Shown: positions 1 to 64,000 of the stretch, piece after piece
Position numbering within the stretch: the stretch's first letter is position 1
Layout of the letters: the number at the start of each line of letters is the position of its first letter
NCBI RefSeq assembly: GCF_055900595.2
Contig: NZ_CM148325.1
Length of the DNA stretch: 64,000 nucleotides
Reading direction: 5' to 3' (one strand)
Translations under genes and position numbers: made by a program
The notes under the pieces: generated by a model
The model's input: only the letters and a program-made list of their open reading frames with translations
The model's database searches: none
Told to the model about the DNA's origin: nothing

Positions 1-134
1 AAGGGCAAACCACTGACTGGATCAACATTAACAGCGATAACGACAATAAACGCTGCGTCTCAAAAATCACCTTTTCCGGCCATACGGTGAACTCATCGGA
101 TATGGCCACGCTGAAAATTATCGGCGACGACTAA
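1..134 (+). CDS. yaaI: 3' end of YaaI-like protein (DUF2541); start lies outside the window
   Basis: Open frame 3..134 ending in TAA at 132..134 (…TLKIIGDD*); sits 25 bp upstream of yaaW as in K-12. Confidence 0.5.
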
Positions 135-159
135 CGCCAGAATATAGAAGCCACAAAAA

Positions 160-873
160 ATGAATGTTAATTACCTGAATGATTCAGATCTGGATTTTCT
201 CCAGCATTGTAGTGAGGAACAATTGGCAAATTTCGCCCGGCTGCTCACCCATAATGAAAAAGGCAAAACTCGCCTCTCCAGCGTACTGATGCGCAACGAA
301 CTGTTTAAATCGATGGAAGGACATCCCGAGCAACATCGCCGCAACTGGCAGCTGATTGCCGGAGAATTACAGCATTTTGGTGGCGATAGTATCGCCAACA
401 AACTGCGTGGACACGGTAAATTGTATCGGGCCATTTTGCTCGATGTTTCAAAACGATTGAAGCTGAAAGCCGACAAAGAGATGTCTACGTTTGAAATTGA
501 GCAACAGTTACTGGAACAATTTCTGCGTAATACCTGGAAGAAAATGGACGAGGAACATAAGCAGGAGTTTCTGCACGCGGTCGATGCCAGGGTGAATGAG
601 CTGGAAGAGCTGCTGCCGCTGCTGATGAAAGACAAATTATTGGCAAAAGGCGTGTCGCATTTGCTTTCCAACCAATTGACCCGCATTTTACGCACCCACG
701 CAGCAATGAGCGTACTTGGGCATGGTTTGCTGCGCGGCGCGGGGCTGGGAGGCCCTGTAGGCGCGGCACTAAATGGGGTTAAAGCGGTCAGCGGCAGCGC
801 CTATCGCGTGACGATTCCAGCCGTACTGCAAATCGCCTGCCTGCGTCGGATGGTTAGTGCCACTCAGGTCTGA
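160..873 (+). CDS. yaaW: UPF0174 family protein YaaW
   Basis: 237-aa ORF, length and position match K-12 yaaW between yaaI and satP. Confidence 0.8.
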   Translation: MNVNYLNDSDLDFLQHCSEEQLANFARLLTHNEKGKTRLSSVLMRNELFKSMEGHPEQHRRNWQLIAGELQHFGGDSIANKLRGHGKLYRAILLDVSKRLKLKADKEMSTFEIEQQLLEQFLRNTWKKMDEEHKQEFLHAVDARVNELEELLPLLMKDKLLAKGVSHLLSNQLTRILRTHAAMSVLGHGLLRGAGLGGPVGAALNGVKAVSGSAYRVTIPAVLQIACLRRMVSATQV

Positions 874-1021
874 TACCGGAAACCGGGGAAAATTTTCATT
901 TTCCCTTCAAAAGATCGTAGACACTGCCCCACTGGCTGATTATTATGCCGCGCCCTGAAAACACTACAGTTATTCAGGGAAATTATTTCACCATTCATTC
1001 GATGATGATTTTTGAGGAATT

Positions 1022-1588
1022 ATGGGCAACACTAAGTTGGCTAATCCGGCACCGCTGGGCCTGATGGGCTTCGGCATGACCACCATTCTGCTTAACCTGC
1101 ACAACGTGGGTTATTTCGCTCTTGACGGTATTATTCTTGCAATGGGCATTTTCTACGGCGGCATCGCGCAAATTTTTGCTGGTCTGCTGGAGTACAAAAA
1201 AGGCAACACTTTCGGTTTAACCGCATTCACCTCTTACGGTTCTTTCTGGCTGACGCTGGTTGCGATTCTGCTGATGCCGAAACTGGGTCTGACCGATGCG
1301 CCAAATGCACAGTTCCTTGGTGTATACTTGGGTCTGTGGGGCGTATTTACGCTGTTTATGTTCTTCGGCACGCTGAAAGGCGCACGCGTTCTGCAATTCG
1401 TTTTCTTTAGCCTGACCGTGCTGTTTGCCCTGCTGGCGATCGGTAACATTGTCGGTAATGCCGCGATCATCCACTTTGCCGGCTGGATTGGTCTGATCTG
1501 CGGTGCCAGCGCAATCTATCTGGCGATGGGTGAAGTACTGAACGAGCAGTTTGGTCGCACCGTTCTGCCGATTGGTGAATCCCACTAA
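1022..1588 (+). CDS. satP: succinate-acetate/proton symporter SatP (YaaH)
   Basis: 188-aa hydrophobic ORF, GPR1/FUN34/YaaH family; synteny upstream of mog. Confidence 0.9.
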   Translation: MGNTKLANPAPLGLMGFGMTTILLNLHNVGYFALDGIILAMGIFYGGIAQIFAGLLEYKKGNTFGLTAFTSYGSFWLTLVAILLMPKLGLTDAPNAQFLGVYLGLWGVFTLFMFFGTLKGARVLQFVFFSLTVLFALLAIGNIVGNAAIIHFAGWIGLICGASAIYLAMGEVLNEQFGRTVLPIGESH

Positions 1589-1598
1589 TTGTTTTGAG

Positions 1599-1626
1599 AT
1601 CCCCCCGCTCGGGGGGATTTTTTTAT
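1599..1626 (+). terminator. rho-independent terminator after satP (hairpin ATCCCCCC-GCTC-GGGGGGAT plus T-run); overlaps the mog stop codon
   Basis: Perfect 8-bp GC-rich stem at 1599-1618 followed by TTTTTTTATT. Confidence 0.75.
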
Positions 1627-2210
1627 TCGCTAACTTCGCGTCTTGCACTCTTCGGTCTGAATGCTGCAACTACTTCCGGTGCCGTTTCAACGTATGGCCC
1701 TTCCAGCAATTGAATGCAGTACGGTACGCTGGCAAAAATACCGTGTACCACAACGTTACCCTCAGCATCCTTCACCCCTTCCAGCGTCTCTTTAATAGAC
1801 TTCGGCTGACCGGGTAAGTTAAGGATTAGTGCTTGTTTGCGAATCACGCCCACCTGGCGCGAAAGGATCGCGGTTGGAACAAAATGCAGGCTAATTTGGC
1901 GCATCTGTTCACCAAAGCCTGGCATCTCGCGGTCCGCTACTGCCAGCGTCGCATCGGGTGTGACGTCACGACGCGCCGGGCCAGTTCCGCCCGTGGTGAG
2001 CACCAGATGGCAACTCATTTCATCCACCAGCTCACACAACGTTTGCTCGATGATCGCCTGCTCGTCGGGGATTAAGCGGGTTTCCAGTTCAAACGGCGTG
2101 GTTAGCGCCGATGTCAGCCATTCTTCCAGCGCTGGGATGCCTTTATCCTGATAAACGCCGCTGGATGCGCGATCAGAGATGGAAACTAAGCCAATACGTA
2201 AAGTATTCAT
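1623..2210 (-). CDS. mog: molybdopterin adenylyltransferase Mog
   Basis: 195-aa ORF (MNTLRIGLVSISDRASSGVYQDKGIPALEEWL…), MoaB/MogA fold; synteny. Confidence 0.9.
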   Translation of the reverse strand: MNTLRIGLVSISDRASSGVYQDKGIPALEEWLTSALTTPFELETRLIPDEQAIIEQTLCELVDEMSCHLVLTTGGTGPARRDVTPDATLAVADREMPGFGEQMRQISLHFVPTAILSRQVGVIRKQALILNLPGQPKSIKETLEGVKDAEGNVVVHGIFASVPYCIQLLEGPYVETAPEVVAAFRPKSARREVSE

Positions 2211-2324
2211 TAAGATTTTTCCGTTTAAACAGTCTCGTTAAACAGAATGATACACTGCGAAGGGAGTGACAGACAGGCTTCAGAAGAGGTAGCGTGACCG
2301 ACTTCCCGGTCACGCTAAGAATGA

Positions 2325-3278
2325 TTACAGCAGATCGCCGATCATTTTTTCCAGTTTTTCCTGGTCAACAGCAAACTTACGGATACCTTCTGCCAGTTTA
2401 TCTACTGCCATTGGATCCTGGTTGTGCTGCCACAGGAACTCGGACTCAGTGATACGCGCCGGACGCGCTTTCACTTCGCCGGTGTAAGACAGTTTACGCT
2501 CGACAGCCCCTTCGCTCTCAGCCAGCTCTTTCAGCAGTGCCGGTGCGATGGTCAGACGGTCGCAGCCTGCCAGTTCCAGAATTTCGCCGATGTTACGGAA
2601 GCTTGCGCCCATCACCACGGTTTCATAACCGTGCTCTTTGTAGTACTGGTAGATTTCAGATACAGAAACCACGCCCGGATCTTCTGCCGGAGCGTACTCT
2701 TTCTTATCAGTATTCGCTTTGTACCAGTCAAGAATACGGCCAACAAATGGCGAGATCAGGAACACGCCTGCTTCCGCACAAGCACGAGCCTGAGCGAAGG
2801 AGAACAGCAGGGTCAGGTTACAGTTGATACCTTCTTTTTCCAGCTGTTCTGCAGCACGGATACCCTGCCAGGTAGAAGCCAGTTTGATCAGAATACGATC
2901 GTTGCTAATACCTGCATCGTTGTAGAGTTTGATCAGGCGTTTTGCTTTCGCAATTGACGCTTCGGTGTCATAGGAAAGACGCGCATCAACTTCAGTTGAG
3001 ATACGGCCCGGAACCAGTTTCAGGATTTCCAGACCAATATTTACTGCCAGTTTGTCGGTCGCGTCCACGATTTGCTGCGCGCGATCGTTGCTCTGCTGTT
3101 TCGCCCAGGCGACAGCATCATCAATCAACTTACGATATTCCGGAATCTGCGCTGCGTTAAGAATGAGAGAAGGGTTGGTTGTGGCATCCTGCGGTTGATA
3201 CAGCTTCATTGCCGCGATGTCCCCAGTGTCGGCCACTACGGTGGTGTACTGACGAAGGGAGGTCAATTTGTCCGTCAT
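2325..3278 (-). CDS. talB: transaldolase B
   Basis: ORF 2325..3341; the known TalB N-terminus [20 protein letters not shown] begins at an internal Met, giving 317 aa. Confidence 0.92.
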
Positions 3279-3556
3279 GATAGTATTTCTCTTTAAACAG
3301 CTTGTTAGGGGGATGTAACCGGTCTGCCCTGATGATATCACGACGCAACGTCAGCGCAACCGCCGACAAGACGGTTATCGCCTGGCGAGACTGTTTCGGA
3401 TTTCTGACACTGCGTTGATATCGCCCGCCATTTTTATACAAAACCTCATGTATGCTACGCAGAAGTTATCAACTACCTCGTAGCGTATATACTTCTTAAA
3501 CAATTGGTAACGTTTACACAGGAAAGTCATCGCGACCGGCAATAAGAGGGATATGC

Positions 3557-4987
3557 ATGCCAGATTTTTTCTCCTTTATTAACAGCGTCCTTTGGGGATC
3601 GGTAATGATTTACCTGCTCTTCGGCGCAGGTTGTTGGTTCACTTTTCGCACCGGATTTGTGCAGTTTCGCTACATCCGCCAGTTTGGCAAAAGTCTTAAA
3701 AATAGCATTCATCCACAGCCAGGCGGTTTAACCTCATTTCAGTCATTGTGTACCAGTCTTGCGGCGCGCGTGGGTAGCGGCAACCTGGCTGGCGTTGCGC
3801 TGGCTATTACCGCCGGTGGACCAGGTGCCGTCTTCTGGATGTGGGTTGCCGCGTTTATCGGCATGGCGACCTCGTTTGCCGAATGTTCCCTTGCACAACT
3901 TTATAAAGAACGTGACGTTAATGGGCAGTTTCGTGGCGGACCGGCATGGTATATGGCGCGCGGGCTGGGGATGCGCTGGATGGGCGTTCTGTTCGCCCTC
4001 TTTTTGCTCATCGCCTACGGCATAATTTTCAGCGGAGTTCAGGCGAACGCCGTTGCCCGAGCCCTGAGTTTTTCTTTTGATTTTCCCCCGCTGGTGACAG
4101 GCATTATTCTTGCTGTCTTTGCTCTGCTGGCAATCACTCGCGGTCTTCATGGCGTCGCCCGGCTCATGCAGGGGTTTGTCCCGTTGATGGCGATAATCTG
4201 GGTACTGACCAGCCTGGTAATTTGCGTAATGAATATCGGGCAACTTCCCCACGTCATTTGGTCTATTTTTGAGAGTGCTTTTGGCTGGCAGGAAGCGGCA
4301 GGCGGCGCGGCGGGATATACCTTAAGCCAGGCGATTACTAACGGTTTTCAGCGCAGTATGTTTTCCAATGAGGCGGGAATGGGGTCGACGCCAAACGCGG
4401 CAGCGGCAGCTGCGTCCTGGCCTCCGCATCCCGCAGCGCAAGGGATTGTCCAGATGATTGGCATTTTTATCGACACCCTGGTCATCTGTACGGCAAGCGC
4501 CATGCTGATATTACTGGCGGGTAACGGCACAACCTACATGCCACTGGAAGGTATTCAGCTTATCCAGAAGGCGATGCGGGTGCTAATGGGTTCCTGGGGT
4601 GCGGAGTTTGTTACCCTCGTGGTTATTCTGTTTGCCTTCAGCTCCATCGTTGCCAACTACATTTATGCCGAAAACAATCTCTTCTTCTTACGCCTGAACA
4701 ACCCTAAAGCGATCTGGTGTCTGCGAATCTGCACCTTCGCAACGGTCATCGGCGGCACCTTGCTAAGTCTTCCGCTGATGTGGCAACTGGCAGATATCAT
4801 AATGGCCTGCATGGCTATTACCAATTTGACCGCCATATTACTGCTCTCGCCTGTGGTTCATACCATTGCCAGTGATTATCTACGCCAGCGTAAACTCGGC
4901 GTGCGCCCGGTGTTTGATCCGTTGCGTTATCCGGATATTGGTCGCCAGCTTTCTCCGGACGCGTGGGATGATGTTTCGCAGGAGTAA
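3557..4987 (+). CDS. yaaJ: alanine/glycine:cation symporter family transporter YaaJ
   Basis: 476-aa polytopic membrane ORF; AGCS family; synteny. Confidence 0.85.
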   Translation: MPDFFSFINSVLWGSVMIYLLFGAGCWFTFRTGFVQFRYIRQFGKSLKNSIHPQPGGLTSFQSLCTSLAARVGSGNLAGVALAITAGGPGAVFWMWVAAFIGMATSFAECSLAQLYKERDVNGQFRGGPAWYMARGLGMRWMGVLFALFLLIAYGIIFSGVQANAVARALSFSFDFPPLVTGIILAVFALLAITRGLHGVARLMQGFVPLMAIIWVLTSLVICVMNIGQLPHVIWSIFESAFGWQEAAGGAAGYTLSQAITNGFQRSMFSNEAGMGSTPNAAAAAASWPPHPAAQGIVQMIGIFIDTLVICTASAMLILLAGNGTTYMPLEGIQLIQKAMRVLMGSWGAEFVTLVVILFAFSSIVANYIYAENNLFFLRLNNPKAIWCLRICTFATVIGGTLLSLPLMWQLADIIMACMAITNLTAILLLSPVVHTIASDYLRQRKLGVRPVFDPLRYPDIGRQLSPDAWDDVSQE

Positions 4988-5056
4988 TCACAACTATCGA
5001 TCAACTCATTCTCTTTTTTTGCTAAAGTCGGCATAAATTTCCTGCAAGGACTGGAT

Positions 5057-5833
5057 ATGCTGATTCTTATTTCACCTGCGAAAACGCTCGATTACCAAAG
5101 CCCGTTGCCCACCACGCGCTATACGCTGCCGGAGCTGTTAGACAATTCCCAGCAGTTGATCCATGAAGCGCGGAAACTGACGCCTCCGCAGATTAGCACG
5201 CTGATGCGCATCAGCGACAAACTGGCGGGTATCAACGCCGCTCGCTTTCATGACTGGCAGCCAGATTTCACGCCAGAGAATGCCCGACAAGCGATTCTGG
5301 CATTTAAAGGTGATGTCTATACTGGCTTGCAGGCCGAAACCTTCAGCGAAGATGATTTCGATTTTGCCCAACAGCATTTGCGAATGCTTTCCGGCTTGTA
5401 TGGCGTACTGCGCCCGCTCGATTTAATGCAGCCTTATCGTCTGGAAATGGGGATCCGTCTTGAGAATGCCCGAGGGAAAGATCTGTATCAATTCTGGGGA
5501 GATATCATCACCAACAAGCTGAACGAGGCGCTCGCAGCACAAGGCGATAATGTGGTGATTAATCTGGCGTCAGATGAGTATTTTAAATCGGTGAAGCCGA
5601 AGAAATTGAATGCCGAGATTATCAAGCCAGTGTTCCTCGATGAGAAGAACGGCAAATTTAAGATCATCAGCTTCTACGCTAAGAAAGCACGCGGTCTGAT
5701 GAGTCGTTTCATTATTGAAAATCGGCTGACCAAACCAGAGCAACTGACTGGTTTTAATAGCGAAGGTTACTTCTTTGATGAAGCTTCCTCCAGCAACGGC
5801 GAACTGGTGTTTAAACGCTACGAGCAGCGTTAA
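5057..5833 (+). CDS. yaaA: peroxide stress resistance protein YaaA (DUF328)
   Basis: 258-aa [19 protein letters not shown]…; synteny. Confidence 0.88.
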
Positions 5834-5844
5834 GTTTGCAGTAA

Positions 5845-5965
5845 ATGCCGGATGCGGCGTGAACGCCTTATCCGGCCTACAAAAGCATGCAGATTCAATA
5901 TATTGCAGAATTAACGTAGGCCTGATAAGACGCGCCAGCGTCGCATCAGGCGCTGAATGCCGGAT
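5845..5965. repeat. REP (repetitive extragenic palindromic) elements
   Basis: GCCGGATGCGGCGTGAACGCCTTATCCGGCCTAC and TAGGCCTGATAAGACGCGCCAGCGTCGCATCAGGC motifs. Confidence 0.85.
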
Positions 5966-5985
5966 TGTTACCCAGCATTTGTCAT

Positions 5986-6282
5986 TTAGCGGTGATGTTT
6001 GCCTGGACCATGACCGCCGTGATGATCATGAGGAGCTTTCTTATGGTGGCGCGGCGGTGGCGGCGGTCCGTGTGGGTGCCAGCGATTGCCTCGCCATTCA
6101 TAATGTTGTTTCCACCAGCCGTGGTCGCGCCAGTGACCGCCATCCCAGTAATAGCCACGATTATCACGATCGCCTATCTGTAATTTTACTGACGGGACTA
6201 ACGTAATTTCCGCAGCCTGTGCTGCCATGGGAGCGACCAGAACCAGGGAAAGTGCGAGTACGATAGATTGCATCTTTTTCAC
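5986..6282 (-). CDS. yaaX: DUF2502 protein YaaX (signal peptide, His/Pro-rich C-terminus)
   Basis: 98-aa [26 protein letters not shown]…; synteny between yaaA and thrC. Confidence 0.7.
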
Positions 6283-6495
6283 AGGTTACTCCTTTTATCA
6301 TTGCCCGTTATGGGTCGATATCCGGAGATTACGCGATGAGAACGGCGGTTGTTATTCTCCGCAATCCTAATCTCTAAGTTACCGCATTTATTGAGAATTT
6401 CTCCTTTTTTCCTGTCGTTTTTCTCCATATTTTCTTCATAAAAAAGCCGGGCTGTATAAAAGCAAACCCGGCCTGATTGAGATAATGAATAGATG

Positions 6496-7782
6496 TTACT
6501 GATGATTCATCATCAATTTACGCAACGCAGCAAAATCGGCGGGCAGATTATGCGAAAGCAAGGGTAAATCAGCACGTTCTGCCAGCTCTTTTGGCAGATC
6601 CAATGTTTCACCGAGAATCGCTTCCACGCTCTCTTTAAATTTCGCCGGATGCGCGGTGCCGAGGAACAAGCCATATTCGCCTGGATGCAACTGGTCACGC
6701 AGCGCACGATAAGCTACGGCAGCGTGCGGCTCCGAGGTATAGCCCAGTTCTTTTAACTCACGCATTGTCTGTTGCGTGGTTTCATCATCTACGGCTGCAT
6801 AACCCAGCTCTTTCAGTTGCCAGATTTTGCGGCGGAATAACTCCTCCACACGCGGCCAGTTGTTCGGCTGACTCACGTCCATCGCATTGGATAATGTCGC
6901 CTGAGTCGCTTTAGGGGACCACTGCCCGTCGTGCAGGAAACGCGGCACGGTATCGTTCACGTTAGTGGCAGCGATAAAACGCTTCACCGGCAGGCCAAGA
7001 GATTTCGCCAGCAGGCCCGCAGTCAAATCGCCGAAGTTACCGCTCGGCACCGAGACAACCAGCTGGTTGCGCGCTTCCTGCGGCAGCTGCGCAACAGCTT
7101 CAAAGTAGTAGCAAATCTGCGCCAGCAAACGGCTGATGTTAATGGAGTTAGCAGAGTTTAGCCCCAGCGCCACTTTCAGTTCTTCATCATCAAACGCCTG
7201 CTTCACCAGCGCCTGACAGGCATCGAAATCGCCGTCGATGGCAACAGTTTCAATATTGCCGCCCAATGTACAGAACAGTTTTTCTTGCAGTGGACTGATT
7301 TTGCCTCGTGGATAGAGGATAACCACTTTCACATTCGGCAAACCGTAGAAAGCATGAGCCACTGCCGCTCCGGTATCACCGGAGGTCGCAGTCAGAATGG
7401 TCACTGGCTTATCGCCCGCAATATGGGTCAGCATTTGTGCCATAAAGCGACCGCCGAAATCTTTAAATGCCAGCGTTGGCCCGTGAAACAACTCCAGACA
7501 ACCGACATCGCTTTCAACATTGGCGACCGGAGCCGGGAAGGCAAACGCCGCGCATACGCGCTCTTCCAGGATTTCCTGCGGGATTTCATCACCAATAAAC
7601 GCCGAGAGGATCTTCGCACTGCGGGTGACAAAATCCAGCTTCAGCATCTCATCAATTTCAGTCAGGCTGAATTCCGGCAGGTCGTGCGGGAAAAACAGCC
7701 CCTGATTTTTGCCCAACCCCTGAGTTACGGCTTGCGCAAAGCTGACCTGTTCGTTGTGATCTTTCAGATTGTAGAGTTTCAT
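6496..7782 (-). CDS. thrC: threonine synthase
   Basis: 428-aa ORF MKLYNLKDHNEQVSFAQAVTQGLGKNQGLFFP…; last gene of thrABC. Confidence 0.95.
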   Translation of the reverse strand: MKLYNLKDHNEQVSFAQAVTQGLGKNQGLFFPHDLPEFSLTEIDEMLKLDFVTRSAKILSAFIGDEIPQEILEERVCAAFAFPAPVANVESDVGCLELFHGPTLAFKDFGGRFMAQMLTHIAGDKPVTILTATSGDTGAAVAHAFYGLPNVKVVILYPRGKISPLQEKLFCTLGGNIETVAIDGDFDACQALVKQAFDDEELKVALGLNSANSINISRLLAQICYYFEAVAQLPQEARNQLVVSVPSGNFGDLTAGLLAKSLGLPVKRFIAATNVNDTVPRFLHDGQWSPKATQATLSNAMDVSQPNNWPRVEELFRRKIWQLKELGYAAVDDETTQQTMRELKELGYTSEPHAAVAYRALRDQLHPGEYGLFLGTAHPAKFKESVEAILGETLDLPKELAERADLPLLSHNLPADFAALRKLMMNHQ

Positions 7783-8715
7783 TTAGTTTTCCAGTACTCG
7801 TGCGCCCGCCGTATCCAGCCGGCAAATATGAACAAAACCTTCCTGATTTTGCAGGTAGTTCTTACCCAACCAGTCGGCAACGCGCTGGACGGTATCCGGC
7901 TTGTCACACAGAGCGAACAAGGTCGGCCCGGATCCGGAGATACCGCTCGCTACCGCGCCGATTTCCGCGACCGCCTGCCGCGCCTGCTTGAAGCCAGGCA
8001 GTAAACGTTCACGGTAAGGTTCAGCGATAACATCTTTCATCAACTTCGCGGCAAGCTCAGGTTGACGGGAATAGCAGGCGTGAATGAAGCCTGCCAGATG
8101 TCGCCCGTGCGCAATGCAATCCTGGCGGCGATACTGTGCCGGTAAAATCGCCCGGGCTTCTGCCGTCGAGACTTTAATCCCCGGATATGCCAGCACCCAC
8201 AGCCACTCATCAAACCCCGGCACTTGCTGGCTGATGATGTCGTTTTCTTCGATCATCAACTGCATACCACCAAGAAAACACGGTGCCACGTTGTCGTAAT
8301 GAATGCTGCCGGAGATACGCCCTTCCAGCTCGCCCATCAAAGCCAGCAAACGAGTGTCATTAAGCGGCTTGCCGCAGTGTTCATTCATCGCCATCAGCGC
8401 CGCGACCACCGAACAGGCACTGGAGCCTAAGCCCGAGCCGATCGGCATATTCTTTTCCAGCGTCATTGCCACTGGAATTTGCTTGCCCAGCTCCTGGCAA
8501 AAACGCTCCCAGCACTGATAAACGATATTTTCCCGTGGTTCTGACGGCAGCTTATCGGCAAAGCGTCCAAGGTTGTTGAGACTGAATGTCTCTGCCGCCT
8601 CAACCGTGACTACATCTCCGAGCAATGCACCATCAACGGGTGTCACCGCCGCCCCGAGCACATCAAACCCGACGCTCATATTGGCACTGGAAGCCGGGGC
8701 ATAAACTTTAACCAT
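7783..8715 (-). CDS. thrB: homoserine kinase
   Basis: 310-aa [27 protein letters not shown]…; GHMP kinase. Confidence 0.95.
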
Positions 8716-8716
8716 G

Positions 8717-11179
8717 TCAGACTCCTAACTTCCATGAGAGGGTACGTAGCAGATCGGCAAAGACACCAGCAGCTGTAACGTCATTGCCCGCGCCATATCC
8801 GCGCAGAACCAACGGCAGCGGCTGATAATAGTGGCTATAGAAGGCCAGGGCGTTTTCGCCATTTTTCACTTTGAACAGCGGATCATTGCCATCCACTTCG
8901 GCAATCTTCACGCGGCAGATGCCATCTTCATCAATATTGCCAACATAGCGCAAAACTTTGCCCTCATCACGAGCCTTCGCCACGCGTGCGGCAAAGAGAT
9001 CGTCGAGCTGTGACAGATTCGCCATAAAAGCTGCAACATCACCCTCTGCGTTAAACTCTGCGGGCAGCACAGGTTCAATTTCAATATCCGCCAGTTCCAG
9101 TTCACGTCCCGTTTCACGGGCGAGAATCAATAGCTTACGCGCCACATCCATACCAGAAAGATCATCTCGCGGGTCCGGTTCGGTATAACCCATTTCCCGC
9201 GCCAGCGTGGTCGCCTCGGAGAAACTCATGCCTTCGTCTAACTTGCCGAAGATATAAGAAAGCGAACCGGAAAGAATGCCGGAGAACTTCATTAATTCAT
9301 CACCTGCGTTGAGCAGATTTTGCAGGTTCTCAATAACCGGTAATCCAGCCCCAACGTTAGTGTCATAGAGGAATTTACGCCGCGATTTTTCCGCCGCATA
9401 ACGCAACTGATGGTAGTAATCCATCGACGAGGTGTTGGCCTTTTTGTTTGGCGTAACCACGTGGAAACCTTCGCGCAGGAAGTCAGCATACTGATCCGCC
9501 ACCGCCTGGCTGGAGGTACAGTCGACAATCACCGGATTCAGCAAATGATATTCTTTCACCAGGCGAATTAAGCGCCCGAGGTTAAACGGCTCTTTGGCTT
9601 GCGCCAGTTCTTCCTGCCAGTTCTCCAGATTAAGGCCATGCACATTGGTGAGCAGAGCCTTTGAGTTGGCAACGCCGCAGACACGTAAGTCGATATGTTT
9701 ATTCTTCAGCCAGCTTTGCTGGCGCTTCAGTTGCTCCAGCAGCGCACCGCCAACACCACCGACGCCAATCACAAACACTTCGATAACCTGATCGGTATTG
9801 AACAGCATCTGGTGGGTAACGCGCACGCCAGTGGTCGCATCATCGTTATTTACCACGACAGAGATTGAGCGTTCAGAAGATCCCTGAGCAATGGCGACAA
9901 TGTTGATATTGGCGCGGGCCAGCGCGGCAAAGAATTTCGCCGAGATCCCACGCAAGGTGCGCATACCATCACCTACCACCGAGATAATGGCTAGCCGTTC
10001 CGTCACCGCCAGCGGCTCCAGCAAGCCTTCCTTCAGTTCAAGATAGAACTCTTCCTGCATCGCCCGTTCAGCTCGCACACAGTCGCTTTGTGGAACGCAG
10101 AAACTGATACTGTATTCAGAAGACGATTGCGTAATCAGCACCACTGAAATGCGAGCGCGTGACATCGCTGCAAAGACGCGCGCCGCCATGCCGACCATCC
10201 CTTTCATTCCCGGACCGGAAACGCTAAACATTGCCATGTTATTCAGATTGGAAATGCCCTTGACTGGTAATTCGTCTTCATCACGGCTGGCGCCAATGAG
10301 CGTACCTGGTGCTTGAGGATTTCCGGTGTTTTTAATCAGGCAAGGGATTTGGAACTGGGCGATGGGGGTAATGGTGCGGGGGTGAAGAACTTTAGCGCCG
10401 AAGTAGGAAAGCTCCATCGCTTCCTGGTAGGACATCGACTTCAACAACCTCGCATCGGGCACCTGACGCGGGTCGCAGGTATAGACCCCGTCAACGTCCG
10501 TCCAGATCTCGCAACAATCGGCGCGTAAACAGGCAGCCAGTACCGCGGCGGAGTAGTCGGAACCGTTACGTCCAAGCACCACCAGTTCGCCTTTTTCATT
10601 ACCGGCGGTGAAACCTGCCATCAGCACCATGTGGTCAGCCGGAATGCGGCTTGCCGCAATACGGCGGGTGGACTCAGCAATATCGACGGTAGATTCGAGG
10701 TAATGACCGACTGCCAGCAGTTTTTCGACCGGATCGATTACGGTAACGTTGTGACCACGCGCTTCTAACACGCCGGCCATAATGGCGATCGACATTTTCT
10801 CGCCACGGCAAATCAGTGCCGCGTTGATGCTATCCGGGCACTGCCCTAACAAACTAATACCATGCAGGACATGTTTAATTTGGGCAAATTCCTGGTCGAC
10901 GAAAGTTTTCAGCTGCGCCAGCGGGAATCCCGGCTGAGCGGCGGCGAGTCCCGTCAGAAGTTCGGCAAAAATACGTTCGGCATCGCTGATATTGGGTAAA
11001 GCATCCTGGCCGCTAATGGTTTTTTCAATCATCGCCACCAGGTGGTTGGTGATTTTGGCGGGGGCAGAGAGGACGGTGGCCACCTGCCCCTGCCTGGCAT
11101 TGCTTTCCAGAATATCGGCAACCCGCAGAAAACGTTCTGCATTTGCCACTGATGTACCGCCGAACTTCAACACTCGCAT
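8717..11179 (-). CDS. thrA: bifunctional aspartokinase I / homoserine dehydrogenase I
   Basis: ORF 8717..11221; canonical start [18 protein letters not shown] is an internal Met at 11179, giving 820 aa. Confidence 0.95.
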
Positions 11180-11204
11180 GGTTGTTACCTCGTTACCTTT
11201 GGTC

Positions 11205-11240
11205 GAAAAAAAAGCCCGCACTGTCAGGTGCGGGCTTTTT
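11205..11240 (-). terminator. thr operon attenuator (leader terminator hairpin plus U-run)
   Basis: AGCCCGCAC-CTGACA-GTGCGGGCT hairpin followed by T8 on the minus strand, between thrL and thrA. Confidence 0.85.
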
Positions 11241-11259
11241 TCTGTGTTTCCTGTACGCG

Positions 11260-11328
<69 letters not shown>

Positions 11329-11538
11329 TGTTGTGTACTCTGTAATTTTTATCTGTCTGTGCGCTATGCCTATATTGGTTAAAGTATTTAGTGACCTAAG
11401 TCAATAAAATTTTAATTTACTCACGGCAGGTAACCAGTTCAGAAGCTGCTGTCAGAGACACTTTTTTTAATCCACACAGAGACATATTGCCCGTTGCAGT
11501 CAGAATGAAAAGCTGAAAAACACTTACTAAGGCGTTTT

Positions 11539-12225
11539 TTATTTGGTGATATTTTTTTCAATATCATGCAGCAAACGATGCAACATTGCCGTGTCTCGTT
11601 GCTCTAAAAGCCCCAGCCGTTGTTGTAACCAGTCGACCAGTTTTGTGTCATCTGCCACTGCCATGGTCGTCAGCAATGACATGGCTCGTTCGCGTAAAGC
11701 TTGCAGTTGATGTTGGTCTGCCGTTGTGTCACTTTTGGCCGGTTGTTGTATTAATGTTGCTAATTGATAGCAATAAACCATCACCGCCTGTCCCAGATTC
11801 AGCGAAGGATAATCTGCCACCATCGGGACACCAGTAAGAACGTCAGCCAAGGCTAACTCCTCGTTAGTCAGCCCGGAATCTTCGCGACCAAACACCAGCG
11901 CTGCATGGCTCATCCACGAGGATTTTTCCTCTAACAGCGGCACCAGTTCCACCGGCGTGGCGTAGTAATGATATTTCGCCCGACTGCGTGCAGTGGTGGC
12001 GACAGTGAAGTCGACATCGTGTAACGATTCAGCCAGAGTTGGGAAAACTTTAATATTATCAATAATATCACCAGATCCATGTGCAACCCAGCGGGTAGCT
12101 GGCTCCAGGTGTGCCTGACTATCGACAATTCGCAGCTCGCTAAACCCCATCGTTTTCATTGCCCGCGCCGCTGCCCCAATATTTTCTGCTCTGGCGGGTG
12201 CGACCAGAATAATCGTTATACGCAT
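11539..12225 (-). CDS. yjtD: SpoU/TrmH-family RNA methyltransferase YjtD (LasT)
   Basis: 228-aa ORF MRITIILVAPARAENIGAAARAMKTMGF…; synteny next to thrL. Confidence 0.85.
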   Translation of the reverse strand: MRITIILVAPARAENIGAAARAMKTMGFSELRIVDSQAHLEPATRWVAHGSGDIIDNIKVFPTLAESLHDVDFTVATTARSRAKYHYYATPVELVPLLEEKSSWMSHAALVFGREDSGLTNEELALADVLTGVPMVADYPSLNLGQAVMVYCYQLATLIQQPAKSDTTADQHQLQALRERAMSLLTTMAVADDTKLVDWLQQRLGLLEQRDTAMLHRLLHDIEKNITK

Positions 12226-12624
12226 ATTGACACTCTTCTTGACCTAATAACCGCGCACAGGGTGATCATTGTCAACTTATTACGCGGATCGAATTTACAA
12301 ACCCTTAACGTAAGTCGCAGAAAAAGCCCTTCACTTAACTTAAAAAAGGCTAAACTATTTCCTGACTATACTAATGGTTGAATTGTTAAAAAATGCTACA
12401 TATCCTTCTGTTTACTTAGGATAATTTTATAAAAAATAAATCTCGACAATTGGATTCACCACGTTTATTAGTTGTATGATGCAACTAGTTGGATTATTAA
12501 AATAATGTGACGAAAGCTAGCATTTAGATACGATGATTTCATCAAACTGTTAACGTGCTACAATTGAACTTGATATATGTCAACGAAGCGTAGTTTTATT
12601 GGGTGTCCGGCCCCTCTTAGCCTG

Positions 12625-12765
12625 TTATGTTGCTGTTAAAATGGTTAGGATGACAGCCGTTTTTGACACTGTCGGGTCCTGAGGGAAAGTACCCACGACC
12701 AAGCTAATGATGTTGTTGACGTTGATGGAAAGTGCATCAAGAACGCAATTACGTACTTTAGTCAT
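12625..12765 (-). CDS. yjjY: small protein YjjY (46 aa)
   Basis: Hand-translated minus-strand ORF MTKVRNCVLDALSINVNNIISLVVGTFPQDPTVSKTAVILTILTAT*, about 96 bp from arcA start. Confidence 0.6.
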   Translation of the reverse strand: MTKVRNCVLDALSINVNNIISLVVGTFPQDPTVSKTAVILTILTAT

Positions 12766-12860
12766 GTTACGCCGATCATGTTAATTTGCAGCATGCATCA
12801 GGCAGGTCAGGGACTTTTGTACTTCCTGTTTCGATTTAGTTGGCAATTTAGGTAGCAAAC

Positions 12861-13577
12861 ATGCAGACCCCGCACATTCTTATCGTTGAAGACGAGTTGG
12901 TAACACGCAACACGTTGAAAAGTATTTTCGAAGCGGAAGGCTATGATGTTTTCGAAGCGACAGATGGCGCGGAAATGCATCAGATCCTCTCTGAATATGA
13001 CATCAACCTGGTGATCATGGATATCAATCTGCCGGGTAAGAACGGTCTTCTGTTAGCGCGTGAACTGCGCGAGCAGGCGAATGTTGCGTTGATGTTCCTG
13101 ACTGGCCGTGACAACGAAGTCGATAAAATTCTCGGCCTCGAAATCGGTGCAGATGACTACATCACCAAACCGTTCAACCCGCGTGAACTTACTATTCGTG
13201 CACGCAACCTGCTGTCCCGTACCATGAATCTTGGTACTGTCAGCGAAGAACGTCGTAGCGTTGAAAGCTACAAGTTCAATGGTTGGGAACTGGACATCAA
13301 CAGCCGTTCGCTGATCGGCCCTGATGGCGAGCAGTACAAGCTGCCGCGCAGTGAGTTCCGCGCCATGCTTCACTTCTGTGAAAACCCAGGCAAAATTCAG
13401 TCCCGTGCTGAACTGCTGAAGAAAATGACCGGCCGTGAGCTGAAACCACACGACCGTACTGTAGACGTGACGATCCGCCGTATTCGTAAACATTTCGAAT
13501 CTACGCCGGATACGCCGGAAATCATCGCCACCATTCACGGTGAAGGTTATCGCTTCTGCGGTGATCTGGAAGATTAA
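12861..13577 (+). CDS. arcA: aerobic respiration control response regulator ArcA
   Basis: 238-aa [46 protein letters not shown]…; OmpR family. Confidence 0.95.
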
Positions 13578-13593
13578 TCGGCTTTACCACCGT

Positions 13594-13630
13594 CAAAAAA
13601 ACGGCGCTTTTTAGCGCCGTTTTTATTTTT
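13594..13630. terminator. bidirectional rho-independent terminator between arcA and creD
   Basis: AAAAAAACGGCGC-TTTTTA-GCGCCGTTTTTATTTTT: stem flanked by an A-run and a T-run. Confidence 0.8.
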
Positions 13631-13635
13631 CAACC

Positions 13636-14988
13636 TTATTTCCAGATACGTAACTCATCGTCCGTTGTAACTTCTTTACTGGCTTTCATTTTCGGCAGTG
13701 AAAACGCATACCAGTCGATATTACGGGTCACAAACATCATGCCGGCCAGCGCCACCATCAGCACACTGGTTCCCAATAACAGTGCGCTATCGGTAGAGTT
13801 GAGCAGTCCCCACATCACACCATCCAGCAACAACAGCGCGAGAGTAAACAACATGCTGTTGCGCCAGCCTTTTAATACCGCCTGCAAGTAAATACCGTTC
13901 ATTAACGCCCCTATCAGGCTGGCGATTATCCATGCCACGGTAAAACCGGTATGTTCAGAAAGCGCCAGCAAGAGCAAATAAAACATCACCAATGAAAGCC
14001 CCACCAGTAAATATTGCATCGGGTGTAAACGTTGATCGGTAAGCGTTTCAAAAACAAAGAAGGCCATAAAAGTCAGCGCAATCAGCAAAATAGCGTACTT
14101 AGTCGCCCGATCCGTTAATTGGTATTGATCGGCTGGCGTCGTCACTGCGACGCTAAACGCCGGGAAGTTTTCCCAGCCGGTATCATTACCTGAAGCAAAA
14201 CGCTCACCGAGATTATTAGCAAACCAGCTGCTTTGCCATTGCGCCTGAAAACCAGACTCGCTGACTTCCCGTTTGGCTGGCAGAAAATCACCTAAAAAAC
14301 TGGGATGCGGCCAGTTGCTGGTTAAGGTCATTTCGCTATTACGCCCGGCAGGCACCACAGAAAGATTGCCGGTACCGCTTAAATTCAGCGCCATATTCAG
14401 CTTCAGGTTCTGCTTGCGCCAGTCCCCTTCGGGTAAAGGGATATGCACGCCCTGCCCGCCTTGCTCTAACCCGGTGCCGGGTTCAATGGTCAGCGCCGTT
14501 CCGTTAACGTCAGGCGCTTTCACCACACCAATACCACGCGCATCCCCGACGCTAATCACAATAAATGGCTTGCCTAAGGTGATATTTGGCGCGTCGAGTT
14601 CGCTAAGACGCGAAACATCGAAATCGGCTTTTAGCGTTAAATCACTGTGCCAGACCTGACCGGTATAAATCCCAATCTTGCGTTCTTCCACGTTCTGATT
14701 GCCATCAACCATCAATGACTCAGGTAACCAAAAATGGATAAAACTTCGTTTCCGCTCCACGGTTTTATCCTCTTCCTGCACCGTATAAAGCTCGGTCACA
14801 GGAATAGCGATGAGCGGCCCAACGAGTTTTTGCGGCCCGCTGGTACTTTGGCGAATCGCATCTTCCACATCGCTACGATAATCGGCACGTTCGACAATCA
14901 GCTGCCGAATCAGCATTATCGGAATCAACAACAGCAATACTGCACCAAACAGGGTGGTCATTTTCCAGAACAGGGGGGATTTCAACAT
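13636..14988 (-). CDS. creD: inner membrane protein CreD
   Basis: 450-aa ORF; synteny downstream of creC. Confidence 0.9.
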   Translation of the reverse strand: MLKSPLFWKMTTLFGAVLLLLIPIMLIRQLIVERADYRSDVEDAIRQSTSGPQKLVGPLIAIPVTELYTVQEEDKTVERKRSFIHFWLPESLMVDGNQNVEERKIGIYTGQVWHSDLTLKADFDVSRLSELDAPNITLGKPFIVISVGDARGIGVVKAPDVNGTALTIEPGTGLEQGGQGVHIPLPEGDWRKQNLKLNMALNLSGTGNLSVVPAGRNSEMTLTSNWPHPSFLGDFLPAKREVSESGFQAQWQSSWFANNLGERFASGNDTGWENFPAFSVAVTTPADQYQLTDRATKYAILLIALTFMAFFVFETLTDQRLHPMQYLLVGLSLVMFYLLLLALSEHTGFTVAWIIASLIGALMNGIYLQAVLKGWRNSMLFTLALLLLDGVMWGLLNSTDSALLLGTSVLMVALAGMMFVTRNIDWYAFSLPKMKASKEVTTDDELRIWK

Positions 14989-15045
14989 AGTCTTCTCCTT
15001 TGCAATGGCAGCAGGATACGAAGGCTATGTGGGAAGAATTTGAAG

Positions 15046-16470
15046 CTATGTGAAGTGACGGTGAAGTCGAAGCGAGGCCAGCACGCCACCTTCCTGCACG
15101 TTGTGCAGCGTGACTTCGCCGTTAAACAAACGGGCGACCTCACTGGCGAACGCCAACCCCAGACCACTACTTTTTTGCCCATTCGCACGCGGCAAAGAGT
15201 AAAAGCGCTCAAAAACACGCGACAGGGCGTAGTCAGGAATACCACTACCGGTATCCAGCACCTTAAGCGTAACGTGTTCATGATCCACTTCAGCGCTTAG
15301 CGTTATACGACCGCCCTCGGGGGTAAAATCGATGGCGTTATCCAATAAATTCCCCAGCGCCTGCTCCAGTAACGCCGATTCAGCAGCAACGTTAACCTCT
15401 GTGGGCATAACATGTAGAGTGATGTTTTTTTCCGCCAACTGCACGGTGCGCGCTTCGCTGATGCGGCGAAATAATGCCGCCACATCAACAGCAGTCAGAA
15501 CGACTTCCTGACGATTCTCCAGTCTTGCCTGGCGTAGTAACGTTTCCACCAGCGCCTGCATTCGCGCATTTTGTGTCAGAATGTTGTCAGTAAAACGAGC
15601 CACCACTTCCGGCGGCGGACCTTCGCGTAAAATTTCCGCCGCACCACGAATCGCCGCCAGTGGGCTTTTTAGCTCATGAGTTAACGCATAAACATACTGC
15701 TCAATATAGTTTTTCCCTTCCAGCTTCACGCGCATACTTTCCAGCGCCTGAGCGAGTTTACGCAGCTCGCTACTACCGAGATCGGGGAGAGGAACGGGCT
15801 TATTGTCAGTGACAGAATCAGCATAGCGAGTGAGCCGGGCAATGGAGCGGTTGATCCACCAAACCATGCCTGCGCCAATCACCAGTGCAATCCCCAACAA
15901 AATGGCGCTGGCCCATAAAATTCGCCGCTCGCTGCGCTTAATGACCGGAGCCATCGCCGCGTTCGGTTTGCCTACGCTCAAAACGCCAATAAGCCGCGAG
16001 CCGTCCATAATCGGCGCGGCAACATACATCACAGAACTTTCGGGATCGGCAGGATTTTGCAACGTGCTGCGCGCACCATACTGACCACGCAACGTTAGCC
16101 AGACGTCATTCCAGCGCGAATAATCCTGTCCAACGGCTTTATTTGCCGAATCGAACAATACTTTGCCCTGCGCATCGGTCATATAGACATGATATTCATT
16201 GCGCACTTTGTTAATGCCACCGATATTGGCGCGAAACGGCCGATGTTGTAGCTGATTAAACGCCTGCGCCAGTTGCCCATGCGTTGGGTCCCCAGAGAGC
16301 AAATCGGGACGCGCCAGCTCCGCCAGCAACGTTGCGGTGTCGATCAACGTCCCCTCCGTTGCTCTTCGCACGCCCGGTTTAACTTCTTTGACAAAAATTG
16401 CCAGTACGAACCAGGCCGCCACTGCCACCAGTAAAAAATAGCCCAGCAACAACCGCATGCCGATACGCAT
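15046..16470 (-). CDS. creC: sensor histidine kinase CreC
   Basis: 474-aa ORF with HisKA/HATPase motifs (…HELKSPLAAIRGAAEIL…, …GSGLGLAFASEVARLFNGEVTL…). Confidence 0.92.
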   Translation of the reverse strand: MRIGMRLLLGYFLLVAVAAWFVLAIFVKEVKPGVRRATEGTLIDTATLLAELARPDLLSGDPTHGQLAQAFNQLQHRPFRANIGGINKVRNEYHVYMTDAQGKVLFDSANKAVGQDYSRWNDVWLTLRGQYGARSTLQNPADPESSVMYVAAPIMDGSRLIGVLSVGKPNAAMAPVIKRSERRILWASAILLGIALVIGAGMVWWINRSIARLTRYADSVTDNKPVPLPDLGSSELRKLAQALESMRVKLEGKNYIEQYVYALTHELKSPLAAIRGAAEILREGPPPEVVARFTDNILTQNARMQALVETLLRQARLENRQEVVLTAVDVAALFRRISEARTVQLAEKNITLHVMPTEVNVAAESALLEQALGNLLDNAIDFTPEGGRITLSAEVDHEHVTLKVLDTGSGIPDYALSRVFERFYSLPRANGQKSSGLGLAFASEVARLFNGEVTLHNVQEGGVLASLRLHRHFT

Positions 16471-17158
16471 TACAGTCCCCTCAGGCTATATCCCATGCCG
16501 CGATGAGTATTAATCGGGGAAAGATCGGGGTTAATGGCGCGCAGCTTGGCACGCAGCGTTTTAATGTGGGTATCGACGGTGCGATCGTAGGTGTCCTGCG
16601 CATCTTCCCATACGCTATCCATCAGTTGCTGGCGGGACCAGACGCGGCCCGGTGACTTGAGTAACGTCTTCAACAATAAAAACTCATACCGAGTCAGCGC
16701 TAATGGCGTGTCAAACCAGCTGATCTGCGCCGCGGGTTCATTCAATTCAAAATGTCCAATACGGATGACGGGAGACGGCGTCGAGAACTTCTTCACCCGA
16801 CGCAGTAGGTGCGCACCCTGGCGCACACTTCGCGGGGTGAAAACGGTTTAGCCACGTAGTCGTCAGCACCAATTTCCAGCCCAAGCAGGCGATCGACCTC
16901 TTCACTTCGGGCCGTCAGGAACAGTACAGGTAACGCCGGATGGAGCGCCAGTAACTGGCGGCACAATTCAAAGCCGCTAATATCCGGCAGACCAACATCG
17001 AGAATCATGACGTCGGGTACCTGCTGGCGAGCTTTATCCAGCACCGGCAAGCCTCGCTCAAAGACCTCGACGGCAAAACCTTCCTGCTGCAACATGTAGA
17101 CCAGCGTGTCGGCGATCCCTTGCTCGTCTTCTACTAACCAGACCGTTTCCCGTTGCAT
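16470..17158 (-). pseudogene. creB: creB response regulator disrupted by a 1-bp frameshift (receiver domain and winged-helix domain in different frames)
   Basis: Two overlapping ORFs 16793..17158 (121 aa, receiver) and 16470..16826 (118 aa, DNA-binding); span is 689 nt, one short of the 690 nt needed for 229 aa plus stop. Confidence 0.7.
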
Positions 17159-17170
17159 AAATCGCCTCTG

Positions 17171-17644
17171 TTATTGCCGCCACGGCATGACAGGAACCGC
17201 GCTAATCGCGTTTTTCGGCGAACCTTCTACAACTTTGTCGGAGTAAGCCAGATAAGCGAGCGCGTTGCGTTTGGCATCATAAAAGCGCACGACCTGTAAC
17301 GACTTAAAGACCAGGGACGTGCGTTTTTTGAAAACTACCTCGCCCTGAGCTTTGCCGTTTTTAATACGATCCGACAGTTCAATCGGCCCGACTTGCTGAC
17401 AAGAAATAGCCGCATCGGAAGTATCTTCCGCCAGGCCCAATCCCCCTTTAATACCGCCGGTTTTCGCCCGGCTCACATAGCAGGTGACATTTTTCACATC
17501 GGGATCGTCAAAGGCTTCCACAACAATTTTGTGATCAGGGCCGATCATTTTAAATACAGTGTCGACCGAACCAATCTCTTCTGCATGAGCCAACGGCCCC
17601 AGCATTATCAGGCTTAAAGACAGAATCAAATGCTTGTATTTCAT
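17171..17644 (-). CDS. creA: periplasmic protein CreA
   Basis: 157-aa ORF with signal peptide [21 protein letters not shown]; first gene of creABCD. Confidence 0.9.
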
Positions 17645-17854
17645 ATTGTTACCATTTTTATCTATTACATGAGCAATTAGTTCACCACGATAAATAACAT
17701 ATTGATTAAGAACAAAATCTCAATACTTTTATTTCCGTCAAGCCCTAAAACATACGCTACTAAGAAAAAAACACTGAATGCTAAAACAGCAAAAAATGCT
17801 ATTATCCAATTACCTGATGTCAGGTGCTCGTTGTTGAAAGGATGAGGATATTTT

Positions 17855-18724
17855 ATGGATCAGGCCGGCATTATTCGCGACCTTTTAATCTGGCTGGAAG
17901 GTCATCTGGATCAGCCCCTGTCGCTCGACAATGTAGCGGCGAAAGCAGGTTATTCCAAGTGGCACTTACAGAGAATGTTTAAAGATGTCACTGGTCATGC
18001 TATTGGCGCGTATATTCGTGCTCGTCGTTTGTCGAAATCGGCGGTCGCACTACGCCTGACTGCGCGTCCAATTCTGGATATCGCGCTGCAATACCGCTTC
18101 GACTCTCAACAGACATTTACTCGCGCATTCAAGAAGCAGTTTGCCCAAACTCCTGCTCTTTACCGCCGTTCTCCTGAATGGAGCGCCTTTGGTATTCGCC
18201 CGCCGCTGCGTCTGGGTGAATTCACCATGCCAGAGCACAAATTTGTCACCCTGGAAGATACGCCGCTGATTGGTGTTACCCAGAGTTACTCCTGTTCGCT
18301 GGAACAAATCTCTGATTTCCGCCATGAAATGCGTTATCAGTTCTGGCACGATTTTCTTGGCAACGCGCCGACCATTCCGCCTGTGCTCTACGGCCTGAAT
18401 GAAACGCGTCCGAGCCAGGATAAAGACGACGAGCAAGAGGTGTTCTATACCACCGCATTAGCCCAGGATCAGGCAGATGGCTATGTATTGACCGGGCATC
18501 CTGTGATGCTGCAAGGCGGTGAATATGTGATGTTTACCTATGAAGGTCTGGGAACAGGCGTGCAGGAGTTTATCCTGACGGTATACGGAACGTGCATGCC
18601 AATGCTTAACCTGACGCGCCGTAAAGGTCAGGATATTGAGCGATACTACCCGGCAGAAGATGCCAAAGCGGGAGATCGCCCAATTAATCTGCGCTGTGAA
18701 CTGCTGATTCCGATCCGTCGTTAA
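17855..18724 (+). CDS. rob: AraC-family right-origin-binding protein Rob
   Basis: 289-aa ORF MDQAGIIRDLLIWLEGHLDQPLSLDNVAAKAGYSKWHLQRMFKDVTGHAIGAYIRARRL…. Confidence 0.95.
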   Translation: MDQAGIIRDLLIWLEGHLDQPLSLDNVAAKAGYSKWHLQRMFKDVTGHAIGAYIRARRLSKSAVALRLTARPILDIALQYRFDSQQTFTRAFKKQFAQTPALYRRSPEWSAFGIRPPLRLGEFTMPEHKFVTLEDTPLIGVTQSYSCSLEQISDFRHEMRYQFWHDFLGNAPTIPPVLYGLNETRPSQDKDDEQEVFYTTALAQDQADGYVLTGHPVMLQGGEYVMFTYEGLGTGVQEFILTVYGTCMPMLNLTRRKGQDIERYYPAEDAKAGDRPINLRCELLIPIRR

Positions 18725-19368
18725 CGCTGCAGCTCATCTAATGCAGGGGCGTCCAGATGCGAGATGTCCCCTGCGGTTTCAACCACCCAGCCAGACGCCA
18801 GCCACAAGCTTTCCTGATAATCCACGCGCGAAATAGAACAGTTACGCAGACGTAAGCGACGCTCTGCCCATGCTGGTAATCCGAGAATCGTACTCACCAG
18901 GCATCCCAGTGCAATACCGTGGCTCACCAGCAGCGGTCGGCTTCCCTGCGGTAATTCCCGACAAGATTCCAGTGCCGCATTGACACGATCGCTGAGCTCC
19001 TGCATAGACTCGCCTTCAGGAATACGTCCGTCGACAGTGCCATTGACCAGTTGGCGACGCCAGTTTTCTTCTTCTTCGGTGAGTGAATCGATATTTCTTG
19101 TTTCCAGTACACCCATATTTAATTCACGCAGGCGAGAATCAAAGATGATGTCACAGCCGCAGGCCTGGGCGATGATTTCCGCCGTGCGGCGGGTGCGCCC
19201 TAAATCGCTACTGATGATATGCGTAATGCCAAGCTCTTTGGCACGGGTCGCCACCTGCATCGCCTGTTGCTCACCTTTGGCAGTCAGCGGGCTGTCAGAC
19301 TGGCCCTGAATACGTCGCTCGGCGTTCCACTGCGTTTCACCGTGGCGGACTAGGTATACCTGTAACAT
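18721..19368 (-). CDS. gpmB: probable phosphoglycerate mutase GpmB (YtjC)
   Basis: 215-aa ORF MLQVYLVRHGETQWNAERRIQGQSDSPLT…; His-phosphatase RHG motif. Confidence 0.9.
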   Translation of the reverse strand: MLQVYLVRHGETQWNAERRIQGQSDSPLTAKGEQQAMQVATRAKELGITHIISSDLGRTRRTAEIIAQACGCDIIFDSRLRELNMGVLETRNIDSLTEEEENWRRQLVNGTVDGRIPEGESMQELSDRVNAALESCRELPQGSRPLLVSHGIALGCLVSTILGLPAWAERRLRLRNCSISRVDYQESLWLASGWVVETAGDISHLDAPALDELQR

Positions 19369-19407
19369 GCTTTTTTTCCGTATACTGCTGTAACGTTAAT
19401 TTTCTGA

Positions 19408-20270
<863 letters not shown>

Positions 20271-20302
20271 TTAGCGGGGGAAGCAAAATACCTCCCCCGG
20301 TT

Positions 20303-20320
20303 GTACTCGCTAAAGAGTAC
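20303..20320 (-). promoter_or_regulatory. TrpR operator in the trpR promoter (autoregulation)
   Basis: Palindrome GTACTCGCTAAAGAGTAC about 50 bp upstream of trpR start, matching the GTACT…AGTAC Trp-box pattern. Confidence 0.7.
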
Positions 20321-20344
20321 GATAGCATATCATAAACGTGCGGA

Positions 20345-22282
20345 TCAGTAACGACGTCCCCATTCCGTGGCGCTCATCAACGTTGGTTTATCCCCCATGA
20401 AATAGCGGTAGTAAGCGTCATAAGCCAGCACGTTCTTCACATAACCGCGCGTCTCGGAGAACGGAATACTCTCGACAAATGCCACTGCGTCGATACGACC
20501 AGCGCTATTGCCAAGCCAGGTGCGCACTCGTCCAGGTCCGGCGTTATAAGCTGCTGAGGCGAAAATACGGTTATTGCCAAACTGCTGATAAACATATTGC
20601 AGGTAACTGGTGCCGATGTTGATGTTCGTTTCCGGATCCAGCAATTGCCCAGGGCTGCTGTAGCCAGGAATAGAGAACATCTTCACCGTATGGGTCGCCG
20701 TACCAGGCATAATCTGCATCAGCCCGCTGGCCCCTACCGGTGACTTCACTTTCGGATTCCAGGCACTCTCCTGACGGGCAATCGCCATCGCATAGCTTTG
20801 CGGGATCTCCTTACCGCTGGTGTAACGTTTGAAAAGATCGTTGTAGGCCAGCGGGAATCGCTCTTCCAGATGATCCCACAACTTCCCGGCGATCGTCGCC
20901 TGAACGCTGAGATCCCACCATTGGTTGTTGAAAGCATACCGTGCCAGCTGTGCCTGCTCTGTTTTTGACTTGCTCTTCACCAGATTGGCCCACTCGCTAC
21001 GCGCGGTGTTATCGAGATTCCAGTACATCAACTCGCGCACGCGCGCCATCTCCGGCCCCTGAGTCAGAGTGCTGTCAACATTCTGCGGCGCTTTATCAAT
21101 CTTCAGCTCATACTCTTCGCCGATGCGCTGTGCAGCAACCATCGGGTAGAAACCACGCTGTTGCATAAGTTGATGCAGAATCTCTTTCGCTTCAGCTTCA
21201 CGTCCGCGTTCCAGCAATAAATCGGCCTGCCAGTAACGCCATTCATCTTTCTCTTTCGCTTCCATCGGCAAACGCGCCAGCCAGGTATTCAGGCCACGCC
21301 GATCGCCAGTACCAAGCGCCATCCGCACTCGGCGTTCAATCAACGAGGTGGATTGCGAGCGCATAATGGCGTCATCGCGCCATTTCGCCTGCTCGTCGGT
21401 GACATCGTTGCCCATCAAACGCCAGGCGACGATATCGCGCAGTTCCTGAATCTGATCTTCATTAAGCTGCTGTGCCTGAGCAAGCGATGGAATCATCAGC
21501 CGTGCATTTTCAGCATCCTGCCGCGCCACGCTGGCAAACGCCACCGCCGCCATTTGACGGGTAAAATCGGTCGCACCGGTTGTACGCGCGAAGGTCAGTA
21601 CCGTATTAGGGTTGTTCGCCAGAGAAATAATCGCCGAGGCGATAGTCTGGTAATCAGCAGGCATCTGCCCTGCCAGCACTGTCACCAGGCCTGTGTTACC
21701 CGCTTTCATCGCCAGACGGATACGCTCCAGATACGCCAGCGGATCTTGTTTGCCTGACGCACGCCAGACGCTAAATAACTTGTCACAGGCGTTAGGCTGG
21801 CTCTTGCCGGTTAGCCACAGCTCTTTCGCCCCTTGCCAGGCTTCTTCACTCTGCCCGGTGTTCCATTTCGCATAGTAGTAATTACATTGCGCTTCGGTAG
21901 TTCCGGGCTTTTCCGGGCTAAAGGCTAACAAGCCACGCCAGTCTTCACGCCGCGCCAGTTCATTGACGAAACGAGATTGCAGCGTGCGAGCGGGAGGAAG
22001 CGTGGGGTTAGCGCGAACAAAGTTAGTGACCGTCACCGCCGGTTGATTCATCAGGTCATCGGTGATCTGGCGGTATTCCAGATAGGGATAAAGTGGATAA
22101 TCCTTCAATCCAGGCATCATTTGTTCGACCACATCCATTTGTCGATTATCCCAGGCCTGCTTAATTTGCGCGTAACGGCTACGCTGCTCATCCAGTGAGT
22201 CGGCTCGCGCCACGCTGCTGACCGTCAGCAGACAGACACCGACAGCCAACAGCCGCCAGGTAACGTGTTTGGCTTTTTCCAC
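20345..22282 (-). CDS. slt: soluble lytic murein transglycosylase Slt70
   Basis: 645-aa ORF with signal peptide and C-terminal lysozyme-like motifs (…ESAWNPKVKSPVGASGLMQIMPGTA…). Confidence 0.93.
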   Translation of the reverse strand: MEKAKHVTWRLLAVGVCLLTVSSVARADSLDEQRSRYAQIKQAWDNRQMDVVEQMMPGLKDYPLYPYLEYRQITDDLMNQPAVTVTNFVRANPTLPPARTLQSRFVNELARREDWRGLLAFSPEKPGTTEAQCNYYYAKWNTGQSEEAWQGAKELWLTGKSQPNACDKLFSVWRASGKQDPLAYLERIRLAMKAGNTGLVTVLAGQMPADYQTIASAIISLANNPNTVLTFARTTGATDFTRQMAAVAFASVARQDAENARLMIPSLAQAQQLNEDQIQELRDIVAWRLMGNDVTDEQAKWRDDAIMRSQSTSLIERRVRMALGTGDRRGLNTWLARLPMEAKEKDEWRYWQADLLLERGREAEAKEILHQLMQQRGFYPMVAAQRIGEEYELKIDKAPQNVDSTLTQGPEMARVRELMYWNLDNTARSEWANLVKSKSKTEQAQLARYAFNNQWWDLSVQATIAGKLWDHLEERFPLAYNDLFKRYTSGKEIPQSYAMAIARQESAWNPKVKSPVGASGLMQIMPGTATHTVKMFSIPGYSSPGQLLDPETNINIGTSYLQYVYQQFGNNRIFASAAYNAGPGRVRTWLGNSAGRIDAVAFVESIPFSETRGYVKNVLAYDAYYRYFMGDKPTLMSATEWGRRY

Positions 22283-22492
22283 AAGCGCATCCTCTAAGTG
22301 TCAATACATCAATGCAGCGTCATGCCGCGTAATAGATTTATGCTAACCAGTCATTGCCGTTTACGCCACGTTACGGACACTTTTTTACTTTTACTGCGAG
22401 GGTGATCGACCGGCTGGGATTAGATAAGGAAACAGGCTACACTTCGCCTTTGAAAACTCATCATCACGATAAACATAGAGGCGAAGTCCAAC

Positions 22493-24160
22493 GTGGCTCA
22501 ATTCGTTTATACCATGCATCGTGTCGGCAAAGTTGTTCCGCCGAAACGTCATATTTTGAAAAACATCTCTCTGAGTTTCTTCCCTGGGGCAAAAATTGGT
22601 GTCCTGGGTCTGAACGGCGCGGGTAAGTCTACCCTGCTGCGCATTATGGCGGGCATTGATAAAGACATCGAAGGTGAAGCGCGTCCGCAACCGGATATCA
22701 AGATTGGTTACCTGCCGCAGGAACCTCAGCTGAACCCGGAACACACCGTGCGTGAGTCCATTGAAGAAGCGGTTTCTGAAGTGGTTAACGCTCTGAAACG
22801 TCTGGATGAAGTGTATGCGCTGTATGCCGATCCGGATGCCGATTTTGACAAGCTGGCCGCTGAACAAGGCCGTCTGGAAGAGATCATTCAGGCTCATGAC
22901 GGTCATAACCTGAACGTTCAGCTGGAGCGTGCGGCTGATGCGCTGCGTCTGCCGGACTGGGACGCGAAAATCGCTAACCTTTCCGGTGGTGAGCGTCGTC
23001 GCGTGGCGTTGTGCCGCCTGCTGTTGGAAAAACCAGACATGCTGCTGCTCGACGAACCGACCAACCACCTGGATGCCGAATCCGTAGCGTGGCTGGAACG
23101 CTTCCTGCACGACTTCGAGGGCACCGTGGTGGCGATTACCCACGACCGTTACTTCCTCGATAACGTTGCAGGCTGGATCCTCGAACTTGACCGCGGTGAA
23201 GGTATTCCGTGGGAAGGTAACTACTCCTCCTGGCTGGAGCAGAAAGATCAGCGTCTGGCGCAGGAAGCTTCACAAGAAGCAGCGCGTCGTAAGTCGATCG
23301 AGAAAGAGCTGGAGTGGGTACGTCAGGGAACTAAAGGCCGTCAGTCGAAAGGTAAAGCACGTCTGGCGCGCTTTGAAGAGCTGAACAGCACCGAATATCA
23401 GAAACGTAACGAAACCAACGAACTGTTTATTCCACCTGGACCGCGTCTGGGCGATAAAGTGCTGGAAGTCAGCAACCTGCGTAAATCTTACGGCGATCGT
23501 CTGCTGATTGATGATCTGAGCTTCTCGATCCCTAAAGGGGCGATCGTCGGGATCATCGGTCCGAACGGCGCGGGTAAATCAACCCTGTTCCGTATGATCT
23601 CTGGTCAGGAACAGCCAGACAGCGGCACCATCACTTTAGGTGAAACGGTGAAACTGGCATCTGTCGATCAGTTCCGTGACTCAATGGATAACAGCAAAAC
23701 CGTTTGGGAAGAAGTTTCCGGCGGGCTGGATATCATGAAGATCGGTAACACCGAGATGCCAAGCCGCGCCTACGTTGGCCGCTTTAACTTTAAAGGGGTT
23801 GATCAGGGTAAACGCGTTGGCGAACTCTCCGGTGGTGAGCGTGGTCGTCTGCATCTGGCGAAGCTGCTGCAGGTTGGCGGCAACATGCTGCTGCTCGACG
23901 AACCGACCAACGACCTGGATATCGAAACCCTGCGTGCGCTGGAAAACGCCCTGCTGGAGTTCCCGGGCTGCGCGATGGTTATCTCGCACGACCGTTGGTT
24001 CCTCGACCGTATCGCCACACACATTCTGGATTACCAGGATGAAGGTAAAGTTGAGTTCTTTGAAGGTAACTTTACCGAGTACGAAGAGTACAAGAAACGC
24101 ACGCTGGGCGCAGACGCGCTGGAGCCGAAGCGTATCAAGTACAAGCGTATTGCGAAGTAA
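22493..24160 (+). CDS. ettA: energy-dependent translational throttle EttA (ABC-F ATPase, YjjK)
   Basis: 555-aa ORF with two ABC cassettes (GLNGAGKST…LSGGERRR…LLLDEPTNHLD; GPNGAGKST…LSGGERGR…LLLDEPTNDLD). Confidence 0.95.
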   Translation: MAQFVYTMHRVGKVVPPKRHILKNISLSFFPGAKIGVLGLNGAGKSTLLRIMAGIDKDIEGEARPQPDIKIGYLPQEPQLNPEHTVRESIEEAVSEVVNALKRLDEVYALYADPDADFDKLAAEQGRLEEIIQAHDGHNLNVQLERAADALRLPDWDAKIANLSGGERRRVALCRLLLEKPDMLLLDEPTNHLDAESVAWLERFLHDFEGTVVAITHDRYFLDNVAGWILELDRGEGIPWEGNYSSWLEQKDQRLAQEASQEAARRKSIEKELEWVRQGTKGRQSKGKARLARFEELNSTEYQKRNETNELFIPPGPRLGDKVLEVSNLRKSYGDRLLIDDLSFSIPKGAIVGIIGPNGAGKSTLFRMISGQEQPDSGTITLGETVKLASVDQFRDSMDNSKTVWEEVSGGLDIMKIGNTEMPSRAYVGRFNFKGVDQGKRVGELSGGERGRLHLAKLLQVGGNMLLLDEPTNDLDIETLRALENALLEFPGCAMVISHDRWFLDRIATHILDYQDEGKVEFFEGNFTEYEEYKKRTLGADALEPKRIKYKRIAK

Positions 24161-24171
24161 TGCGTAAAATG

Positions 24172-24201
24172 CCGGATGCGGCGCGCCAGCATCGCATCCG
24201 G
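24172..24201. terminator. REP-like hairpin between the convergent ettA and antitoxin stop codons
   Basis: CCGGATGCG-(12 nt)-CGCATCCGG inverted repeat. Confidence 0.5.
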
Positions 24202-24215
24202 TAATAGTTAAATGA

Positions 24216-24500
24216 TTAATGGGAGGCAAGTTCCCGGAAAAAGGCAGGATTTTCTTTAATTGTGGCAAGTACTTTTGCAGCCAATCCCGTAGGATTTCTT
24301 CGCTTCGATTCCCAGCTTTTAATGGTATCCACACTGGTTCCCAGAGCTTTTGCCATCTCACTTTGCGAAACGTTGAGTTGCTCACGAATAGCTTTAACAT
24401 CCGCAATTTCGTAGCGGGTCACCCGTGCAGGTTCTTTTAAACCTTGTTTAATCTCGACAGCCTCTTCCAGAGAGGTTTTCAACTCATCAAAAAAACTCAT
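24216..24500 (-). CDS. XRE-type helix-turn-helix antitoxin (HigA-like)
   Basis: 94 aa from ATG at 24500 (MSFFDELKTSLEEAVEIKQGLKEPARVTRYEIADVKAIREQLNVSQSEMAKALGTSVDTIKSWESKRRNPTGLAAKVLATIKENPAFFRELASH); SD GAGG 8 nt upstream; starts 1 nt after the toxin stop. Confidence 0.75.
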   Translation of the reverse strand: MSFFDELKTSLEEAVEIKQGLKEPARVTRYEIADVKAIREQLNVSQSEMAKALGTSVDTIKSWESKRRNPTGLAAKVLATIKENPAFFRELASH

Positions 24501-24501
24501 T

Positions 24502-24834
24502 TTATACCTCACCTTTGAGCAGTTTCGTCAACTTCTTTAGTTGAGCTTTTTCCGTATCTGTCAGACTGTCTTTGGCATTCTTCGGATAGGCCATAATCAA
24601 ATAAATAATCTCTTCCGTCGCCAGAAAGTAAATTATTCTGACACTACCACTTTTTCCCTGTGAACCCGCAGCCATTCGGACTTTACGCAATCCACCAGTC
24701 TGCTGAATGAGATCACCTTTATCGGGAGTTCCGATGAGTTCTTTTTGCAATTCCTTTAATTCATCATCGGTTGCAATCTGCTTGATCTGACGCGTAAACA
24801 TTGGCGTCTCTATAAATATTATCGCCTTGCCCAT
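24502..24834 (-). CDS. RelE/ParE-superfamily toxin, HigB-like (Gp49-type)
   Basis: 110 aa from ATG at 24834 (MGKAIIFIETPMFTRQIKQIATDDELKELQKELIGTPDKGDLIQQTGGLRKVRMAAGSQGKSGSVRIIYFLATEEIIYLIMAYPKNAKDSLTDTEKAQLKKLTKLLKGEV); conserved GGLRKxR…GKSGxxRxIY core; SD GGAGG upstream. Confidence 0.75.
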   Translation of the reverse strand: MGKAIIFIETPMFTRQIKQIATDDELKELQKELIGTPDKGDLIQQTGGLRKVRMAAGSQGKSGSVRIIYFLATEEIIYLIMAYPKNAKDSLTDTEKAQLKKLTKLLKGEV

Positions 24835-24850
24835 TACCCCTCCCTGGCAG

Positions 24851-24884
24851 GTACATTGTACACCAAAATGGAGTACTAAGTACA
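24851..24884 (-). promoter_or_regulatory. putative operator and promoter of the toxin-antitoxin operon (two GTAC-core inverted repeats)
   Basis: GTACA-T-TGTAC at 24851-24861 and GTACT-A-AGTAC at 24874-24884, in the 91 bp between nadR stop and toxin start. Confidence 0.45.
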
Positions 24885-24925
24885 CTTTTGAATCAGTAAT
24901 ATCACTCAACATCTTATAAAGATGA

Positions 24926-26158
24926 TTATCCCTGCTCCCCCATCATCTCCCGCACCAGCTCCACGCAGCGCAGGAAACGGCTGTCGTAATCGTCCTCTTC
25001 AACCCGCACAAATTCGATATTGTTCTTTTCCAGCATCTCCACCAGCAAGTTCTGGAACTCTTTGCGATCCACCGAACTGCCGAGACTGCGTAAACCATCC
25101 GCCACCCACGGCGTGTTGTTCTCCAGCAGAATCACCAGATCGAAACGGTATTCATCGATCAGCGCCTGTACGAACGGATGCTCGCGCCCTTCGTACTTTT
25201 TGCAGAACGCCTGAGTTGTCACAAAATCGGTGTCGATAAACGCCACTTTATTGGCATATTTTACTGCAAAATCAATATATTGAGCGTGTCCAAGTGCGAT
25301 TTTATCGTAGTCGGAATACTGCAATGCAATCTCATCGCCGCCAAGATGCGAAAAGACATAATCGCGACCATATTCCCATGCACTGGTAGTGTTGAAGATA
25401 TTGGCAAGTTTGTTTACCAGGGTGGATTTACCGCTCGATTCGCCGCCGAGGATCGCCACGGTGCGCACAAAGAACGGCTTCACTTCGGTAGGAATATATT
25501 CCCAGTAGCGGAACGGATTTTCGCGGATCTGCGCACCACTGATACTCATAAAAGTACGTTTCGGATCGACCAACACCGTTTCGATCCCCAGATGTTCCAT
25601 ATACTGCGGCGCGTCGGCTTCTTCCGAGGTGTAGATCAGATCCGGTTGGATCCCTTTTTCAGCCATAAACTTTTTGATGCCGTTGCTCCACACATCCCAG
25701 CCATGCGGATACGGCTCCATGCCCTCTTCGTTGAAGGCATGAATGCGAATATTTTTCTGATATTTAAAAGTTTGCAATAACCAGCGCAGACGATCCGGCA
25801 CCGTGGGCTGCTGCGACATGGCGCTATCTTCGAACAACGCGCGGTCGCGGGTATCGTCAAAGCCCATAATGATATGCAGTTCGTCAACCTGACTACAGGC
25901 ACGCTGGATAAGGTAGATATGTCCGGTATGCAGCGGGTAAAACTTACCGAATACAACACCAATAGTTTTCTTCTGCCGGGGAAATTCAAGTCCCAAATAA
26001 CGGTGCAACGCCTCCAGCTTTTGCGCGCTGGGGCTTTTAATTTTGGCATTCAGTAACTGGCTTAAATACCCTTTGGTCATACCGCTGGCATCAGCCACCT
26101 GCTGTAGCGTACAGCCCTGTTGCTTGATGGCAGTTTTCAGATAATCAAATGACGACAT
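24926..26158 (-). CDS. nadR: trifunctional NAD biosynthesis/regulator protein NadR
   Basis: ORF 24926..26179; NadR N-terminus MSSFDYLKTAIKQQGCTLQQVADASGMTKGYLSQLLN begins at an internal Met, giving 410 aa. Confidence 0.93.
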   Translation of the reverse strand: MSSFDYLKTAIKQQGCTLQQVADASGMTKGYLSQLLNAKIKSPSAQKLEALHRYLGLEFPRQKKTIGVVFGKFYPLHTGHIYLIQRACSQVDELHIIMGFDDTRDRALFEDSAMSQQPTVPDRLRWLLQTFKYQKNIRIHAFNEEGMEPYPHGWDVWSNGIKKFMAEKGIQPDLIYTSEEADAPQYMEHLGIETVLVDPKRTFMSISGAQIRENPFRYWEYIPTEVKPFFVRTVAILGGESSGKSTLVNKLANIFNTTSAWEYGRDYVFSHLGGDEIALQYSDYDKIALGHAQYIDFAVKYANKVAFIDTDFVTTQAFCKKYEGREHPFVQALIDEYRFDLVILLENNTPWVADGLRSLGSSVDRKEFQNLLVEMLEKNNIEFVRVEEDDYDSRFLRCVELVREMMGEQG

Positions 26159-26178
26159 ATCTCCCTCCGTATCTCTCA

Positions 26179-27561
26179 TTATAAGTCGTCGAACACGCTA
26201 AGCGCGTCGGAGAGTTTTTTAACGCCAAAAATCTGCATCCCTTCCGGCGCTTTTTTCGGCACGTTGGCTGCCGGAACAATCGCCCGCCGAAAACCATGTT
26301 TCGCCGCTTCAGAAATCCGCTCCTGGCCGCTGGGCACCGGGCGGATCTCCCCTGCCAGCCCGACTTCACCAAACACCACCAGATCCTGCGGTAGTGGTCT
26401 GTCGCGCAGGCTGGAAACCATCGCCAGCAGTAACGCTAAATCGGCACTGGTTTCGGTTACCTTCACGCCACCGACCACGTTAACAAACACATCCTGATCG
26501 GCCATTTGCAACCCACCGTGACGGTGAAGCACCGCCAGCAGGATTGCCAGACGGTTTTGCTCCAGCCCTACTGCCACGCGGCGTGGATTCGCCATCATCG
26601 AGTGATCGACCAGCGCCTGGATCTCCACCAGCAGCGGACGCGTTCCTTCCCACACCACCATCACTGAGCTGCCGGAGGTCACTTCATCGCCGCGACTTAA
26701 GAAAATTGCCGAAGGGTTACTGACTTCACGCAGTCCCTGTTCAGTCATCGCGAAGACGCCCAGCTCATTCACCGCGCCGAAACGGTTTTTATGGCTGCGT
26801 AAGGTGCGGAAACGGGAATCGGCATCGCCATCCAGAAGCACCGAACAGTCAATACAGTGTTCCAGCACTTTAGGGCCAGCCAGCGAACCATCTTTGGTTA
26901 CGTGCCCCACCATGACAATCGCCACACCGCGCGTTTTGGCGAAGCGCGTCAGATAAGCCGCCGTTTCACGCACCTGTGCCACGCTGCCAGGCGATGACTG
27001 AACATCCGCCATATGCATCACCTGGATGGAGTCAATGACCATCAGCTTCGGTTGCTCTTCTTCGGCAATCAGGCAGATCTGTTCGATGCTGGTTTCCGAC
27101 AACATATTGAGATTGTCAGTCGGCAGGCCGAGGCGATGAGCGCGCATTGCCACCTGTTGCAGCGACTCTTCGCCAGTGACATATAGCGTTTTCATCTGCT
27201 GCGCCAGTTTGCACAGCGTTTGCAGTAGCAGCGTGGATTTCCCCGCGCCTGGGTTACCGCCAATCAGAATAGCGCTTCCTGGCACTACGCCACCGCCTAA
27301 TACGCGGTCGAACTCTTTAAATCCGGTGGAAAAACGCGGCAACTCCTCAAGGCTGATATCGGAAAGTTTCTGGACTTTTGCCACCCCGGCGCTACCGGCA
27401 TAGCCACTGAGACGCTCGTTACGCGCCACCGTTGGCGACGCAGCAAGACGCACCTCGGTGATGGTGTTCCAGGCATGGCAGGCGCTGCACTGCCCCTGCC
27501 AGCGCGGATAATCGGCCCCGCATTCATTACAAACAAAGGCGCGTTTTGGAGCTTTTGCCAC
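26179..27561 (-). CDS. radA: DNA repair protein RadA (Sms)
   Basis: ORF 26179..27609; zinc finger CNECGADYPRWQGQCSACHAWN, Walker A GNPGAGKST, Lon-like C-terminus; likely GTG start at (M)AKAPKRAFV. Confidence 0.92.
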   Translation of the reverse strand: MAKAPKRAFVCNECGADYPRWQGQCSACHAWNTITEVRLAASPTVARNERLSGYAGSAGVAKVQKLSDISLEELPRFSTGFKEFDRVLGGGVVPGSAILIGGNPGAGKSTLLLQTLCKLAQQMKTLYVTGEESLQQVAMRAHRLGLPTDNLNMLSETSIEQICLIAEEEQPKLMVIDSIQVMHMADVQSSPGSVAQVRETAAYLTRFAKTRGVAIVMVGHVTKDGSLAGPKVLEHCIDCSVLLDGDADSRFRTLRSHKNRFGAVNELGVFAMTEQGLREVSNPSAIFLSRGDEVTSGSSVMVVWEGTRPLLVEIQALVDHSMMANPRRVAVGLEQNRLAILLAVLHRHGGLQMADQDVFVNVVGGVKVTETSADLALLLAMVSSLRDRPLPQDLVVFGEVGLAGEIRPVPSGQERISEAAKHGFRRAIVPAANVPKKAPEGMQIFGVKKLSDALSVFDDL

Positions 27562-27609
27562 GGTGTACCTCGTTAATGCTGTGCCGCCCGCAGGATGACG
27601 GGCGGGCAA

Positions 27610-28578
27610 TTACTTCTGATTCAGGCTGCCAGAGAGGATGCAGAATACCCCCATCAGGTCAGCGTGACGGATGGTGACTTCCGTCTTTTCATTCACTTTT
27701 GGCTTGGCATGGTAGGCAATCCCCAGACCTGCCGCTTTGATCATCGGCAGGTCGTTGGCACCATCGCCAATCGCCACGGTTTGCGCCAGCGGGATTTCAT
27801 ACTCCTGCGCCAGGCGGGTCAGGGTTTTCGCTTTATACTGAGCGTCTACAATGTCGCCAATCACATTACCGGTAAATTTACCGTCCATGATCTCCAGTTC
27901 ATTGGCTACTACGGCGGTCAGGCGCAGCTTATCGCGCAGGTATTCGGCAAAGAAGGTAAAACCGCCGGAGGCAATCGCCACTTTCCAGCCCAGCGTTTCC
28001 AGCTTGAGTACCAGTTGCGTTAAGCCTGGCATCAGCGGCAAATTTTCACGCACCTGTTGCAGAATATTGGCGTCAGCGCCTTTCAGCGTTGCCACTCGAC
28101 TGCGCAAGCTGGCAGCAAAATCGAGTTCGCCGCGCATCGCCCGCTCGGTTACTTCCGCCACCATCTCGCCGGTTCCGGCCAGTTTGGCAATTTCGTCAAT
28201 ACATTCAATCTGAATGGCGGTGGAATCCATGTCCATCACCAGCAGACCTGGCGTGCGCAGATGCGGAATTTTCCCCAGCGGCGCGACATCCAGTTGTGCT
28301 TCATGGGCCAGGCGCGTAGCCCGGGCGGTAAGCGAACCTGCCAGACGAATCACCTGATAATCTTCCACGCACCAGGCGGCAACAATCACCATCGCCGCGC
28401 CCAGTTTGCTCTGGTATTGGGTCAGACGTTGTTTATCCAGCCCACGACCATACAGCAGCCAGCCGCTACGACCTGCGTGGTAATCCAGTGGCATTACTTC
28501 ATCACCACTTAATGAAAGAGGCAGACCAGGCCATAAAGAGACATCTTCAGGCAGGTCGCACCAGGTAATGTTAGGCAT
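27610..28578 (-). CDS. serB: phosphoserine phosphatase
   Basis: ORF 27610..28716; SerB N-terminus MPNITWCDLPEDVSLWPGLPLSLSGDE begins at an internal Met (322 aa); HAD motif DMDSTAI. Confidence 0.93.
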   Translation of the reverse strand: MPNITWCDLPEDVSLWPGLPLSLSGDEVMPLDYHAGRSGWLLYGRGLDKQRLTQYQSKLGAAMVIVAAWCVEDYQVIRLAGSLTARATRLAHEAQLDVAPLGKIPHLRTPGLLVMDMDSTAIQIECIDEIAKLAGTGEMVAEVTERAMRGELDFAASLRSRVATLKGADANILQQVRENLPLMPGLTQLVLKLETLGWKVAIASGGFTFFAEYLRDKLRLTAVVANELEIMDGKFTGNVIGDIVDAQYKAKTLTRLAQEYEIPLAQTVAIGDGANDLPMIKAAGLGIAYHAKPKVNEKTEVTIRHADLMGVFCILSGSLNQK

Positions 28579-28683
28579 TAAGGCTCCTGTAAAATCGTTC
28601 GAAGCAGGGAAAATAACGCATGAGGCTACCTTGTATCCATTGCTTCTGGCAACATTAAGTCTCAAATTTTCAAAGGGTGGAAG

Positions 28684-29328
28684 ATGGCTCGCACAAAACT
28701 GAAATTCCGGCTGCATCGGGCAGTGATTGTCCTGTTCTGTCTTGCCTTGTTAGTGGCGCTGATGCAGGGGGCATCATGGTTTAGTCAAAACCACCAGCGA
28801 CAGCGTAATCCGCAGCTGGAAGAACTGGCCCGCACCCTGGCGCGGCAGGTGACGCTGAACGTTGCGCCGCTGATGCGTACCGACTCGCCGGATGAAAAAC
28901 GTATTCAGGCGATCCTCGATCAGTTAACGGATGAAAGCCGCATCCTCGACGCGGGCGTGTATGACGAACAAGGCGATCTTATCGCCCGTTCTGGCGAAAG
29001 CGTCGAGGTGCGTGACCGGCTGGCGCTCGACGGTAAAAAAGCGGGCGGCTATTTTAACCAGCAGATTGTCGAACCCATTGCAGGGAAAAATGGTCCGCTT
29101 GGCTATCTGCGCCTGACGCTCGACACCCATACGCTCGCCACCGAAGCTCAACAGGTGGATAACACCACTAACATTTTACGCCTGATGTTGTTGCTCTCGC
29201 TGGCAATCGGCGTAGTGCTGACCCGCACGCTGCTACAGGGTAAACGCACCCGCTGGCAGCAATCCCCCTTCCTGTTAACCGCCAGCAAACCGGTGCCGGA
29301 AGAGGAAGAAAGCGAGAAAAAAGAGTGA
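28684..29328 (+). CDS. ytjB: membrane protein YtjB (Smp)
   Basis: 214-aa ORF; synteny between serB and lplA. Confidence 0.8.
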   Translation: MARTKLKFRLHRAVIVLFCLALLVALMQGASWFSQNHQRQRNPQLEELARTLARQVTLNVAPLMRTDSPDEKRIQAILDQLTDESRILDAGVYDEQGDLIARSGESVEVRDRLALDGKKAGGYFNQQIVEPIAGKNGPLGYLRLTLDTHTLATEAQQVDNTTNILRLMLLLSLAIGVVLTRTLLQGKRTRWQQSPFLLTASKPVPEEEESEKKE

Positions 29329-29355
29329 CCCATTACTACAAGAAAGGAAATCGTT

Positions 29356-30372
29356 ATGTCCACATTACGCCTGCTCATCTCTGACTCTTACGATCCGTGG
29401 TTTAACCTGGCGGTGGAGGAGTGTATTTTTCGCCAGATGCCCGCCACGCAGCGCGTTTTGTTTCTCTGGCGCAATGCTGACACCGTGGTGATTGGTCGCG
29501 CGCAGAACCCGTGGAAAGAGTGTAATACCCGGCGGATGGAAGAAGATAACGTCCGCCTGGCGAGGCGCAGTAGCGGTGGCGGCGCGGTGTTCCACGATCT
29601 CGGCAATACCTGTTTTACCTTCATGGCTGGCAAGCCGGAATACGATAAAACGATCTCCACCTCGATTGTGCTCAATGCACTGAACGCGCTCGGTGTCAGC
29701 GCCGAAGCGTCCGGACGTAACGATTTGGTGGTGAAAACCGCCGAAGGCGACCGTAAAGTCTCAGGCTCGGCCTATCGCGAAACCAAAGATCGTGGCTTCC
29801 ACCACGGCACCTTGCTACTCAATGCCGACCTTAGCCGCCTGGCAAACTATCTCAACCCGGATAAAAAGAAACTGGCGGCGAAAGGCATTACGTCGGTACG
29901 TTCCCGCGTGACCAATCTGACCGAATTGCTGCCGGGAATTACCCACGAGCAGGTTTGCGAAGCCATAACCGAGGCCTTTTTCGCCCATTATGGCGAGCGT
30001 GTAGAAGCGGAAATTATCTCCCCGGACAAAACGCCGGACTTGCCGAACTTCGCCGAAACCTTTGCCCGCCAGAGTAGCTGGGAATGGAACTTCGGTCAGG
30101 CTCCGGCGTTTTCGCATCTGCTGGATGAACGCTTTACCTGGGGCGGCGTAGAACTGCATTTCGACGTCGAAAAAGGCCATATCACCCGCGCCCAGGTGTT
30201 TACCGATAGCCTCAACCCCGCACCTCTGGAAGCTCTCGCCGGACGACTGCAAGGCTGCCTGTACCGCGCGGACATGCTGCAACAAGAGTGTGAAGCGCTG
30301 TTGGTTGACTTCCCTGAACAGGAAAAAGAGCTACGGGAGTTGTCGACGTGGATAGCGGGAGCGGTACGGTAA
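29356..30372 (+). CDS. lplA: lipoate-protein ligase A
   Basis: 338-aa [69 protein letters not shown]…. Confidence 0.95.
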
Positions 30373-30403
30373 CTCGCTGATTAAAATATCCAGGGAAGGA
30401 AAT

Positions 30404-30667
30404 ATGATCGATCTGAAGAACCAGGAACGGGAGATTATCAATTTAATGTTCAGCCAGGGTATATCCTGGCTAACCGCCGTGCGTATCAGGCATAAACTAT
30501 CACTTGCTGAAGTTAGTAAAATGTTGGGTATCTCGATTAATTCTCTAAAACAAATCGAAAAGACGGAACGGCTTAGTTCAAACATCAAAAACAAAATGGC
30601 AGGAATTTATGGTTGTCCGCCAGAGTTGCTGATATGCCCTTACTGGATGACGGCTGAACATAAATGA
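30404..30667 (+). CDS. small hypothetical protein with a helix-turn-helix motif (87 aa), in the position K-12 yjjJ occupies
   Basis: ORF with strong SD (AGGGAAGGAAAT-ATG) 31 bp after the lplA stop; HTH-like segment LSLAEVSKMLGISINSLKQIEK; AT-rich. Confidence 0.4.
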   Translation: MIDLKNQEREIINLMFSQGISWLTAVRIRHKLSLAEVSKMLGISINSLKQIEKTERLSSNIKNKMAGIYGCPPELLICPYWMTAEHK

Positions 30668-30766
30668 ATAGATTCGTGAATAGATACTCGAATGGATTTA
30701 ATTTTCTATCCATATGAAAAATAATAGTAAATCTATAAATCAGTCGCTATTGATGAATAGATACTA
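30664..30766. repeat. three direct copies of TGAATAGAT(A/T)C downstream of the small HTH ORF
   Basis: Copies at 30665-30673, 30678-30686 and 30755-30763; the first overlaps the ORF stop codon. Confidence 0.5.
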
Positions 30767-30794
30767 AAAAGCCGGAGCGGTCTCCCGCTCCGGC
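30766..30794 (-). terminator. rho-independent terminator of the deo operon (after deoD)
   Basis: GCCGGAGCGG-TCTC-CCGCTCCGGC hairpin followed by a U-run on the minus strand. Confidence 0.85.
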
Positions 30795-30827
30795 TTCACA
30801 CGACAATCGCCTTTCAGCGAAACACAA

Positions 30828-31547
30828 TTACTCTTTATCGCCCAGCAGAACGGATTCCAGTGCGATTTTGATCATGTCGTTGAAGGTAGTCTGACGCTCA
30901 GCGGCAGTGGTTTGCTCGTGAGTGCGGATGTGGTCAGACACGGTGCAGATGGTCAGGGCTTTCGCGCCAAACTCTGCAGCCACGCCGTAGATACCAGCCG
31001 CTTCCATTTCCACGCCGAGGATGCCGTATTTTTCCATCACGTCGAACATTTCGCCGTCCGGAGAGTAGAACAGGTCAGCGGAGAACAGGTTACCAACGCG
31101 AGCATCAATGCCCAGTGCTTTAGCTGCATCTACTGCGTTACGCACCATGTCGAAGTCAGCGATAGCGGCAAAGTCATGGTCTTTAAAACGGATGCGGTTA
31201 ACTTTGGAATCGGTGCAGGCACCCATACCAATCACTACGTCACGCAGTTTTACGTGCGGCAGAACTGCACCACAGGAACCAACGCGAATGATTTTCTTCA
31301 CGCCGAAATCGGTGATCAGTTCTTTAGTGTAGATGGAGCAGGACGGGATACCCATACCGTGGCCCATTACAGAAATTTTGCGGCCTTTGTAAGTACCGGT
31401 GAAGCCCAGCATACCGCGAACGTTGTTCACTTCACGAGCATCTTCAAGGAAAGTTTCAGCAATATACTTCGCACGCAGCGGGTCGCCTGGCATCAAAACT
31501 ACGTCAGCGAAATCGCCCATTTCTGCATTAATGTGTGGAGTAGCCAT
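30828..31547 (-). CDS. deoD: purine nucleoside phosphorylase DeoD
   Basis: ORF 30828..31604; DeoD N-terminus [33 protein letters not shown] begins at an internal Met (239 aa). Confidence 0.95.
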
Positions 31548-31603
31548 CATTTTATCCTTTTTGTGACATATTAAAGGCGGAGTCACTGCTCCGCCCAAAT
31601 CCA

Positions 31604-32848
<1,245 letters not shown>

Positions 32849-32878
32849 TCAAATTTAAATGATCAGATCAGTATACCG

Positions 32879-34201
32879 TTATTCGCTGATACGGCGATAG
32901 ACAGTCGGTGTGCTTTCCGGTGCTTTATCGGCAAGTTTAATTGCCGCTTTCACCGCTTTCGCCGCTTCCTGCCAGCTGTTTTCGTCTTTCGCGTGGATAA
33001 CCGCCAGCGGACGCTGACCGTCTACCTGGTCGCCCAGACGCGCCATATCAGTAAAGCCGACGCTGTAATCGATGGTGTCAGATGCCTGACGGCGACCGCC
33101 GCCCATTGCAACCACTGCCATTCCCAGCGCGCGGGTATCCATTTCACTGACAAAACCTTCGGTATCAGCATAGACTGCTTTCGTCAGCATCGCTGTCGGC
33201 AGATACTTCGCGTAGTTCTCAACGAAGTCGGTCGGGCCTTTTTGTGCTGCCACCATACGACCAAAGACTTCTGCCGCTTTACCGTTGTCCAGCACCGCCT
33301 GCAATTTCGCGCGCGCTTCGGCGTCATCTTTCGCCAGTTTGCCGGAGGTAAGCATCTCCACGCACAGTGCCATCGTGACATCAAACAGACGCGGGTTACG
33401 ATACTCACCCGTCAGGAACTGCACCGCTTCACGAACTTCAACCGCGTTACCTGCACTGGAGGCCAGCACCTGATTCATATCGGTGAGCAGCGCGGTGGTG
33501 CGCACGCCAGCACCGTTAGCCACGCCAACAATCGCTTCGGCAAGGGCTTCAGAGAGTTCGTAGGTCGGCATAAACGCGCCGCTACCCACTTTCACGTCCA
33601 TCACCAGCGCGTCCAGACCTTCCGCCAGTTTCTTCGCCAGGATCGAGGCAGTGATCAGCGGGATGGAATCCACGGTTGCGGTAATATCGCGGGTCGCGTA
33701 GAAACGTTTATCTGCCGGAGCCAGTGAACTGGTCTGGCCAATAATCGCCACGCCGACGTCTTTAATAATTTCGCGGAAACGGTTGTCATCCGGGAAAATG
33801 TCGAAGCCAGGGATGGATTCCAGTTTGTCGAGCGTACCACCAGTATGGCCGAGGCCGCGACCGGAGATCATCGGAATATAGCCGCCGCAGGCAGCGACCA
33901 TTGGCCCCAACATCAGCGAAGTCACATCGCCGACGCCGCCGGTCGAGTGTTTATCAACAATCGGGCCATTCAGATGCAGGCTTTTCCAGTCGAGAACGGT
34001 TCCTGAATCTCGCATCGCCATCGTCAGCGAGACACGCTCCGGCATTGTCATATCGTGGAAGAAAATGGTCATCGCGAGGGCGGCAATCTGCCCTTCGGAG
34101 ATAGTGTTGTCGCGAATGCCGTTGATAAAGAAGCGAATTTCTTCATCGCTCAGCGCATGACCATCACGTTTTTTACGAATAATTTCTTGTGCGAGAAACA
34201 A
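32879..34201 (-). CDS. deoA: thymidine phosphorylase DeoA
   Basis: 440-aa [50 protein letters not shown]…. Confidence 0.95.
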
Positions 34202-34254
34202 GGTAACCTCCCGTGGAATAAGTTTGAAGGCGTTGTTGCCAGATGGCGGATGTT

Positions 34255-34350
34255 GTTATTGCCTGATGCGATGCTGACGCATCTTACAAGGCCTACACGG
34301 CACTCGACCCGTAGGCCGGATAAGGCGTTCGCGCCGCATCCGGCATCCAC
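34255..34350. repeat. REP elements between deoC and deoA
   Basis: GCCTGATGCGATGCTGACGCATC… and …GTAGGCCGGATAAGGCGTTCGCGCCGCATCCGGCA palindromic units. Confidence 0.8.
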
Positions 34351-34368
34351 CCTCTGGCAAAAGGCAGC

Positions 34369-35148
34369 TTAGTAGCTGCTGGCGCTCTTACCGTCGCCGT
34401 GGCCCAGCGCTTTCAGCAGGCTTGCCAGCAGGCTGGAAGCACCAAAGCGGTAGTGACGCGCATCTGCCCAGTCAGCACCGAACAGTTCATCTGCAATCGC
34501 GAGATATTTCTGCGCATCTTCCGCAGTACGCACGCCGCCCGCAGGTTTGAAACCAACGGTTTTCTCTACGCCCATATCACGGATCACTTCCATCATGATG
34601 CGCGCGCTTTCCGGCGTCGCGTTCACTGCAACTTTACCGGTAGAGGTTTTGATGAAATCAGCACCCGCTTTAATGGAGATTTCAGACGCTTTGCGGATCA
34701 GCGCTTCGTCTTTCAGTTCGCCGGTTTCGATGATCACTTTCAGCAGTACATTCGCTGCCGCGCAAGCCTCTTTACAGGCTTTCACCAGGTCAAAACCAAC
34801 CTGCTCGTTACCCGCCATCAGCGCACGGTACGGGAACACCACATCAACTTCATCGGCACCGTAGGCGATTGCCGCGCGGGTTTCGGCCAGCGCGATTTCA
34901 ATATCGTCGTTACCGTGTGGGAAGTTGGTTACCGTAGCGATACGGATTTCCGGGGTGCCCTGCTCTTTCAGCGTTTTGCGAGCAATCGGGATAAAGCGAG
35001 GATAGATACAGATAGCGGCGGTATTGCCGACCGGAGTTTTGGCCTGATGACACAGAGCGATCACTTTCTCATCGGTGTCGTCGTCATTCAGGGTGGTCAG
35101 GTCCATCAATTTCAGTGCACGCAGGCTGCTTGCTTTCAGATCAGTCAT
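34369..35148 (-). CDS. deoC: deoxyribose-phosphate aldolase DeoC
   Basis: ORF 34369..35172; likely start at [26 protein letters not shown] (259 aa). Confidence 0.93.
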
Positions 35149-35192
35149 TTCATTCTCCTGGCTTGTCGCCAATAAAATTCACCTTGCGAGTT

Positions 35193-35208
35193 TGTTAGTA
35201 TTCTAACA
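35193..35208. promoter_or_regulatory. DeoR operator O2 at deoP2
   Basis: 16-bp palindrome TGTTAGTATTCTAACA about 45 bp upstream of deoC, matching the DeoR consensus TGTTAGAA/TTCTAACA. Confidence 0.8.
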
Positions 35209-35406
35209 TCGACTCCGCAACACACTTCGATATACATCACAATTAAGGAAATCTACTTACAAAATTGCATTACTGTAATGCGATCTGGTTCAAATAATTC
35301 ACTTTCAAATGAATGCGTCAGTGGTGGCAAACGCATCAGGATCAAAGTGAACATCACGAAACTTCTTACAATGGCGCATCACCTTCGGCATAAAAAGGAA
35401 CAGAAG

Positions 35407-36957
35407 ATGCCCACTTCTCATGAAAATGCACTGCAACAACGTTGCCAGCAAATTGTCACCAGCCCGGTACTTAGCCCGGAGCAGAAACGCCATTTTCTGG
35501 CGCTGGAAGCAGAAAACAATCTGCCTTACCCGGCGTTGCCTGCCGAAGCCCGCCGCGCGCTGGATGAAGGTGTAATCTGCGATATGTTTGAAGGTCATGC
35601 GCCGTATAAACCGCGCTATGTCTTACCCGATTACGCCCGTTTTTTGGCCAACGGTTCCGAATGGCTGGAGCTGGAAGGCGCAAAAGATCTTGATGACGCA
35701 CTCTCTCTGCTGACCATTCTTTACCACCACGTTCCTTCGGTCACATCGATGCCGGTCTACCTGGGGCAACTGGATGCGTTGTTGCAACCGTATGTTAGAA
35801 TTCTAACACAAGACGAGATCGATATTCGAATAAAACGTTTCTGGCGTTATCTCGACAGAACCCTGCCAGACGCCTTTATGCACGCCAATATTGGCCCATC
35901 TGATTCACCCATTACCCGTGCGATTTTACGCGCAGACGCAGAGCTGAAGCAGGTTTCACCGAACCTGACTTTTATCTACGATCCTGAAATCACCCCTGAT
36001 GACCTGCTGCTGGAAGTGGCGAAAAACATCTGTGAATGTAGCAAACCGCACATCGCCAACGGTCCCGTGCATGATAAAATTTTCACAAAAGGGGGCTACG
36101 GGATTGTGAGCTGTTACAACTCACTGCCGTTAGCGGGTGGTGGCAGCACGCTGGTACGCCTCAACCTGAAAGCCATTGCCGAGCGCAGTGAATCGCTGGA
36201 TGACTTCTTTACGCGCACTCTACCGCACTACTGCCAACAGCAGATCGCCATCATCGATGCGCGGTGTGAATTCCTCTATCAACAATCACACTTCTTTGAG
36301 AATAGCTTCCTGGTGAAAGAAGGGCTGATTAACCCTGAACGTTTTGTGCCAATGTTTGGCATGTACGGACTGGCAGAAGCGGTTAACTTGCTGTGTGAAA
36401 AAGAAGGAATTGCCGCGCGTTACGGTAAAGAAGCCGCCGCAAATGAAGTGGGTTATCGCATTAGCGCGCAACTGGCGGAGTTTGTCGCCAATACCCCCGT
36501 GAAATATGGCTGGCAAAAACGCGCCATGTTACACGCACAGTCGGGGATAAGTTCCGATATCGGCACCACGCCGGGCGCGCGTTTGCCGTATGGCGATGAG
36601 CCAGATCCGATCACCCATCTGCAAACTGTCGCCCCGCATCATGCTTATTATTATTCCGGCATCAGCGACATTTTGACGCTCGACGAAACCATCAAACGTA
36701 ATCCGCAGGCGCTGGTACAGCTTTGCCTCGGTGCCTTTAAAGCCGGAATGCGTGAATTTACCGCCAATGTCAGCGGTAACGATCTGGTTCGCGTTACCGG
36801 TTATATGGTGCGTTTGTCGGATCTGGAAAAATATCGTGCCGAAGGCTCACGTACCAACACCACCTGGCTGGGAGAAGAAGCCGCACGCAACACTCGTATT
36901 CTGGAACGCCAGCCGCGCGTTATAAGCCATGAACAGCAGATGCGCTTTAGTCAGTAA
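35407..36957 (+). CDS. yjjI: YjjI-family glycine radical enzyme (function unknown)
   Basis: ORF 35278..36957; start likely at [15 protein letters not shown] (516 aa); C-terminal glycyl-radical-like motif [13 protein letters not shown]. Confidence 0.85.
35793..35808. promoter_or_regulatory. DeoR operator O1 at deoP1, located inside the yjjI coding region
   Basis: Perfect 16-bp palindrome TGTTAGAATTCTAACA, 600 bp from the O2-like site, matching the reported 599-bp O1-O2 spacing. Confidence 0.8.
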
Positions 36958-37792
36958 GATTATCCCCTTCTCCTGCGTTGACGGGCCAGGCAGTCGTCTG
37001 GCTCTGTTTTTACAGGGCTGTAATCTGCGCTGCAAAAACTGTCACAATCCGTGGACAATGGGGCGCTGTAATGATTGCGGGGAGTGCGTGCCACAGTGTC
37101 CGCATCAGGCGTTGCAGATTGTTAACAGCAAAGTAGTGTGGAACGCAGCCGTCTGCGAGCAGTGTGATACCTGCCTGAAGATGTGTCCACAACACGCTAC
37201 GCCGATGGCGCAATCCATGAACGTGGACGAGGTGCTTAGTCACGTCCGCAAAGCGGTGCTGTTTATTGAAGGGATAACGGTAAGCGGCGGTGAAGCCACG
37301 ACCCAGTTGCCGTTTGTGGTGGCGCTGTTTACTGCTATCAAAAATGATCCACAACTGTGTCATCTCACCTGTCTGGTGGACAGTAACGGCATGTTGAGCG
37401 AAACCGGCTGGGAAAAATTACTCCCGGTGTGCGACGGCGCGATGCTCGATCTCAAAGCGTGGGGAAGCGAATGTCATCAACAGCTAACCGGACGCGATAA
37501 TCAGCAGATCAAGCGCAGCATTAGTCTGCTTGCCGAGCGCGGCAAACTGGCAGAACTGCGTTTGCTGGTAATCCCTGGCCAGGTGGATTATTTGCAGCAT
37601 ATCGATGAGCTGGCGGCGTTTATCAAGGGACTTGGCGATGTTCCGGTACGCCTGAACGCGTTTCATGCTCACGGCGTGTATGGCGAGGCGCAAAGCTGGG
37701 CGAGCGCCACGCCGCAAGACGTTGAGCAATTAGCTGATGCGTTACGGGAGCGCGGGGTAAGTCGGTTGATATTTCCAGCGCTGTATTTGTGA
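36929..37792 (+). CDS. yjjW: glycyl-radical enzyme activating protein YjjW (radical SAM / ferredoxin-like Cys clusters)
   Basis: 287-aa ORF with CxxCxNP and additional Cys clusters ([24 protein letters not shown]); overlaps the yjjI 3' end. Confidence 0.85.
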
Positions 37793-38021
37793 CATGCCGG
37801 ATGCGGCCTACGGTTCGGCACAGGCCTGTAGGCCTGATAAGACGCGTCAGCGTCGCATCAGGCATTCTGCGCCAACTGCCGGATGCGGCGTGAACGCCTT
37901 ATCCGGCCTACGGTTCGGCACAGACTTGTAGGCATGATAAGACGCGTCAGCGTCGCATCAGGCATTGTGCGTCGACTGCCGGATGCGGTGTGAACGCCTT
38001 ATCCGGCTTACGAAGGGCAGA
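37793..38021. repeat. BIME/REP cluster (several REP units)
   Basis: Repeated GCCGGATGCGGCGTGAACGCCTTATCCGGCCTACG and TGATAAGACGCGTCAGCGTCGCATCAGGCA units. Confidence 0.9.
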
Positions 38022-38804
38022 CTACCCACGAACGTTAAACACCGCGTACGTGTTATTAAGCAACACTTCGGCAATCTCATCCGCGGGTTCCGGGCGTAAC
38101 TCGCACAGCACGGCAAACACACGGGCGGCCTGCTCCGGGCGGTTAGCCTGCCCCTGAAAACCATTGAGCGGCATATCTGGTGCGTCGGTCTCCAGCAACA
38201 ACGATGCCAACGGTAATTTTGCGATGACATCACGGGTTTTACTGGCGCGTGGGTAGGTGATAGTACCGCCTACGCCAATTTTGTAGCCCAGCTGCACAAA
38301 CCGTTCGGCCTGTTGCAGGCTGCCAGAAAAACCATGAACCACACCAGTGCGTGGCAAATTTTGGCGTTTAAGATGCATCGCCAGTTTGTCGTGCGTGCGC
38401 CGTGAATGAAGGATCACCGGCAGATCGTAGCGTTTCGCCAGTTTCAGTTGTTCATCAAGCAACCACTGCTGCCTCTCAAATTGCGGATCGTCACCAAAGA
38501 GATCCAAGCCGATCTCCCCCACCGCCACCACCTTCGTCGGACGTCTTCCCAACGCCTGCTGTAACTGATCCAGCGATGCATCGTTATGTTTTTCCAACAT
38601 CCCCGGATGCAACCCTAAAGCGGCATACAGCGGTTGATAATTTTCCGCTAACGCCTGCACGCGGGCAAAATTTGCCGCCTCGGTGGCCGGAACAATGATC
38701 TTGCCTACGCCCGCTTGTGCCGCGCGTTGCAGGCTGGCCTCTTCATCGCCACTAAACGGCGGGAAATCAAAATGGCAGTGGGTGTCGATAAAACGGCAAA
38801 TCAA
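38022..38804 (-). CDS. yjjV: TatD-family metal-dependent hydrolase YjjV
   Basis: 260-aa ORF MICRFIDTHCHFDFPPF… (TatD HxH motif). Confidence 0.85.
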   Translation of the reverse strand: MICRFIDTHCHFDFPPFSGDEEASLQRAAQAGVGKIIVPATEAANFARVQALAENYQPLYAALGLHPGMLEKHNDASLDQLQQALGRRPTKVVAVGEIGLDLFGDDPQFERQQWLLDEQLKLAKRYDLPVILHSRRTHDKLAMHLKRQNLPRTGVVHGFSGSLQQAERFVQLGYKIGVGGTITYPRASKTRDVIAKLPLASLLLETDAPDMPLNGFQGQANRPEQAARVFAVLCELRPEPADEIAEVLLNNTYAVFNVRG

Positions 38805-39874
38805 GCCAAATCCTCATTGTTAAATGTCGGGTCGTTCGCCTGTGGAGCGTCTATCACCTCGGTAACCAGCGTATCGTTGGCGACGGGTGCAGGCGGAATA
38901 ACGATCGACTCCGGCGTCACCACCGGCACCAGATGGCGGCTCAGCGGCGCTTTTTCAGTCAATAACTTACCGACCGTTGCCAGAAAATAACGCCCGCATA
39001 AACGCCCAAGTTTATAGTCTTCACGCAGCGCCGGAATCCGACTGCCGAGCGCGATACTATGTAATGGCTTCGGCGGATAAATTTCGAATATCCGCAGCTT
39101 GCCCGGTGGTTTCTCAATAAATTGCTGAATCTCACGATAGCTGGTTTCATGATGCTGCACCAGATTGACCAGCGGCTGCAGGCTACTGTCACCCAACCAG
39201 CGTTCCATGCGTTTGAACCACTGCGGCGTATAGTACATTTGTGACGGCACAGTGCGGATGACGACCAACGTTTTTGCGCCCTGCCTTGCCGCCTCTTTAA
39301 CCGGGATCGCATCACTGATCCCGCCATCCAGGTAATTAATGCCTTCCAGCGACACTCCGGTACGATAAAAGCCCGGTATCGCACTGGAGGCGCGAATCAC
39401 ATCCAGCCAGTTTTGTTTAGTTGGCAAAAAGTAATTCGGCGCATAGTCATCCTGACGACAGGCGCACATATAAAATGATTTGCCGCTGTCAAATAGCCGC
39501 GCTGCGGTGTCCATTTGCAACGGCATCTGGCTTGCGGTGGCCTCCACCAGCCAGTCGAGATCGATAAGATTTCCTCCACGGACAAAGCGCAATGGATCGA
39601 AAAATTCGCGTTTTGTGGTGTAACGCATGATGACTTTGCGCGCGTAACCGGGCTGATTGCAGATATACGCCGAGAGGTTCTGCGCCCCAGCAGATGTGCC
39701 GAGATAAAGATCGAAAGGATTAAACTGCGCGCGCATAAACTCATCCAGCACGCCAGCTGTGAAAATTCCACGCTGCCCGCCGCCTTCGCACACCAGAGCT
39801 ATTCGTCCAGGCTGGAACGGCCTTAGCGACAACGGCGCAATATTACCAAGCGTTACAGGTATTCGCTGCCCCAC
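38801..39874 (-). CDS. yjjU: patatin-like phospholipase YjjU
   Basis: ORF 38801..39910 with GxGxxG (CEGGGQRG) and GTSAG lipase motifs; likely internal Met start. Confidence 0.85.
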   Translation of the reverse strand: MGQRIPVTLGNIAPLSLRPFQPGRIALVCEGGGQRGIFTAGVLDEFMRAQFNPFDLYLGTSAGAQNLSAYICNQPGYARKVIMRYTTKREFFDPLRFVRGGNLIDLDWLVEATASQMPLQMDTAARLFDSGKSFYMCACRQDDYAPNYFLPTKQNWLDVIRASSAIPGFYRTGVSLEGINYLDGGISDAIPVKEAARQGAKTLVVIRTVPSQMYYTPQWFKRMERWLGDSSLQPLVNLVQHHETSYREIQQFIEKPPGKLRIFEIYPPKPLHSIALGSRIPALREDYKLGRLCGRYFLATVGKLLTEKAPLSRHLVPVVTPESIVIPPAPVANDTLVTEVIDAPQANDPTFNNEDLA

Positions 39875-39995
39875 CTCTGCCTTCCTGTTTTTGTTGTGAA
39901 AGAATGACAAAGTAACGCAATTTATTATTCGCTAAAACCGCAAAAGCCAGTCCGTTGGACTGGCTTTGGATAAAATTTTCTTAATGGTCTGAAAT

Positions 39996-40157
39996 CTAGG
40001 GTCGTTTTCGGCCCATGAACAAACTCACCAGGAACAGAATAATCCCGACGACAAAGACAATTTTAGCTGCGCCTGCAGCAGTACCGGCCAGACCACCAAA
40101 CCCAAGTGCGGCGGCGATTAACGCGATAACCAGAAATATGATGCCCCAACGAAACAT
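39996..40157 (-). CDS. ytjA: DUF1328 small membrane protein YtjA
   Basis: [53 protein letters not shown] (53 aa). Confidence 0.8.
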
Positions 40158-40283
40158 AAGCGTCTCCTTTACCATAGTTAATGTCACCGCTTGATATGAG
40201 CGTGAAAATCACTCAATGCGATATTTTTAGTGTGGTGCACATCGCGCCTCCCGACAAAGTTCGGGAGGTCGAATTACGACGAA

Positions 40284-40889
40284 TTACTTAGTTTTCAGAT
40301 CATTTTTAACGCTTTTCACACCGTCTACCGCTTTGGCGATACTTTCAGCACGGTCGCTCTGTGCCTGAGAATCTACGGTACCGGAGAGCTGAACCACACC
40401 ATCGGTGGTTTCAACTTTCACTTTACGTGAAGGGACGATATCGTCCGCCAGCAGCTTGGCTTTGATTTCACTGGTGGTGGCGGTGTCACCCGCGTAGCCC
40501 TTCACAGAGCCTTCTTTAGCGTCGCGAACGTGCAGTTTGTCGCTGACAGAGGTCACGCCTTCAACGCCTTTCGCCACTTTCACTGCCTCTTCGGCCTGGG
40601 CCTGGCTTTCAACGAAACCGCTCAGAGTCACGACTTTTTGATCGGTTTTGACAGAGATATCGGTGCTCTTGATGTTGTCATGATCCACCAGGGCCGCCTT
40701 CACTTTCGCGGTGATGGCGCTGTCATCCATGAAATTACCGACTTTATTCATAGAGCTATCGACTTTTTGCCCTGCGCTTTCATTGGTAGTCTGCGCGTTG
40801 TTTTCTGCGTAGGCAGAGCCGGTCGCGACGGCAGAGGTCAACATTACAGCCAGCAGAGTTTTCGAAATCTTCAGTCTTGTCATAGTCAT
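40284..40889 (-). CDS. osmY: osmotically inducible periplasmic protein OsmY (two BON domains)
   Basis: ORF 40284..40967; likely start at [28 protein letters not shown] (201 aa). Confidence 0.92.
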
Positions 40890-41281
40890 CGATTTATTCC
40901 TGTATGTTTGCTCGTAATTTGAGCCGGGCAACACGAGGTTGCATTGCTGAATAGGGAGAGACTTCACCCTCTACAGAAGTCAATGGTCGCCATCACAAAA
41001 GCGATGGGTGATGAATAACGACCATTACAGCCTCTGAATCAGTTATTAATATCGGTAGAATGACAATCGACGGCTTTAGATACTGATATCTACGCATTGA
41101 ACGGTATTTAACGCCGCCAGAAATGTCATTACTTTGTTAAATATAGATCACAATTTTGAAACCGCTCGGGATATCCGCTAAAACATAAGCAAAAGTGAAT
41201 GTTTTAAGAACATTCCGTAAGCGGCTAATAAGGAAGGGAAATTGACAGGGCGCAGCGGCTGCCGCACCCTGGAGGCAAGAA

Positions 41282-42871
41282 TTAATGCTCGCGAGTCTGG
41301 TGGAACTGAACGTCCGGATAACGTTCCTGCGCCAGGCGCAGGTTGACCATGCTGGTAGCGATGTAAGCGAGGTTATCGCCGCCATCAAGCGCCAGTTGGC
41401 TTTCGTTCTTACGCTTGAACTCTTCGAATTTCTTCGCGTCCGCACATTCTACCCAGCGTGCAGTGGCAACGTTGACTGACTCATACACTGCTTCAACGTT
41501 GTATTCGCTCTTCAGGCGCGCTACCACCACATCAAACTGCAGCACACCAACCGCACCAACGATCAGGTCGTTGTTGGAGATCGGACGGAACACCTGCACC
41601 GCGCCTTCTTCGGAAAGCTGTACCAGCCCTTTGAGCAGCTGTTTTTGCTTCAGCGGATCTTTCAGGCGGATACGACGGAACAGTTCCGGCGCAAAGTTCG
41701 GGATACCGGTGAACTTCATCATCTCACCCTGGGTAAAGGTGTCGCCGATCTGAATAGTGCCGTGGTTGTGCAGACCAAGGATGTCGCCCGGATACGCTTC
41801 TTCAACATGCGAACGGTCGCCCGCCATAAAGGTCAGCGCGTCGGAGATCACCACATCTTTCGCGGTGCGCACTTGGCGCAGCTTCATACCTTTTTCATAT
41901 TTACCAGATACCACACGCATAAACGCCACGCGGTCGCGGTGTTTCGGGTCCATGTTGGCCTGAATTTTAAATACGAAGCCGGTAAATTTATCTTCGCTCG
42001 CCTCTACGGTACGGGTATCAGTCTGACGCGGCATCGGCGCAGGTGCCCACTCTACCAGGCCATCCAGCATATGATCGACGCCGAAGTTACCCAGCGCAGT
42101 ACCAAAGAACACTGGAGTAATTTCGCCCGCAAGGAACAATTCTTTGTCGAACTCGTTAGACGCGCCTTTCACCAGTTCCAGTTCGTCACGCAGCTGCTGT
42201 GCCAGATCTTCACCAACCGCAGCATCGAGATCCGGGTTATTCAGCCCTTTAACAATACGGACTTCCTGAATGGTGTGCCCTTTACCGCTCTGATAGAGAT
42301 AGGTTTCATCTTTATAAAGGTGGTAAACGCCTTTAAACAGCTTGCCGCAGCCAATCGGCCAGGTGATCGGTGCACAGCCGATTTTCAGCTCGTTCTCAAC
42401 TTCATCGAGCAGCTCCATCGGGTCGCGGATATCACGGTCAAGTTTGTTCATAAAGGTGAGGATCGGCGTGTCGCGCAGACGGGTAACTTCCATCAGCTTG
42501 CGGGTACGATCTTCAACACCTTTTGCGGCGTCGATAACCATCAGGCAGCAGTCCACCGCCGTCAGAGTACGATAGGTATCTTCCGAGAAGTCTTCGTGCC
42601 CCGGGGTGTCGAGCAGGTTAACCAGGCAGTCGTGATACGGAAACTGCATCACAGACGTAGTAATGGAGATCCCACGCTGCTTTTCCATCTCCATCCAGTC
42701 CGACTTAGCGTGCTGGTTGGAACCACGGCCTTTTACTGTACCGGCAGTCTGAATGGCCTGTCCGAACAGCAGCACCTTCTCGGTGATGGTCGTTTTACCG
42801 GCGTCCGGGTGAGAAATAATGGCAAAAGTGCGGCGCTTCGCCACCTCTTGCAAATAAGGAGACAACGTCAT
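41282..42871 (-). CDS. prfC: peptide chain release factor 3 (RF3)
   Basis: ORF 41282..42898; translational GTPase motifs [20 protein letters not shown]; start at [14 protein letters not shown] (529 aa). Confidence 0.95.
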
Positions 42872-42961
42872 AATTCTTTCTTCTTGAGTAAGCGGCATCG
42901 CGCCGCGCTTGTTGAAAACGAAAAATTGCGGCTATTTTACCCATCAACGGGGGGGAGGCAA

Positions 42962-43639
42962 TCAGTGTTTACACAGGAGCTGCTCCAGTTCGTGCAACGA
43001 AGAAACGGTCCAGGTAGGCGCGATGCCTTCTGGTTGCTCGCGATTGTGCGCATTCAGCCAGCAGGTCGCAAGCCCGGCGTTGATGCCACCGAGAATATCG
43101 GACTCGGCAGTGTCGCCAACCATCAGCACGCGTGAACGGTCAGGATTGCCCGCCTGTTCCAGCGCATAATCGAAAATTTTCTTATTCGGTTTGGCTACGC
43201 CAACTTCTTCGGAAATCACCAACAAATCGAAATAATCACGCAGGCCCGTGCGTTCCAGACGCACTTGCTGCAAGGCGCTAAAGCCGTTGGTGATGATGCC
43301 GATTTTGGCGTTGCCGCGAATGGCATTAAGCAGGGAAACCGCGCCCGGCAGCGGTGTGCAAATTTCCGCCATCGCATTAATGAAGGCCTCGTTGAGTTTA
43401 CCTGGCTCGACGTTCAGCCGTTCGGCCCAGCTCTCAAAACGCCCGTGCTGAAGCTGTAATGAAGTGATCGCACCGTTTTGATAATCTACCCACAGGGGCT
43501 TGTTAACGGCCTGATAGTCCTGAAAATCTTCAGCGGTAAAAGTGACGCTGTAATCAAGAAACATCCGCTGCAGGCCGGTGAATGAGTCAAAGGTAAACAG
43601 CGTTTCATCGGCATCAAAGAAAATCCAGTCCCACTTCAT
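42962..43639 (-). CDS. yjjG: HAD-family pyrimidine 5'-nucleotidase YjjG
   Basis: 225-aa [23 protein letters not shown]… (HAD DxDxT motif). Confidence 0.88.
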
Positions 43640-43653
43640 TATTCCACCTTGTC

Positions 43654-44100
43654 TTACATACTGATTGGCAACGCCATGATGATGGCGTCTTCGCGACCGT
43701 CCTTGGTGGGGTAGTAATTGCGGCGAATCGTCGCCTCGTTAAAGCCTAAACTTTCGTACAGGGCAATGGCGGCAGCGTTTGAGGCACGGACTTCCAGCCA
43801 TAGCGTCGCCACACCGCGTTTTTCCAGTTCGTCGATCAGATGTTCCAGCAGCGCCCTTCCCAGTCCCTGACGCTGATAGTCAGGATCGACCGCAATATTG
43901 AACAATGTAGCTTCATCCAGTACCACTTGCGTAATCGCAAACGCCGCCATTTTGCCGTTTTGCGTTAACTGAAAGTTGAGATAACGCTCGCCCTGATTAC
44001 TGGCAAAGGTTTTTTCACTCCACGGAAAGGCGTGGGCGCGTTGTTCAATGTGGAAAGCCGTTGGTAAATCAGTCGTTTCGAGGGAAGAAATCGTGTTCAT
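43654..44100 (-). CDS. rimI: ribosomal protein S18 alanine N-acetyltransferase RimI
   Basis: 148-aa GNAT ORF (…[22 protein letters not shown]…). Confidence 0.9.
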
Positions 44101-44482
44101 ATGTGCAAATTTGTTGCCATAACGCGGCGCGTGCCGTTGGGTTTGCCCGTAATTCGGTGAGCGCCGGTGATGCCACCTGAGCGCCTTCCAGTGATAGCGG
44201 TTCGTCAGTACCCAACCGCCAGCTGTTGCAGCGACTGCCTTGCGGCAGCATCGCGATTTTTTCTGGCGTCAGTTGCAGCACTTGATCGGGGCTGACGGTT
44301 AATGCACGCAGAACATCGCTCACCAGAGGATCGGTCAGGGCGGGAAGATCGTTTGCCACCATCACCAGACGGACGTGTGCCGGGATCGCAATGGCAATCT
44401 CCCCCTGCAACGCGCCAGGGCGACGCAGCGACCACTGGGTAATGCCCAGTTGCTGTAACTGCCAGTCTCGTCGGGATGTCAT
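44069..44482 (-). CDS. holD: DNA polymerase III psi subunit HolD
   Basis: 137-aa ORF MTSRRDWQLQQLGITQWSLRRPGALQGEIAIAIP…; overlaps rimI start. Confidence 0.9.
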   Translation of the reverse strand: MTSRRDWQLQQLGITQWSLRRPGALQGEIAIAIPAHVRLVMVANDLPALTDPLVSDVLRALTVSPDQVLQLTPEKIAMLPQGSRCNSWRLGTDEPLSLEGAQVASPALTELRANPTARAALWQQICTYEHDFFPRND

Positions 44483-44584
44483 AGCGAATCGCTCCTGTTG
44501 TCAGGGGCGCAAATATAGCAAATTCGTCGATACCGCGCCAACATATGGCTATAATCGCCGCCAGTATCAATTGAGGAGCATTCC

Positions 44585-45616
44585 ATGTCTGCATTTACCC
44601 CGGCAAGTGAAGTCTTGCTGCGTCACAGTGATGATTTCGAACAAAGCCGTATTCTTTTTGCCGGAGACTTACAGGATGACCTGCCCGCGCGTTTAGATAC
44701 CGCGGCCAGCCGTGCTCATACCCAGCAATTCCACCACTGGCAGGTGTTAAGCCGCCAAATGGGTGATAACGCCCGTTTTAGCCTGGTGGCAACGGCGGAT
44801 GACGTCGCAGATTGCGATACGCTGATTTACTACTGGCCGAAGAACAAACCGGAAGCCCAGTTTCAGTTAATGAATTTACTTTCTCTGCTGCCGGTGGGGA
44901 CGGATATTTTTGTTGTTGGCGAGAACCGCAGCGGCGTGCGCAGCGCCGAGCAGATGCTTGCAGATTATGCGCCGTTGAATAAAGTCGACAGCGCCCGTCG
45001 CTGTGGCCTCTATTTTGGTCGTCTGGAAAAACAGCCGGTATTTGATGCCGATAAATTCTGGGGCGAATACAGCGTCGATGGCCTGACGGTGAAAACGCTG
45101 CCTGGCGTGTTTAGCCGCGACGGTCTGGATGTCGGTAGCCAGTTGCTGCTCTCGACGTTAACTCCGCACACGAAAGGTAAAGTGCTGGATGTCGGCTGCG
45201 GTGCAGGCGTTCTTTCAGTTGCCTTTGCACGCCACTCACCGAAGATTCGTCTCACGTTGTGCGATGTTTCTGCGCCAGCGGTTGAAGCCAGCCGTGCAAC
45301 ACTTGCGGCCAACGGTATTGAAGGTGAAGTCTTTGCCAGCAACGTCTTTTCTGAGGTGAAAGGTCGTTTTGATATGATCATCTCCAATCCGCCGTTCCAC
45401 GATGGGATGCAAACCAGTCTGGATGCAGCACAAACGCTGATTCGCGGCGCGGTGCGTCATCTTAACAGCGGCGGCGAGCTGCGAATTGTAGCGAACGCCT
45501 TCCTGCCTTACCCGGACGTGCTGGATGAGACATTTGGCTTCCACGAAGTGATCGCGCAAACCGGGCGCTTCAAGGTGTATCGCGCCATTATGACCCGCCA
45601 GGCGAAGAAAGGTTAA
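44585..45616 (+). CDS. rsmC: 16S rRNA (guanine1207-N2)-methyltransferase RsmC
   Basis: 343-aa ORF with SAM-binding [11 protein letters not shown] and NPPFH motifs. Confidence 0.92.
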
Positions 45617-45634
45617 GTATCCCGCCGCAAGCCT

Positions 45635-45790
<156 letters not shown>

Positions 45791-45916
45791 CGTTAGTTTC
45801 CTGATGGACATTTTTCCAGCAATTACACCTCCGTCGATAATTAACTATTGACGAAAAGCTGAAAACCACTAGAATGCGCCTCCGTGGTAGCAATTCTTTT
45901 TAAGAATTGATGGTAT

Positions 45917-46003
45917 GCGAAGGTGGCGGAATTGGTAGACGCGCTAGCTTCAGGTGTTAGTGTCCTTACGGACGTGGGGGTTCAAGTCCCCCCCCTCGCA
46001 CCA
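45917..46003 (+). tRNA. leuV: tRNA-Leu (anticodon CAG)
   Basis: GCGAAGGTGGCGGAATTGGTAGACGCGCTAGCTTCAGGTGTTAGTGTCCTTACGGACGTGGGGGTTCAAGTCCCCCCCCTCGCACCA; copy 1 of 3. Confidence 0.93.
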
Positions 46004-46031
46004 AAAACCACGTTGATATTGCTCGCACTGG

Positions 46032-46118
46032 GCGAAGGTGGCGGAATTGGTAGACGCGCTAGCTTCAGGTGTTAGTGTTCTTACGGACGTGGGGGTTCAA
46101 GTCCCCCCCCTCGCACCA
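46032..46118 (+). tRNA. leuP: tRNA-Leu (anticodon CAG), variable-arm variant (T at 46079)
   Basis: Identical to the flanking copies except C to T at tRNA position 48. Confidence 0.9.
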
Positions 46119-46151
46119 AACGAGGCGATATCAAAAAAGTAAGATGACTGT

Positions 46152-46238
46152 GCGAAGGTGGCGGAATTGGTAGACGCGCTAGCTTCAGGTGTTAGTGTCC
46201 TTACGGACGTGGGGGTTCAAGTCCCCCCCCTCGCACCA
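46152..46238 (+). tRNA. leuQ: tRNA-Leu (anticodon CAG)
   Basis: Third tandem copy, identical to copy 1. Confidence 0.93.
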
Positions 46239-46276
46239 ATTATCTTTACTTCCTTTCTTGTTTCTTCCTTGTTTTT

Positions 46277-46513
46277 TCATCCCTGATTCCAGTTCATTAT
46301 CATCAGCATAACGCCAGCAATAAGCGCCAGGCACGATGGTAGCAAAATGTAATGCCGTAACTGTTTGTGATACAACATCGCTGGCGTCAACACCAATCCC
46401 ATCAGAATAACAATCCGCCACTGATCCGGCGATATATCCACATACGTCAGCCCTGCAATCAGCAATCCTGGCAGCAACACTCCCCAACCACTGCCCAGCA
46501 TACGTTGCAACAT
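46277..46513 (-). CDS. yjjZ: small membrane protein YjjZ
   Basis: 78 aa from internal Met: MLQRMLGSGWGVLLPGLLIAGLTYVDISPDQWRIVILMGLVLTPAMLYHKQLRHYILLPSCLALIAGVMLMIMNWNQG. Confidence 0.7.
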   Translation of the reverse strand: MLQRMLGSGWGVLLPGLLIAGLTYVDISPDQWRIVILMGLVLTPAMLYHKQLRHYILLPSCLALIAGVMLMIMNWNQG

Positions 46514-46530
46514 GGTTTCATCTCTTTCAT

Positions 46531-46570
46531 TGATAATGATAACCAATATCATATGATAATTTTTATCATT
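46531..46570. promoter_or_regulatory. Fur box(es) in the yjjZ / fhuF control region
   Basis: TGATAATGATAACCAATATCATATGATAATTTTTATCATT, 17/19 match to GATAATGATAATCATTATC; second Fur-like site GCAATCATTATCATT at 46621-46635. Confidence 0.7.
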
Positions 46571-46653
46571 TGCAAGCCAGAGAAATCCCTTGCTATCGGG
46601 TAAACCTATCGTTAGGATTAGCAATCATTATCATTTAGATTACTATCCCGATT

Positions 46654-47442
46654 ATGGCCTATCGTTCCGCACCGCTCTATGAAGATGTTATCTGGCGAAC
46701 GCATCTCCAGCCGCAGGATCCTGGACTTGCAGAAGCAGTACGGTCGACGATCGCAGAAAATCGTGAACATTTGCTGGAGTTTATCCGCCTGGATGAACCC
46801 GCCCCATTTAGTGCCCTGACGCTGGCGCAATGGTCATCACCGAATGCGTTAAGTTCTCTGTTAGCTGTTTATTCCGATCATATCTACCGCAATCAACCAA
46901 CGATGATCCGCGAGAATAAGCCGCTGATCTCCCTGTGGGCGCAATGGTACATCGGCCTGATGGTGCCGCCATTAATGCTGGCCCTGTTAACGCAGGAAAA
47001 AGCATTAGATGTGTCGCCGGAACATTTCCACGTTGAGTTTCACGAAACCGGACGCGCCGCCTGTTTCTGGGTCGATGTGTATGAAGATAAAAACGCAACA
47101 CCACATTCACCGCAGCAGCGAATGGAAACGTTAATTAGCAAGGCGCTTGTTCCGGTTGTGCAAGCATTAGAAGCGACTGGAGAAATTAACGGTAAACTTA
47201 TCTGGAGTAATACCGGTTATTTGATCAACTGGTATCTGACTGAGATGAAACAGTTGCTCGGCGAGGCGACAGTTGAATCGCTGCGCCATGCCCTCTTTTT
47301 TGAGAAAACGCTCACTACCGGTGAAGATAATCCACTCTGGCGTACCGTGGTGCTGCGCGACGGCCTGCTGGTGCGCCGCACTTGCTGCCAGCGTTATCGC
47401 TTGCCGGATGTGCAGCAATGTGGTGACTGTACGCTGAAATAG
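46654..47442 (+). CDS. fhuF: ferric-siderophore reductase FhuF (C-terminal Cys cluster for 2Fe-2S)
   Basis: 262-aa ORF MAYRSAPLYEDVIWRTHLQP… ending …RRTCCQRYRLPDVQQCGDCTLK. Confidence 0.92.
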   Translation: MAYRSAPLYEDVIWRTHLQPQDPGLAEAVRSTIAENREHLLEFIRLDEPAPFSALTLAQWSSPNALSSLLAVYSDHIYRNQPTMIRENKPLISLWAQWYIGLMVPPLMLALLTQEKALDVSPEHFHVEFHETGRAACFWVDVYEDKNATPHSPQQRMETLISKALVPVVQALEATGEINGKLIWSNTGYLINWYLTEMKQLLGEATVESLRHALFFEKTLTTGEDNPLWRTVVLRDGLLVRRTCCQRYRLPDVQQCGDCTLK

Positions 47443-47480
47443 AAAAATTTGCCGGGGAAGTAAACCCGGCATTAAGCGTA

Positions 47481-48158
47481 TTAATAGGGGTGCAACACGT
47501 TACTTGCTTCGCAATGACGCATACATAACAGAATGTCTGCGGCCTCCAACAACCCTGCATCAGAACTGACGCCCAGTTTCGACATTACATTAAATTTATG
47601 CGCGCGGATCGTTTTGATATTGCGTTTAAGCTGCTCGGCAATTTGTGTCATTGAGTAGCCACGCGACATAAAGCGCAATATTTCTCTCTCCGTCGGGCTT
47701 AGCGTCCGGCTTTGGTTAATGTACCACTGATTGTTCAATCGGTCGGTCGCCTGACGCACACCATTTAATGACAAAAAGAGTTCCTGATGAAAAATCTCCA
47801 GCGTCGACGCTTTACTTAATACACCGTCCAGCGGTGATGGCGACAATGAACCAATCAGCCGAGCTTCAATATCATCATCCGCAATAACTAAACGTCGGGT
47901 ACGCGGAAACTTAATCGCCAGTTCAGTCAGGCAAGATAATCCCTCTCTGCGTTTACTTCTCATGGCAGAAAAAGAAAAAATGACCGCCGCAAACGAGATC
48001 CGCGACATGGCATCCTGAAATGACTCCTGACTGGTATAGATATGGAGCTTATAAGGGTTACCTGCAAACTTTCTGAATAAACTCTCAATACCGATACTGC
48101 TCATGACGCATTTTTCTATGAGTGCGACATTTCTCTTCTTAATTCGGCTGTGTTCCAT
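47481..48158 (-). CDS. bglJ: LuxR-family transcriptional activator BglJ
   Basis: 225-aa ORF with C-terminal LuxR HTH (…[42 protein letters not shown]…). Confidence 0.9.
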
Positions 48159-48841
48159 TCTGCGGCATCTCCATAAACAGAAGGCAAGTTAAGTTCTCTT
48201 GCACCCTGCGCGCTATTTATCCATGCATACATTTCAGCGTTGCTGTGAATTGCCAGTCGACGCATCGCACTGTTTTTTTGGGCGCTGATAGTTTTATTAC
48301 TTTTCTTAAGCAATGAAGCTATCTGGTTGATGCCCCATCCTTTACCTAATAGCCGCAGTACTTTGCGCTCTGAAAGAGTGAGAATAACGGAGCGATAGCT
48401 AAAATCATGCGTTTCAGTCATTGCCGGAGAGGTCAGCATGGCACTGATACGCTCTGCGTGCGTATTGCCAGAACGCACGGTCTTGACCAGATTCTCAATG
48501 GGTTCAACATCAGACAATAATGTCGCCGTAGGGCACATGAGCAGTTCTACCGCCTGGGAATACCAGGAGCGTGACACCATGAAAACCCAGTGAATTTCCC
48601 GATATTGTGAGATTAAAGAATAATAATGCTCACAAACAGAACGAGGATCTTCACTTTCACCGGCTAAATCTGCAATAACTAATCCGGAACGACGTAATTG
48701 TAATAAGGTAAGGTCCTCCGCAGAGGCGCTGGATATTATTTTATATTCAGGGAAGTGAGTCCTCATGACCTCTTTTAACCCTGCTTGCATAACAGGTATT
48801 TTACTGATAACAATTCCATTTTTGCAGCATCCTGGCAACAT
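48116..48841 (-). CDS. yjjQ: LuxR-family regulator YjjQ
   Basis: 241-aa ORF with C-terminal LuxR HTH; overlaps bglJ start (yjjQ-bglJ operon). Confidence 0.9.
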
Positions 48842-49396
48842 ATTTCCTCCACATCCACTGTCTAAAAATCATGATGGTCTATTCAGGATATTCATTCCTT
48901 AAATGTTTCCAGCAAATTAATAGATTAAGCGAATAAATTATCCTTTGCATTCACTTTCATATCAGCATACTCCTGCTGCACAATAACTCCACTGCATGTG
49001 TCAGAAGGTTAGCATCAAATGATAACCTGGTGAAATAGCCTGGAGACATTTAAAATATCTACATTAAGTTGTTAGAAATACTTAATGAAAAACAGAATCC
49101 TCATTCATTTAATTTATAATTAACTGATATCCCTTCCCGCAGGATGCAAAATCACACAATCAATATTTATTCAATAAAATCTGATAGTTTTAACTTGTTA
49201 AAATTAAAAAACGCGCCCAGTTATCTTTTATCCTGATTCGTAAGGGCTAAACAATAAATTCATTATAGTGATAATATTCATGCGATAATTTGTTTGCGGC
49301 GAGAGATAATTCGCTTTTTAACACCGAGCTTCTCCCGATAACCAGGATTAATCAGCGCAATTTTGATCTTAACCTGCCGCAAAACAACCGCGCTTC

Positions 49397-50694
<1,298 letters not shown>

Positions 50695-50801
50695 AATTGC
50701 CTCACTTAAAGCACGCGGATGAGAGACAGCCTCCTCTCCTCCGTGTGTTACTATAAAAGTTATCTCCCTTCTCGTTCATCGTTCCATATTTGAGAAACAG
50801 T

Positions 50802-51341
50802 ATGTCTTCCAGAGTTTTGACCCCGGACGTCGTTGGTATTGACGCCCTGGTACACGATCACCAAACCGTTCTGGCAAAAGCTGAAGGCGGTGTGGTTGCC
50901 GTATTTGCTAACAATGCCCCGGCGTTTTATGCCGTCACGCCTGCGCGCCTGGCTGAACTGCTGGCGCTGGAAGAAAAGCTGGCGCGTCCAGGAAGCGATG
51001 TCGCTCTGGACGATCAACTCTATCAGGAACCGCAAGCCGCTCCCGTTGCTGTACCCATGGGGAAATTCGCCATGTATCCGGACTGGCAACCCGATGCCGA
51101 CTTTATCCGCCTGGCGGCGCTATGGGGCGTGGCGCTAAAAGAGCCGGTGACCACCGAAGAACTGGCCTCATTCATTGCCTACTGGCAGGCGGAAGGTAAA
51201 GTCTTTCACCATGTACAGTGGCAACAAAAACTGGCGCGCAGCCTGCAAATCGGCCGTGCCAGCAACGGCGGACTGCCGAAACGAGATGTGAATACGGTCA
51301 GCGAACCTGACAGCCAAATTCCACCAGGATTCAGAGGGTAA
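50802..51341 (+). CDS. dnaT: primosomal protein DnaT
   Basis: ORF 50790..51341; start [45 protein letters not shown] (179 aa). Confidence 0.93.
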
Positions 51342-51343
51342 CG

Positions 51344-52081
51344 ATGAAAAACGTTGGCGACCTGATGCAACGCCTGCAAAAAATGATGCCTGCCCATATC
51401 AAACCTGCGTTTAAAACGGGTGAAGAACTACTGGCCTGGCAGAAAGAACAAGGGGCGATCCGCTCCGCCGCTCTCGAACGTGAAAATCGGGCGATGAAAA
51501 TGCAGCGCACCTTTAACCGCTCCGGTATTCGTCCACTGCATCAGAACTGCTCCTTTGAGAACTATCGCGTTGAGTGTGAAGGGCAGATGAATGCGTTAAG
51601 CAAAGCGCGCCAGTATGTCGAAGAGTTTGACGGCAACATCGCCAGCTTCATCTTTTCTGGCAAGCCAGGAACCGGCAAAAACCATCTGGCGGCGGCAATC
51701 TGCAACGAGCTACTGCTACGCGGTAAATCCGTATTGATCATCACCGTGGCCGATATTATGTCGGCGATGAAAGATACCTTCAGGAATAGCGGTACCAGCG
51801 AAGAACAACTGCTTAACGATCTGAGCAACGTTGATCTGCTGGTGATCGATGAGATCGGCGTGCAGACCGAATCGAAATACGAAAAAGTGATCATCAACCA
51901 GATCGTCGATCGCCGCTCTTCTTCCAAACGCCCAACCGGGATGCTGACTAACAGTAATATGGAAGAGATGACCAAGTTGCTGGGCGAACGCGTGATGGAT
52001 CGTATGCGCCTGGGTAACAGTTTGTGGGTGATCTTCAACTGGGATAGCTACCGTAGCCGGGTAACGGGTAAAGAGTATTAA
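51344..52081 (+). CDS. dnaC: replicative helicase loader DnaC
   Basis: 245-aa ORF with AAA+ Walker A FSGKPGTGKNHLAAAI. Confidence 0.95.
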   Translation: MKNVGDLMQRLQKMMPAHIKPAFKTGEELLAWQKEQGAIRSAALERENRAMKMQRTFNRSGIRPLHQNCSFENYRVECEGQMNALSKARQYVEEFDGNIASFIFSGKPGTGKNHLAAAICNELLLRGKSVLIITVADIMSAMKDTFRNSGTSEEQLLNDLSNVDLLVIDEIGVQTESKYEKVIINQIVDRRSSSKRPTGMLTNSNMEEMTKLLGERVMDRMRLGNSLWVIFNWDSYRSRVTGKEY

Positions 52082-52129
52082 TCCCCGTTTCTGGCGGTAT
52101 ACTGCGACACAATTCCACATTGAGTAATA

Positions 52130-52624
52130 ATGATGAAAACTGTTAAACACTTTCTGTGCTGTGCCCTTGCCGCCAGCGCATTAATTTCCACCGGGGTGCA
52201 TGCTGCATCCTGGAAAGATGCGCTCTCCAGCGCCGCCAGCGAACTTGGCAACCAAAACAGCACGACACAAGAAGGCGGTTGGTCGCTCGCTTCATTAACT
52301 AGCTTGCTTAGCAGCGGGAACCAGGCCTTAAGCGCAGATAACATGAACAATGCCGCAGGCATACTGCAATACTGCGCGAAGCAGAAGTTGGCTTCGGTAA
52401 CCGATGCCGAAAACATCAAGAACCAGGTGCTGGAAAAGCTGGGCCTGAACAGTGAAGAGCAAAAAGAAGACACCAACTATCTGGATGGCATTCAGGGTTT
52501 GCTGAAAACCAAAGATGGTCAGCAACTCAATCTGGATAACATCGGAACGACTCCGCTGGCAGAAAAGGTGAAAACCAAAGCCTGCGATCTGGTGATAAAG
52601 CAGGGGCTAAACTTCATTTCCTGA
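52130..52624 (+). CDS. yjjA: periplasmic protein YjjA (signal peptide)
   Basis: 164-aa ORF MMKTVKHFLCCALAASALISTGVHA…. Confidence 0.8.
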   Translation: MMKTVKHFLCCALAASALISTGVHAASWKDALSSAASELGNQNSTTQEGGWSLASLTSLLSSGNQALSADNMNNAAGILQYCAKQKLASVTDAENIKNQVLEKLGLNSEEQKEDTNYLDGIQGLLKTKDGQQLNLDNIGTTPLAEKVKTKACDLVIKQGLNFIS

Positions 52625-52877
52625 TCCGCGAAACGCCGCGTTTTAGCTGTTACCCGGCTGACGCGGCTCTCTCCTGCCCTTTTCCCTGCTCCTGTACGGT
52701 TTTCCCCCTGTTACACGGGAAGCGACCGTAATCAAAAAAGTCTGTTTATAAACTAATTCCTAACAACATCGCATTTTTTTGACACTAGAATTGCAGCAAT
52801 ATGGCGACGCCATTACATTGTGCTTCTCAAAAAGCTTAAACGTTGGCTAAACGGCCCGGTTTAGTGAGGATCGCCCG

Positions 52878-55169
52878 TTGTCAGAACTACTCTCTTTCGC
52901 CCTTTTTCTCGCCTCTGTGCTGATTTACGCATGGAAAGCGGGACGTAACACCTGGTGGTTTGCAGCCACGTTAACGGTGCTGGGGCTATTTGTCGTTTTA
53001 AATATCACCCTGTTTGCCAGCGACTATTTTACTGGTGATGGTATTAACGACGCGGTTCTCTATACCTTAACCAACAGCCTGACCGGTGCTGGCGTCAGCA
53101 AATACATTCTTCCGGGTATCGGCATTGTGCTGGGGCTGACGGCGGTGTTCGGTGCTCTGGGCTGGATCCTGCGCCGTCGTCGTCATCATCCGCACCATTT
53201 TGGTTACAGCCTGCTGGCACTCTTACTGGCGCTGGGTTCAGTGGATGCCAGCCCGGCATTTCGTCAGATAACGGAACTGGTGAAATCCCAGTCACGCGAC
53301 GGCGACCCGGACTTTGCGGCTTATTATAAAGAGCCGTCGAAAACTATCCCTGACCCGAAACTCAACCTGGTTTATATCTACGGCGAAAGTCTCGAGCGAA
53401 CCTATTTTGATAACGAAGCTTTCCCGGATCTCACGCCTGAACTGGGCGCGTTGAAAAATGAAGGCCTGGATTTCAGCCACACGCAGCAGCTGCCAGGAAC
53501 GGATTACACGATTGCGGGCATGGTGGCTTCTCAGTGCGGCATACCGCTGTTTGCTCCCTTTGAAGGCAACGCCTCCGCTTCTGTTTCCAGCTTCTTCCCA
53601 CAGAACATCTGTCTGGGCGATATCCTGAAGAACTCGGGTTATCAGAACTATTTCGTGCAGGGCGCGAATCTGCGTTTTGCCGGTAAAGATGTGTTTCTGA
53701 AGTCGCACGGCTTCGACCATTTATATGGCTCAGAAGAGCTGAAAAGCGTGGTGGCAGACCCACACTATCGCAACGACTGGGGATTCTACGACGATACCGT
53801 GCTGGATGAAGCGTGGAAAAAGTTTGAAGAGCTTTCCCGCTCTGGCCAGCGATTCTCACTGTTTACCCTGACGGTCGATACCCATCACCCGGATGGTTTT
53901 ATCTCGCGCACCTGTAACCGCAAAAAATATGATTTTGACGGTAAGCCAAATCAGTCATTCAGTGCGGTAAGTTGCAGCCAGGAGAACATCGCAACGTTTA
54001 TCAACAAAATCAAAGCGTCACCGTGGTTTAAAGATACTGTTATCGTCGTCTCTTCTGACCATTTAGCGATGAACAACACGGCGTGGAAATACCTTAATAA
54101 ACAGGATCGCAATAACCTGTTTTTTGTCATCCGTGGAGACAAGCCGCAGCAAGAGACGCTGGCGGTGAAGCGTAACACGATGGATAACGGCGCGACGGTG
54201 CTGGACATTCTCGGTGGCGATAACTATCTCGGACTTGGTCGTAGCAGTTTATCCGGGCAGTCGATGTCGGAAATCTTCCTCAATATCAAAGAGAAAACAT
54301 TGGCGTGGAAGCCAGATATCATCCGCCTGTGGAAATTCCCTAAAGAGATGAAAGAGTTCACCATCGACCAGCAGAAAAACATGATTGCCTTCTCGGGTAG
54401 CCATTTCCGTTTGCCGCTGCTGTTGCGGGTTTCAGACAAGCGCGTAGAACCGCTGCCGGAAAGTGAATACTCAGCACCGCTGCGTTTTCAGCTGGCCGAT
54501 TTTGCTCCACGCGACAATTTCGTCTGGGTTGACCGTTGCTATAAGATGGCACAACTCTGGGCTCCGGAACTGGCACTTTCCACCGACTGGTGTGTCTCGC
54601 AAGGGCAGCTTGGCGGTCAGCAAATTGTCCAGCATGTTGATAAAACAACATGGAAGGGCAAAACGGCATTTAAAGATACGGTCATCGACATGGCGCGTTA
54701 CAAAGGCAATGTCGATACGCTGAAGATTGTTGATAACGATATTCGCTACAAAGCCGACAGTTTCATCTTTAACGTCGCCGGTGCGCCAGAAGAGGTGAAA
54801 CAGTTTAGCGGGATTTCTCGTCCGGAGTCGTGGGGCCGCTGGTCCAACGCACAGCTGGGCGACGAAGTAAAAATCGAGTACAAGCATCCGCTGCCGAAGA
54901 AATTTGACCTGGTGATTACCGCCAAAGCATACGGCAATAACGCCAGCCGTCCTATTCCGGTACGCGTTGGCAATGAAGAACAAACCCTTGTGCTAGGCAA
55001 TGAAGTAACCACCACCACGCTGCATTTCGATAACCCAACCGATGCTGACACGCTGGTGATTGTGCCACCTGAACCCGTCTCAACCAATGAAGGGAATATC
55101 CTCGGACACTCGCCGCGTAAGCTTGGTATCGGCATGGTGGAAATTAAAGTGGTGGAACGTGAAGGGTAA
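52878..55169 (+). CDS. opgB: phosphoglycerol transferase I OpgB (MdoB)
   Basis: 763-aa ORF with N-terminal TM segments and a sulfatase-like domain. Confidence 0.92.
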
Positions 55170-55303
55170 TTCCTGACTGATTTGTAGGTCGCATAAGGTG
55201 CGACCTACACACCTTCTCCGGCTCACAACACATTATTAAGAAACAAAAAAAACAGCGCCCAACACTTCCCCGGACGCTGCATGGCAACTTTAATAATCTC
55301 GCC

Positions 55304-56329
55304 TTATAAGAAAGTAATTACACCCTTAATCAACTCACGGTTGTTAATCACATCGCGCTCATAGGTTTCTGCCAGCGTGGCGAACGGATAGCGATGGGTT
55401 AACATCATGTCGGCAGTGATTTTTCCTTCCGCCATCAGTCGACCGACTTTAGCGAAATCTTCCGGCGTGGCGTTGCGGCTGCCCATCATCGTCGTTTCTT
55501 TTTTATGGAATTCCGGATCGGAGAACTGCAACTCACCTTTAAACAGACCGACAAATACCACCGTGCCGCCGTGACGAATCAGATTTACGGTGTTATTCAT
55601 CGCATGTTGATTACCTGTCGCGTCGATCACTTTCTGCGCCAGCGAACCACCAAACTGCGCCCGCAGCTGCGCGTCAAAATCTTCGGCTGACGGGTCCAGC
55701 ACGGGCAACTCCAGACGCGTTGCCACATGTTCTCGGCGTGCCGGACTGGTATCCGCCACCACCACCTGTGCGCCATCAGCTTTAGCGATTGCCGCCGCGC
55801 CCAGACCGATTGGCCCCGCCCCGACCACCAGCACCTGCTCGCCGGGAGCAATGGCTGCACGACGCACCGCATGTGCGCTAATAGCGAAAGGTTCAATCAA
55901 TGCTGCCGCCTGCGGGTCAATACCGTCTGCGGGCAAAATGTTCGCCACCGGCACGCTCAAATACTCACTAAAACCACCATCCTGATGCACACCAATAACT
56001 GAAATTTTTTCACAGCAATTGGTGCGACCGCTTTTACATGCCGGGCATTGCTGACAGGCAACATAAGGGATCACCGCAACTTGCTGACCATTTTTAAGAT
56101 TTGCAATATTTTTACCCAGCCCAACAATCTCCCCACATATTTCATGGCCTAAAACGCGTGGATAACTAAAAAATGGTTGATTCCCACCCCAGGCATGAAT
56201 ATCGGTACCACAAATCCCGACAGACTTAATTTTTATTAATGCTTCATTGTCACCCGGAATAGGTATCTCGCGTTGTTTCCAGACTAATTCTTTCGGCTGC
56301 TGGCAAATTAAAACATTCATCGTAGACAT
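55304..56329 (-). CDS. lgoD: L-galactonate-5-dehydrogenase LgoD (YjjN), zinc-type alcohol dehydrogenase
   Basis: ORF 55304..56344; MDR motifs GHEICGEI, GAGPIGLG; start likely MSTMNVLICQQPKEL. Confidence 0.88.
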   Translation of the reverse strand: MSTMNVLICQQPKELVWKQREIPIPGDNEALIKIKSVGICGTDIHAWGGNQPFFSYPRVLGHEICGEIVGLGKNIANLKNGQQVAVIPYVACQQCPACKSGRTNCCEKISVIGVHQDGGFSEYLSVPVANILPADGIDPQAAALIEPFAISAHAVRRAAIAPGEQVLVVGAGPIGLGAAAIAKADGAQVVVADTSPARREHVATRLELPVLDPSAEDFDAQLRAQFGGSLAQKVIDATGNQHAMNNTVNLIRHGGTVVFVGLFKGELQFSDPEFHKKETTMMGSRNATPEDFAKVGRLMAEGKITADMMLTHRYPFATLAETYERDVINNRELIKGVITFL

Positions 56330-56467
56330 GATTCGGCTCTCCATTTTTTGTTGCCTTAGATATCAATGAAAATGAAAAATGGCAGCGGAACGGAAAATCT
56401 GTTTTGTGAAAACACACGCATAAAAATGTTTTAAATCGGGTTTTAATGGACTCACAAGGAGGAAAAT

Positions 56468-57382
56468 ATGAGTCGCTCACAAAATTTACGCCACAATGTG
56501 ATTAACCAGGTCATTGATGATATGTCGCGGGGTCACATCCCTTCCCCACTTCCATCGCAAAGTGCGCTGGCGGAAATGTACAACATCAGCCGCACCACAG
56601 TGCGTCATATTCTCAGCCACTTACGCGAATGCGGCGTCTTGACGCAGGTTGGAAACGACTATGTTATTGCGCGTAAACCTGACCATGATGACGGTTTCGC
56701 CTGTACAACCGCTTCAATGAGTGAACAAAACAAAGTGTTTGAGCAGGCTTTTTTTACGATGATAAACCAGCGCCAGTTACGCCCAGGGGAAACTTTTTCT
56801 GAACTGCAACTGGCGCGGGCCGCGGGTGTCAGCCCGGTGGTTGTAAGAGAATATCTTTTAAAATTCGGCCGTTATAATCTTATTCAAAGCGAAAAGCGCG
56901 GCCAGTGGAGCATGAAGCAATTCGATCAATCCTACGCCGAGCAGCTGTTTGAGCTACGCGAAATGCTCGAAACACATTCACTTCAGCACTTTCTCAACCT
57001 GCCTGATCACGATCCCCGCTGGCTGCAGGCGAAAACCATGCTCGAACGTCATCGGCTACTGCGTGACAACATCGGCAATAGCTTTCGCATGTTCTCGCAA
57101 CTTGACAGAGATTTTCACTCCTTACTGCTTTCAGCTGCCGATAATATCTTTTTTTATCAATCGCTTGAGATCATCTCAGTCATCTTTCATTTTCACTATC
57201 AATGGGACGAAAGCGATCTTAAACAGCGCAATATCATTGCCGTCGATGAGCATATGACCATTCTCAGCGCTCTGATTTGCCGCAGTGACCTGGATGCCAC
57301 CCTTGCGCTCCGTAACCATTTGAATTCAGCTAAACAATCAATGATTCGATCCATTAATGAGAACACGCGTTATGCTCATTAA
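56468..57382 (+). CDS. lgoR: GntR/FadR-family regulator LgoR (YjjM)
   Basis: 304-aa ORF with N-terminal GntR HTH (…LAEMYNISRTTVRHILSHLRE…). Confidence 0.88.
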   Translation: MSRSQNLRHNVINQVIDDMSRGHIPSPLPSQSALAEMYNISRTTVRHILSHLRECGVLTQVGNDYVIARKPDHDDGFACTTASMSEQNKVFEQAFFTMINQRQLRPGETFSELQLARAAGVSPVVVREYLLKFGRYNLIQSEKRGQWSMKQFDQSYAEQLFELREMLETHSLQHFLNLPDHDPRWLQAKTMLERHRLLRDNIGNSFRMFSQLDRDFHSLLLSAADNIFFYQSLEIISVIFHFHYQWDESDLKQRNIIAVDEHMTILSALICRSDLDATLALRNHLNSAKQSMIRSINENTRYAH

Positions 57383-57596
57383 GTACGGATTAAAAACAGC
57401 AAACTATTAGCGGGTGCACGGTTTTATCAAAAGATAAATACCGGAAAATTCCCGCTTACCTATGCTCACAATCAGTCGACTAAAAATGTTTTTGTGAGCG
57501 GTAGTAAAGTCCTAAAACTTTTACCTGCCGTTAATGTCAACCTTGCGTAATGCACAATTACGTAAACAATTAAAATTATAAATACAGGAGTCCGGC

Positions 57597-58958
57597 GTGG
57601 AAAAAGAAAATATCACCCTCGATCCGCGTTCTTCATTTACTCCATCTTCGTCGGCAGATATTCCCGTGCCACCAGATGGATTAGTTCAACGCAGTACCCG
57701 AATTAAACGCATTCAAACCACCGCCATGTTGTTATTATTTTTTGCGGCGGTAATCAATTATCTCGACCGCAGTTCACTGTCGGTAGCAAATTTAACGATT
57801 CGTGAAGAATTGGGATTAAGTGCCACCGAAATCGGCGCTTTGCTCTCCGTGTTTTCACTCGCTTACGGGATTGCGCAACTTCCTTGCGGCCCACTATTGG
57901 ATCGTAAAGGCCCGCGCCTGATGCTGGGACTGGGGATGTTCTTCTGGTCACTGTTCCAGGCAATGTCTGGCATGGTGCACAGCTTTACGCAGTTCGTGTT
58001 GGTGCGTATCGGTATGGGAATTGGTGAAGCACCAATGAACCCATGCGGTGTAAAAGTCATTAACGACTGGTTCAACATCAAAGAGCGCGGACGCCCGATG
58101 GGCTTCTTCAACGCAGCTTCTACCATTGGCGTTGCCGTAAGCCCACCGATTCTGGCGGCGATGATGCTGGTGATGGGCTGGCGCGGGATGTTTATTACCA
58201 TTGGTGTGTTGGGTATTTTTCTCGCCATCGGTTGGTATATGCTCTATCGCAACCGCGAGCACGTAGAACTGACTGCCGTTGAACAAGCTTATCTCAATGC
58301 CGGTAGCGTCAATGCCCGCCGTGATCCACTCAGTTTTGCTGAATGGCGCAGCCTGTTCCGTAACCGCACAATGTGGGGAATGATGCTCGGATTCAGTGGC
58401 ATCAATTACACTGCGTGGCTGTATCTGGCCTGGCTTCCTGGTTACCTGCAAACAGCCTATAACCTGGATTTAAAAAGCACAGGATTGATGGCGGCTATCC
58501 CTTTCCTGTTTGGGGCTGCCGGGATGCTGGTCAACGGTTACGTTACCGACTGGCTGGTCAAAGGGGGAATGGCTCCGATTAAAAGCCGTAAGATCTGCAT
58601 TATTGCCGGGATGTTCTGTTCTGCCGCCTTTACGCTGGTCGTACCGCAAGCGACAACATCCATGACAGCGGTTCTGCTGATTGGCATGGCACTGTTCTGT
58701 ATTCACTTTGCCGGAACATCCTGCTGGGGCTTGATCCACGTCGCAGTTGCTTCTCGCATGACTGCGTCGGTGGGCAGTATCCAAAACTTTGCCAGCTTCA
58801 TCTGCGCTTCTTTCGCGCCGATCATTACTGGTTTTATTGTCGATACCACCCACTCATTCCGTCTGGCGCTAATCATCTGCGGTTGCGTCACCGCGGCGGG
58901 TGCACTGGCATACATCTTCCTGGTTCGTCAGCCGATCAACGACCCACGTAAAGATTAA
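57597..58958 (+). CDS. lgoT: MFS L-galactonate transporter LgoT (YjjL)
   Basis: 453-aa polytopic ORF, major facilitator superfamily. Confidence 0.88.
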   Translation: MEKENITLDPRSSFTPSSSADIPVPPDGLVQRSTRIKRIQTTAMLLLFFAAVINYLDRSSLSVANLTIREELGLSATEIGALLSVFSLAYGIAQLPCGPLLDRKGPRLMLGLGMFFWSLFQAMSGMVHSFTQFVLVRIGMGIGEAPMNPCGVKVINDWFNIKERGRPMGFFNAASTIGVAVSPPILAAMMLVMGWRGMFITIGVLGIFLAIGWYMLYRNREHVELTAVEQAYLNAGSVNARRDPLSFAEWRSLFRNRTMWGMMLGFSGINYTAWLYLAWLPGYLQTAYNLDLKSTGLMAAIPFLFGAAGMLVNGYVTDWLVKGGMAPIKSRKICIIAGMFCSAAFTLVVPQATTSMTAVLLIGMALFCIHFAGTSCWGLIHVAVASRMTASVGSIQNFASFICASFAPIITGFIVDTTHSFRLALIICGCVTAAGALAYIFLVRQPINDPRKD

Positions 58959-59005
58959 TCTCCCTATGCCCGATAACATTTTGCTTATCGGGCATTTTAT
59001 GGCGA

Positions 59006-60670
59006 TTAAAACGTTTCCCAGTTCTCTCCGCTATCTGCCACTGTCACTTTGCGCGGCGCTACTGGCGTCACAGTTTTTACTACTGCCGATGCTTCGCGCT
59101 GGCGTTGCTGCTCTTGCTGAATCCGGAACACTGCCACAGCTTCGGTCAGGCGACTGGCCTGCTCCTCCAGCGCGGCGGCGGCGGCGGCAGATTCTTCCAC
59201 CAGCGCAGCGTTCTGTTGGGTTACTCTGTCCATCTCAGCTACTGCTAAGCCAACCTGATCGATACCACGGCTCTGCTCATCAGAAGCCGAAGCAATTTCG
59301 CCCATAATGTCCGTCACGCGGGTCACAGCGCTGACAATCTCTGCCATGGTTTCCCCGGCGCTTTCGACCAGCGTAGAGCCAACATCCACTTTGCCCACCG
59401 AGTCTTCAATCAGGCTTTTAATTTCGCGAGCCGCCTGAGCGCTACGCTGGGCCAGATTACGCACTTCTCCCGCAACCACCGCAAAACCGCGCCCTTGCTC
59501 ACCCGCACGCGCTGCTTCAACCGCCGCGTTCAAAGCAAGAATATTGGTCTGGAAGGCAATGCCGTCAATTACGCTGATAATATCGGCGATTTTCTGCGAG
59601 CTGGTGGAGATATCGCGCATGGTCTGCACCACGTTATCAACCACTTTGCCGCCACGTTGCGCCGTTTCGGAAGCACTTAATGCCAGATGGCTAGCCTGAC
59701 GCGCATTCTCGGCGTTCTGTTTCACCGTTGCGGTCAGTTGCTCCATGCTGGCTGCCGTCTCTTCCAGCGAAGCGGCCTGTTGCTCGGTGCGCGAAGAAAG
59801 ATCGTTATTGCCGGTGGCGATTTCGCTGGCACCGCTATAGATAGCATTGGCCCCGTTGCGCACATCACCGACGGTACGCATCAGCTCTCCCTGCATATGG
59901 CGCAAACTCTCTGCCAGTTGCCCCATCTCATTAGAACCATCCACCTCAATCGGTTTCACCAGATCGCCACCTGCAATATGACGAATGCTGTCAATCAGGC
60001 GATTCATTGGCGCTACCAACGAGGCTTTAATACCGAACCAGACGGCGAAGATGACCGCCAGTACGACGATCATCACGCCCACCAGAATCCACATCGCCTG
60101 GCTGTAGGAGGCATTATTATCGCTGACGGCGATATCATAGAGCCGATCGTTTTGCTCCATGTAAGCCACATACTGCTTCTCGAAACCGTCCTGATATCCC
60201 TGAGTCGGCTGATCAAAGAATTCGTTGATTTTGCCTGCACCTAACAGTTGGATCAGTTCCGCCAGCGCATTGTGATAAATATCGTAATTACGTTTGATCT
60301 CTGCCGATGCGGCGGTGCTCTGACGCGGGTCACGCGGCAATGCTTCGTAATCCGCCCAGTTTTTTTCCGCCTGTTTCAGCGAAATACTGGCACTCTGCAT
60401 CAGCTCGGCAACGGTTGAACCGCTACCAATATTGTTCTGATCCATCATGTAGCGGATACCCGCGCGGTTGAGGGTGTTACGCGTCTGCAACAACGCGACC
60501 CAGCTGCCATTCAGCGTGGATTGCTGCTGGCGAATGGTTTGTAAAACAGTGAAATTTTCTTTGTCATTCTTTAAGGCATTAAAGAACAGACCGCCTGATG
60601 TCAGTTGTAAAAGGCCAAAAACGGCCAAAACCAGCAGTAAGCTGGTCACGATCTTGATACGTTTTAACAT
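59006..60670 (-). CDS. tsr: methyl-accepting chemotaxis protein I (serine chemoreceptor) Tsr
   Basis: ORF 59006..60685; start [23 protein letters not shown] (551 aa); HAMP and MCP signalling domains, C-terminal NWETF. Confidence 0.95.
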
Positions 60671-60701
60671 GGTTTCTCTTTCCACTAGACAGATACACTG
60701 G

Positions 60702-60728
60702 TTGTCGGCCTGGTGGTGGAAAACTTTA
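60702..60728 (-). promoter_or_regulatory. sigma-28 (FliA) class-3 flagellar promoter of tsr
   Basis: Minus strand TAAAGTTT-11 nt-GCCGACAA, matching consensus TAAAGTTT-N11-GCCGATAA, about 30 bp upstream of tsr start. Confidence 0.8.
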
Positions 60729-60809
60729 TGCTGTGGAAAAGCGTCGGCACTGCTTTTGTTGCAGCAAACTTGCGTTTTTTGTGAGGGTCACACTCTATAG
60801 CGGCAGTTT

Positions 60810-61715
60810 ATGGTACAAAGTATCAATCTTCTTCGAATCAGTGATACTCCTATGGCTTATAGCATCGATATCATCTCCTGCATTACCGAACGGTTTATGG
60901 CGTTAACAGCCACTGAAAAGCGTATCGCACAATTTATTCTTGATGACGTCTCTGCCGCAGTAGAGTTGCCAATTGCTGAGCTGGCACGGTTAACGCAAAC
61001 CAGTCAGGCGTCGGTGACGCGTTTTGCCCGTGCACTGGGGTGCAAAGATGTCCGCGAGTTGAAAGTAAAACTGGCGCAGTCACTGGCTGTCGGGCAGCGG
61101 TTTATTCTCGATGTACCGGATCTTGACGGTGTTCAGGGGATCTACGAAGCGATTATTAGCGTGCTGGAAACGCATCGTCGTTCGCTGGATATGAATGCCA
61201 TCAGCCAGGCTGTAAGCTGGTTAAGTCAGGCGCGGCAAATTCTTGCATTGGGAACTGGCGGCGGTTCCACTATCTGTTCACAGGAGATTCAGTACCGTTT
61301 ATTCCGTCTGGGGCTACCAGTGGTCAGTCAGAATGATGCCCTGATGATGAGAATGATGTGCTCGGCAGTGATGCCGCAGGATGTGGTGATTGTGCTGTCG
61401 CTGGGCGGTTATACACCGGAAATCATCGAAAGTGCGGCAATCGCCCGTCAGTATGGCGCGCGTGTTATTGCCATTACGCCAGCACAAACACCGCTGGCGG
61501 AACAGGTGGATCTGGTATTGCCGTTACTGGTTCAGGAAAGTGATTACATCTTTAAGCCCACCCCTTCCCGCTACGCGATGTTAGCCATGGTCGATGTACT
61601 GGCAACAGAACTGGCAATGGCAAATAAAGCGCAGGCGAAAGATCGCCTGCGGCGGATAAAACTGGTGTTAGACAGCCACCGTGGGGGCGCTAACCGCCAG
61701 CCACTTGGCGATTAG
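60810..61715 (+). CDS. RpiR/MurR-family transcriptional regulator (N-terminal HTH plus SIS domain)
   Basis: 301-aa ORF (possible true start at MAYSIDII…, 60849); HTH …TEKRIAQFILDD…IAELARLTQTSQASVTRFARALG…; not in the K-12 tsr neighbourhood as I recall it. Confidence 0.75.
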   Translation: MVQSINLLRISDTPMAYSIDIISCITERFMALTATEKRIAQFILDDVSAAVELPIAELARLTQTSQASVTRFARALGCKDVRELKVKLAQSLAVGQRFILDVPDLDGVQGIYEAIISVLETHRRSLDMNAISQAVSWLSQARQILALGTGGGSTICSQEIQYRLFRLGLPVVSQNDALMMRMMCSAVMPQDVVIVLSLGGYTPEIIESAAIARQYGARVIAITPAQTPLAEQVDLVLPLLVQESDYIFKPTPSRYAMLAMVDVLATELAMANKAQAKDRLRRIKLVLDSHRGGANRQPLGD

Positions 61716-61724
61716 CACTGTCGG

Positions 61725-63194
61725 TTATGCTTCTTCAGGTTTGGTGATCACGACACTCTGGTTTTCACGCTCATTGGTGATAATCGCCAAAGCTTCTTCC
61801 CGGCTGACCTGACTAGCTGGCGTTACCAACGTCACCAGTACGCCAGCGACCAGGCTGCCCAGCACTGACGGAATACACGGATTACCCCAGTAAGCCAGCC
61901 AGTCGGCATTCATCAGCACCACAATGGACATCACCATACCGCTCACTAACGCCGCCAGCGCGCCCTGCCAGTTAAAGCGTAGCCAGAAGCGACCGAGGAT
62001 TGAGCAGATAAACAGCCCGGACATCAGCATCGAAATCATTTTGGTAATGTAGCTGATGATGTCATTAGAGGTCAGAGCAAAGGCCAGCGCCAGGCCAATA
62101 ACAAAGGTCAACATCCAGCGTGAGTAAGTAATGGCCTTGTCCTCCGGCGGCATTCTGCCGGTAATCATGGTGTAGACGTCGCGCATCATAATCGCCACTG
62201 CCGCAATGGCATCGGAGCTGGCAGAAGACATGGTGGCAGAAAGCCCGGCAATCAGTACCACCAGCCCAAGAATGGCGGGTAAGAAGCTGGTCGCGAACAA
62301 GAAGGCATAGTTACTGTTTTCCAGATTCGGGTTCATGGTGAACGCCGCCATGCCGATAATGGCAGGCAGAATCGAGAAGAACAGATACAACACGCCAGTA
62401 ATAACAAATGAACGCCGTACAGAGGGAACGTCTTTTCCCGAGTAAATACGCTGGCGATAAGATGGTGTGGCCAGTACGCCGACACCAATAACCAGCGCCA
62501 GCGAAAGCGCAGGCAGCACGCCCATTTTATCAATCGCAAACAGGCTCATCGCTTTTGGGTCCATCGCCTGTTCAATCGCACTCCAGCCGCCAACGTGAAC
62601 AACGGCAAGAATAGCCATTAATATAAAGCCAAAGAACAGAATTAGGGCCTGAATAGTATCTGTCCACACTACCGCCGAATAACCACCGATAATAACGTAA
62701 ATCGCAAAAGCTAAGGCAATAATTAATTTTGCCACCGTAAGATCAATACCTGTTGCCCAGGCAAGATACATACTCCCACCTAATATATGCGCCCCCAGCC
62801 AGCCAATAGAGGCAATAAATATCATCAGGCCGACAATATTTTTAATTAAATGGCTGCCGCCAGTATAATAAGATATTTCTTCACTCATGGTCATAAAACG
62901 TAATTTACGTACCGGTGCAAACAGCCACGCCACCAGTAATATACCTACGGCCCCACCGACGCCATAAAGCATTCCGGCCCAGCCATTGCTGTAGCCAAAG
63001 CCCACTGCGCCCATACTGGAACCAGTGCCAACCATCGTGGCAACGGTTGACCCCAGCGTCAGAAACAGCGGCAGCGAACGCCCGCCCAGCAGAAAATCTT
63101 CTCCGTTTTTCTGATTACGAGAAACAAACCAACCAAGCCAAATCATGGCGATGGCATAAATAATAAAGCCGACTAAAAAGATATGACTGTTCAT
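61725..63194 (-). CDS. sodium:solute symporter family (SSF) transporter
   Basis: 489-aa polytopic ORF MNSHIFLVGFIIYAIAMIWLGWFVSRNQKNGEDFLLGGRSLPLFLTLGSTVATMVGTGSSMGAVGFGY…, typical SSF N-terminus. Confidence 0.75.
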   Translation of the reverse strand: MNSHIFLVGFIIYAIAMIWLGWFVSRNQKNGEDFLLGGRSLPLFLTLGSTVATMVGTGSSMGAVGFGYSNGWAGMLYGVGGAVGILLVAWLFAPVRKLRFMTMSEEISYYTGGSHLIKNIVGLMIFIASIGWLGAHILGGSMYLAWATGIDLTVAKLIIALAFAIYVIIGGYSAVVWTDTIQALILFFGFILMAILAVVHVGGWSAIEQAMDPKAMSLFAIDKMGVLPALSLALVIGVGVLATPSYRQRIYSGKDVPSVRRSFVITGVLYLFFSILPAIIGMAAFTMNPNLENSNYAFLFATSFLPAILGLVVLIAGLSATMSSASSDAIAAVAIMMRDVYTMITGRMPPEDKAITYSRWMLTFVIGLALAFALTSNDIISYITKMISMLMSGLFICSILGRFWLRFNWQGALAALVSGMVMSIVVLMNADWLAYWGNPCIPSVLGSLVAGVLVTLVTPASQVSREEALAIITNERENQSVVITKPEEA

Positions 63195-63296
63195 AATTCA
63201 CATCCTGCCAGTAGAGAGAGAATAATGTAAGAGTTCCCGGAGTGCTGAATGTATTCAGCACTCAATTGCGGTCTGTTTTTTTAATTCTTAAATTTA

Positions 63297-63692
63297 TTAG
63301 CGGGTCGCGTTATAACAGGTCACATCGACTTCGACTTTACAATCGACAACCAGATCAGCCACACAACAAATACGTGCAGGCGGATTCTCGCCAAAAAATT
63401 CTCTGAATACTTTATTAAATGACTGGAAATAGCGGGCGTCGGTCAGGATCACTTTCACGTGAACCACATCCGCCAGGCTATAACCGGCTTCAGTCATGAT
63501 GTCGACACAGTTTTGGATCGCCAGTCGTGACTGTTCAACGATTCCGCCTTCTACCACTTCACCGTTTTTCATGGGTGTTTGCCCGGAGACGTACAGCCAG
63601 CCGCCCGCCTCAACCGCCCTGGCAAAAGGCAAATGCTGCCCGCCAGTGCCTGTTCCACCTTCCGTACCGTAACGTTTAATGCTCATATTCAC
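63297..63692 (-). CDS. RidA/YjgF/TdcF-family protein (putative enamine/imine deaminase)
   Basis: 131-aa ORF (…GQTPMKNGEVVEGGIVEQSRLAIQNCVDIMTEAGYSLADVVHVKVILTD…FNKVFREFFGENPPARICCV…). Confidence 0.75.
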   Translation of the reverse strand: MNMSIKRYGTEGGTGTGGQHLPFARAVEAGGWLYVSGQTPMKNGEVVEGGIVEQSRLAIQNCVDIMTEAGYSLADVVHVKVILTDARYFQSFNKVFREFFGENPPARICCVADLVVDCKVEVDVTCYNATR

Positions 63693-63695
63693 TCC

Positions 63696-64000
63696 TTAAT
63701 GTGAGGTCTGCCGGCGCAGGAAGCGTCCCGCACGGCCTGTAATATGTTTATCGCGACCATAGCTCATAACGCCGTTCACCATCACCGCCTCAATGCCATC
63801 TGCCGGGCGTTTGGGATCAGAAAAGCTGGCAACATCACGAATGGTTTGTGGATCGAACAACACCAGGTCCGCAAAATAACCGACTTTCACCAGTCCTCGC
63901 TGGGGCAAGCGAAAACGGCTGGCAGAAAGCCCGGTCATTTTGTGGATAGCCGTGGTCAGTGGGAATAAGCCTTCATCACGGCAATAGTGGCCCAGCACGC
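63696..64000 (-). CDS. 3' end of an amidohydrolase, D-aminoacylase-like (partial; start outside the window)
   Basis: C-terminal 100 codons (…LTTAIHKMTGLSASRFRLPQRGLVKVGYFADLVLFDPQTIRDVASFSDPKRPADGIEAVMVNGV…) resemble N-acyl-D-amino-acid deacylase C-termini; stop 3 nt before the RidA start. Confidence 0.5.
   Translation of the reverse strand, partial: VLGHYCRDEGLFPLTTAIHKMTGLSASRFRLPQRGLVKVGYFADLVLFDPQTIRDVASFSDPKRPADGIEAVMVNGVMSYGRDKHITGRAGRFLRRQTSH

What the first reader, a model, noticed from the sequence alone, without database searches (positions are those of the whole stretch)
171..695. Long antisense ORF inside yaaW (htgA/mbiA position)
A 174-codon ORF runs antisense across yaaW, at the position of the disputed K-12 overlapping gene htgA. 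Its sequence is Ser/Cys-rich and of low complexity, so it may be an artefact of the yaaW codon pattern.
Basis: partly seen in the sequence, partly recalled or inferred. Interest (0 to 1): 0.2.

Follow-up and report, generated by a model that had tools for sequence, protein, structure and literature searches.

The report
Known mbiA/htgA antisense ORF, evolving neutrally
The long antisense reading frame inside the E. coli gene yaaW is real and is the already described, disputed gene mbiA/htgA, but it looks like a chance mirror image of yaaW that evolves without any selection of its own.

Summary
The ORF is there as described: 171-695, minus strand, 174 codons from GTG, wholly inside yaaW (160-873, +). 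It is the ortholog of K-12 mbiA/htgA/htpY (b0012), whose annotated ATG is window 686. K-12 stops at TGA (203-201); this strain has TGG there, so its ORF runs 10 codons further, giving 171 aa from the ATG.

The Ser/Cys richness mirrors YaaW. Each Glu or Asp reads as Ser in this frame, and each Gln or His reads as Cys or Trp. With the YaaW protein fixed, only 11 silent codon choices decide whether the frame stays open, and chance gives 5-12%. In this window, 8 of 61 putative genes carry antisense ORFs at least as long.

The frame is open only in Escherichia; other genera have 3-8 stops. Among yaaW-silent changes, the antisense omega is 1.34 (0.85-2.06). Outgroups with a broken frame give 1.22. 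yaaW itself gives 0.28.

Alleles with earlier stops occur in 1500, 248 and 154 of 5426 complete genomes. No homologue, Pfam family or predicted fold was found (pLDDT 28).

Verdict: already known, and most likely a non-selected ORF. The published mutant phenotype is the main counter-evidence. Low interest.

The parts
160..873 (+). yaaW, the host ('mother') gene, 237 aa. It is under strong purifying selection.
   Evidence: ORF. Pfam DUF3944 plus Ubiq_cyt_C_chap. K-12 b0011 'putative enzyme-specific chaperone YaaW'. dN/dS is 0.01-0.03 within Escherichia. Omega is 0.28 (0.11-0.59) even when conditioned on antisense-silent changes.
171..695 (-). The reported antisense ORF, 174 codons from GTG to TAA.
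   Evidence: The GTG (695-693) is GTC or GTA in Escherichia sp. E1V33 and E. albertii.
171..686 (-). The same ORF from the ATG used for K-12 mbiA. It gives 171 aa in this strain, the length of UniProt Q8XA70 (MbiA of O157:H7).
   Evidence: The ATG is invariant in 32 Escherichia sequences. It needs only Arg175 = CGC followed by Ile176, and it is also present in Salmonella, UBA7338 and P. vulneris.
201..203 (-). TGG (Trp) codon here, where K-12 has the TGA stop of mbiA (161 aa). The difference is a yaaW-silent CTC/CTT (Leu14) polymorphism.
   Evidence: 3854 complete E. coli genomes carry C and 1500 carry T.
249..251 (-). TGG codon that is TGA in some strains and in E. albertii, giving a 145-aa ORF. 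It is yaaW-silent (ACC/ACT, Thr30).
   Evidence: The T allele is in 248 genomes and the C allele in 5162.
369..371 (-). TGT codon that is TGA in the ST73-type allele (YaaW L70F). The antisense ORF is cut to 105 aa.
   Evidence: L041. 154 genomes carry it, including Nissle 1917 and ATCC 25922.
375..377 (-). AAA (Lys) codon that is a TAA stop in all seven Citrobacter, Salmonella, UBA7338, ESNIH1 and P. vulneris sequences tabulated. The stop was removed in Escherichia by the YaaW replacement Tyr73 to Phe (window 376-378, TTT).
801..803 (-). Upstream in-frame stop (TAG) that bounds the 209-codon stop-free run. The run ends at the TAA at 173-171.
597..623 (-). The low-complexity run SSGSSSSSS, the antisense reading of YaaW 147-155 (ELEELLPLL).
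   Evidence: E/D to Ser, CTN-Leu to Ser/Arg, Pro to Gly.
771..778 (-). CCCCATTT, resembling a sigma-32 -10 element, 85 nt upstream of the ATG. It has no -35 partner and is probably chance.
   Evidence: 5 such octamers occur in the window against 6.6 expected. CTTGAA-N12-17-CCCCATNT gives 0 matches. No sigma-70-like site lies on the minus strand at 690-900.

Best explanation
The ORF is the known Escherichia-specific antisense frame mbiA (also htgA, htpY; K-12 b0012). It is most likely a by-product of yaaW and not a protein kept by selection. In this antisense frame, third codon positions face each other. Antisense positions 1 and 2 face yaaW positions 2 and 1. Each antisense residue is therefore almost fixed by the YaaW residue opposite: Glu/Asp gives Ser, CTN-Leu gives Ser/Arg, Gln/His gives Cys/Trp/stop, and Lys/Asn gives Phe/Leu. 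A Glu/Leu/Gln/His-rich protein therefore reads backwards as a Ser/Cys-rich, low-complexity sequence. Stops are possible at only 22 places in that sequence. Only 11 of those can be switched by a yaaW-silent change. The frame opened in the Escherichia ancestor through YaaW Tyr73 to Phe plus one to three silent changes. Since then it has drifted: changes that are silent in yaaW alter or truncate the antisense product as often as neutrality predicts. Shown here: identity with mbiA, the mirror-composition mechanism, the chance level of the open frame, restriction to Escherichia, neutral evolution, common truncated alleles, and absence of homologues or a predicted fold. Inferred: the product, if made at all, contributes little or nothing to fitness, and the reported antisense promoter activity reflects pervasive or RNA-level effects.
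For: - **Identity.** Same frame and position as b0012. It shares a cluster with MbiA entries annotated at 161, 171, 174, 199 and 206 aa.
- **Composition.** All 26 Glu/Asp give Ser, and all 16 Cys come from Gln/His.
- **Chance level.** P(open) is 0.052 by synonymous permutation. With codon usage from 48 other putative genes in the window it is 0.049, 0.098 and 0.117. In this window 8 of 61 putative genes have antisense ORFs of 174 aa or more, and the deo genes carry ones of 206-299 aa.
- **Distribution.** The frame is open only in Escherichia. There are 5-9 in-frame stops per yaaW in Citrobacter, Salmonella, Kluyvera and Pseudescherichia, 3-8 of them inside the stretch that is open in Escherichia.
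- **Selection.** Antisense omega given yaaW-silent changes is 1.12 (0.42-2.68) in E. coli and 1.34 (0.85-2.06) across Escherichia. Independent species pairs give 1.50 (0.95-2.30), against 1.22 (0.93-1.58) in outgroups with a broken frame. The N-terminal 105 aa alone gives 1.06 (0.57-1.87). The same estimator detects selection on yaaW, at 0.28 (p = 0.0005).
- **Truncations.** Stops lie at four different positions among 26 haplotypes. The earlier stops are in 1500, 248 and 154 of 5426 genomes. Two of the three possible yaaW-silent stop-gain transitions are polymorphic, against 16 of 158 doubly silent ones.
- **Orphan status.** An exhaustive HMMER scan of 1.84 billion representatives gave 6 hits: the E. 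coli cluster itself, three chimeras of assembly errors or frameshifts (P0002-P0004), one error-ridden E. coli-like fragment (P0005), and one 64-aa fragment that looks like the antisense of a yaaW homologue (P0006).
- **No family or fold.** No Pfam or NCBIfam family. AlphaFold2 gives mean pLDDT 28 and no secondary structure.
- **Annotation.** PGAP annotates the ORF in none of the 20 non-K-12 RefSeq records inspected.
- **Literature.** Conservation in this '-2' frame can be a pure artefact of selection on the mother gene (PMC4182739). Delaye et al. themselves call the gene controversial and note that it is not sigma-32 induced (PMC2268670).
Against: - **Published experiments that I could not read in full.** Missiakas et al. 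1993 reported cloning, Northern blots, protein labelling and promoter mapping, as summarised in PMC2268670. Fellner et al. 2014 reported a phenotype for a strand-specific mutant in EDL933, cited as 'verified by demonstrating a phenotype' in bioRxiv 2020.11.18.388249. An intragenic htgA/yaaW promoter was active in vitro (PMC2731890).
- **The frame is somewhat unlikely.** The open frame is in the upper 5-12% of the null, and it has stayed open from the ATG for at least 105-171 codons in every Escherichia sequence seen.
- **The ATG is invariant in Escherichia.**
- **Limits of the omega test.** It counts segregating alleles in 32 sequences without a phylogeny. Its confidence intervals exclude strong but not weak selection (omega 0.6-0.9).
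- **Limits of the fold argument.** A very young de novo protein may be disordered and composition-dependent, so the lack of a fold or homologues is not decisive. The AlphaFold run also had no alignment.
Confidence: 0.72

Rival explanations
1. mbiA is a genuine, very young overprinted protein-coding gene of Escherichia and Shigella. It would be transcribed from an intragenic promoter antisense to yaaW and translated from the ATG at 686. Its Ser/Cys-rich, probably disordered product would modulate biofilm formation and metabolism.
For: - A mutant phenotype was reported (Fellner 2014, as cited).
- Earlier work reported RNA, labelled protein and promoter data (summarised).
- An intragenic promoter was active in vitro.
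- The ATG is conserved and the frame is open for 105 codons or more in all 32 Escherichia sequences.
- The open frame lies in the top 5-12% of the null.
- The Shine-Dalgarno-like pairing upstream of the ATG is average for the window's genes, at -3.9 kcal/mol against a median of -4.0.
Against: - Omega is about 1.1-1.5, the same as in lineages where the frame is broken.
- Truncations to 161, 145 and 105 aa segregate at 28%, 4.6% and 2.8%, including in successful ST73 strains.
- No homologue, family or predicted fold was found.
- At 9.4% Cys and 24% Ser, the composition is exactly what YaaW's sequence dictates.
- The slower evolution of yaaW in Escherichia, used as indirect evidence in 2008, is equally present in the part of yaaW outside the ORF. 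dN/dS is 0.01-0.02 there and 0.02-0.03 inside.
- The heat-shock role was not upheld, since the gene is not sigma-32 induced according to work cited.
Confidence: 0.2
2. What matters is an antisense transcript, not a protein. RNA made from the minus strand within yaaW would act by transcriptional interference or RNA pairing on yaaW (or yaaI), and the ORF it carries would be incidental.
For: - Intragenic antisense promoter activity was reported in vitro.
- The model fits a neutral protein frame.
- It could explain mutant phenotypes without a protein.
Against: - No sigma-70-like promoter lies on the minus strand at 690-900.
- The sigma-32-like -10 octamer is at chance frequency and lacks a -35 element.
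- No Rfam family matches.
- yaaW-silent sites in the overlap show no excess constraint relative to outgroups.
- Nothing here shows the transcript exists in this strain.
Confidence: 0.08

Closest known systems
mbiA / htgA / htpY of E. coli K-12 (b0012; UniProt P28697) and O157:H7 (UniProt Q8XA70, 'modifier of biofilm')
   Same: The locus, strand and frame inside yaaW are the same, and so is the ATG. The sequence differs from K-12 MbiA at 2 residues. The length of 171 aa from the ATG equals that of the O157:H7 entry.
   Different: K-12 stops 10 codons earlier (TGA where this strain has TGG).
Other reported embedded antisense genes of E. coli (nog1/citC, laoB/ECs5115, ano/ECs2385, asa, pop/ompA)
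   Same: All are ORFs embedded antisense in an annotated gene, taxonomically restricted, without homologues, and proposed to arise by overprinting.
   Different: Those cases rest on RNA-seq and Ribo-seq signals and competitive-growth phenotypes. Here no expression data were available, and the evolutionary tests are negative.
Chance long antisense ('shadow') ORFs in ordinary genes, for example those opposite deoC, deoA, deoB and deoD in this window
   Same: These are long stop-free antisense frames with no family match, explained by the sense gene's sequence.
   Different: The deo ORFs lie in the frame where antisense position 3 faces sense position 1, which is favoured by codon bias. The yaaW ORF lies in the position 3 to position 3 frame, where it is the longest of its class in this window (174 aa; next 158 aa).

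Membership tests
mbiA/htgA (b0012) ortholog | Embedded antisense in yaaW, in the same reading frame as K-12 b0012 | tested here: met
   K-12 10830-11315 maps to window 201-686 in frame. Antisense position 3 faces yaaW position 3.
mbiA/htgA (b0012) ortholog | Product near-identical to named MbiA/HtgA proteins | tested here: met
   There are 2 substitutions against K-12 plus Trp for the stop. The product is 99% identical to the cluster representative, and the cluster holds the MbiA entries of K-12 and O157:H7.
Functional (selected) protein-coding gene | Purifying selection on its own frame, separable from that on the overlapping gene | tested here: not met
   Omega given yaaW-silent changes is 1.12-1.50, with confidence intervals that include 1. 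The outgroup (non-ORF) baseline is 1.22. The yaaW control is 0.28.
Functional (selected) protein-coding gene | ORF kept intact and of constant length across the clade that has it | tested here: not met
   Lengths of 171, 161, 145 and 105 aa occur among 26 haplotypes. The stop alleles are in 1500, 248 and 154 of 5426 genomes.
Functional (selected) protein-coding gene | ORF longer than expected by chance | tested here: inconclusive
   P is 0.05-0.12 with the YaaW protein fixed. In this window 8 of 61 putative genes carry antisense ORFs at least as long.
Functional (selected) protein-coding gene | Promoter and ribosome-binding site | tested here: inconclusive
   No sigma-70-like site lies upstream on the minus strand. 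The Shine-Dalgarno-like pairing of -3.9 kcal/mol is average for genes here, and the random background median is -2.2.
Functional (selected) protein-coding gene | Transcribed and translated | not testable with these tools
   No RNA-seq, Ribo-seq or proteomics data were accessible. The key experimental papers (PMID 24111745, PMC204563, PMC1522074) are not held.
Functional (selected) protein-coding gene | Homologues, a family, or a foldable product | tested here: not met
   No Pfam or NCBIfam hit. Apart from one 64-aa antisense-of-yaaW-like fragment, only E. coli copies and assembly chimeras appear among 1.84 billion representatives. AlphaFold2 gives pLDDT 28.4, from a single sequence, so this is weak evidence.
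Sigma-32 heat-shock regulon member (the original HtgA/HtpY claim) | Sigma-32 promoter (CTTGAA, 13-17 nt spacer, CCCCATNT) upstream | tested here: not met
   Only a -10-like CCCCATTT at 778-771, at chance frequency and with no -35 element. The literature reports no sigma-32 induction (cited in PMC2268670).

The most novel reading that the evidence does not exclude
MbiA could be a real de novo protein whose activity depends on bulk composition (a disordered, Ser/Cys-rich N-terminal segment of about 105 residues) and not on exact sequence. It would then tolerate neutral-looking substitution and C-terminal truncation while still affecting biofilm or metabolism in Escherichia. This would make it a caught-in-the-act example of gene birth by overprinting in a bacterium.
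Probability: 0.12. Interest if true: 0.5.

Novelty: already known. Interest (0 to 1): 0.12.

Why it matters
htgA/mbiA is the textbook example cited for bacterial gene birth by overprinting, and it remains annotated in the E. coli K-12 reference genome. With today's 5426 complete genomes, the frame evolves like non-coding sequence and is truncated in about a third of strains. This weakens that example. It also shows a cheap test, conditioning on changes that are silent in the mother gene, that can be applied to other proposed antisense genes. For the genome scan itself the finding is ordinary: a known ORF, explained by the gene on the other strand.

Tried and rejected
- **Metagenome scan.** A scan with a conserved 41-mer, meant to collect many E. 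coli alleles, gave only 9 loci. I therefore took 17 further full-length alleles from complete genomes spread across the identity range, plus one IS1-disrupted copy. I obtained allele frequencies from 32-33-nt megablast queries placed so that a single mismatch abolishes the seed.\n- **Genome-collection scan.** The scan with YaaW returned 17 loci, enough for outgroups but thin for Escherichia species.\n- **Apparent distant homologues.** P0002-P0005 turned out to be frameshift or assembly chimeras, or error-ridden reads of the E. coli locus. The P0002 contig has dnaK split into four pieces.\n- **Rfam.** No match at E-value 1 or better in 1-1100.\n- **Promoter and terminator scan.** Nothing lies upstream of the ORF on the minus strand. 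A weak terminator-like hairpin at 139-122 (-) is within the chance count.\n- **Sigma-32 motif.** It is at chance frequency.\n- **Structure.** AlphaFold2 without an alignment gave pLDDT 28, so no fold search was run.\n- **Plain dN/dS on the antisense frame.** I rejected it as uninformative, because antisense positions 1 and 2 are yaaW positions 2 and 1 and any yaaW constraint is inherited (PMC4182739).\n- **Delaye's slow-down argument.** Lower yaaW dN/dS in Escherichia is real but not specific to the overlapped part.\n- **Papers not held.** Fellner 2014, Missiakas 1993 and Nonaka 2006 are not in the library. Statements about them rest on how other papers cite them.

Full report
**What is there**

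The window is E. coli, 99.8% identical over 1-1100 to strain EC42405. It is the reverse complement of K-12 at about 10.4-11.5 kb. It contains the end of yaaI (1-134, +), yaaW (160-873, +), satP (1022-1588, +), mog (1623-2210, -) and talB (2325-3341, -).

The reported ORF is present exactly as described: 171-695, minus strand, 174 aa, GTG start. It lies wholly inside yaaW, whose product carries DUF3944 and a ubiquinol-cytochrome c chaperone-like domain.

K-12's curated record annotates mbiA (b0012) at 10830-11315, which corresponds to window 201-686 in the same frame. The ORF is therefore the ortholog of mbiA (also htgA, htpY).

- The annotated start is the ATG at 686. The GTG at 695 is merely the first start-like codon after the upstream stop at 803-801, and it is not conserved in E. 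albertii or Escherichia sp. E1V33.
- K-12 ends at a TGA that is TGG in this strain, so the ORF runs 10 codons further, to the TAA at 173-171. This gives 171 aa from the ATG, the length of UniProt Q8XA70.

**Why it looks the way it does**

Antisense codon position 3 faces yaaW position 3, and antisense positions 1 and 2 face yaaW positions 2 and 1. The antisense residue is therefore almost fixed by the YaaW residue opposite.

- All 26 Glu/Asp read as Ser.
- CTN-Leu reads as Ser or Arg.
- All 16 Cys come from Gln/His.
- Lys/Asn reads as Phe or Leu.

The run SSGSSSSSS (623-597) is YaaW 147-155, ELEELLPLL, read backwards. This accounts for 24% Ser and 9.4% Cys.

Stops in this frame can arise only opposite Tyr, or opposite Gln/His preceded by a codon ending in T. 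There are 22 such places in the 209-codon open stretch, and only 11 of them can be switched by a yaaW-silent change.

**Is the open frame more than chance?**

- With the YaaW protein fixed and its own synonymous codons permuted, the 209-codon run is reached in 5.2% of trials.
- With codons drawn from 48 other putative genes of the window, P is 0.049 for the full run, 0.098 for 161 aa or more, and 0.117 for 145 aa or more. The mean is 2.6 stops expected.
- In this window, 15 of 61 putative genes carry an antisense ORF of 150 aa or more, and 8 of 174 aa or more. These include ORFs of 206-299 aa opposite deoD, deoB, deoA and deoC.

Length alone is not evidence of a gene.

**Distribution and origin**

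In yaaW orthologs from Citrobacter, Salmonella, Kluyvera, Pseudescherichia and two unnamed enterobacteria, the same frame has 5-9 stops. Of these, 3-8 fall inside the stretch that is open in Escherichia. The frame is open only in Escherichia.

The one stop shared by all seven Citrobacter, Salmonella, UBA7338, ESNIH1 and P. vulneris sequences tabulated is the TAA opposite His72-Tyr73. It was removed in Escherichia by the YaaW replacement Tyr73 to Phe. The other stops differ between genera and are silent third-position choices. This agrees with Delaye et al. 2008 (PMC2268670).

**Selection**

Ordinary dN/dS on the antisense frame is uninformative, because it inherits yaaW's constraint (PMC4182739). 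I therefore conditioned on changes that are silent in yaaW and asked how often they alter the antisense product. The expectation was enumerated separately for transitions and transversions.

| Comparison | Result |
|---|---|
| 26 E. coli sequences | 7 antisense-altering changes observed, 6.5 expected |
| 32 Escherichia sequences | 32 observed, 26.6 expected |
| Antisense omega, E. coli | 1.12 (0.42-2.68) |
| Antisense omega, all Escherichia | 1.34 (0.85-2.06) |
| Antisense omega, independent Escherichia species pairs | 1.50 (0.95-2.30) |
| Antisense omega, outgroup pairs with a broken frame (control) | 1.22 (0.93-1.58) |
| Antisense omega, N-terminal 105 residues only | 1.06 (0.57-1.87) |
| Reciprocal test on yaaW | 0.28 (0.11-0.59), p = 0.0005 |

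The reciprocal result shows that the method has power.

Delaye et al.'s indirect argument was that yaaW evolves more slowly where htgA overlaps it. That effect is not specific to the overlap. yaaW dN/dS in Escherichia is 0.02-0.03 inside the overlap and 0.01-0.02 outside it.

**ORF integrity in the population**

Among 26 Escherichia haplotypes, the ORF from the ATG is 171, 161, 145 or 105 aa long. Diagnostic short queries against 5426 complete E. coli genomes gave the following counts.

| Allele | ORF length | Genomes with the stop | Genomes with the open allele |
|---|---|---|---|
| K-12-type stop (window 201 T) | 161 aa | 1500 | 3854 |
| Stop at 251-249 | 145 aa | 248 | 5162 |
| Stop at 371-369 | 105 aa | 154, including Nissle 1917 and ATCC 25922 | not queried |

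Two of the three possible yaaW-silent stop-gain transitions are polymorphic, against 16 of 158 doubly silent transitions (Fisher p = 0.03). Nonsense changes are therefore not being removed.

**Product**

- No Pfam or NCBIfam family matches.
- The k-mer search and the exhaustive HMMER scan of 1.84 billion representatives found little beyond the E. coli cluster of 14 members. That cluster is annotated at five different lengths and under four different names. The other hits are frameshift or assembly chimeras, one error-ridden E. coli-like fragment, and one short antisense-of-yaaW fragment.
- AlphaFold2 without an alignment gives mean pLDDT 28.4 and no secondary structure.

**Signals**

- No sigma-70-like promoter lies on the minus strand upstream of the ORF.
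- CCCCATTT at 778-771 resembles a sigma-32 -10 element but occurs at chance frequency and has no -35 element.
- Shine-Dalgarno-like pairing before the ATG is average for this window.
- There is no Rfam match.
- PGAP does not annotate the ORF in any of the 20 non-K-12 RefSeq records inspected.

**Counter-evidence**

- Earlier experimental work reported RNA, labelled protein and promoter mapping for htpY/htgA (as summarised in PMC2268670).
- An intragenic promoter was active in vitro (PMC2731890).
- A strand-specific mutant in O157:H7 was reported to have a phenotype (Fellner et al. 2014, cited).

I could not read these primary papers. My recollection is that the 2014 study reported gfp promoter fusions, mapped transcription start sites and differences in biofilm and metabolites, and that it renamed the gene because no heat-shock role was found. 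This recollection is unverified here. The sigma-32 link is disputed in the literature itself.

**Verdict**

The feature is already known. The best-supported reading (confidence about 0.7) is a non-selected ORF that mirrors yaaW. A real but very young gene (about 0.2) and an RNA-level role (about 0.1) remain possible. Interest is low.

Noticed in passing
window 160-873 (yaaW), and RefSeq records L001, L029-L045: RefSeq/PGAP labels YaaW 'msyB: acidic protein MsyB' in every non-K-12 E. coli record examined. The NCBIfam equivalog NF007593 (PRK10236.1) carries that name but matches YaaW end to end (519 bits). The real K-12 MsyB (b1051, 124 aa) shows no similarity to YaaW (BLASTP E = 2.5) and hits a different model, NF008544. 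This looks like a mis-named HMM propagating a wrong gene name across thousands of genomes.
   Followed up: yes
window 30828-35172 (deoD, deoB, deoA, deoC; minus strand): The deo operon genes carry antisense ORFs of 220, 206, 299 and 258 aa, and the deoC one spans 97% of the gene. All lie in the frame where antisense position 3 faces sense position 1, and none has a Pfam hit. They are longer than the yaaW ORF and are a useful yardstick for chance antisense ORFs.
   Followed up: partly
L046 799-1496 (E. coli PS2Canimalfeces12, NZ_CP180600.1): An IS1X2 element is inserted in yaaW, which is annotated as two pseudogene fragments. Both yaaW and the antisense ORF are therefore dispensable in at least one isolate.
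   Followed up: no
window 1-1100, matches in E. coli genomes: Three of the 5429 matches to the yaaI-yaaW-satP region lie on records typed as plasmids, and at least one genome has two copies. This could reflect F-prime-like elements or mis-assignment.
   Followed up: no
window 141-170 (minus strand) and 918-946 (plus strand): There is a sigma-70-like site TTAACA-18-TATATT on the minus strand just downstream of the antisense ORF's stop, pointing into yaaI antisense and towards dnaK. A second site, TAGACA-17-TATTAT, lies on the plus strand about 75 nt upstream of satP and is a plausible satP promoter.
   Followed up: no
L003 and L027 (labelled E. coli / metagenome), yaaW region: The GTDB species representative titled 'Escherichia coli strain SCPM-O-B-8794' and one metagenome contig differ from the window at 79-81 of 714 yaaW positions, as far as named cryptic Escherichia species. 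They are probably not E. coli in the strict sense.
   Followed up: no

What the first reader, a model, noticed from the sequence alone, without database searches (positions are those of the whole stretch)
16793..16826. creB response-regulator gene split by a 1-bp frameshift
CreB appears as two overlapping minus-strand ORFs in different frames, a 121-aa receiver domain ending …REVCARVRTYCVG* and a 118-aa DNA-binding domain starting …LLRRVKKFSTPSP…. The total span of 689 nt is one short of an intact 229-aa gene. The sequence reads CGCACCTACTGCGTCGG where an intact frame (…ARVRTLLRRVKKF…) would need CGCACCTTACTGCGTCGG, i.e. one T is missing at about 16807. If real, the Cre two-component system would yield only a stand-alone receiver domain, while creA, creC and creD are intact. 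It could equally be an assembly error.
Basis: partly seen in the sequence, partly recalled or inferred. Interest (0 to 1): 0.5.

Follow-up and report, generated by a model that had tools for sequence, protein, structure and literature searches.

The report
creB pseudogene from a one-base deletion
The E. coli response-regulator gene creB is broken here by a real loss of one T, a mutation carried by one closely related group of isolates, which makes it an ordinary recent pseudogene and not an assembly error or a new system.

Summary
creB (window 16470-17158, minus strand) differs from MG1655 creB by 7 substitutions and one missing T of a TT pair at creB nt 352 (window 16807). This splits it into a 121-aa receiver ORF and a 118-aa mechanical ORF (108 aa as gene callers call it) for the DNA-binding domain.

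The deletion is real. The exact 121-aa product is indexed on more than 100 public contigs from NCBI, ENA and Logan. Three NCBI assemblies are 99.97-99.98% identical to the window over 6.4 kb, carry the same deletion, and differ by private SNPs. Of about 60 K-12 orthologues in the window, only creB is broken.

None of 5,284 matching complete RefSeq E. coli genomes has the deletion, so it marks one rare clone.

I found no slippery site, no long homopolymer and no Shine-Dalgarno sequence that could rescue the gene. The most likely outcome is loss of CreB output. creA, creC, creD and the creD cre-tag remain intact.

At least four other independent creB-null alleles occur in public E. coli data, and PGAP already annotates one of them as a pseudogene. 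Interest is low.

The parts
16470..17158 (-). creB pseudogene, whole span: 689 nt where intact creB has 690 nt
   Evidence: Alignment to MG1655 creB shows 1 gap and 7 substitutions. With the T restored, the translation scores 407.1 bits on NCBIfam NF008296 (CreB equivalog, cut-off 273).
16807..16808 (-). Site of the deletion. A single T at 16807 stands where intact creB has TT (creB nt 352-353, codon 118 TTA = Leu).
   Evidence: None of 5,284 matching complete E. coli genomes matches the 81-nt query across this site at 100%; the best match is 98.8%, which is one gap.
16793..17158 (-). 5' ORF of 121 aa. It encodes the receiver (REC) domain, residues 1-117 as in the intact protein, then YCVG and a stop.
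   Evidence: PF00072 Response_reg. NF008296 matches residues 1-117 at 210.4 bits, below the cut-off. The conserved residues E10, D11, D54, T82, Y101 and K104 are present.
16470..16826 (-). 3' ORF in the other frame, encoding the winged-helix DNA-binding domain. The mechanical ORF is 118 aa from the GTG at 16826. Gene callers use the GTG at 16796 (108 aa), which overlaps the upstream TGA as GTGA.
   Evidence: PF00486 Trans_reg_C on the 108-aa product. NF008296 profile positions 122-226 match at 173.9 bits. Neither GTG has a Shine-Dalgarno sequence: -0.5 and -1.1 kcal/mol, against -5.8 to -8.7 for the native creB, creC and creD starts.
15046..16470 (-). creC sensor kinase, intact at 474 aa. Its ATG overlaps the creB stop (TAATG).
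13636..14988 (-). creD, intact at 450 aa. It is the standard read-out gene of the cre regulon.
   Evidence: The role of creD is taken from bioRxiv 10.1101/615310.
15050..15065 (-). cre-tag-like direct repeat TTCACCGTCACTTCAC, at the 3' end of creC and upstream of creD
   Evidence: It is the only exact match to TTCACN6TTCAC in the window; 0.10 matches are expected by chance. That this motif is the CreB binding site is from my own knowledge of Cariss et al. 2008, a paper not held in the library.
17171..17644 (-). creA, intact at 157 aa, the first gene of the creABCD cluster

Best explanation
This is a genuine, recent loss-of-function mutation. One T of a TT pair in codon 118 of creB was lost in the ancestor of a narrow E. 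coli clone. Translation from the creB start therefore ends after 121 residues. That product is the receiver domain lacking the end of helix alpha5 and the linker. The winged-helix DNA-binding domain is left in another frame with no ribosome-binding site. The inferred consequence is that CreC can no longer drive transcription through CreB, so CreBC-dependent induction of creD and the rest of the cre regulon is lost. A polar reduction of creC and creD expression is also possible, because about 330 nt of creB mRNA would go untranslated ahead of the translationally overlapping creC start. The rest of the cluster is still intact because the mutation is young. Shown here: the deletion, its reproducibility, its restriction to one lineage, the domain content of the two ORFs and the lack of recoding signals. 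Inferred: loss of function, polarity, and whether the loss is neutral or advantageous.
For: There is one gap against MG1655 creB. The exact 121-aa product is listed on 126 contigs, or 175 index blocks, from NCBI, Logan and ENA, including one contig of 5.35 Mb. Loci L002-L004, from three NCBI assemblies, are 99.97-99.98% identical to the window over 6,366 nt with no gaps. Each differs by private SNPs at 19967, 17859 or 14592, so they are separate isolates of one clone. Of about 60 K-12 orthologues in the window, creB is the only one with a frameshift or internal stop. No complete RefSeq E. coli genome has the deletion. There is no X XXY YYZ heptamer, no homopolymer of 6 or more, and no Shine-Dalgarno sequence before either candidate restart codon. 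Independent creB-null alleles exist elsewhere in E. coli: W174*, +1 T, a 7-bp duplication and E138*. PGAP labels the W174* allele a pseudogene with an internal stop in the complete genome of strain SCU-105. This shows that natural strains tolerate creB loss. In UPEC, deleting creBC shortened division time in N-minimal medium (PMC10986536).
Against: No expression or phenotype data exist for this clone. The GTG start of the 108-aa ORF overlaps the new stop codon (GTGA), an arrangement that can support termination-reinitiation, so some free DNA-binding domain might be made. I did not inspect raw reads. The contig counts may include repeated sequencing of the same isolates.
Confidence: 0.9

Rival explanations
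1. The missing T is an assembly or base-calling error, and the strain has an intact creB.
For: No complete RefSeq genome carries the deletion. The probable source, GCA_043978215.1, is a draft assembly.
Against: The same deletion is found in at least four assemblies that differ by private SNPs, and in Logan and ENA assemblies built independently from other runs. The site is a dinucleotide, not a homopolymer. No other indel disrupts any of about 60 genes in the 64 kb.
Confidence: 0.03
2. The split gene still works as two polypeptides. The receiver fragment acts as a phosphate sink for CreC. The DNA-binding domain is made by re-initiation at the GTGA overlap and is no longer inhibited by the receiver, so it acts constitutively, as reported for the PhoB output domain.
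For: The GTG at 16796 overlaps the TGA at 16793-16795, and the 108-aa ORF holds the whole Trans_reg_C domain. The receiver keeps all its catalytic residues. [quoted passage not shown] What that paper reports is from my own knowledge.
Against: There is no Shine-Dalgarno sequence before the GTG (-1.1 kcal/mol, against -5.8 to -8.7 at native starts). OmpR/PhoB-family regulators normally need receiver-mediated dimerisation through alpha4-beta5-alpha5 to bind direct repeats, and the break removes the end of alpha5. Other natural creB alleles truncate inside the DNA-binding domain itself (W174*, E138*, frameshifts after residues 125-131), which fits plain loss of function better than selection for a free domain.
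Confidence: 0.05
3. Ribosomal frameshifting or transcriptional slippage at the site restores full-length CreB.
For: The two ORFs overlap by 34 nt, which is the geometry such a mechanism needs.
Against: The creB reading frame contains no slippery heptamer, and the longest homopolymer in creB is T5, at nt 477 and outside the overlap. The arrangement is absent from all 5,284 matching complete genomes, which have the uninterrupted gene. It is therefore not a conserved recoding site.
Confidence: 0.01
4. The loss of function is real, as in the best explanation, but it was positively selected in this clone's niche and did not arise by drift.
For: There are at least five independent null alleles. Two of them sit on more than 100 contigs each. 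A UPEC creBC deletion divides faster in N-minimal medium.
Against: I made no comparison with the rate of null alleles in other non-essential regulators. With about 15 billion proteins indexed, a few null alleles of any dispensable gene are expected. The same UPEC deletion had a vaginal colonisation defect. [quoted passage not shown]
Confidence: 0.2

Closest known systems
Escherichia coli K-12 CreB (response regulator of the CreBC two-component system, OmpR/PhoB family; NCBIfam NF008296)
   Same: The gene lies in the same place, creA-creB-creC-creD between rob and arcA. It is 98.8% identical in nucleotides, and with the T restored it scores 407 bits against a 273-bit cut-off.
   Different: One T is missing in codon 118, so no single 229-aa product is encoded. 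Each half scores below the family cut-off on its own.
creB pseudogene with W174* (internal stop), as PGAP annotates it in E. coli SCU-105 (NZ_CP051738.1)
   Same: It is a naturally occurring inactivated creB in a commensal or environmental E. coli, with creA and creC intact.
   Different: It is an independent event of a different type (G522A nonsense mutation inside the DNA-binding domain) on a background 97.1% identical to the window. It is present in 2 complete genomes, whereas the window's allele is in none.
Isolated PhoB output domain (Ellison and McCleary 2000)
   Same: It belongs to the same regulator family, with the DNA-binding domain physically separated from the receiver.
   Different: That was an engineered, deliberately expressed construct. 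Here nothing shows that the C-terminal ORF is translated at all, and it has no ribosome-binding site. This comparison rests on my own knowledge plus the title seen.

Membership tests
CreB (NCBIfam NF008296 equivalog) | Whole-protein score at or above the curated cut-off of 273 bits | tested here: not met
   As encoded, the N-terminal ORF scores 210.4 bits and the C-terminal ORF 173.9 bits. The sequence with the T restored scores 407.1 bits. The locus is therefore creB by descent, but it does not encode a CreB protein.
CreB (NCBIfam NF008296 equivalog) | Position in the creABCD cluster, directly upstream of and overlapping creC | tested here: met
   The order creA, creB, creC, creD is collinear with MG1655.
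CreB (NCBIfam NF008296 equivalog) | Receiver domain with its phospho-acceptor Asp and a winged-helix Trans_reg_C domain | tested here: met
   PF00072 hits the 121-aa ORF and PF00486 hits the 108-aa ORF. D54, E10, D11, T82 and K104 are present. The two domains are in different frames.
Frameshift pseudogene | A single indel, not a multiple of three, relative to intact orthologues, with no compensating second indel | tested here: met
   There is one 1-nt gap across 690 columns.
Frameshift pseudogene | The indel is reproducible in independent sequence data | tested here: met
   I did not inspect raw reads.
Frameshift pseudogene | No functional product | not testable with these tools
   This needs a creD reporter or RT-qPCR and protein detection in a carrier strain.
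Programmed frameshift or recoding site | A slippery heptamer or long homopolymer in the overlap, and conservation of the split arrangement among relatives | tested here: not met
   There is no X XXY YYZ heptamer, and the only run of 5 or more is T5 at nt 477. None of 5,284 matching complete genomes shares the split.

The most novel reading that the evidence does not exclude
The break creates a working two-piece regulator. A nearly complete stand-alone CreB receiver would soak up phosphate from CreC, possibly altering the known CreC-to-PhoB cross-talk. A free winged-helix domain, made by stop-start coupling at GTGA, would then activate cre-tag promoters without any signal. The clone would have rewired, not lost, the Cre system.
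Probability: 0.04. Interest if true: 0.45.

Novelty: already known. Interest (0 to 1): 0.1.

Why it matters
It matters little beyond correct annotation. The locus should be labelled a creB pseudogene (frameshifted) and should not be called as two genes, as automatic gene callers do. For anyone working with this clone, CreBC-dependent responses are probably absent. These are creD induction, the tolerance to colicin E2 and the better growth with cephalosporins and carbapenems that follow CreBC activation. The deletion is also a convenient one-base marker for the clone. A modest wider point is that creB is inactivated repeatedly and independently in natural E. coli. This fits the mild phenotypes of cre mutants and could be tested for selection in a large survey.

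Tried and rejected
1. An exact 31-nt scan of genome contigs (one genome per GTDB species) across the deletion gave 0 matches. This only shows that no species-representative genome carries it.

2. The exact 118-aa mechanical ORF is not in the protein collection, because gene callers start the second ORF at the later GTG, giving 108 aa.

3. Literature searches for creB with frameshift or pseudogene found nothing on E. coli creB pseudogenes. A search for the assembly accessions found no paper.

4. I could not name the lineage (sequence type or phylogroup). The window is about 96-97% identical to K-12 gene by gene. It is at most 98.8-99.0% identical to any complete RefSeq E. coli genome over 22-24 kb. 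The tools give no organism names for the carrier assemblies.

5. Shigella was considered, because it is rich in pseudogenes, and rejected. There is no second broken gene among about 60 orthologues in the 64 kb. Among ORFs of 150 aa or more I recognised only ordinary chromosomal genes. That was a reading of the ORF list, not a dedicated search for insertion sequences.

6. Recoding and restart were considered and rejected on sequence grounds.

7. The primary papers of Ellison and McCleary 2000 and Cariss et al. 2008 are not held. What I say about them is from memory plus titles in reference lists.

8. One paper states that creBC was 'acquired' by some phylogroups (PMC6896753). This does not fit creB DNA being present in 5,424 of 5,426 complete genomes, and I did not rely on it.

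Full report
**Observation.** On the minus strand the window holds two overlapping ORFs.
- The first runs 16793..17158 and encodes 121 aa, MQRETVWLVEDE...REVCARVRTYCVG*.
- The second runs 16470..16826 and encodes 118 aa from a GTG, MRQGAHLLRRVKKFSTPSP....
- Together they span 689 nt.
- Aligned to creB of MG1655 (690 nt, locus L001:3001-3690), the window differs by 7 substitutions and one gap. K-12 reads CGCACCTTACTGCG and the window reads CGCACC-TACTGCG.
- The surviving T is creB nt 352, window 16807, in codon 118 (TTA, Leu).

**Gene identity.**
- The neighbours are arcA, creD, creC, [creB], creA, rob, gpmB, yjjX, trpR and slt. This order is collinear with MG1655 in reverse orientation.
- With the T restored, the translation scores 407.1 bits on NCBIfam NF008296, the CreB equivalog model, whose cut-off is 273 bits.
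- As encoded, the N-terminal ORF matches profile positions 1-116 at 210.4 bits. The C-terminal ORF matches positions 122-226 at 173.9 bits. Both are below the cut-off.
- Precomputed Pfam hits give Response_reg (PF00072) on the first ORF and Trans_reg_C (PF00486) on the second.
- Crystallised receiver domains of relatives (PhoB, YycF, KdpE, MtrA) align to CreB residues about 6 to 121-123. The break at residue 118 therefore removes the last turn or so of helix alpha5 and the linker.
- The acidic pocket (E10, D11), the phospho-acceptor D54, and T82, Y101 and K104 are all retained.

**Real mutation or artefact?** Five results point to a real mutation.
1. The exact 121-aa product is in the public protein collection on 126 contigs, or 175 index blocks. 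These come from NCBI, Logan and ENA, and the longest contig is 5.35 Mb.
2. Three NCBI assemblies (GCA_965259665.1, GCA_029846055.1, GCA_050170535.1) are 99.97-99.98% identical to the window over 6,366 nt, without gaps, so they carry the same deletion.
   - They are not copies of one another.
   - The window has a private SNP at 19967, L003 has one at 17859 and L004 has one at 14592.
3. The site is a TT pair, not a homopolymer run.
4. Of about 60 MG1655 orthologues compared across the whole 64 kb, creB alone has a frameshift or internal stop. The single gap in creC comes from the MG1655 record used, whose own creC is annotated as frameshifted.
5. The probable source of the window is a draft assembly, GCA_043978215.1. 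It is the only contig in the index that encodes the window's private TrpR R97C variant, and it is 100% identical over 1,327 nt.

I did not see raw reads, so a small residual doubt remains.

**Distribution.**
- creB DNA is present in 5,424 of 5,426 complete RefSeq E. coli genomes.
- An 81-nt query centred on the deletion matched 5,284 of them. None matched at 100%; the best was 98.8%, which is one gap.
- An exact scan of one genome per GTDB species found nothing.
- The window is about 95-99% identical to K-12 gene by gene. It is at most 98.8-99.0% identical to any complete genome over 22-24 kb.
- The carriers therefore belong to a rare lineage with no complete RefSeq genome, and they differ from each other by only about 0.02-0.03%. 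The deletion is a young, clone-specific mutation. I could not name the lineage.

**Could the gene still work?**
- The creB reading frame has no X XXY YYZ slippery heptamer. The only run of 5 or more bases is T5 at nt 477, outside the overlap. Ribosomal frameshifting and transcriptional slippage are therefore unlikely.
- Two GTG codons could start the DNA-binding ORF.
  - The one at 16826 begins the mechanical ORF.
  - The one at 16796 overlaps the new stop codon as GTGA, and gene callers use it (108 aa).
  - Neither has a Shine-Dalgarno sequence. Predicted pairing with the 16S rRNA 3' end is -0.5 and -1.1 kcal/mol, against -5.8 to -8.7 for the native creB, creC and creD starts.
- Weak termination-reinitiation at GTGA cannot be excluded. 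Nothing else suggests that the C-terminal domain is made.

**Likely mechanism and consequence.**
- The shown steps are the deletion, the premature stop, the separation of the domains and the absence of rescue signals.
- The inferred steps are as follows.
  - CreC can still phosphorylate the receiver fragment if that fragment is stable.
  - No CreB protein can bind the cre-tag, so CreBC-dependent activation is lost.
  - About 330 nt of untranslated creB mRNA lies ahead of the overlapping creC start (TAATG). This may lower creC and creD expression through loss of translational coupling and through polarity.
- The single exact cre-tag-like repeat in the window is TTCACCGTCACTTCAC at 15050-15065, just upstream of creD. 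It is intact, as are creA, creC and creD. This is expected for a young mutation.
- From the literature, CreBC controls a small regulon of poorly characterised genes.
  - Activating it gives colicin E2 tolerance, and creD-dependent better growth at sub-MIC cefoxitin, cefotaxime and meropenem.
  - In a UPEC strain, deleting creBC shortened division time in N-minimal medium and gave a vaginal colonisation defect in the mouse infection model (PMC10986536).
- The loss is therefore expected to be mild and dependent on niche.

**Context: creB is lost repeatedly.** The 90%-identity cluster of the truncated protein holds other truncated forms. I recovered their DNA and aligned it.
- W174* (G522A) is on 226 index blocks, including human gut metagenomes, on a background 97.1% identical to the window.
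- A +1 T insertion after nt 372.
- A 7-bp duplication of CCGTCTC.
- E138* in a K-12-like background.

The W174* allele is in two complete RefSeq genomes. In strain SCU-105, from a healthy human, PGAP annotates it as a creB pseudogene with an internal stop. The kind of event reported here is thus already recognised in routine annotation. Only this allele is specific to the window's clone. Whether the recurrence reflects selection or simple dispensability is not settled by my data.

**Verdict.** This is an ordinary, recent frameshift pseudogene of a well-known, non-essential response-regulator gene. The only reading with any novelty is a functional two-piece regulator with a constitutively active free DNA-binding domain. 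I rate that at about 4%.

Noticed in passing
window 19967 (trpR, 19929-20255, minus strand): The window carries TrpR R97C (TGC instead of CGC). Three otherwise near-identical relatives and K-12 all have Arg. The exact protein is on only one contig of the public index, GCA_043978215.1 DAZWYA010000001.1, which is probably the source assembly.
   Followed up: partly
window 15050-15065, minus strand: This is the only exact TTCACN6TTCAC (cre-tag-like) repeat in the window. It lies at the 3' end of creC, just upstream of creD, and 0.10 matches are expected by chance.
   Followed up: partly
window about 24220-24820: A NadS-family antitoxin and RelE/ParE-family toxin gene pair lies between ettA and nadR. 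The close relative EC42405 is annotated this way, and MG1655 keeps only a nadS remnant.
   Followed up: no
window 30372-30828: The HipA-family toxin gene yjjJ, which lies between lplA and deoD in MG1655, is absent.
   Followed up: no
window 60810-63194: Beyond tsr, the MG1655 genes btsT, yjiX, yjiA and mrr have no match. In their place are an RpiR/HexR-family regulator (60810-61715, plus strand) and a sodium/solute symporter family gene (61725-63194, minus strand).
   Followed up: partly
window 59006-60685 (tsr): tsr carries in-frame length differences from MG1655: a 3-codon indel near residue 526, and a longer ORF at the upstream GTG. There are no internal stops.
   Followed up: no
L001/L005 (NZ_CP032667.1, an MG1655 stock), creC: This MG1655 RefSeq record has creC annotated as a frameshifted pseudogene (1,426 nt). 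So the Cre system is also broken, or mis-sequenced, in at least one K-12 assembly.
   Followed up: no
L007-L009, L011-L015, L018 (creB in other E. coli): There are four further independent creB-null alleles in public data: W174*, +1 T after nt 372, a 7-bp duplication and E138*. W174* is in two complete genomes and in human gut metagenomes.
   Followed up: yes

What the first reader, a model, noticed from the sequence alone, without database searches (positions are those of the whole stretch)
24216..24925. HigB/HigA-like toxin-antitoxin module inserted between ettA and nadR
About 700 bp between the convergent core genes ettA and nadR carry a tightly coupled two-gene operon on the minus strand. 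The upstream gene (24502-24834) encodes a 110-aa RelE/ParE-superfamily toxin with the HigB/Gp49-type core (GGLRKVR…GKSGSVRIIYF). The downstream gene (24216-24500) encodes a 94-aa XRE-type HTH antitoxin whose ATG lies 1 nt after the toxin stop. As I recall K-12, nadR and ettA are adjacent with no gene between them, so this looks like a strain-specific accessory insertion and is the best candidate for an unannotated selfish or defence-associated module in the window. It has no flanking integrase or IS.
Basis: partly seen in the sequence, partly recalled or inferred. Interest (0 to 1): 0.7.

Follow-up and report, generated by a model that had tools for sequence, protein, structure and literature searches.

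The report
HigBA2-type toxin-antitoxin pair beside nadR
The two small genes between ettA and nadR are an ordinary, already annotated toxin-antitoxin pair of the HigB2/HigA2 ("RelE PF06296 / NadS") kind; it is not a recent insertion, because most E. coli, including K-12, carry a decayed remnant of the same pair at the same spot.

Summary
A 110-aa ORF (24834-24502, minus strand) is followed one base later by a 94-aa ORF (24500-24216).

- **Toxin:** it matches Pfam RelE PF06296. Its closest solved relative is Vibrio cholerae HigB2 (E 7.5e-17, fold TM 0.81-0.87). All four HigB2 catalytic residues are kept (R53, R66, Y83, K85).
- **Antitoxin:** it is a full-length NCBIfam NadS protein. It has a HigA2/MqsA-like C-terminal HTH. 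Its N-terminal segment models confidently as a helix plus strand only when fused to the toxin.
- **Operator:** a GTAC-N3-GTAC palindrome occurs twice in the promoter and nowhere else in the 64-kb window. It accompanies the pair in 47 of 49 loci from other species.
- **Distribution:** the "strain-specific, unannotated insertion" reading fails. RefSeq annotates both genes, and 673 of 5426 complete E. coli genomes (UTI89 and 536 among them) carry the intact pair here. About 4079 genomes, including K-12 and O157:H7, share one deletion scar. It keeps the toxin's last ~29 nt and the first 38 nadS codons.
- **Relatives:** they sit mostly on small mobilizable plasmids.

This is a known kind of element with modest interest.

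The parts
24502..24834 (-). Toxin gene, 110 aa. HigB2-type RelE-family (Pfam PF06296) ribosome-dependent mRNA endonuclease (function inferred).
   Evidence: ORF. Pfam RelE PF06296 E 5.9e-10. V. cholerae HigB2 in the PDB, E 7.5e-17 and 38% identity. Foldseek TM 0.81-0.87 to 5JAA/8A0X/5JA8. R53, R66, Y83 and K85 are invariant in 30 homologues and align with the HigB2 catalytic residues R51, R64, Y82 and K84.
24216..24500 (-). Antitoxin gene nadS, 94 aa. N-terminal toxin-binding segment (about residues 1-33) plus a C-terminal XRE/MqsA-like HTH (35-79 and a C-terminal helix).
   Evidence: NCBIfam NF041265 NadS, 182.6 bits against cutoff 60, full length. Pfam HTH_3 E 6.1e-10 and MqsA_antitoxin E 6e-4. 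HigA2 in the PDB E 2.2e-6 over residues 33-91. AF2 fused versus alone.
24873..24885 (-). Operator-like motif O1, GTGTAC-TTA-GTAC. It overlaps the inferred -35 region.
   Evidence: Read from the sequence. GTAC-N3-GTAC is found within 120 nt upstream of the toxin gene in 44 of 49 other-species loci, against 5 hits in about 330 kb of the rest of those loci. It occurs only twice in the 64-kb window.
24851..24863 (-). Operator-like motif O2, GTGTAC-AAT-GTAC, 22 bp downstream of O1. It contains the inferred -10 hexamer TACAAT (24860-24855).
   Evidence: The same two-site arrangement is seen in the Serratia and Enterobacter loci L005, L011, L016 and L019. Promoter assignment is inference; the consensus scan did not call it.
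24837..24845 (-). Shine-Dalgarno sequence AGGGAGGGG for the toxin gene.
   Evidence: Read directly from the sequence.
24501..24510 (-). Coupling junction GAGGTATAAA: the Shine-Dalgarno GAGG for nadS lies inside the toxin's last codons, then the toxin stop TAA (24504-24502), then one spacer base before the nadS ATG.
   Evidence: Read directly from the sequence.
24172..24201 (.). REP-type hairpin (CCGGATGCG ... CGCATCCGG) between the convergent 3' ends of ettA and nadS. Probably a bidirectional terminator or transcript stabiliser.
   Evidence: Inverted repeat I1. In K-12-type genomes this single REP is expanded to three copies that replace the 3' part of nadS.

Best explanation
This is a chromosomal type II toxin-antitoxin operon of the HigBA2 kind.

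**Expression.** A promoter in the 91-nt gap after nadR drives a bicistronic transcript, toxin first and antitoxin second, with translational coupling.

**Toxin.** It is a RelE-fold endonuclease. By homology with V. cholerae HigB2, it binds the ribosomal A site and cuts translating mRNA, using R53, R66, Y83 and K85.

**Antitoxin.** NadS neutralises the toxin with its N-terminal ~33 residues. These are disordered alone and fold into a helix plus a beta-strand on the toxin. The C-terminal HTH dimer binds two GTAC-N3-GTAC palindromes that overlap the -35 and -10 regions, so the operon represses itself.

**Outcome of losing NadS.** If NadS is lost or degraded faster than the toxin, translation stops.

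**History.** The cassette most likely came from small mobilizable plasmids, where the family is common and acts as an addiction module. It entered the nadR-ettA gap early in E. coli history. It stays intact and under purifying selection in about 12% of complete genomes. One ancient double deletion, now in about 75% of genomes including K-12, destroyed it.

**Shown versus inferred.** Shown here: gene structure, family membership, conserved catalytic residues, fold, conserved operator motif, population distribution and the deletion scar. Inferred: enzymatic activity, neutralisation, DNA binding, promoter position and the plasmid origin.
For: - **Family and fold:**
- **Catalytic residues:** they map onto the mutagenised HigB2 residues (PMC5416850) and are invariant in 30 homologues.
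- **Gene order:** Pfam PF06296 is described as HigB2-type, ribosome-dependent and toxin-first (PMC11980606).
- **Antitoxin N-terminus:** in the fused toxin-linker-NadS AF2 model (pLDDT 84, pTM 0.76), NadS residues 3-18 form a helix and 26-32 a strand at pLDDT 92-97. NadS alone gives pLDDT 46-55 for residues 1-33 and no strand. This matches the HigA2 helix-plus-strand folding on binding (abstract).
- **Operator:** GTAC-N3-GTAC lies upstream of the toxin gene in 44 of 49 loci. In three of the five exceptions it sits just before nadS instead. V. cholerae HigA2 protects a GTAC-containing inverted repeat that spans the -35 to -10 region (PMC11006873). MqsA binds AACCT-N3-AGGTT, the same geometry (PMC4894380).
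- **Pairing:** toxin and NadS are adjacent in 56 of 57 loci from other species; L060 lacked an antitoxin hit. None of these loci is next to nadR.
- **Plasmid habitat:** 164 plasmid records by DNA search, of which 134 are mobilizable, many of them 5-6 kb Col-type.
- **Experimental relatives:** Acinetobacter plasmid toxins are 51-56% identical. They probably correspond to the higBA system shown to be toxic in E. coli, rescued by its antitoxin, autorepressed and plasmid-stabilising (PMC5906591).
- **Selection:** 8 synonymous against 1 non-synonymous difference between the window and UTI89. Family-level dN/dS is about 0.06.
- **Distribution and scar:**
Against: - No experiment on this E. coli locus was found in the searchable literature. 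Toxicity, neutralisation and DNA binding all rest on homology.
- Identity to the solved V. cholerae proteins is only 38% (toxin) and 32% (HTH).
- Three of the four base-contacting HigA2 residues differ in NadS: D58, K61 and S62 replace R68, E71 and N72. The palindrome spacing also differs from the V. cholerae operator (N3 against GTAC-N9-GTAC). The DNA-binding mode therefore cannot simply be copied from HigA2.
- The consensus promoter scan did not call the proposed promoter; its -35 is weak (TGTACT).
Support comes from confidence and secondary structure only.
- The early acquisition is inferred without outgroup Escherichia genomes.
Confidence: 0.85

Rival explanations
1. The pair is an anti-phage abortive-infection or defence module: phage infection frees the toxin, which shuts down translation before the phage completes its cycle.
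For: RelE/ParE-superfamily toxins are discussed as defence toxins (PMC11980606). Both proteins match phage protein families of unknown function, phrog_5869 (E 7.7e-29) and phrog_2104 (E 7.2e-22). A homologous toxin on ETEC H10407 plasmid p58 sits on the same 5.8-kb plasmid as an 'anti-phage dCTP deaminase'.
Against: PADLOC gave no specific match: only weak CARF and generic HTH hits with E > 1e-5. The locus lies between two core genes, not in a defence island. About 75% of E. coli have lost it through one old deletion, and the remnant shows no sign of selection. Only 7 phage records hold a relative, all below 60% identity.
Confidence: 0.1
2. The pair is a functionless selfish passenger. It is kept only by its own addiction effect and slowly decays, with no benefit to the host.
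For: The family is typical of small mobilizable plasmids. Most E. coli have lost it. Some lineages have no trace at all. This reading fits the best explanation, which leaves host benefit open.
Against: Within the carriers both genes look intact. The 60 evenly sampled genomes are all annotated with the toxin apart from one garbled assembly, and changes between the window and UTI89 are almost all synonymous. That suggests ongoing constraint, although addiction alone could produce it.
Confidence: 0.45
3. NadS is a regulator of NAD metabolism that works with NadR, as the gene name suggests, and the upstream ORF is an accessory rather than a toxin.
For: Only the name and the position directly downstream of nadR on the same strand, with no predicted terminator between them.
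Against: In 57 loci from other species the NadS homologue follows the toxin gene in all but one (L060, no antitoxin hit), and none lies near nadR. Homologues are common on 5-6 kb plasmids that carry no NAD genes. The conserved DNA motif sits at the pair's own promoter and occurs nowhere else in the window, not even at nadR. K-12 keeps only a truncated nadS without the HTH.
Confidence: 0.02
4. The module is inactive in this strain: an intact-looking but dead toxin, so effectively a pseudogene pair.
For: Chromosomal TA toxins often carry attenuating substitutions. No activity data exist for this locus.
Against: All four catalytic-equivalent residues and the other family-invariant positions are present. 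Both ORFs are full length with good ribosome-binding sites. The within-species synonymous to non-synonymous ratio is 8:1.
Confidence: 0.08

Closest known systems
Vibrio cholerae HigB2/HigA2 (VCA0468-0469; PDB 5JA8, 5JAA, 5J9I, 8A0X)
   Same: - Toxin-first operon with a ~110-aa RelE-fold toxin.
- Same four active-site residues (R, R, Y, K).
- Antitoxin of about 100 aa with an N-terminal toxin-binding segment (helix plus strand) and a C-terminal XRE HTH dimerisation and DNA-binding domain.
- Operator contains GTAC and overlaps the core promoter.
   Different: - Only 38% (toxin) and 32% (HTH) identity.
- NadS is 10 residues shorter at the N-terminus.
- Three of four base-contacting residues differ.
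- The operator is two copies of GTAC-N3-GTAC, not one TGTACGC-N5-GCGTACA.
- The V. cholerae pair lies in the superintegron (from my own knowledge of V. cholerae, not checked here), whereas this pair lies between two core genes.
Acinetobacter baumannii plasmid higBA (HigBA1/HigBA2 of pAB120-type plasmids; Armalyte et al. 2018, PMC5906591)
   Same: Acinetobacter plasmid toxins are 51-56% identical to this one and are followed by a gene that RefSeq also calls nadS. The system is experimentally toxic in E. coli, neutralised by its antitoxin, autorepressed and plasmid-stabilising.
   Different: - It is plasmid-borne.
- Its upstream palindrome is GTACG-N7-CGTAC, with V. cholerae-like spacing.
- That the plasmid carries exactly the published system is my inference from plasmid size and host, not a sequence check.
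Toxin/NadS cassettes on small Col-type mobilizable plasmids of Enterobacterales (for example ETEC H10407 p58, Citrobacter pRHBSTW-00053_5, Yersinia ruckeri 5.2-kb plasmids)
   Same: About 71-73% nucleotide and about 79% toxin amino-acid identity. Same gene order and one-base or short gap. Same GTAC-N3-GTAC motif upstream.
   Different: They carry one operator copy rather than two. They sit on plasmids next to rep and mob genes. None has been experimentally studied as far as I could find.
E. coli MqsR/MqsA
   Same: The NadS HTH domain resembles the MqsA C-terminal domain: Pfam MqsA_antitoxin E 6e-4, TIGR03830 E 1.2e-9, Foldseek 3FMY TM 0.78. The palindrome geometry (5-N3-5) is the same as AACCT-N3-AGGTT. 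The gene order is also toxin first.
   Different: NadS lacks the N-terminal zinc-binding domain and has no cysteine. It scores below the TIGR03830 cutoff (38 against 61.8). The toxin is not MqsR.

Membership tests
HigB2-type RelE toxins (Pfam PF06296) | Significant match to the family profile | tested here: met
   PF06296 E 5.9e-10, 39.8 bits, residues 13-106. Homologues in the large protein database carry the same precomputed Pfam label.
HigB2-type RelE toxins (Pfam PF06296) | RelE/BECR fold superposable on solved HigB2 | tested here: met
   AF2 model with toxin-domain pLDDT mostly 85-96. Foldseek to 5JAA_C/D, 8A0X_C and 5JA8 gives TM 0.81-0.87 and rmsd 1.6-3.0 A.
HigB2-type RelE toxins (Pfam PF06296) | Active-site residues equivalent to VcHigB2 R51, R64, Y82 and K84 | tested here: met
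   R53, R66, Y83 and K85 by the HMMER alignment and the paper's numbering. They are invariant in 30 homologues.
HigB2-type RelE toxins (Pfam PF06296) | Toxin gene upstream of the antitoxin gene | tested here: met
   for the window. The same order holds in 56 of 57 loci from other species.
HigB2-type RelE toxins (Pfam PF06296) | Ribosome-dependent mRNA cleavage and growth arrest relieved by the antitoxin | not testable with these tools
   Needs expression and in vitro translation assays.
NadS / HigA2-type antitoxins | Score above the curated cutoff of NCBIfam NF041265 | tested here: met
   182.6 bits against cutoff 60, aligned 1-94 of 94.
NadS / HigA2-type antitoxins | C-terminal XRE HTH domain like the HigA2 C-terminal domain | tested here: met
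   HTH_3 E 6.1e-10. HigA2 E 2.2e-6. Foldseek 5J9I TM 0.77-0.85, rmsd 1.0-1.5 A.
NadS / HigA2-type antitoxins | N-terminal segment disordered alone that folds into a helix plus strand on the toxin | tested here: inconclusive
   The prediction is supportive. Fused model: helix at residues 3-18 and strand at 26-32, pLDDT 92-97. Alone: pLDDT 46-55 and no strand. Contacts could not be measured, and no sequence similarity to the HigA2 N-terminus was detected.
NadS / HigA2-type antitoxins | Palindromic operator overlapping the operon's own promoter | tested here: met
   Two GTAC-N3-GTAC sites at 24851-24885. The motif accompanies the pair in 47 of 49 loci. Actual binding was not testable.
Classic HigB/HigA (Rts1 HigB-like PF05015; K-12 HigB/YgjN PF09907) | Match to those toxin profiles | tested here: not met
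   The Pfam scan lists only PF06296, a marginal Gp49 PF05973 (E 0.0013) and one noise hit. Neither PF05015 nor PF09907 appears.
MqsA antitoxins (TIGR03830) | N-terminal CxxC zinc domain and a score above cutoff | tested here: not met
   38 bits against cutoff 61.8, and only the C-terminal part of the profile aligns. NadS has no cysteine (sequence).
Catalogued anti-phage defence systems (PADLOC-DB 2.0) | Match to a defence-system protein model | tested here: not met
   Only weak CARF hits (E 0.0025-0.0047) and generic HTH hits.

The most novel reading that the evidence does not exclude
The 55-aa nadS remnant of K-12 and O157-type strains keeps exactly the toxin-neutralising N-terminal segment (NadS residues 1-38) and has lost the HTH. 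It is reported as translated in K-12 BW25113. It may act as a stand-alone anti-addiction peptide that blunts HigB2-family toxins brought in by small Col-type plasmids, which would make those strains easier hosts for, or easier to cure of, such plasmids.
Probability: 0.06. Interest if true: 0.55.

Novelty: new member of a known kind. Interest (0 to 1): 0.22.

Why it matters
The practical value is mostly in annotation.

- **A function for NadS.** It ties the uninformative RefSeq name "NadS family protein" to a concrete role: a HigA2-like antitoxin and autorepressor. It also offers a candidate operator, GTAC-N3-GTAC.
- **The K-12 nadS gene explained.** The recently noticed K-12 "nadS" small gene is the stump of an antitoxin left by an old deletion, not a NAD-related gene.
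- **An experimental pair.** For TA biology, E. coli offers a natural intact/decayed allele pair at one core locus: UTI89 and 536 against K-12. That is convenient for testing whether a chromosomal HigBA2-type module does anything for its host.

None of this changes current understanding of TA systems.

Tried and rejected
- **Recent strain-specific insertion:** rejected because K-12 retains pieces of both genes.
- **NadS as a NadR partner:** rejected on context in 57 loci from other species and on plasmids.
- **A 'divergent allele' in strain HS-02 (82% identity):** the alignment shows perfect flanks and a poly-A-garbled interior, which is an assembly artefact.
- **Counting empty sites with an ECO21 junction probe:** this did not separate states cleanly, because REP copies let K-12-type loci match in two pieces. 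I use only the rough figure of about 455 genomes at >=99% identity.
- **Consensus promoter and terminator scan:** it found nothing useful at the real promoter, and the repeat finder missed the GTAC palindromes because the exact seeds are only 4 nt. I found them by eye and then counted them by script.
- **Literature searches for this E. coli locus:** queries on nadS, nadR plus toxin-antitoxin plus UTI89, and higBA in UPEC gave only the PIRT-seq mention of nadS. The higBA in Norton & Mulvey 2012 could not be tied to this locus: the paper does not mention nadR, and the text seen does not identify which higBA was deleted.
- **Model coordinates:** they were not exposed, so interface contacts could not be computed.
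- **Outgroup Escherichia species:** these could not be examined beyond the single genome-contig scan, which returned no Escherichia, Salmonella or Citrobacter chromosomal locus.
Full report
**1. What is in the sequence**

ettA is on the plus strand and ends at 24160. nadR is on the minus strand, with its stop codon at 24926-24928. Two minus-strand ORFs lie between them.

The first runs from ATG 24834 to the stop at 24504-24502 and encodes 110 aa. The second runs from ATG 24500 to the stop at 24218-24216 and encodes 94 aa. One base (24501) separates them, and the Shine-Dalgarno sequence of the second ORF (GAGG, 24510-24507) lies inside the last codons of the first. This is the usual layout for translational coupling.

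A strong Shine-Dalgarno sequence (AGGGAGGGG, 24837-24845) precedes the first ATG. The ORF list also offers a 136-aa version starting at 24912. The 110-aa start is better supported. Homologues begin at the equivalent position. The conserved promoter elements lie inside the longer reading. RefSeq uses the 110-aa start.

A REP-type hairpin (24172-24201) sits between the 3' ends of ettA and the second gene. No integrase or IS is present.

**2. What the proteins are**

*Toxin.* The 110-aa protein matches Pfam RelE PF06296 (E 5.9e-10). Its Gp49 match is only marginal (E 0.0013).
- Its best solved relatives are all V. cholerae HigB2 chains (E 7.5e-17, 38% identity over 98 columns).
- Hadzi et al. 2017 showed that HigB2 is a ribosome-dependent mRNase. 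Alanine substitutions of R51, R64, Y82 and K84 cut its activity 170- to 3000-fold (PMC5416850).
- In the HMMER alignment those positions are R53, R66, Y83 and K85 here. All four are invariant across 30 toxin-antitoxin pairs from different species.
- Gerdes (2025) lists PF06296 as the 'HigB2' family: ribosome-dependent and toxin first (PMC11980606).

*Antitoxin.* The 94-aa protein is a full-length member of NCBIfam NF041265 'NadS' (182.6 bits, cutoff 60).
- It has an XRE HTH at residues 35-79 and a weaker MqsA-C-terminal-domain signal.
- Its best solved relative is V. cholerae HigA2 (E 2.2e-6, residues 33-91).

**3. Structure predictions**

I fused each toxin to its own downstream antitoxin with a 30-residue Gly/Ser linker. 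The sequences came from the window and 29 other species, paired by genomic adjacency, and the alignment was modelled. Mean pLDDT is 84 and pTM is 0.76, although the linker itself is disordered.
- The toxin part superposes on HigB2 (TM 0.81-0.87). The lowest rmsd (1.6-2.1 A) is to the antitoxin-bound form 5JAA.
- The HTH part superposes on the HigA2 C-terminal domain (TM 0.77-0.85) and on the MqsA C-terminal domain (TM 0.78).
- In the fused model, NadS residues 3-18 form a helix and 26-32 a beta-strand at pLDDT 92-97.
- When NadS is modelled alone from its own alignment, residues 1-33 drop to pLDDT 46-55 and the strand is gone.

This is the behaviour described for HigA2, whose disordered N-terminus folds into a helix followed by a strand on HigB2. 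The support is indirect.

**4. A conserved operator**

The motif GTAC-N3-GTAC occurs twice in the 91-nt gap after nadR: GTGTACTTAGTAC at 24885-24873 and GTGTACAATGTAC at 24863-24851. The two copies are 22 bp apart. The downstream copy contains a good -10 hexamer (TACAAT), and a weak -35 (TGTACT, 18-nt spacer) lies in the upstream copy.

These are the only two occurrences of the motif in the 64-kb window.
- Of the 57 related loci found in other species, 49 had a usable upstream region.
- In 44 of those 49, at least one copy lies within 120 nt upstream of the toxin gene. Only 5 copies occur in about 330 kb of the remaining locus sequence.
- In three of the five exceptions (L018, L020, L051) the motif sits between the toxin and antitoxin genes, about 30 nt before the antitoxin start. 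The motif therefore travels with NadS.
- In single-site loci it lies between recognisable -35 and -10 hexamers, for example TTGACA...TAAGAT in L046.

For comparison, V. cholerae HigA2 protects TGTACGC-N5-GCGTACA across the -35 to -10 region (PMC11006873). An Acinetobacter relative has GTACG-N7-CGTAC. The GTAC core is shared, but the spacing in the NadS clade is shorter. It matches the geometry of the MqsA site AACCT-N3-AGGTT (PMC4894380), which fits the MqsA-like HTH domain.

Three of the four base-contacting HigA2 residues differ in NadS (R68, E71 and N72 become D58, K61 and S62). R77 is kept as R67. I derived this from the alignment and the residue list. Autorepression through these sites is my inference; binding has not been tested.

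**5. Distribution in E. coli**

Among 5426 complete genomes, 673 carry the toxin gene. It is always present once and always on the chromosome. The carriers include UTI89, 536 and NCTC9022. RefSeq annotates 'type II toxin-antitoxin system RelE/ParE family toxin' and 'nadS: NadS family protein' at this position.

K-12 MG1655 is not empty here. It has a nadS pseudogene. The alignment shows what K-12 keeps and what it lacks:
- It keeps the last ~29 nt of the toxin gene (window 24530-24502) and the first 114 nt of nadS.
- It lacks window 24531-24925, which holds the promoter, both operators and toxin codons 1-101.
- From nadS codon 39 onward the sequence is replaced by extra REP copies.

A 211-nt probe across the K-12 scar is covered at 80% or more in 4079 genomes. 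Eight sampled remnants, including K-12, O157:H7 and ETEC, share both junctions exactly, which argues for a single event.

The remnant is decaying:
- In three of the eight, the ATG is ATA and there is a 1-nt deletion. In one it is TTG.
- The K-12 version differs from the intact allele at 9 of 143 retained positions, with 5 amino-acid changes in 38 codons.

A third state, as in strain ECO21, has REP copies only and no remnant. Roughly 455 genomes are at least 99% identical to its junction probe, but that count is not clean.

Between the window and UTI89 the module differs by 0.7% (nadS) and 2.1% (toxin). That comprises 8 synonymous changes and 1 non-synonymous change. The flanking genes differ by 2.9% (ettA) and 5.8% (nadR). 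The intact allele is therefore old within E. coli and under purifying selection. The K-12/window difference is a deletion in the K-12-type lineage.

**6. Where the family lives**

- In 56 of them a NadS homologue follows the toxin directly; L060 lacked an antitoxin hit.
- None is within 4 kb of nadR or ettA. The position beside nadR, and hence the name, is an E. coli peculiarity.
- No Escherichia, Salmonella or Citrobacter chromosomal locus was returned.

In PLSDB, 164 plasmids match at the DNA level (about 71-73% identity). Of these, 134 are mobilizable, many are 5-6 kb, and 43 come from Escherichia and 40 from Klebsiella. One example is a Col(Ye4449)/MOBP plasmid that carries little besides rep, mob and this pair. 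Another is ETEC H10407 p58.

At the protein level 415 plasmids match, 258 of them from Acinetobacter at 51-56% identity. Those are very probably the higBA system of Armalyte et al. 2018. That system is toxic in E. coli, rescued by its antitoxin, autorepressed with the toxin as corepressor, and able to stabilise plasmids (PMC5906591). I did not check sequence identity to the published plasmid.

Phage relatives are few and distant, although both proteins match PHROG families of unknown function. PADLOC has no model for either protein.

**7. Interpretation**

The best-supported reading is an active HigBA2-type type II TA operon. It was probably captured long ago from a small plasmid, is kept in a minority of E. 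coli lineages, and was destroyed in most by one deletion. What it does for the host, if anything, is open. A purely selfish persistence is at least as likely as a defence or stress role.

The idea that NadS regulates NAD metabolism has no support beyond the name.

The most novel possibility I cannot exclude concerns the K-12/O157 55-aa remnant. It is NadS 1-38 plus 17 REP-encoded residues, and it is reported as translated in BW25113 (PMC12350097). It might still neutralise related plasmid toxins. The loss of its start codon in many lineages argues against a conserved function.

**8. Verdict**

- The family assignment is essentially right but should read HigB2/HigA2 (PF06296/NadS).
- The claims of strain-specific insertion, an empty K-12 site and missing annotation are wrong.
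- This is a new, uncharacterised member of a well-known kind, and interest is low to modest.

Noticed in passing
L001:1722-1835 (K-12 MG1655), L066:379-546 (O157:H7 MB9-1): The K-12 and O157 'nadS' is a 55-aa ORF made of NadS residues 1-38 (the predicted toxin-binding segment, with 5 substitutions) fused to 17 residues encoded by a REP element. PGAP calls it a pseudogene in K-12 but a real protein (WP_000007440.1) in O157:H7. A PIRT-seq paper reports that it is translated in BW25113.
   Followed up: partly
L018:3964-4057, L020:4295-4389, L051:4295-4387: In three Enterobacter-group loci the toxin and nadS genes are about 95 nt apart rather than overlapping. The GTAC-TAT-GTAC motif sits in that gap rather than upstream of the toxin. 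This suggests a variant architecture in which the antitoxin has its own regulated promoter.
   Followed up: partly
L063:2300-2540 (E. coli HS-02, NZ_CP172818.1): An apparent divergent, frameshifted allele of the module is really a stretch of A-rich assembly noise between perfectly matching flanks. PGAP nevertheless annotated a 'hypothetical protein' and a frameshifted nadS there.
   Followed up: yes
L073:1-419 (ETEC H10407 plasmid p58, NC_017723.1): The 5.8-kb mobilizable plasmid that carries a 79%-identical toxin also carries a gene annotated 'anti-phage dCTP deaminase'. So a TA cassette and a defence gene share one tiny plasmid.
   Followed up: no
window 24926-26179 (nadR) versus 22493-24160 (ettA): nadR in this window differs by 5.4-5.8% from both the K-12 and UTI89 genes, while the adjacent ettA differs by only 2.9-3.3%. 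This may be a sign of recombination or an unusually divergent nadR allele next to the module.
   Followed up: no
L065 (E. coli WR14-2, NZ_AP041137.1 4458586-4459751): In this genome the ettA side of the locus is replaced by a YdgH/BhsA/McbA-family gene and a truncated alkene reductase. This indicates a rearrangement or insertion at the same intergenic site.
   Followed up: no
window 37831-38008 and 45695-45777; 45917-46238; 11205-11324: Rfam finds three naRNA4 (REP/BIME-derived) matches, three tandem tRNA-Leu(CAG) genes and the thr operon leader. The window therefore spans the region around the conventional start coordinate of the K-12 map.
   Followed up: no

What the first reader, a model, noticed from the sequence alone, without database searches (positions are those of the whole stretch)
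24847..24890. Paired GTAC-core inverted repeats in the toxin-antitoxin promoter: candidate autoregulatory operator
The 91 bp between the nadR stop and the toxin start contain two short palindromes, GTACA-T-TGTAC (24851-24861) and GTACT-A-AGTAC (24874-24884), roughly two helical turns apart and next to the toxin SD. Type II TA operons are typically autorepressed by the HTH antitoxin binding such palindromes.
Basis: seen in the sequence. Interest (0 to 1): 0.4.

Follow-up and report, generated by a model that had tools for sequence, protein, structure and literature searches.

The report
Conserved antitoxin operator in TA promoter
The two short GTAC palindromes in front of this E. coli toxin-antitoxin pair are real, and the same motif recurs in front of related gene pairs in many other bacteria, so they are almost certainly where the antitoxin (NadS) binds to switch off its own operon, which is an ordinary kind of regulation newly pinned to a precise motif.

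Summary
These are the only two GTAC-N3-GTAC matches in the 64-kb window. They lie 22 bp apart in the 91-bp spacer between nadR and a HigB2-type toxin gene (24502-24834, minus strand), which is followed by the HTH antitoxin NadS (24216-24500).

In 80 related loci from several bacterial orders, 89 of 93 exact GTAC-N3-GTAC matches sit in the module's promoter position. Of 65 loci with a full toxin gene, 58 have one or two copies 16-42 nt before the toxin start. Eight other loci (seven of these 65, plus L060) carry the motif directly before nadS instead. The flanks are unconserved, the N3 gap never varies, and decayed loci lack the site.

More distant relatives with a different recognition helix carry the V. 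cholerae HigA2-type operator (TACGC-N5-GCGTA). The palindromes overlap the best promoter-like hexamers (TGTACT-18-TACAAT).

The autoregulatory-operator reading is strongly supported by comparative evidence, but binding has not been shown. It is a new member of a known kind, of modest interest.

The parts
24851..24863 (-). Proximal operator. The palindrome GTACATTGTAC occupies 24851-24861, plus a conserved AC/GT flank. On the coding strand it reads GT-GTAC-AAT-GTAC and contains the -10-like hexamer TACAAT (24860->24855).
   Evidence: Homologous position is conserved in 58/65 loci. Unchanged in E. coli variants that differ elsewhere in the spacer.
24873..24885 (-). Distal operator. The palindrome GTACTAAGTAC occupies 24873-24883, plus the AC/GT flank. 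On the coding strand it reads GT-GTAC-TTA-GTAC and overlaps the -35-like hexamer TGTACT (24884->24879).
   Evidence: A second copy 19-22 bp upstream of the first occurs in 18 related loci.
24855..24884 (-). Inferred sigma-70 promoter TGTACT-18 nt-TACAAT (8 of 12 matches), with a predicted start near 24848.
   Evidence: My relaxed scan. The stricter tool scan found no promoter on this strand in the spacer. In 30/58 related loci the best promoter-like match has its -10 at the same offset inside the proximal palindrome. This is an inference; the start site is not mapped.
24837..24845 (-). Shine-Dalgarno sequence AGGGAGGGG of the toxin gene.
   Evidence: Direct reading of the sequence.
24502..24834 (-). 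Toxin gene, 110 aa, HigB-2 type (RelE/ParE superfamily).
   Evidence: Pfam PF06296, E=4.6e-10. PDB HigB-2, E=7.5e-17. RefSeq annotation of the identical locus.
24216..24500 (-). Antitoxin gene nadS, 94 aa: an N-terminal toxin-binding helix or disordered region followed by a C-terminal XRE-type HTH. This is the presumed repressor.
   Evidence: NCBIfam NF041265 NadS, 182.6 bits, and Pfam HTH_3. PDB HigA-2, E=2e-6. The AlphaFold model matches HigA2 chains at 1.0-1.4 A over 60 residues.

Best explanation
The two 11-bp palindromes are the operator sites of the toxin-nadS operon. A fuller consensus is RGT-GTAC-NNN-GTAC-ACY.

Proposed mechanism:
1. Each palindrome binds one dimer of the HTH antitoxin NadS, alone or in complex with the HigB2-type toxin.
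2. One reading head contacts each GTAC half-site.
3. The two sites lie about two helical turns apart, on one face of the DNA, over the -35-like (TGTACT) and -10-like (TACAAT) hexamers.
4. Occupancy therefore blocks RNA polymerase and autorepresses the operon.

Shown here: the motif exists, it is statistically unusual, it is conserved at this position across distant taxa, it travels with nadS, and it covaries with the recognition helix.

Inferred: NadS is the binding protein, one dimer binds per palindrome, the promoter hexamers and start site are as stated, and binding represses transcription.
For: 1. Rarity. The only two GTAC-N3-GTAC matches in 64 kb are here, 22 bp apart.

2. Conservation. 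In 80 NadS loci from Enterobacterales, Halomonadaceae, Nitrosomonas, Cellvibrionaceae and others, 89 of 93 exact matches in 396 kb lie at the module's promoter position. Four lie elsewhere, against about 6 expected. Of 65 loci with a full toxin, 58 have a site 16-42 nt before the toxin start. Eighteen have two sites spaced 21 bp (11 loci), 22 (3), 20 (2) or 19 (2).

3. Phylogenetic footprint. Flanking columns carry about 0.24 bit and 31% pairwise identity. The eight GTAC letters and the 3-nt gap are invariant, while the gap letters vary.

4. The motif follows nadS. In eight loci where the toxin and nadS are separated by about 65 nt, the single GTACTATGTAC lies 36-37 nt before the nadS ATG, not before the toxin. 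Orphan or decayed nadS loci, including the K-12 allele, lack it.

5. Covariation with the recognition helix:
- Helices of the type S-V/I-D-T-I-K-S-W-E go with GTAC-N3-GTAC. This still holds at 36-44% identity in Pantoea, Klebsiella and Y. ruckeri plasmids, each with two sites 28-30 bp apart.
- Helices of the type S-x-R-T-L-Q-N-W-E (Bartonella, Acinetobacter) go with TACGC-N5-GCGTA or a near match. That is the footprinted and crystallised V. cholerae HigA2 operator, TGTACGC-N5-GCGTACA (PMC11006873).

6. Homology of the protein. NadS is a HigA2 homologue by sequence and by predicted fold.

7. Within E. coli. Variant alleles carry 4-5 substitutions in the 91-bp spacer and none in either palindrome.

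8. Precedent for the geometry. MqsA, a related HTH antitoxin, binds AACCT-N3-AGGTT, and its promoter has two such palindromes (PMC4894380).
Against: - There are no binding, footprint, reporter or start-site data for this protein or DNA.
- The promoter assignment is weak by consensus. The -35 matches 3 of 6 positions, and the tool's own scan found nothing on this strand.
- GTAC itself supplies the letters TA of the -10 match, which biases the promoter-overlap statistic.
- Half-sites only 7 bp apart are short for a classical HTH dimer. This differs from the closest solved relative, HigA2, so the actual contacts may involve the GT/AC flanks.
- Related loci are not phylogenetically independent.
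- Anchoring the footprint on exact matches makes the 2.0-bit columns circular. The non-circular statistic is the fraction of loci with a match.
Confidence: 0.85

Rival explanations
1. The conserved GTAC blocks are primarily promoter elements (a -35-like TGTACA and a -10-like TACNNT) kept for RNA polymerase recognition, not for a repressor.
For: The best promoter-like match has its -10 inside the proximal palindrome in 30/58 loci. The distal palindrome often supplies TGTACA as the -35. The third letter of the central triplet is T in 44/58 proximal sites but only 9/18 distal sites.
Against: Sigma-70 promoters do not require a dyad-symmetric GTAC-N3-GTAC with invariant spacing. All eight letters are invariant, including the second GTAC, which lies outside the -10. 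In Photorhabdus and Xenorhabdus loci a better promoter (TTGTAA-16-TAGAAT) lies upstream, with the palindrome at about +1. The motif changes with the antitoxin's recognition helix. The two roles are not exclusive.
Confidence: 0.05
2. The functional unit is not each 11-bp palindrome but one longer inverted repeat spanning the two inner GTACs (TGTACAcc-N5-ggAGTACT, GTAC starts 15 bp apart). One dimer would bind it as in V. cholerae HigA2, where the GTAC starts are 13 bp apart.
For: The V. cholerae operator TGTACGC-N5-GCGTACA contains GTAC in each arm (PMC11006873). The four GTACs here are symmetric about 24867.
Against: Forty of 58 loci have only one 11-bp palindrome. The N3 gap never varies, whereas the distance between palindromes ranges over 19-22 bp, and 28-30 bp in distant relatives. 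The eight loci with the motif in the toxin-nadS spacer have a single palindrome.
Confidence: 0.04
3. A factor other than NadS recognises the palindromes, for example NadR from the upstream gene or another host protein.
For: The sites lie directly downstream of nadR. No binding data exist.
Against: In other genera the motif accompanies the module with quite different upstream neighbours, and also on plasmids. The only DNA-binding protein that always travels with it is NadS. From my own knowledge, the NadR box is TGTTTA-N6-TAAACA, which is unrelated.
Confidence: 0.03
4. The element acts at the RNA or single-strand level, as a hairpin that terminates or attenuates nadR read-through or stabilises the mRNA.
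For: The two palindromes could pair with each other in a nadR read-through transcript. The MFE structure of the spacer includes stems in this region.
Against: The fold is no better than shuffled sequence (z=-1.35; 23/200 shuffles fold as well). There is no Rfam match and no terminator-like site on this strand. A 5-bp arm with a 1-nt loop cannot fold on its own. Most related loci have one palindrome only.
Confidence: 0.02
5. The palindromes are chance matches without function.
For: Short palindromes are common. Pairs of generic 5-1-5 palindromes within 35 bp occur about 2.65 times per simulated window.
Against: The specific motif recurs at the same place in about 70 independent loci against a chance rate of about 0.002 per 130 nt.
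Confidence: 0.01

Closest known systems
Vibrio cholerae HigB2-HigA2 (higBA2) and its operator (PMC11006873; PDB 8a0w, 8a0x, 5jaa, 5j9i)
   Same: - Toxin-first gene order.
- A PF06296 HigB-2-type toxin.
- An antitoxin with an N-terminal toxin-binding segment and a C-terminal XRE HTH.
- A dyad-symmetric operator immediately upstream of the toxin gene, overlapping promoter hexamers.
- Both operators contain GTAC.
   Different: - V. cholerae has one operator, TGTACGC-N5-GCGTACA (19 bp, GTAC starts 13 bp apart). Here there are two 11-bp GTAC-N3-GTAC sites with GTAC starts 7 bp apart.
- Three of the four base-reading residues differ: Vc R68/E71/N72/R77 correspond to Ec D58/K61/S62/R67.
- The HTH domains are only about 30% identical.
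E. coli MqsR-MqsA and the mqsRA promoter palindromes (PMC4894380)
   Same: - Toxin-first operon.
- The antitoxin HTH domain is related (Pfam MqsA_antitoxin E=5.6e-4, TIGR03830 E=1.2e-9; fold match 3fmy).
- The operator is a short palindrome with a 3-nt gap (AACCT-N3-AGGTT).
- The promoter holds two such palindromes.
   Different: - Different half-site letters (ACCT versus GTAC).
- MqsA has an N-terminal zinc-binding domain, which NadS lacks.
- MqsR is a different toxin family.
- The MqsA palindromes are about 32 bp apart, against 22 bp here.
Acinetobacter baumannii HigBA2 (pAB120; PMC5906591)
   Same: The same broad family: PGAP also labels the Acinetobacter antitoxins NadS. Reporter assays show autorepression by the antitoxin, with the toxin acting as co-repressor.
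   Different: Only about 37-39% identical. The recognition helix is SARTLQNWEQ and the upstream dyad is HigA2-like (TACGCcattgACGTA), not GTAC-N3-GTAC. That paper did not define an operator sequence.
parE-3/yiaG-2 (TA30) of adherent-invasive E. coli (PMC7232551)
   Same: By its description this is the same locus: a toxin-antitoxin pair in the nadR-ettA spacer that is absent from K-12 and HS.
   Different: That paper is a catalogue entry only. It names the toxin ParE-like and says nothing about promoter or operator.

Membership tests
HigBA2 / NadS-type type II toxin-antitoxin module | The toxin belongs to the HigB-2 branch of RelE/ParE (PF06296). | tested here: met
   Pfam PF06296, 40.2 bits against a cut-off of 27. 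PDB HigB-2, E=7.5e-17 over residues 6-102.
HigBA2 / NadS-type type II toxin-antitoxin module | The antitoxin has a C-terminal XRE-type HTH domain of the HigA2 fold and an N-terminal toxin-binding segment. | tested here: met
   NF041265 NadS, 182.6 bits against a cut-off of 60. HTH_3. HigA-2, E=2e-6. The AF2 model has a helix at 3-18, a low-confidence linker at 26-29 and five helices at 35-93. Best PDB matches are 8a0x_A, 5jaa and 5j9i, at rmsd 1.0-1.4 A over 60 residues. Toxin binding by the N-terminus is inferred, not tested.
HigBA2 / NadS-type type II toxin-antitoxin module | Toxin gene first, with the antitoxin gene immediately downstream. | tested here: met
   Toxin at 24834->24502. The nadS ATG is at 24500, one base after the toxin stop.
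Autoregulatory operator of a type II TA operon | A dyad-symmetric site in or next to the operon promoter, conserved with the module. | tested here: met
Autoregulatory operator of a type II TA operon | Specific binding by the cognate antitoxin or TA complex. | not testable with these tools
   This needs EMSA, footprinting or ITC. The indirect support is covariation of motif and recognition helix and the motif following nadS.
Autoregulatory operator of a type II TA operon | Overlap with the -35/-10 hexamers or the transcription start, so that binding represses transcription. | tested here: inconclusive
   TGTACT-18-TACAAT overlaps both sites, but the tool's stricter scan finds no promoter on this strand and no start site is mapped.
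V. cholerae HigA2-type operator (TGTACGC-N5-GCGTACA) | A 7-bp arm, TGTACGC, with a 5-bp spacer, as a single site. | tested here: not met
   Here the arms are GTAC with a 3-bp gap, in two sites. The HigA2-type dyad is found instead in the Bartonella and Acinetobacter relatives.
MqsA-type operator (AACCT-N3-AGGTT) | The half-site letters ACCT/AGGT. | tested here: not met
   The half-sites are GTAC. Only the 4-N3-4 geometry and the two-site layout are shared (PMC4894380).

The most novel reading that the evidence does not exclude
GTAC-N3-GTAC may be a portable combined promoter and operator of the NadS clade, in which the operator half-sites themselves supply the -35-like (TGTACA) and -10-like (TACNNT) hexamers.

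In one subgroup (Enterobacter, Lelliottia, Trabulsiella) this cassette has moved between the two genes. There the antitoxin would be autoregulated from its own promoter, while the toxin sits behind a LexA-box-like site. That would be a type II module whose toxin and antitoxin are transcribed under separate controls, with the toxin possibly SOS-inducible.

A weaker variant of this reading is that free NadS also controls other genes carrying the motif, as MqsA does.
Probability: 0.25. Interest if true: 0.5.

Novelty: new member of a known kind. Interest (0 to 1): 0.3.

Why it matters
This gives a precise, testable operator (RGT-GTAC-N3-GTAC-ACY) for a toxin-antitoxin family that is widespread in Enterobacterales and on plasmids and that PGAP labels only as "NadS family protein".

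- It links that label to the structurally characterised HigA2 family.
- It offers a natural series relating recognition helix to operator (GTAC-N3-GTAC, CTAC-N3-GTAG, TACGC-N5-GCGTA), which is useful for studying HTH specificity.
- It explains what the small "nadS" gene of E. coli K-12 is: a relic of the antitoxin that has lost its DNA-binding domain, its operator and its toxin.

The regulatory principle itself, autorepression of a type II TA operon, is textbook.

Tried and rejected
- The tool's sigma-70 and terminator scan of 24100-25100 found no promoter or terminator on the minus strand in the spacer. The promoter proposed here comes from a looser scan.
- RNA folding of the 101-nt spacer was not better than shuffles, and there was no Rfam match at E<=1, so an RNA element was rejected.
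- Literature searches for NadS, NadS family, HigB2 and PF06296 found no description of this operator. They found only a catalogue entry for the locus (PMC7232551) and expression evidence for the K-12 relic (PMC12350097).
- NadR as the binding protein was rejected because the motif accompanies the module where nadR is not the neighbour.
- A single long dyad across the inner GTACs was rejected on spacing variability and on the many single-site loci.
- Not attempted: a genome-wide scan of a host E. coli for further sites (no suitable tool remained), and modelling of a NadS dimer on DNA (only single chains can be predicted here).

Full report
**What is in the window**

The window is E. coli. On the minus strand lie radA (26179-27609) and nadR (24926-26179). 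These are followed by a 110-aa toxin gene (24502-24834) and a 94-aa antitoxin gene (24216-24500). ettA converges on the plus strand (22493-24160).

The toxin matches Pfam PF06296 and V. cholerae HigB-2 in the PDB (E=7.5e-17). The antitoxin is an equivalog-level match to NCBIfam NF041265, "NadS family protein" (182.6 bits). It carries an XRE-type HTH and matches V. cholerae HigA-2 over residues 33-91 (E=2e-6).

An AlphaFold model built on a 19-sequence alignment has mean pLDDT 76.8. It shows an N-terminal helix (3-18), a low-confidence linker (26-29) and a five-helix C-terminal domain. Its best PDB matches are HigA2 chains (8a0x_A, 5jaa, and 5j9i at 1.0-1.4 A over 60 residues). C.Kpn2I and the MqsA C-terminal domain come next.

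**The observation**

On the plus strand, GTACATTGTAC is at 24851-24861 and GTACTAAGTAC at 24873-24883. Together they form a 13-nt direct repeat, GTAC-N3-GTACAC, 22 bp apart.

The spacer from the nadR stop to the toxin ATG is 91 bp. On the coding strand the proximal palindrome ends 16 nt before the ATG, just ahead of the SD AGGGAGGGG.

GTAC-N3-GTAC occurs only at these two places in 64 kb. The expectation is 0.35 from dinucleotide shuffles and 0.28 from a Markov model. Four GTAC in 33 bp is the densest cluster in the window by a wide margin. Generic palindrome pairs are not rare, so the shared sequence is what matters.

**Comparative test**

NadS is 74-98% identical across many genera. A scan of one genome per species returned 80 loci, L004-L083. 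They come from Enterobacterales, Halomonadaceae, Nitrosomonas, Cellvibrionaceae, Bowmanella and several metagenome-assembled genomes.

I located the toxin and nadS in each locus by tblastn and extracted the upstream DNA. The results were:

- Of 65 loci with a full-length toxin, 58 have at least one exact GTAC-N3-GTAC within 16-42 nt of the toxin start.
- Eighteen loci have two copies, with start-to-start spacing of 21 bp (11 loci), 22 (3), 20 (2) or 19 (2).
- Over all 396 kb of locus DNA there are 93 exact matches. Of these, 77 are at the toxin-upstream position, 8 in a toxin-nadS spacer, 4 upstream of shortened toxin remnants and 4 elsewhere. About 6 would be expected by chance for eight specified bases.
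- Around the proximal site, flanking columns carry about 0.24 bit and 31% pairwise identity. The central triplet carries 0.4-0.9 bit.
- The immediate flanks are partly conserved: G at -2 in 52/58 loci, T at -1 in 50/58, and a pyrimidine at +2 in 58/58. This suggests a 17-bp dyad, RGT-GTAC-NNN-GTAC-ACY.

The 2.0-bit value of the GTAC columns is circular, because I anchored the alignment on exact matches. The meaningful number is the fraction of loci that have a match at all.

**The motif follows nadS**

The seven full-toxin loci without a site upstream of the toxin (L050, L053, L058, L059, L065, L070, L074), together with L060, form a subgroup. In these loci the toxin and nadS are separated by about 65 nt. 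That spacer holds a single GTACTATGTAC 36-37 nt before the nadS ATG.

Loci in which the toxin has decayed and the promoter is gone lack the motif. These are L004, L007, L008, L011, L071, L072, L076, L082 and L083. The motif therefore tracks an expressed nadS, the only DNA-binding protein that always accompanies it.

**Covariation with the recognition helix**

A tblastn search of plasmids found 713 records. I read ten diverse loci.

| Locus or loci | Identity to the E. coli NadS | Recognition helix | Upstream dyad |
|---|---|---|---|
| V. parahaemolyticus L084 | 69.5% | SIDTIKSWESKRRNP | GTACTATGTAC |
| Pantoea L086, Klebsiella L087, Y. ruckeri L092 | 36-44% | SVDLIRSWEQ, SVDLVRSWEQ, SASLLQSWEQ | two GTAC-N3-GTAC, 28-30 bp apart |
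| Citrobacter L085 | 48% | SSSLVQSWEQGLRTP | TCCTAC-ACT-GTAGGA (same geometry, different letters) |
| Bartonella L089 | 43% | SVRTLQNWEQ | ATACGCC-AAT-GGCGTAT |
| Acinetobacter L090, L091 | 37-39% | SARTLQNWEQ | TACGCcattgACGTA |

The last two rows match the V. cholerae type. HigA2 (helix SSRTLENWEQ) was footprinted and crystallised on TGTACGC-N5-GCGTACA. That site runs from just after the -35 across the -10, with R68, E71, N72 and R77 reading bases (PMC11006873).

These four positions correspond to D58, K61, S62 and R67 in the E. coli protein, and all four are invariant in the close NadS clade. I found no clear dyad in Salmonella L088 or Aminobacter L093.

**Within E. coli**

Of 5,426 complete genomes, 673 carry the full module. 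Two alleles that are about 98% identical carry 4-5 substitutions in the 91-bp spacer, and none touches either palindrome or its GT flank.

All other genomes sampled have a deletion running from just after the nadR stop to the last ~30 nt of the toxin gene. In addition, the 3' half of nadS is replaced by REP sequence.

**Mechanism**

The invariant 3-nt gap points to each 11-bp palindrome being the binding unit for one NadS dimer. So do the many single-site loci and the variable distance between sites. The alternative, a longer dyad across the inner GTACs, fits these facts poorly.

This 4-N3-4 geometry, and the two-palindrome promoter, are those of MqsA (AACCT-N3-AGGTT; PMC4894380). MqsA's HTH domain is related to that of NadS.

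On the coding strand, TGTACT (24884->24879), an 18-nt spacer and TACAAT (24860->24855) form the best promoter-like match. That match predicts a start near 24848 and a leader of about 14 nt. Supporting observations from related loci are:

- In 30 of 58 related loci the best match has its -10 at the same offset inside the proximal palindrome.
- In two-site loci the distal palindrome usually supplies TGTACA as the -35.
- The third letter of the central triplet is T in 44/58 proximal sites but only 9/18 distal sites, as expected for a TANNNT -10.

This promoter assignment is an inference. The stricter tool scan found nothing on this strand, and GTAC contributes two of the -10 letters, which biases the overlap statistic.

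By analogy with HigA2, repression needs both the HTH dimer and the disordered N-terminus, and the HigB2-HigA2 tetramer also sits on operator DNA in 8a0x (PMC11006873). In Acinetobacter HigBA2 the toxin acts as co-repressor (PMC5906591). NadS, alone or with toxin, should likewise occlude the promoter and autorepress the operon.

**Rejected alternatives**

- An RNA element is unlikely. The fold z-score is -1.35, there is no Rfam match and no terminator on this strand.
- NadR or another host factor is unlikely, because the motif accompanies the module in unrelated contexts and on plasmids.
- Chance is excluded by the comparative counts.

**Novelty**

The locus is catalogued as parE-3/yiaG-2 (TA30) in adherent-invasive E. 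coli, without any analysis of regulation (PMC7232551). I found no paper describing a NadS operator in the library searched. That library does not cover most subscription journals.

The finding is therefore a new, well-defined member of a known kind: an autoregulatory operator of a type II TA operon. Interest is modest.

Noticed in passing
L003:1498-1698 (E. coli K-12 derivative) and L002:1576-1776 (O157), compared with window 24216-24925: In most E. coli the nadR-ettA spacer carries a decayed copy of this module. The operators and nearly all of the toxin gene are deleted. The annotated 55-aa 'nadS' is the first 38 residues of the antitoxin fused to REP-derived codons, with no HTH domain. PMC12350097 reports this relic as expressed in K-12. 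Only 673 of 5,426 complete genomes keep the intact pair.
   Followed up: partly
L050:2004-2019, L053:1998-2013, L058:2000-2015, L059:1999-2014, L065:2000-2015, L070:1999-2014, L074:2130-2145: In a subgroup (Enterobacter, Lelliottia, Trabulsiella, Pseudenterobacter) a LexA-box-like CTGT-N8-ACAG, for example CTGTATATAAATACAG, lies about 100 nt upstream of the toxin ATG. The GTAC palindrome has moved to a ~65-nt toxin-nadS spacer. This suggests separate control of toxin (possibly SOS) and antitoxin.
   Followed up: partly
L007, L011, L071 (no toxin remnant); L008, L072, L076, L082, L083 (toxin 3' remnants): Orphan nadS genes with a missing or truncated toxin are frequent across genera. They lack the GTAC-N3-GTAC site, so antitoxin-only relics seem to persist often.
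   Followed up: no
L085:~497-511 (Citrobacter freundii plasmid): This relative has the dyad TCCTAC-ACT-GTAGGA, with outer G->C relative to GTAC. Its helix has Leu where NadS has R67. The equivalent V. cholerae R77 contacts guanine O6 (PMC11006873). This is a single-case hint that R67 reads the outer G.
   Followed up: no
window 24165-24205: A REP-like G+C-rich hairpin (GCCGGATGCG...CGCATCCGGC) lies between the convergent stops of nadS and ettA. It is probably a bidirectional terminator or REP element. The K-12 allele has additional REP copies here.
   Followed up: no
window 24910-24924 and 24920-24948: Short AT-rich inverted repeats straddle the nadR stop: CATCTT/AAGATG, and AGATGAT/ATCATCT. 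No T-run follows, so nadR probably lacks a terminator of its own and may read through into the toxin-antitoxin operon.
   Followed up: no

What the first reader, a model, noticed from the sequence alone, without database searches (positions are those of the whole stretch)
30373..30827. yjjJ (HipA-like kinase) absent between lplA and deoD; small HTH ORF in its place
In K-12 the ~1.3-kb gene yjjJ (HipA-like Ser/Thr kinase with an N-terminal HTH) lies between deoD and lplA. Here only 455 bp separate the lplA stop (30372) from the deoD stop (30828). That space holds an AT-rich 87-codon ORF (30404-30667) with a strong SD and an HTH-like segment (LSLAEVSKMLGISINSLKQIEK), co-directional with lplA. 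It could be an HTH remnant of a deleted toxin-type kinase gene, an orphan HipB-like antitoxin/regulator, or an unrelated small regulator. I could not settle the orientation of K-12 yjjJ from memory, so the remnant hypothesis is open.
Basis: partly seen in the sequence, partly recalled or inferred. Interest (0 to 1): 0.55.

Follow-up and report, generated by a model that had tools for sequence, protein, structure and literature searches.

The report
Orphan antitoxin-like HTH gene replacing yjjJ
Between lplA and deoD this E. coli strain carries, instead of the K-12 toxin-kinase gene yjjJ, a small DNA-binding-protein gene that is the commoner state of this locus in E. coli, is unrelated to yjjJ, and looks like the leftover DNA-binding half of an antitoxin from a different toxin-antitoxin family, so the finding is real but fairly ordinary.

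Summary
lplA ends at 30372, deoD ends at 30828, yjjJ is absent, and an intact 87-codon ORF (30404-30667, + strand) lies between them.

This is not an unusual deletion. About 4037 of 5426 complete E. coli genomes carry this interval, 1346 carry yjjJ, and about 43 carry something else. K-12 is therefore the minority state. The ORF is already annotated, for example as ECs_5344 in O157 Sakai.

It is not a yjjJ remnant. yjjJ lies on the opposite strand, and there is no DNA or protein similarity to YjjJ, to its N-terminal HTH or to HipB.

yjjJ is probably the ancestral occupant, since it is syntenic in Salmonella, Citrobacter and E. albertii. The replacement is nevertheless old: an unidentified genus has a 43%-identical 87-aa ortholog at the same place.

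The protein is an Xre-type HTH. It is homologous (hhalign 99.3%) to the C-terminal half of ~120-aa proteins encoded just downstream of ParE/RelE toxins. It lacks their N-terminal domain and has no toxin gene beside it.

dN/dS is 0.1-0.5, so it has been a real gene, but at least 1686 genomes carry a stop at codon 50.

The window also retains the conserved ATCTATTCA repeat array that lies upstream of yjjJ in other genomes. Function is inferred, not shown.

The parts
29356..30372 (+). lplA (lipoate-protein ligase A). Its stop codon is the left edge of the variable segment.
   Evidence: ORF list and RefSeq annotation of matching genomes. Homology with K-12 stops at 30371.
30373..30403 (+). 31-nt spacer carrying a Shine-Dalgarno-like AGGGAAGGA. 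No terminator lies between lplA and the ORF, so co-transcription with ytjB-lplA is inferred.
   Evidence: Sequence. The scan finds no terminator-like site and only one weak promoter-like site, which overlaps the start codon.
30404..30667 (+). Intact 87-codon gene for a small Xre-type HTH protein. It is identical to the product PGAP annotates as WP_000566247.1 in strain RMDEC465, and it is the ortholog of ECs_5344 in O157 Sakai. It is an orphan homolog of the C-terminal half of ParE/RelE-associated HTH antitoxins.
30659..30697 (-). Retained proximal part of the yjjJ 5' regulatory region. It comprises the former yjjJ start codon (CAT, 30659-30661) and three tandem ATCTATTCA units with a 12-bp period: 30665-30673, 30677-30685, and a degenerate copy at 30689-30697. 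The first unit overlaps the ORF's stop codon.
   Evidence: Alignments A1, A3 and A4. Repeat finder. Motif count of 3 here against 0.39 expected in 64 kb.
30698..30752 (-). Fast-evolving spacer. It corresponds in position and length to the yjjJ promoter region of K-12 but is only about 50% identical to it.
   Evidence: Alignments A3 and A4.
30754..30762 (-). Distal ATCTATTCA unit, invariant across the Escherichia, Salmonella and Citrobacter loci examined.
   Evidence: Alignment A4.
30768..30796 (-). deoD intrinsic terminator: a 13-bp GC-rich stem followed by UUUUUAGUAU on the - strand. On the + strand the hairpin has no U-tract.
   Evidence: Fold of -29.5 kcal/mol, z -5.1. Inverted repeat I4.
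30828..31547 (-). deoD (purine nucleoside phosphorylase), the right flank.

Best explanation
The lplA-deoD interval has two alternative, non-homologous occupants in Enterobacteriaceae. One is the HipA-family kinase gene yjjJ/hipH on the deoD strand. The other is a small HTH gene on the lplA strand. This window has the second, which is the majority allele in E. coli.

The 87-aa product is a five-helix Xre/Cro-type DNA-binding domain with an extra N-terminal helix. It is homologous to the C-terminal DNA-binding half of ~120-aa proteins that sit directly downstream of ParE/RelE-family toxin genes on phages and plasmids. Here it lacks their N-terminal ~50 residues and has no toxin partner, so it is an orphan, truncated antitoxin-like regulator.

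Inferred mechanism (not shown): it is translated from the ytjB-lplA transcript, with a 31-nt gap, an SD and no terminator in between. It binds DNA as a small repressor at an unknown operator. It is dispensable, because many E. coli lineages have inactivated it.

The replacement removed exactly the yjjJ coding sequence. It left the conserved ATCTATTCA repeat array that precedes yjjJ in other genomes.
For: Allele counts: the 455-bp interval is covered at >=80% in 4037 of 5426 genomes, and yjjJ is present in 1346.

Breakpoints: homology with K-12 stops at 30371 and resumes at 30659 (alignments).

Ancestry of yjjJ: it is syntenic between deoD and lplA in E. albertii, Salmonella, Citrobacter and one further enterobacterium.

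Age of the replacement: an 87-aa ortholog with 43% identity sits at the same place in a genome whose lplA is 78-80% identical to all of the above. Its stop codon falls in the same repeat-like sequence.

Coding constraint: dN/dS is 0.1-0.5 within Escherichia and 0.2-0.3 against the distant ortholog, compared with 0.01-0.10 for lplA.

Fold: pLDDT 89.5, and the best PDB matches are CylR2, C-proteins, DdrO, P22 c2 and SinR.

Family: phrog_7241 at 2e-9. tblastn hits at 29-38% identity in phages and plasmids. In all four contexts opened the hit is a 118-124-aa protein just downstream of a RelE/ParE toxin gene. Pfam ParE_toxin scores 6e-11 on one of those toxins. hhalign gives 99.3%, E 2.8e-20, aligning residues 9-77 of the ORF with 53-121 of the antitoxin profile.

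Dispensability: an exact 63-mer carrying TAG at codon 50 is present in 1686 genomes. PGAP flags 'internal stop' or 'frameshifted' in two of the loci sampled.
Against: No expression or binding data were available. No operator was identified: the palindrome type seen in the homologous TA promoters is absent from the window.

Pfam and NCBIfam hits of the ORF itself are weak and generic.

Widespread inactivation argues that any function is minor or conditional.

The 'truncated antitoxin' history is inferred from the domain alignment only. No intermediate with a toxin gene at this locus was found.

Only four homolog contexts were opened. A fifth relative, P0083, is not obviously toxin-linked.
Confidence: 0.7

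Rival explanations
1. The ORF is a functionless relic in this strain. It would be a leftover of an old insertion that happens still to be open and is drifting toward loss.
For: At least 1686 of about 4037 carriers have a premature stop at codon 50. Frameshifted, internally deleted and fully deleted forms exist. The family is almost confined to Escherichia among 1.84 billion representatives. dN/dS is several-fold higher than for lplA.
Against: dN/dS is clearly below 1 among intact alleles and against the 43%-identical ortholog, which keeps exactly 87 codons. At least 1376 genomes carry the exact 63-mer of the intact O157-type allele around codon 50. The SD and start codon are preserved.
Confidence: 0.25
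2. The ORF is the N-terminal HTH of yjjJ left behind by a deletion of the kinase domain.
For: It occupies the same interval and is an HTH protein. A genuine yjjJ 5' remnant of this kind exists in strain WB61.
Against: It is on the opposite strand. There is no protein or DNA similarity. The YjjJ NCBIfam model does not hit it.
Confidence: 0.01
3. The ORF is a HipB-type orphan antitoxin that neutralises or regulates HipA/YjjJ-family kinases in trans.
For: Its size (87 aa against 88 aa for HipB) and its fold class are similar. Published work reports that HipB rescues YjjJ toxicity (PMC9948734), so cross-talk among such proteins exists. The ORF sits at the yjjJ locus, next to the retained yjjJ upstream repeats.
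Against: There is no BLASTP alignment to HipB. The 87-aa protein gives no hit to the HipB NCBIfam model at E<=1. There is no TATCC-N8-GGATA operator nearby. No Hip kinase is encoded in the window. Its closest relatives pair with ParE/RelE toxins, not Hip kinases.
Confidence: 0.04

Closest known systems
HTH antitoxins (about 118-124 aa; PHROG phrog_7241) encoded downstream of ParE/RelE-family toxins. Examples: Pasteurella phage Pmp14 gp33, Enterobacteria phage PPyecE_EH1910 gp290, and the Serratia and Leclercia plasmid pairs.
   Same: The C-terminal ~70 residues are homologous, including the helix that precedes the HTH. hhalign gives 99.3% with 38% identity over 69 columns, and several columns are invariant across the family alignment (A25, R27, E52, A66, C71, L76).
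   Different: The ORF lacks the N-terminal ~50-residue domain. It has no toxin gene upstream, because lplA ends 31 nt before it. It is chromosomal at a fixed core-genome site. The palindromes seen in those TA promoters are absent here.
YjjJ/HipH, the HipA-family Ser/Thr kinase toxin with an N-terminal HTH (E. coli K-12 b4385)
   Same: It occupies exactly the same interval as the alternative allele. The upstream repeat array is shared by both alleles.
   Different: It is on the opposite strand and shows no sequence similarity. It is 443 aa against 87 aa and has a kinase domain.
HipB antitoxin/repressor of hipBA
   Same: It is a small (88-aa) Xre-type HTH protein.
   Different: There is no detectable pairwise similarity, no adjacent kinase, and no HipB operator.
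Small Cro/C1-type repressors with solved structures (CylR2, the R-M controller proteins C.BclI and C.AhdI, the P22 c2 N-terminal domain, the SinR N-terminal domain)
   Same: The predicted five-helix HTH core matches, with TM 0.6-0.77 on the target and rmsd 1.5-2 A over 53-60 residues.
   Different: Sequence identity is only 16-30%. There are extra N- and C-terminal helices. The operator and target genes are unknown.

Membership tests
Xre/Cro-C1 HTH superfamily (Pfam HTH_3 and relatives) | Five-helix bundle with a helix-turn-helix at helices 2-3 | tested here: met
   The AF2 model has pLDDT 89.5. All top Foldseek PDB hits are Cro/C1-type domains, each with probability 1.0.
Xre/Cro-C1 HTH superfamily (Pfam HTH_3 and relatives) | Significant profile match to a family HMM | tested here: inconclusive
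   HTH_3 scores E 7.8e-5 (23 bits) and Sigma70_r4 scores E 1.7e-5. Both are weak and they compete. I did not check the gathering thresholds.
ParE/RelE-associated HTH antitoxins (phrog_7241-like) | Homologous C-terminal HTH domain | tested here: met
   hhalign 99.3%, E 2.8e-20. phrog_7241 E 2.1e-9, matching profile positions 54-121 of 122.
ParE/RelE-associated HTH antitoxins (phrog_7241-like) | N-terminal ~50-residue domain (the LQYIxDxxG...VLPIEEYKRL motif) | tested here: not met
   In alignment A5 the 87-aa protein begins at the linker that follows this domain.
ParE/RelE-associated HTH antitoxins (phrog_7241-like) | Toxin gene immediately upstream in the same operon | tested here: not met
   lplA ends 31 nt upstream and there is no room for a toxin gene. 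By contrast a toxin is present in 4 of the 4 homolog contexts opened.
ParE/RelE-associated HTH antitoxins (phrog_7241-like) | Neutralises a cognate toxin and autoregulates the operon | not testable with these tools
   This needs co-expression and binding assays.
HipB antitoxins | Sequence membership (NCBIfam NF007271 or similarity to HipB) | tested here: not met
   There is no BLASTP alignment at E<=100. NF007271 is not among the NCBIfam hits at E<=1.
HipB antitoxins | Adjacent hipA-family kinase gene and TATCC-N8-GGATA operators | tested here: not met
   tblastn with HipA and YjjJ finds nothing in the window. The only operator-like match, with one mismatch, is at 23715 and is at the chance level.
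YjjJ/HipH (remnant of) | Similarity to YjjJ on the yjjJ strand | tested here: not met

The most novel reading that the evidence does not exclude
The two cassettes may be functionally linked rather than accidental alternatives. On this reading the orphan HTH protein acts on the ATCTATTCA repeat array, which is conserved from Salmonella to Escherichia upstream of yjjJ and is retained intact in yjjJ-less strains. Either/or occupancy of the locus by a kinase toxin or by an antitoxin-derived repressor, seen in more than one genus, would then be maintained by selection, for example as anti-addiction or as locus-specific immunity against re-acquisition of the toxin.
Probability: 0.06. Interest if true: 0.55.

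Novelty: new member of a known kind. Interest (0 to 1): 0.25.

Why it matters
Mostly it corrects a K-12-centred expectation. yjjJ/hipH, which has been studied as an E. coli toxin kinase, is absent from about three quarters of complete E. coli genomes. There an annotated but unstudied small HTH gene takes its place.

Two modest leads follow.

1. A chromosomal site where one toxin-family gene has been swapped for the DNA-binding stump of an antitoxin from another family gives a natural system for asking what orphan antitoxin domains do.

2. The strongly conserved ATCTATTCA array just upstream of the yjjJ start codon is a concrete candidate for the still unidentified repressor site of the yjjJ promoter reported by Reg-Seq (PMC7567609). 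It is also a candidate binding site for YjjJ's own N-terminal HTH.

Tried and rejected
- **Remnant hypothesis.** BLASTP against YjjJ and against its N-terminal region, and blastn-short and blastx of 30373-30667 against yjjJ, gave only chance matches.
- **HipB link.** There is no alignment to HipB and no operator.
- **Solved structures by sequence.** Nothing below E 0.09.
- **PADLOC.** Only generic HTH models matched.
- **Rfam over 30200-31000.** Nothing significant.
- **Operator search.** I looked for the CTTATA..TATAAG-type palindromes seen in the homologous TA promoters. None occurs in 64 kb.
- **Balancing-selection signal.** lplA is unusually diverse (about 0.04-0.06 differences per site), but equally so within and between allele classes, so the diversity is not linked to the cassette.
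- **Genome-contig scan with YjjJ.** It returned only E. albertii, because the peptide patterns were too strict.
- **Search with the distant ortholog P0078.** It found only itself, so its organism remains unidentified.
- **P0077 (69% identity).** It is a C->T-converted copy resembling bisulfite-treated reads, and I discarded it.
- **Literature.** There are no papers on ECs5344/Z5987 or on the repeat motif.

Full report
**Observation.**
The window region reads serB(-), ytjB(+), lplA(+, 29356-30372), an 87-codon ORF (+, 30404-30667), then deoD(-, stop at 30828), deoB and deoA. In a K-12 derivative (DH1, locus L001) the same interval is 1498 bp and holds the 1332-bp yjjJ. The absence of yjjJ is therefore real.

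**How common it is.**
- Megablast of the 455 bp against 5426 complete E. coli genomes finds it at >=80% coverage in 4037.
- yjjJ is found in 1346.
- The two numbers sum to 5383, which is consistent with mutually exclusive alleles plus about 43 genomes in other states.
- Other states seen were: yjjJ with an IS200C inserted upstream (CFT073); an 'empty' 195-bp interval in HS-02, whose flanks are 99% identical to this window, so it is a derived deletion of the ORF; and a 140-nt yjjJ 5' remnant pseudogene in WB61.
- PGAP annotates the ORF as a 'helix-turn-helix domain-containing protein'. In strain RMDEC465, whose 455-bp interval is identical to the window's, the product is WP_000566247.1. In O157:H7 Sakai the ortholog is ECs_5344, 'transcriptional regulator'.
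- I found no paper that mentions it.

**Not a yjjJ remnant.**
yjjJ lies on the deoD strand and the ORF on the lplA strand. Homology between this window and K-12 stops at the last base before the lplA stop (30371) and resumes at 30659, which aligns with the yjjJ start codon. Between these points there is no DNA or protein similarity in any frame. The replaced segment is thus exactly the yjjJ coding sequence.

**Which is ancestral.**
- YjjJ orthologs sit between deoD and lplA in E. albertii (95% aa identity), Salmonella enterica (58%), Citrobacter freundii (62%) and another enterobacterium (69%). yjjJ is therefore probably the ancestral occupant.
- The HTH ORF is nevertheless old. It is present in the lineage that a source names E. 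marmotae and in 'Escherichia sp.' lineages.
- HMMER against 1.84 billion representatives finds one 87-aa relative of 43% identity. It lies between lplA and deoD in a contig whose lplA is only 78-80% identical to those of Escherichia, Salmonella and Citrobacter.
- Its stop codon falls in the same repeat-like sequence (TGAACAGAC against TGAATAGAT). This suggests a single old replacement event, or a shared mechanism.

**Is it a real gene?**
Nei-Gojobori dN/dS among intact Escherichia alleles is mostly 0.1-0.5, with one low-count pair at 0.81. Against the distant ortholog it is 0.2-0.3. For lplA in the same pairs it is 0.01-0.10. That indicates purifying selection, but weak. On the other hand an exact 63-mer carrying TAG at codon 50, inside the recognition helix, is present in 1686 genomes, while 1376 carry the exact 63-mer of the intact O157-type allele. 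Frameshifted and internally deleted versions also exist. The gene is intact in this window but is clearly dispensable in E. coli.

**What the protein is.**
- Pfam and NCBIfam give only weak generic HTH or sigma-region-4 hits.
- An AlphaFold model is confident (pLDDT 89.5). It shows a five-helix Cro/C1-type core with extra terminal helices.
- Foldseek's best PDB matches are CylR2, R-M controller proteins, DdrO, P22 c2 and SinR.
- PHROGs gives phrog_7241 (E 2e-9), matching only the C-terminal half of that 122-position profile.
- tblastn finds 29-38%-identical segments in phages and plasmids.
- In all four contexts opened (Pasteurella phage Pmp14, a Serratia plasmid, a Leclercia plasmid and Enterobacteria phage PPyecE_EH1910) the hit is the C-terminal part of a 118-124-aa protein encoded just downstream of an 86-93-aa RelE/ParE-family toxin gene. 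One of those toxins scores 6e-11 on Pfam ParE_toxin.
- Profile-profile comparison of the Escherichia family with these proteins gives 99.3% probability, E 2.8e-20, aligning residues 9-77 with 53-121.
- The 87-aa protein starts in the linker after their N-terminal domain. It has no toxin gene beside it, because lplA ends 31 nt upstream.

It is therefore best described as an orphan, N-terminally truncated homolog of a ParE/RelE-associated HTH antitoxin. It is not HipB-like: there is no alignment to HipB, no HipB-type operator and no Hip kinase in the window.

**Likely mechanism.**
What is shown is the fold, the homology, the coding constraint and the gene layout. What is inferred is the following:
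- translation from the ytjB-lplA transcript, since there is no terminator-like site and only a weak promoter-like site overlapping the start codon;
- DNA binding as a small repressor.

No operator could be proposed. The CTTATA..TATAAG-type palindromes found in the promoters of the homologous TA modules are absent from the window.

**The retained yjjJ upstream region.**
- On the - strand, 30659-30765 keeps the former yjjJ ATG and three tandem ATCTATTCA units at 12-bp spacing that end 3 nt before it. It also keeps a ~56-bp spacer and a distal ATCTATTCA next to the deoD terminator.
- A multi-genus alignment shows these units are nearly invariant in Salmonella, Citrobacter, E. albertii, K-12 and this window, while the spacer that must hold the promoter diverges to about 50%.
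- That is a classical phylogenetic footprint. Reg-Seq reported two repressor sites at the yjjJ promoter, one assigned to MarA and one unidentified (PMC7567609). ChIP-exo found no binding by YjjJ itself under the conditions used (PMC8464067).
- Whether the array still does anything in yjjJ-less strains is unknown. In the window the relic ATG opens only a 27-codon antisense ORF.
- The hairpin at 30768-30796 is a good terminator for deoD but lacks a U-tract on the ORF's strand.

**Verdict.**
The remnant interpretation is refuted, and the orphan-antitoxin idea is supported in a modified (ParE/RelE-type) form. The feature is a common, already annotated allele of a known presence/absence polymorphism, so interest is low to moderate. 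The most useful by-product is the conserved repeat array upstream of yjjJ.

Noticed in passing
window 30659-30765 (- strand); also L001 3004-3104, L006 3890-4000, L026 3390-3500, L027 3400-3500, L029 3400-3500: An array of ATCTATTCA units lies upstream of yjjJ: one distal unit, then three tandem units with a 12-bp period that end 3 nt before the ATG. It is nearly invariant from Salmonella and Citrobacter to Escherichia, while the ~56-bp spacer between the distal unit and the tandem units diverges freely. There is no Shine-Dalgarno sequence before the yjjJ ATG. The array is a candidate operator for the unidentified repressor of the yjjJ promoter, and it is retained in this yjjJ-less window.
   Followed up: partly
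window 29356-30372 (lplA): The lplA allele of this window is rare. The best match among 5426 complete E. coli genomes is 98.9%, and 4543 genomes are only 90-95% identical. The neighbouring deoB is ordinary (95-99% identity or better in every genome with a match). lplA dS between E. coli strains reaches 0.1-0.3. This diversity is not linked to the yjjJ/HTH allele class.
   Followed up: partly
L017 1679-1681 (strain S1) and 1686 genomes: A single nonsense allele of the HTH gene (CAG->TAG at codon 50) is shared by at least 31% of all complete E. coli genomes. In large lineages the gene is therefore a fixed pseudogene.
   Followed up: yes
L005 2449-2640 (strain WB61); L003 2462-2656 (strain HS-02); L002 2186-3063 (CFT073): Further structural states of the same interval exist. 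WB61 has an internal deletion of yjjJ that leaves its first ~46 codons. HS-02 has a deletion of the HTH ORF with about 30 nt of filler. CFT073 has IS200C inserted between the distal repeat and the deoD terminator.
   Followed up: partly
window 30581-30661 (- strand): The relic yjjJ start codon opens a 27-codon ORF (MFSRHPVRAYQQLWRTTINSCHFVFDV) that is antisense to the 3' end of the HTH gene. It shows no similarity to YjjJ and is probably meaningless.
   Followed up: no
L011 and L012 (protein P0077): An apparent 69%-identical homolog is an E. coli copy with systematic C->T changes (R->W, S->F, A->V, P->L). It looks like bisulfite-type converted reads assembled in Logan, so it is a database artefact.
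   Followed up: yes
L024 12028-13716 (O157 Sakai NC_002695.2): The Sakai annotation gives 'lplA' as a 1689-nt CDS that spans both ytjB and lplA. This is apparently an annotation fusion.
   Followed up: no
L029 2356-3500: In one enterobacterium the deoD-yjjJ spacer is expanded. It holds repeated 29-nt REP-like elements and an extra 163-aa ORF with no Pfam hit.
   Followed up: no
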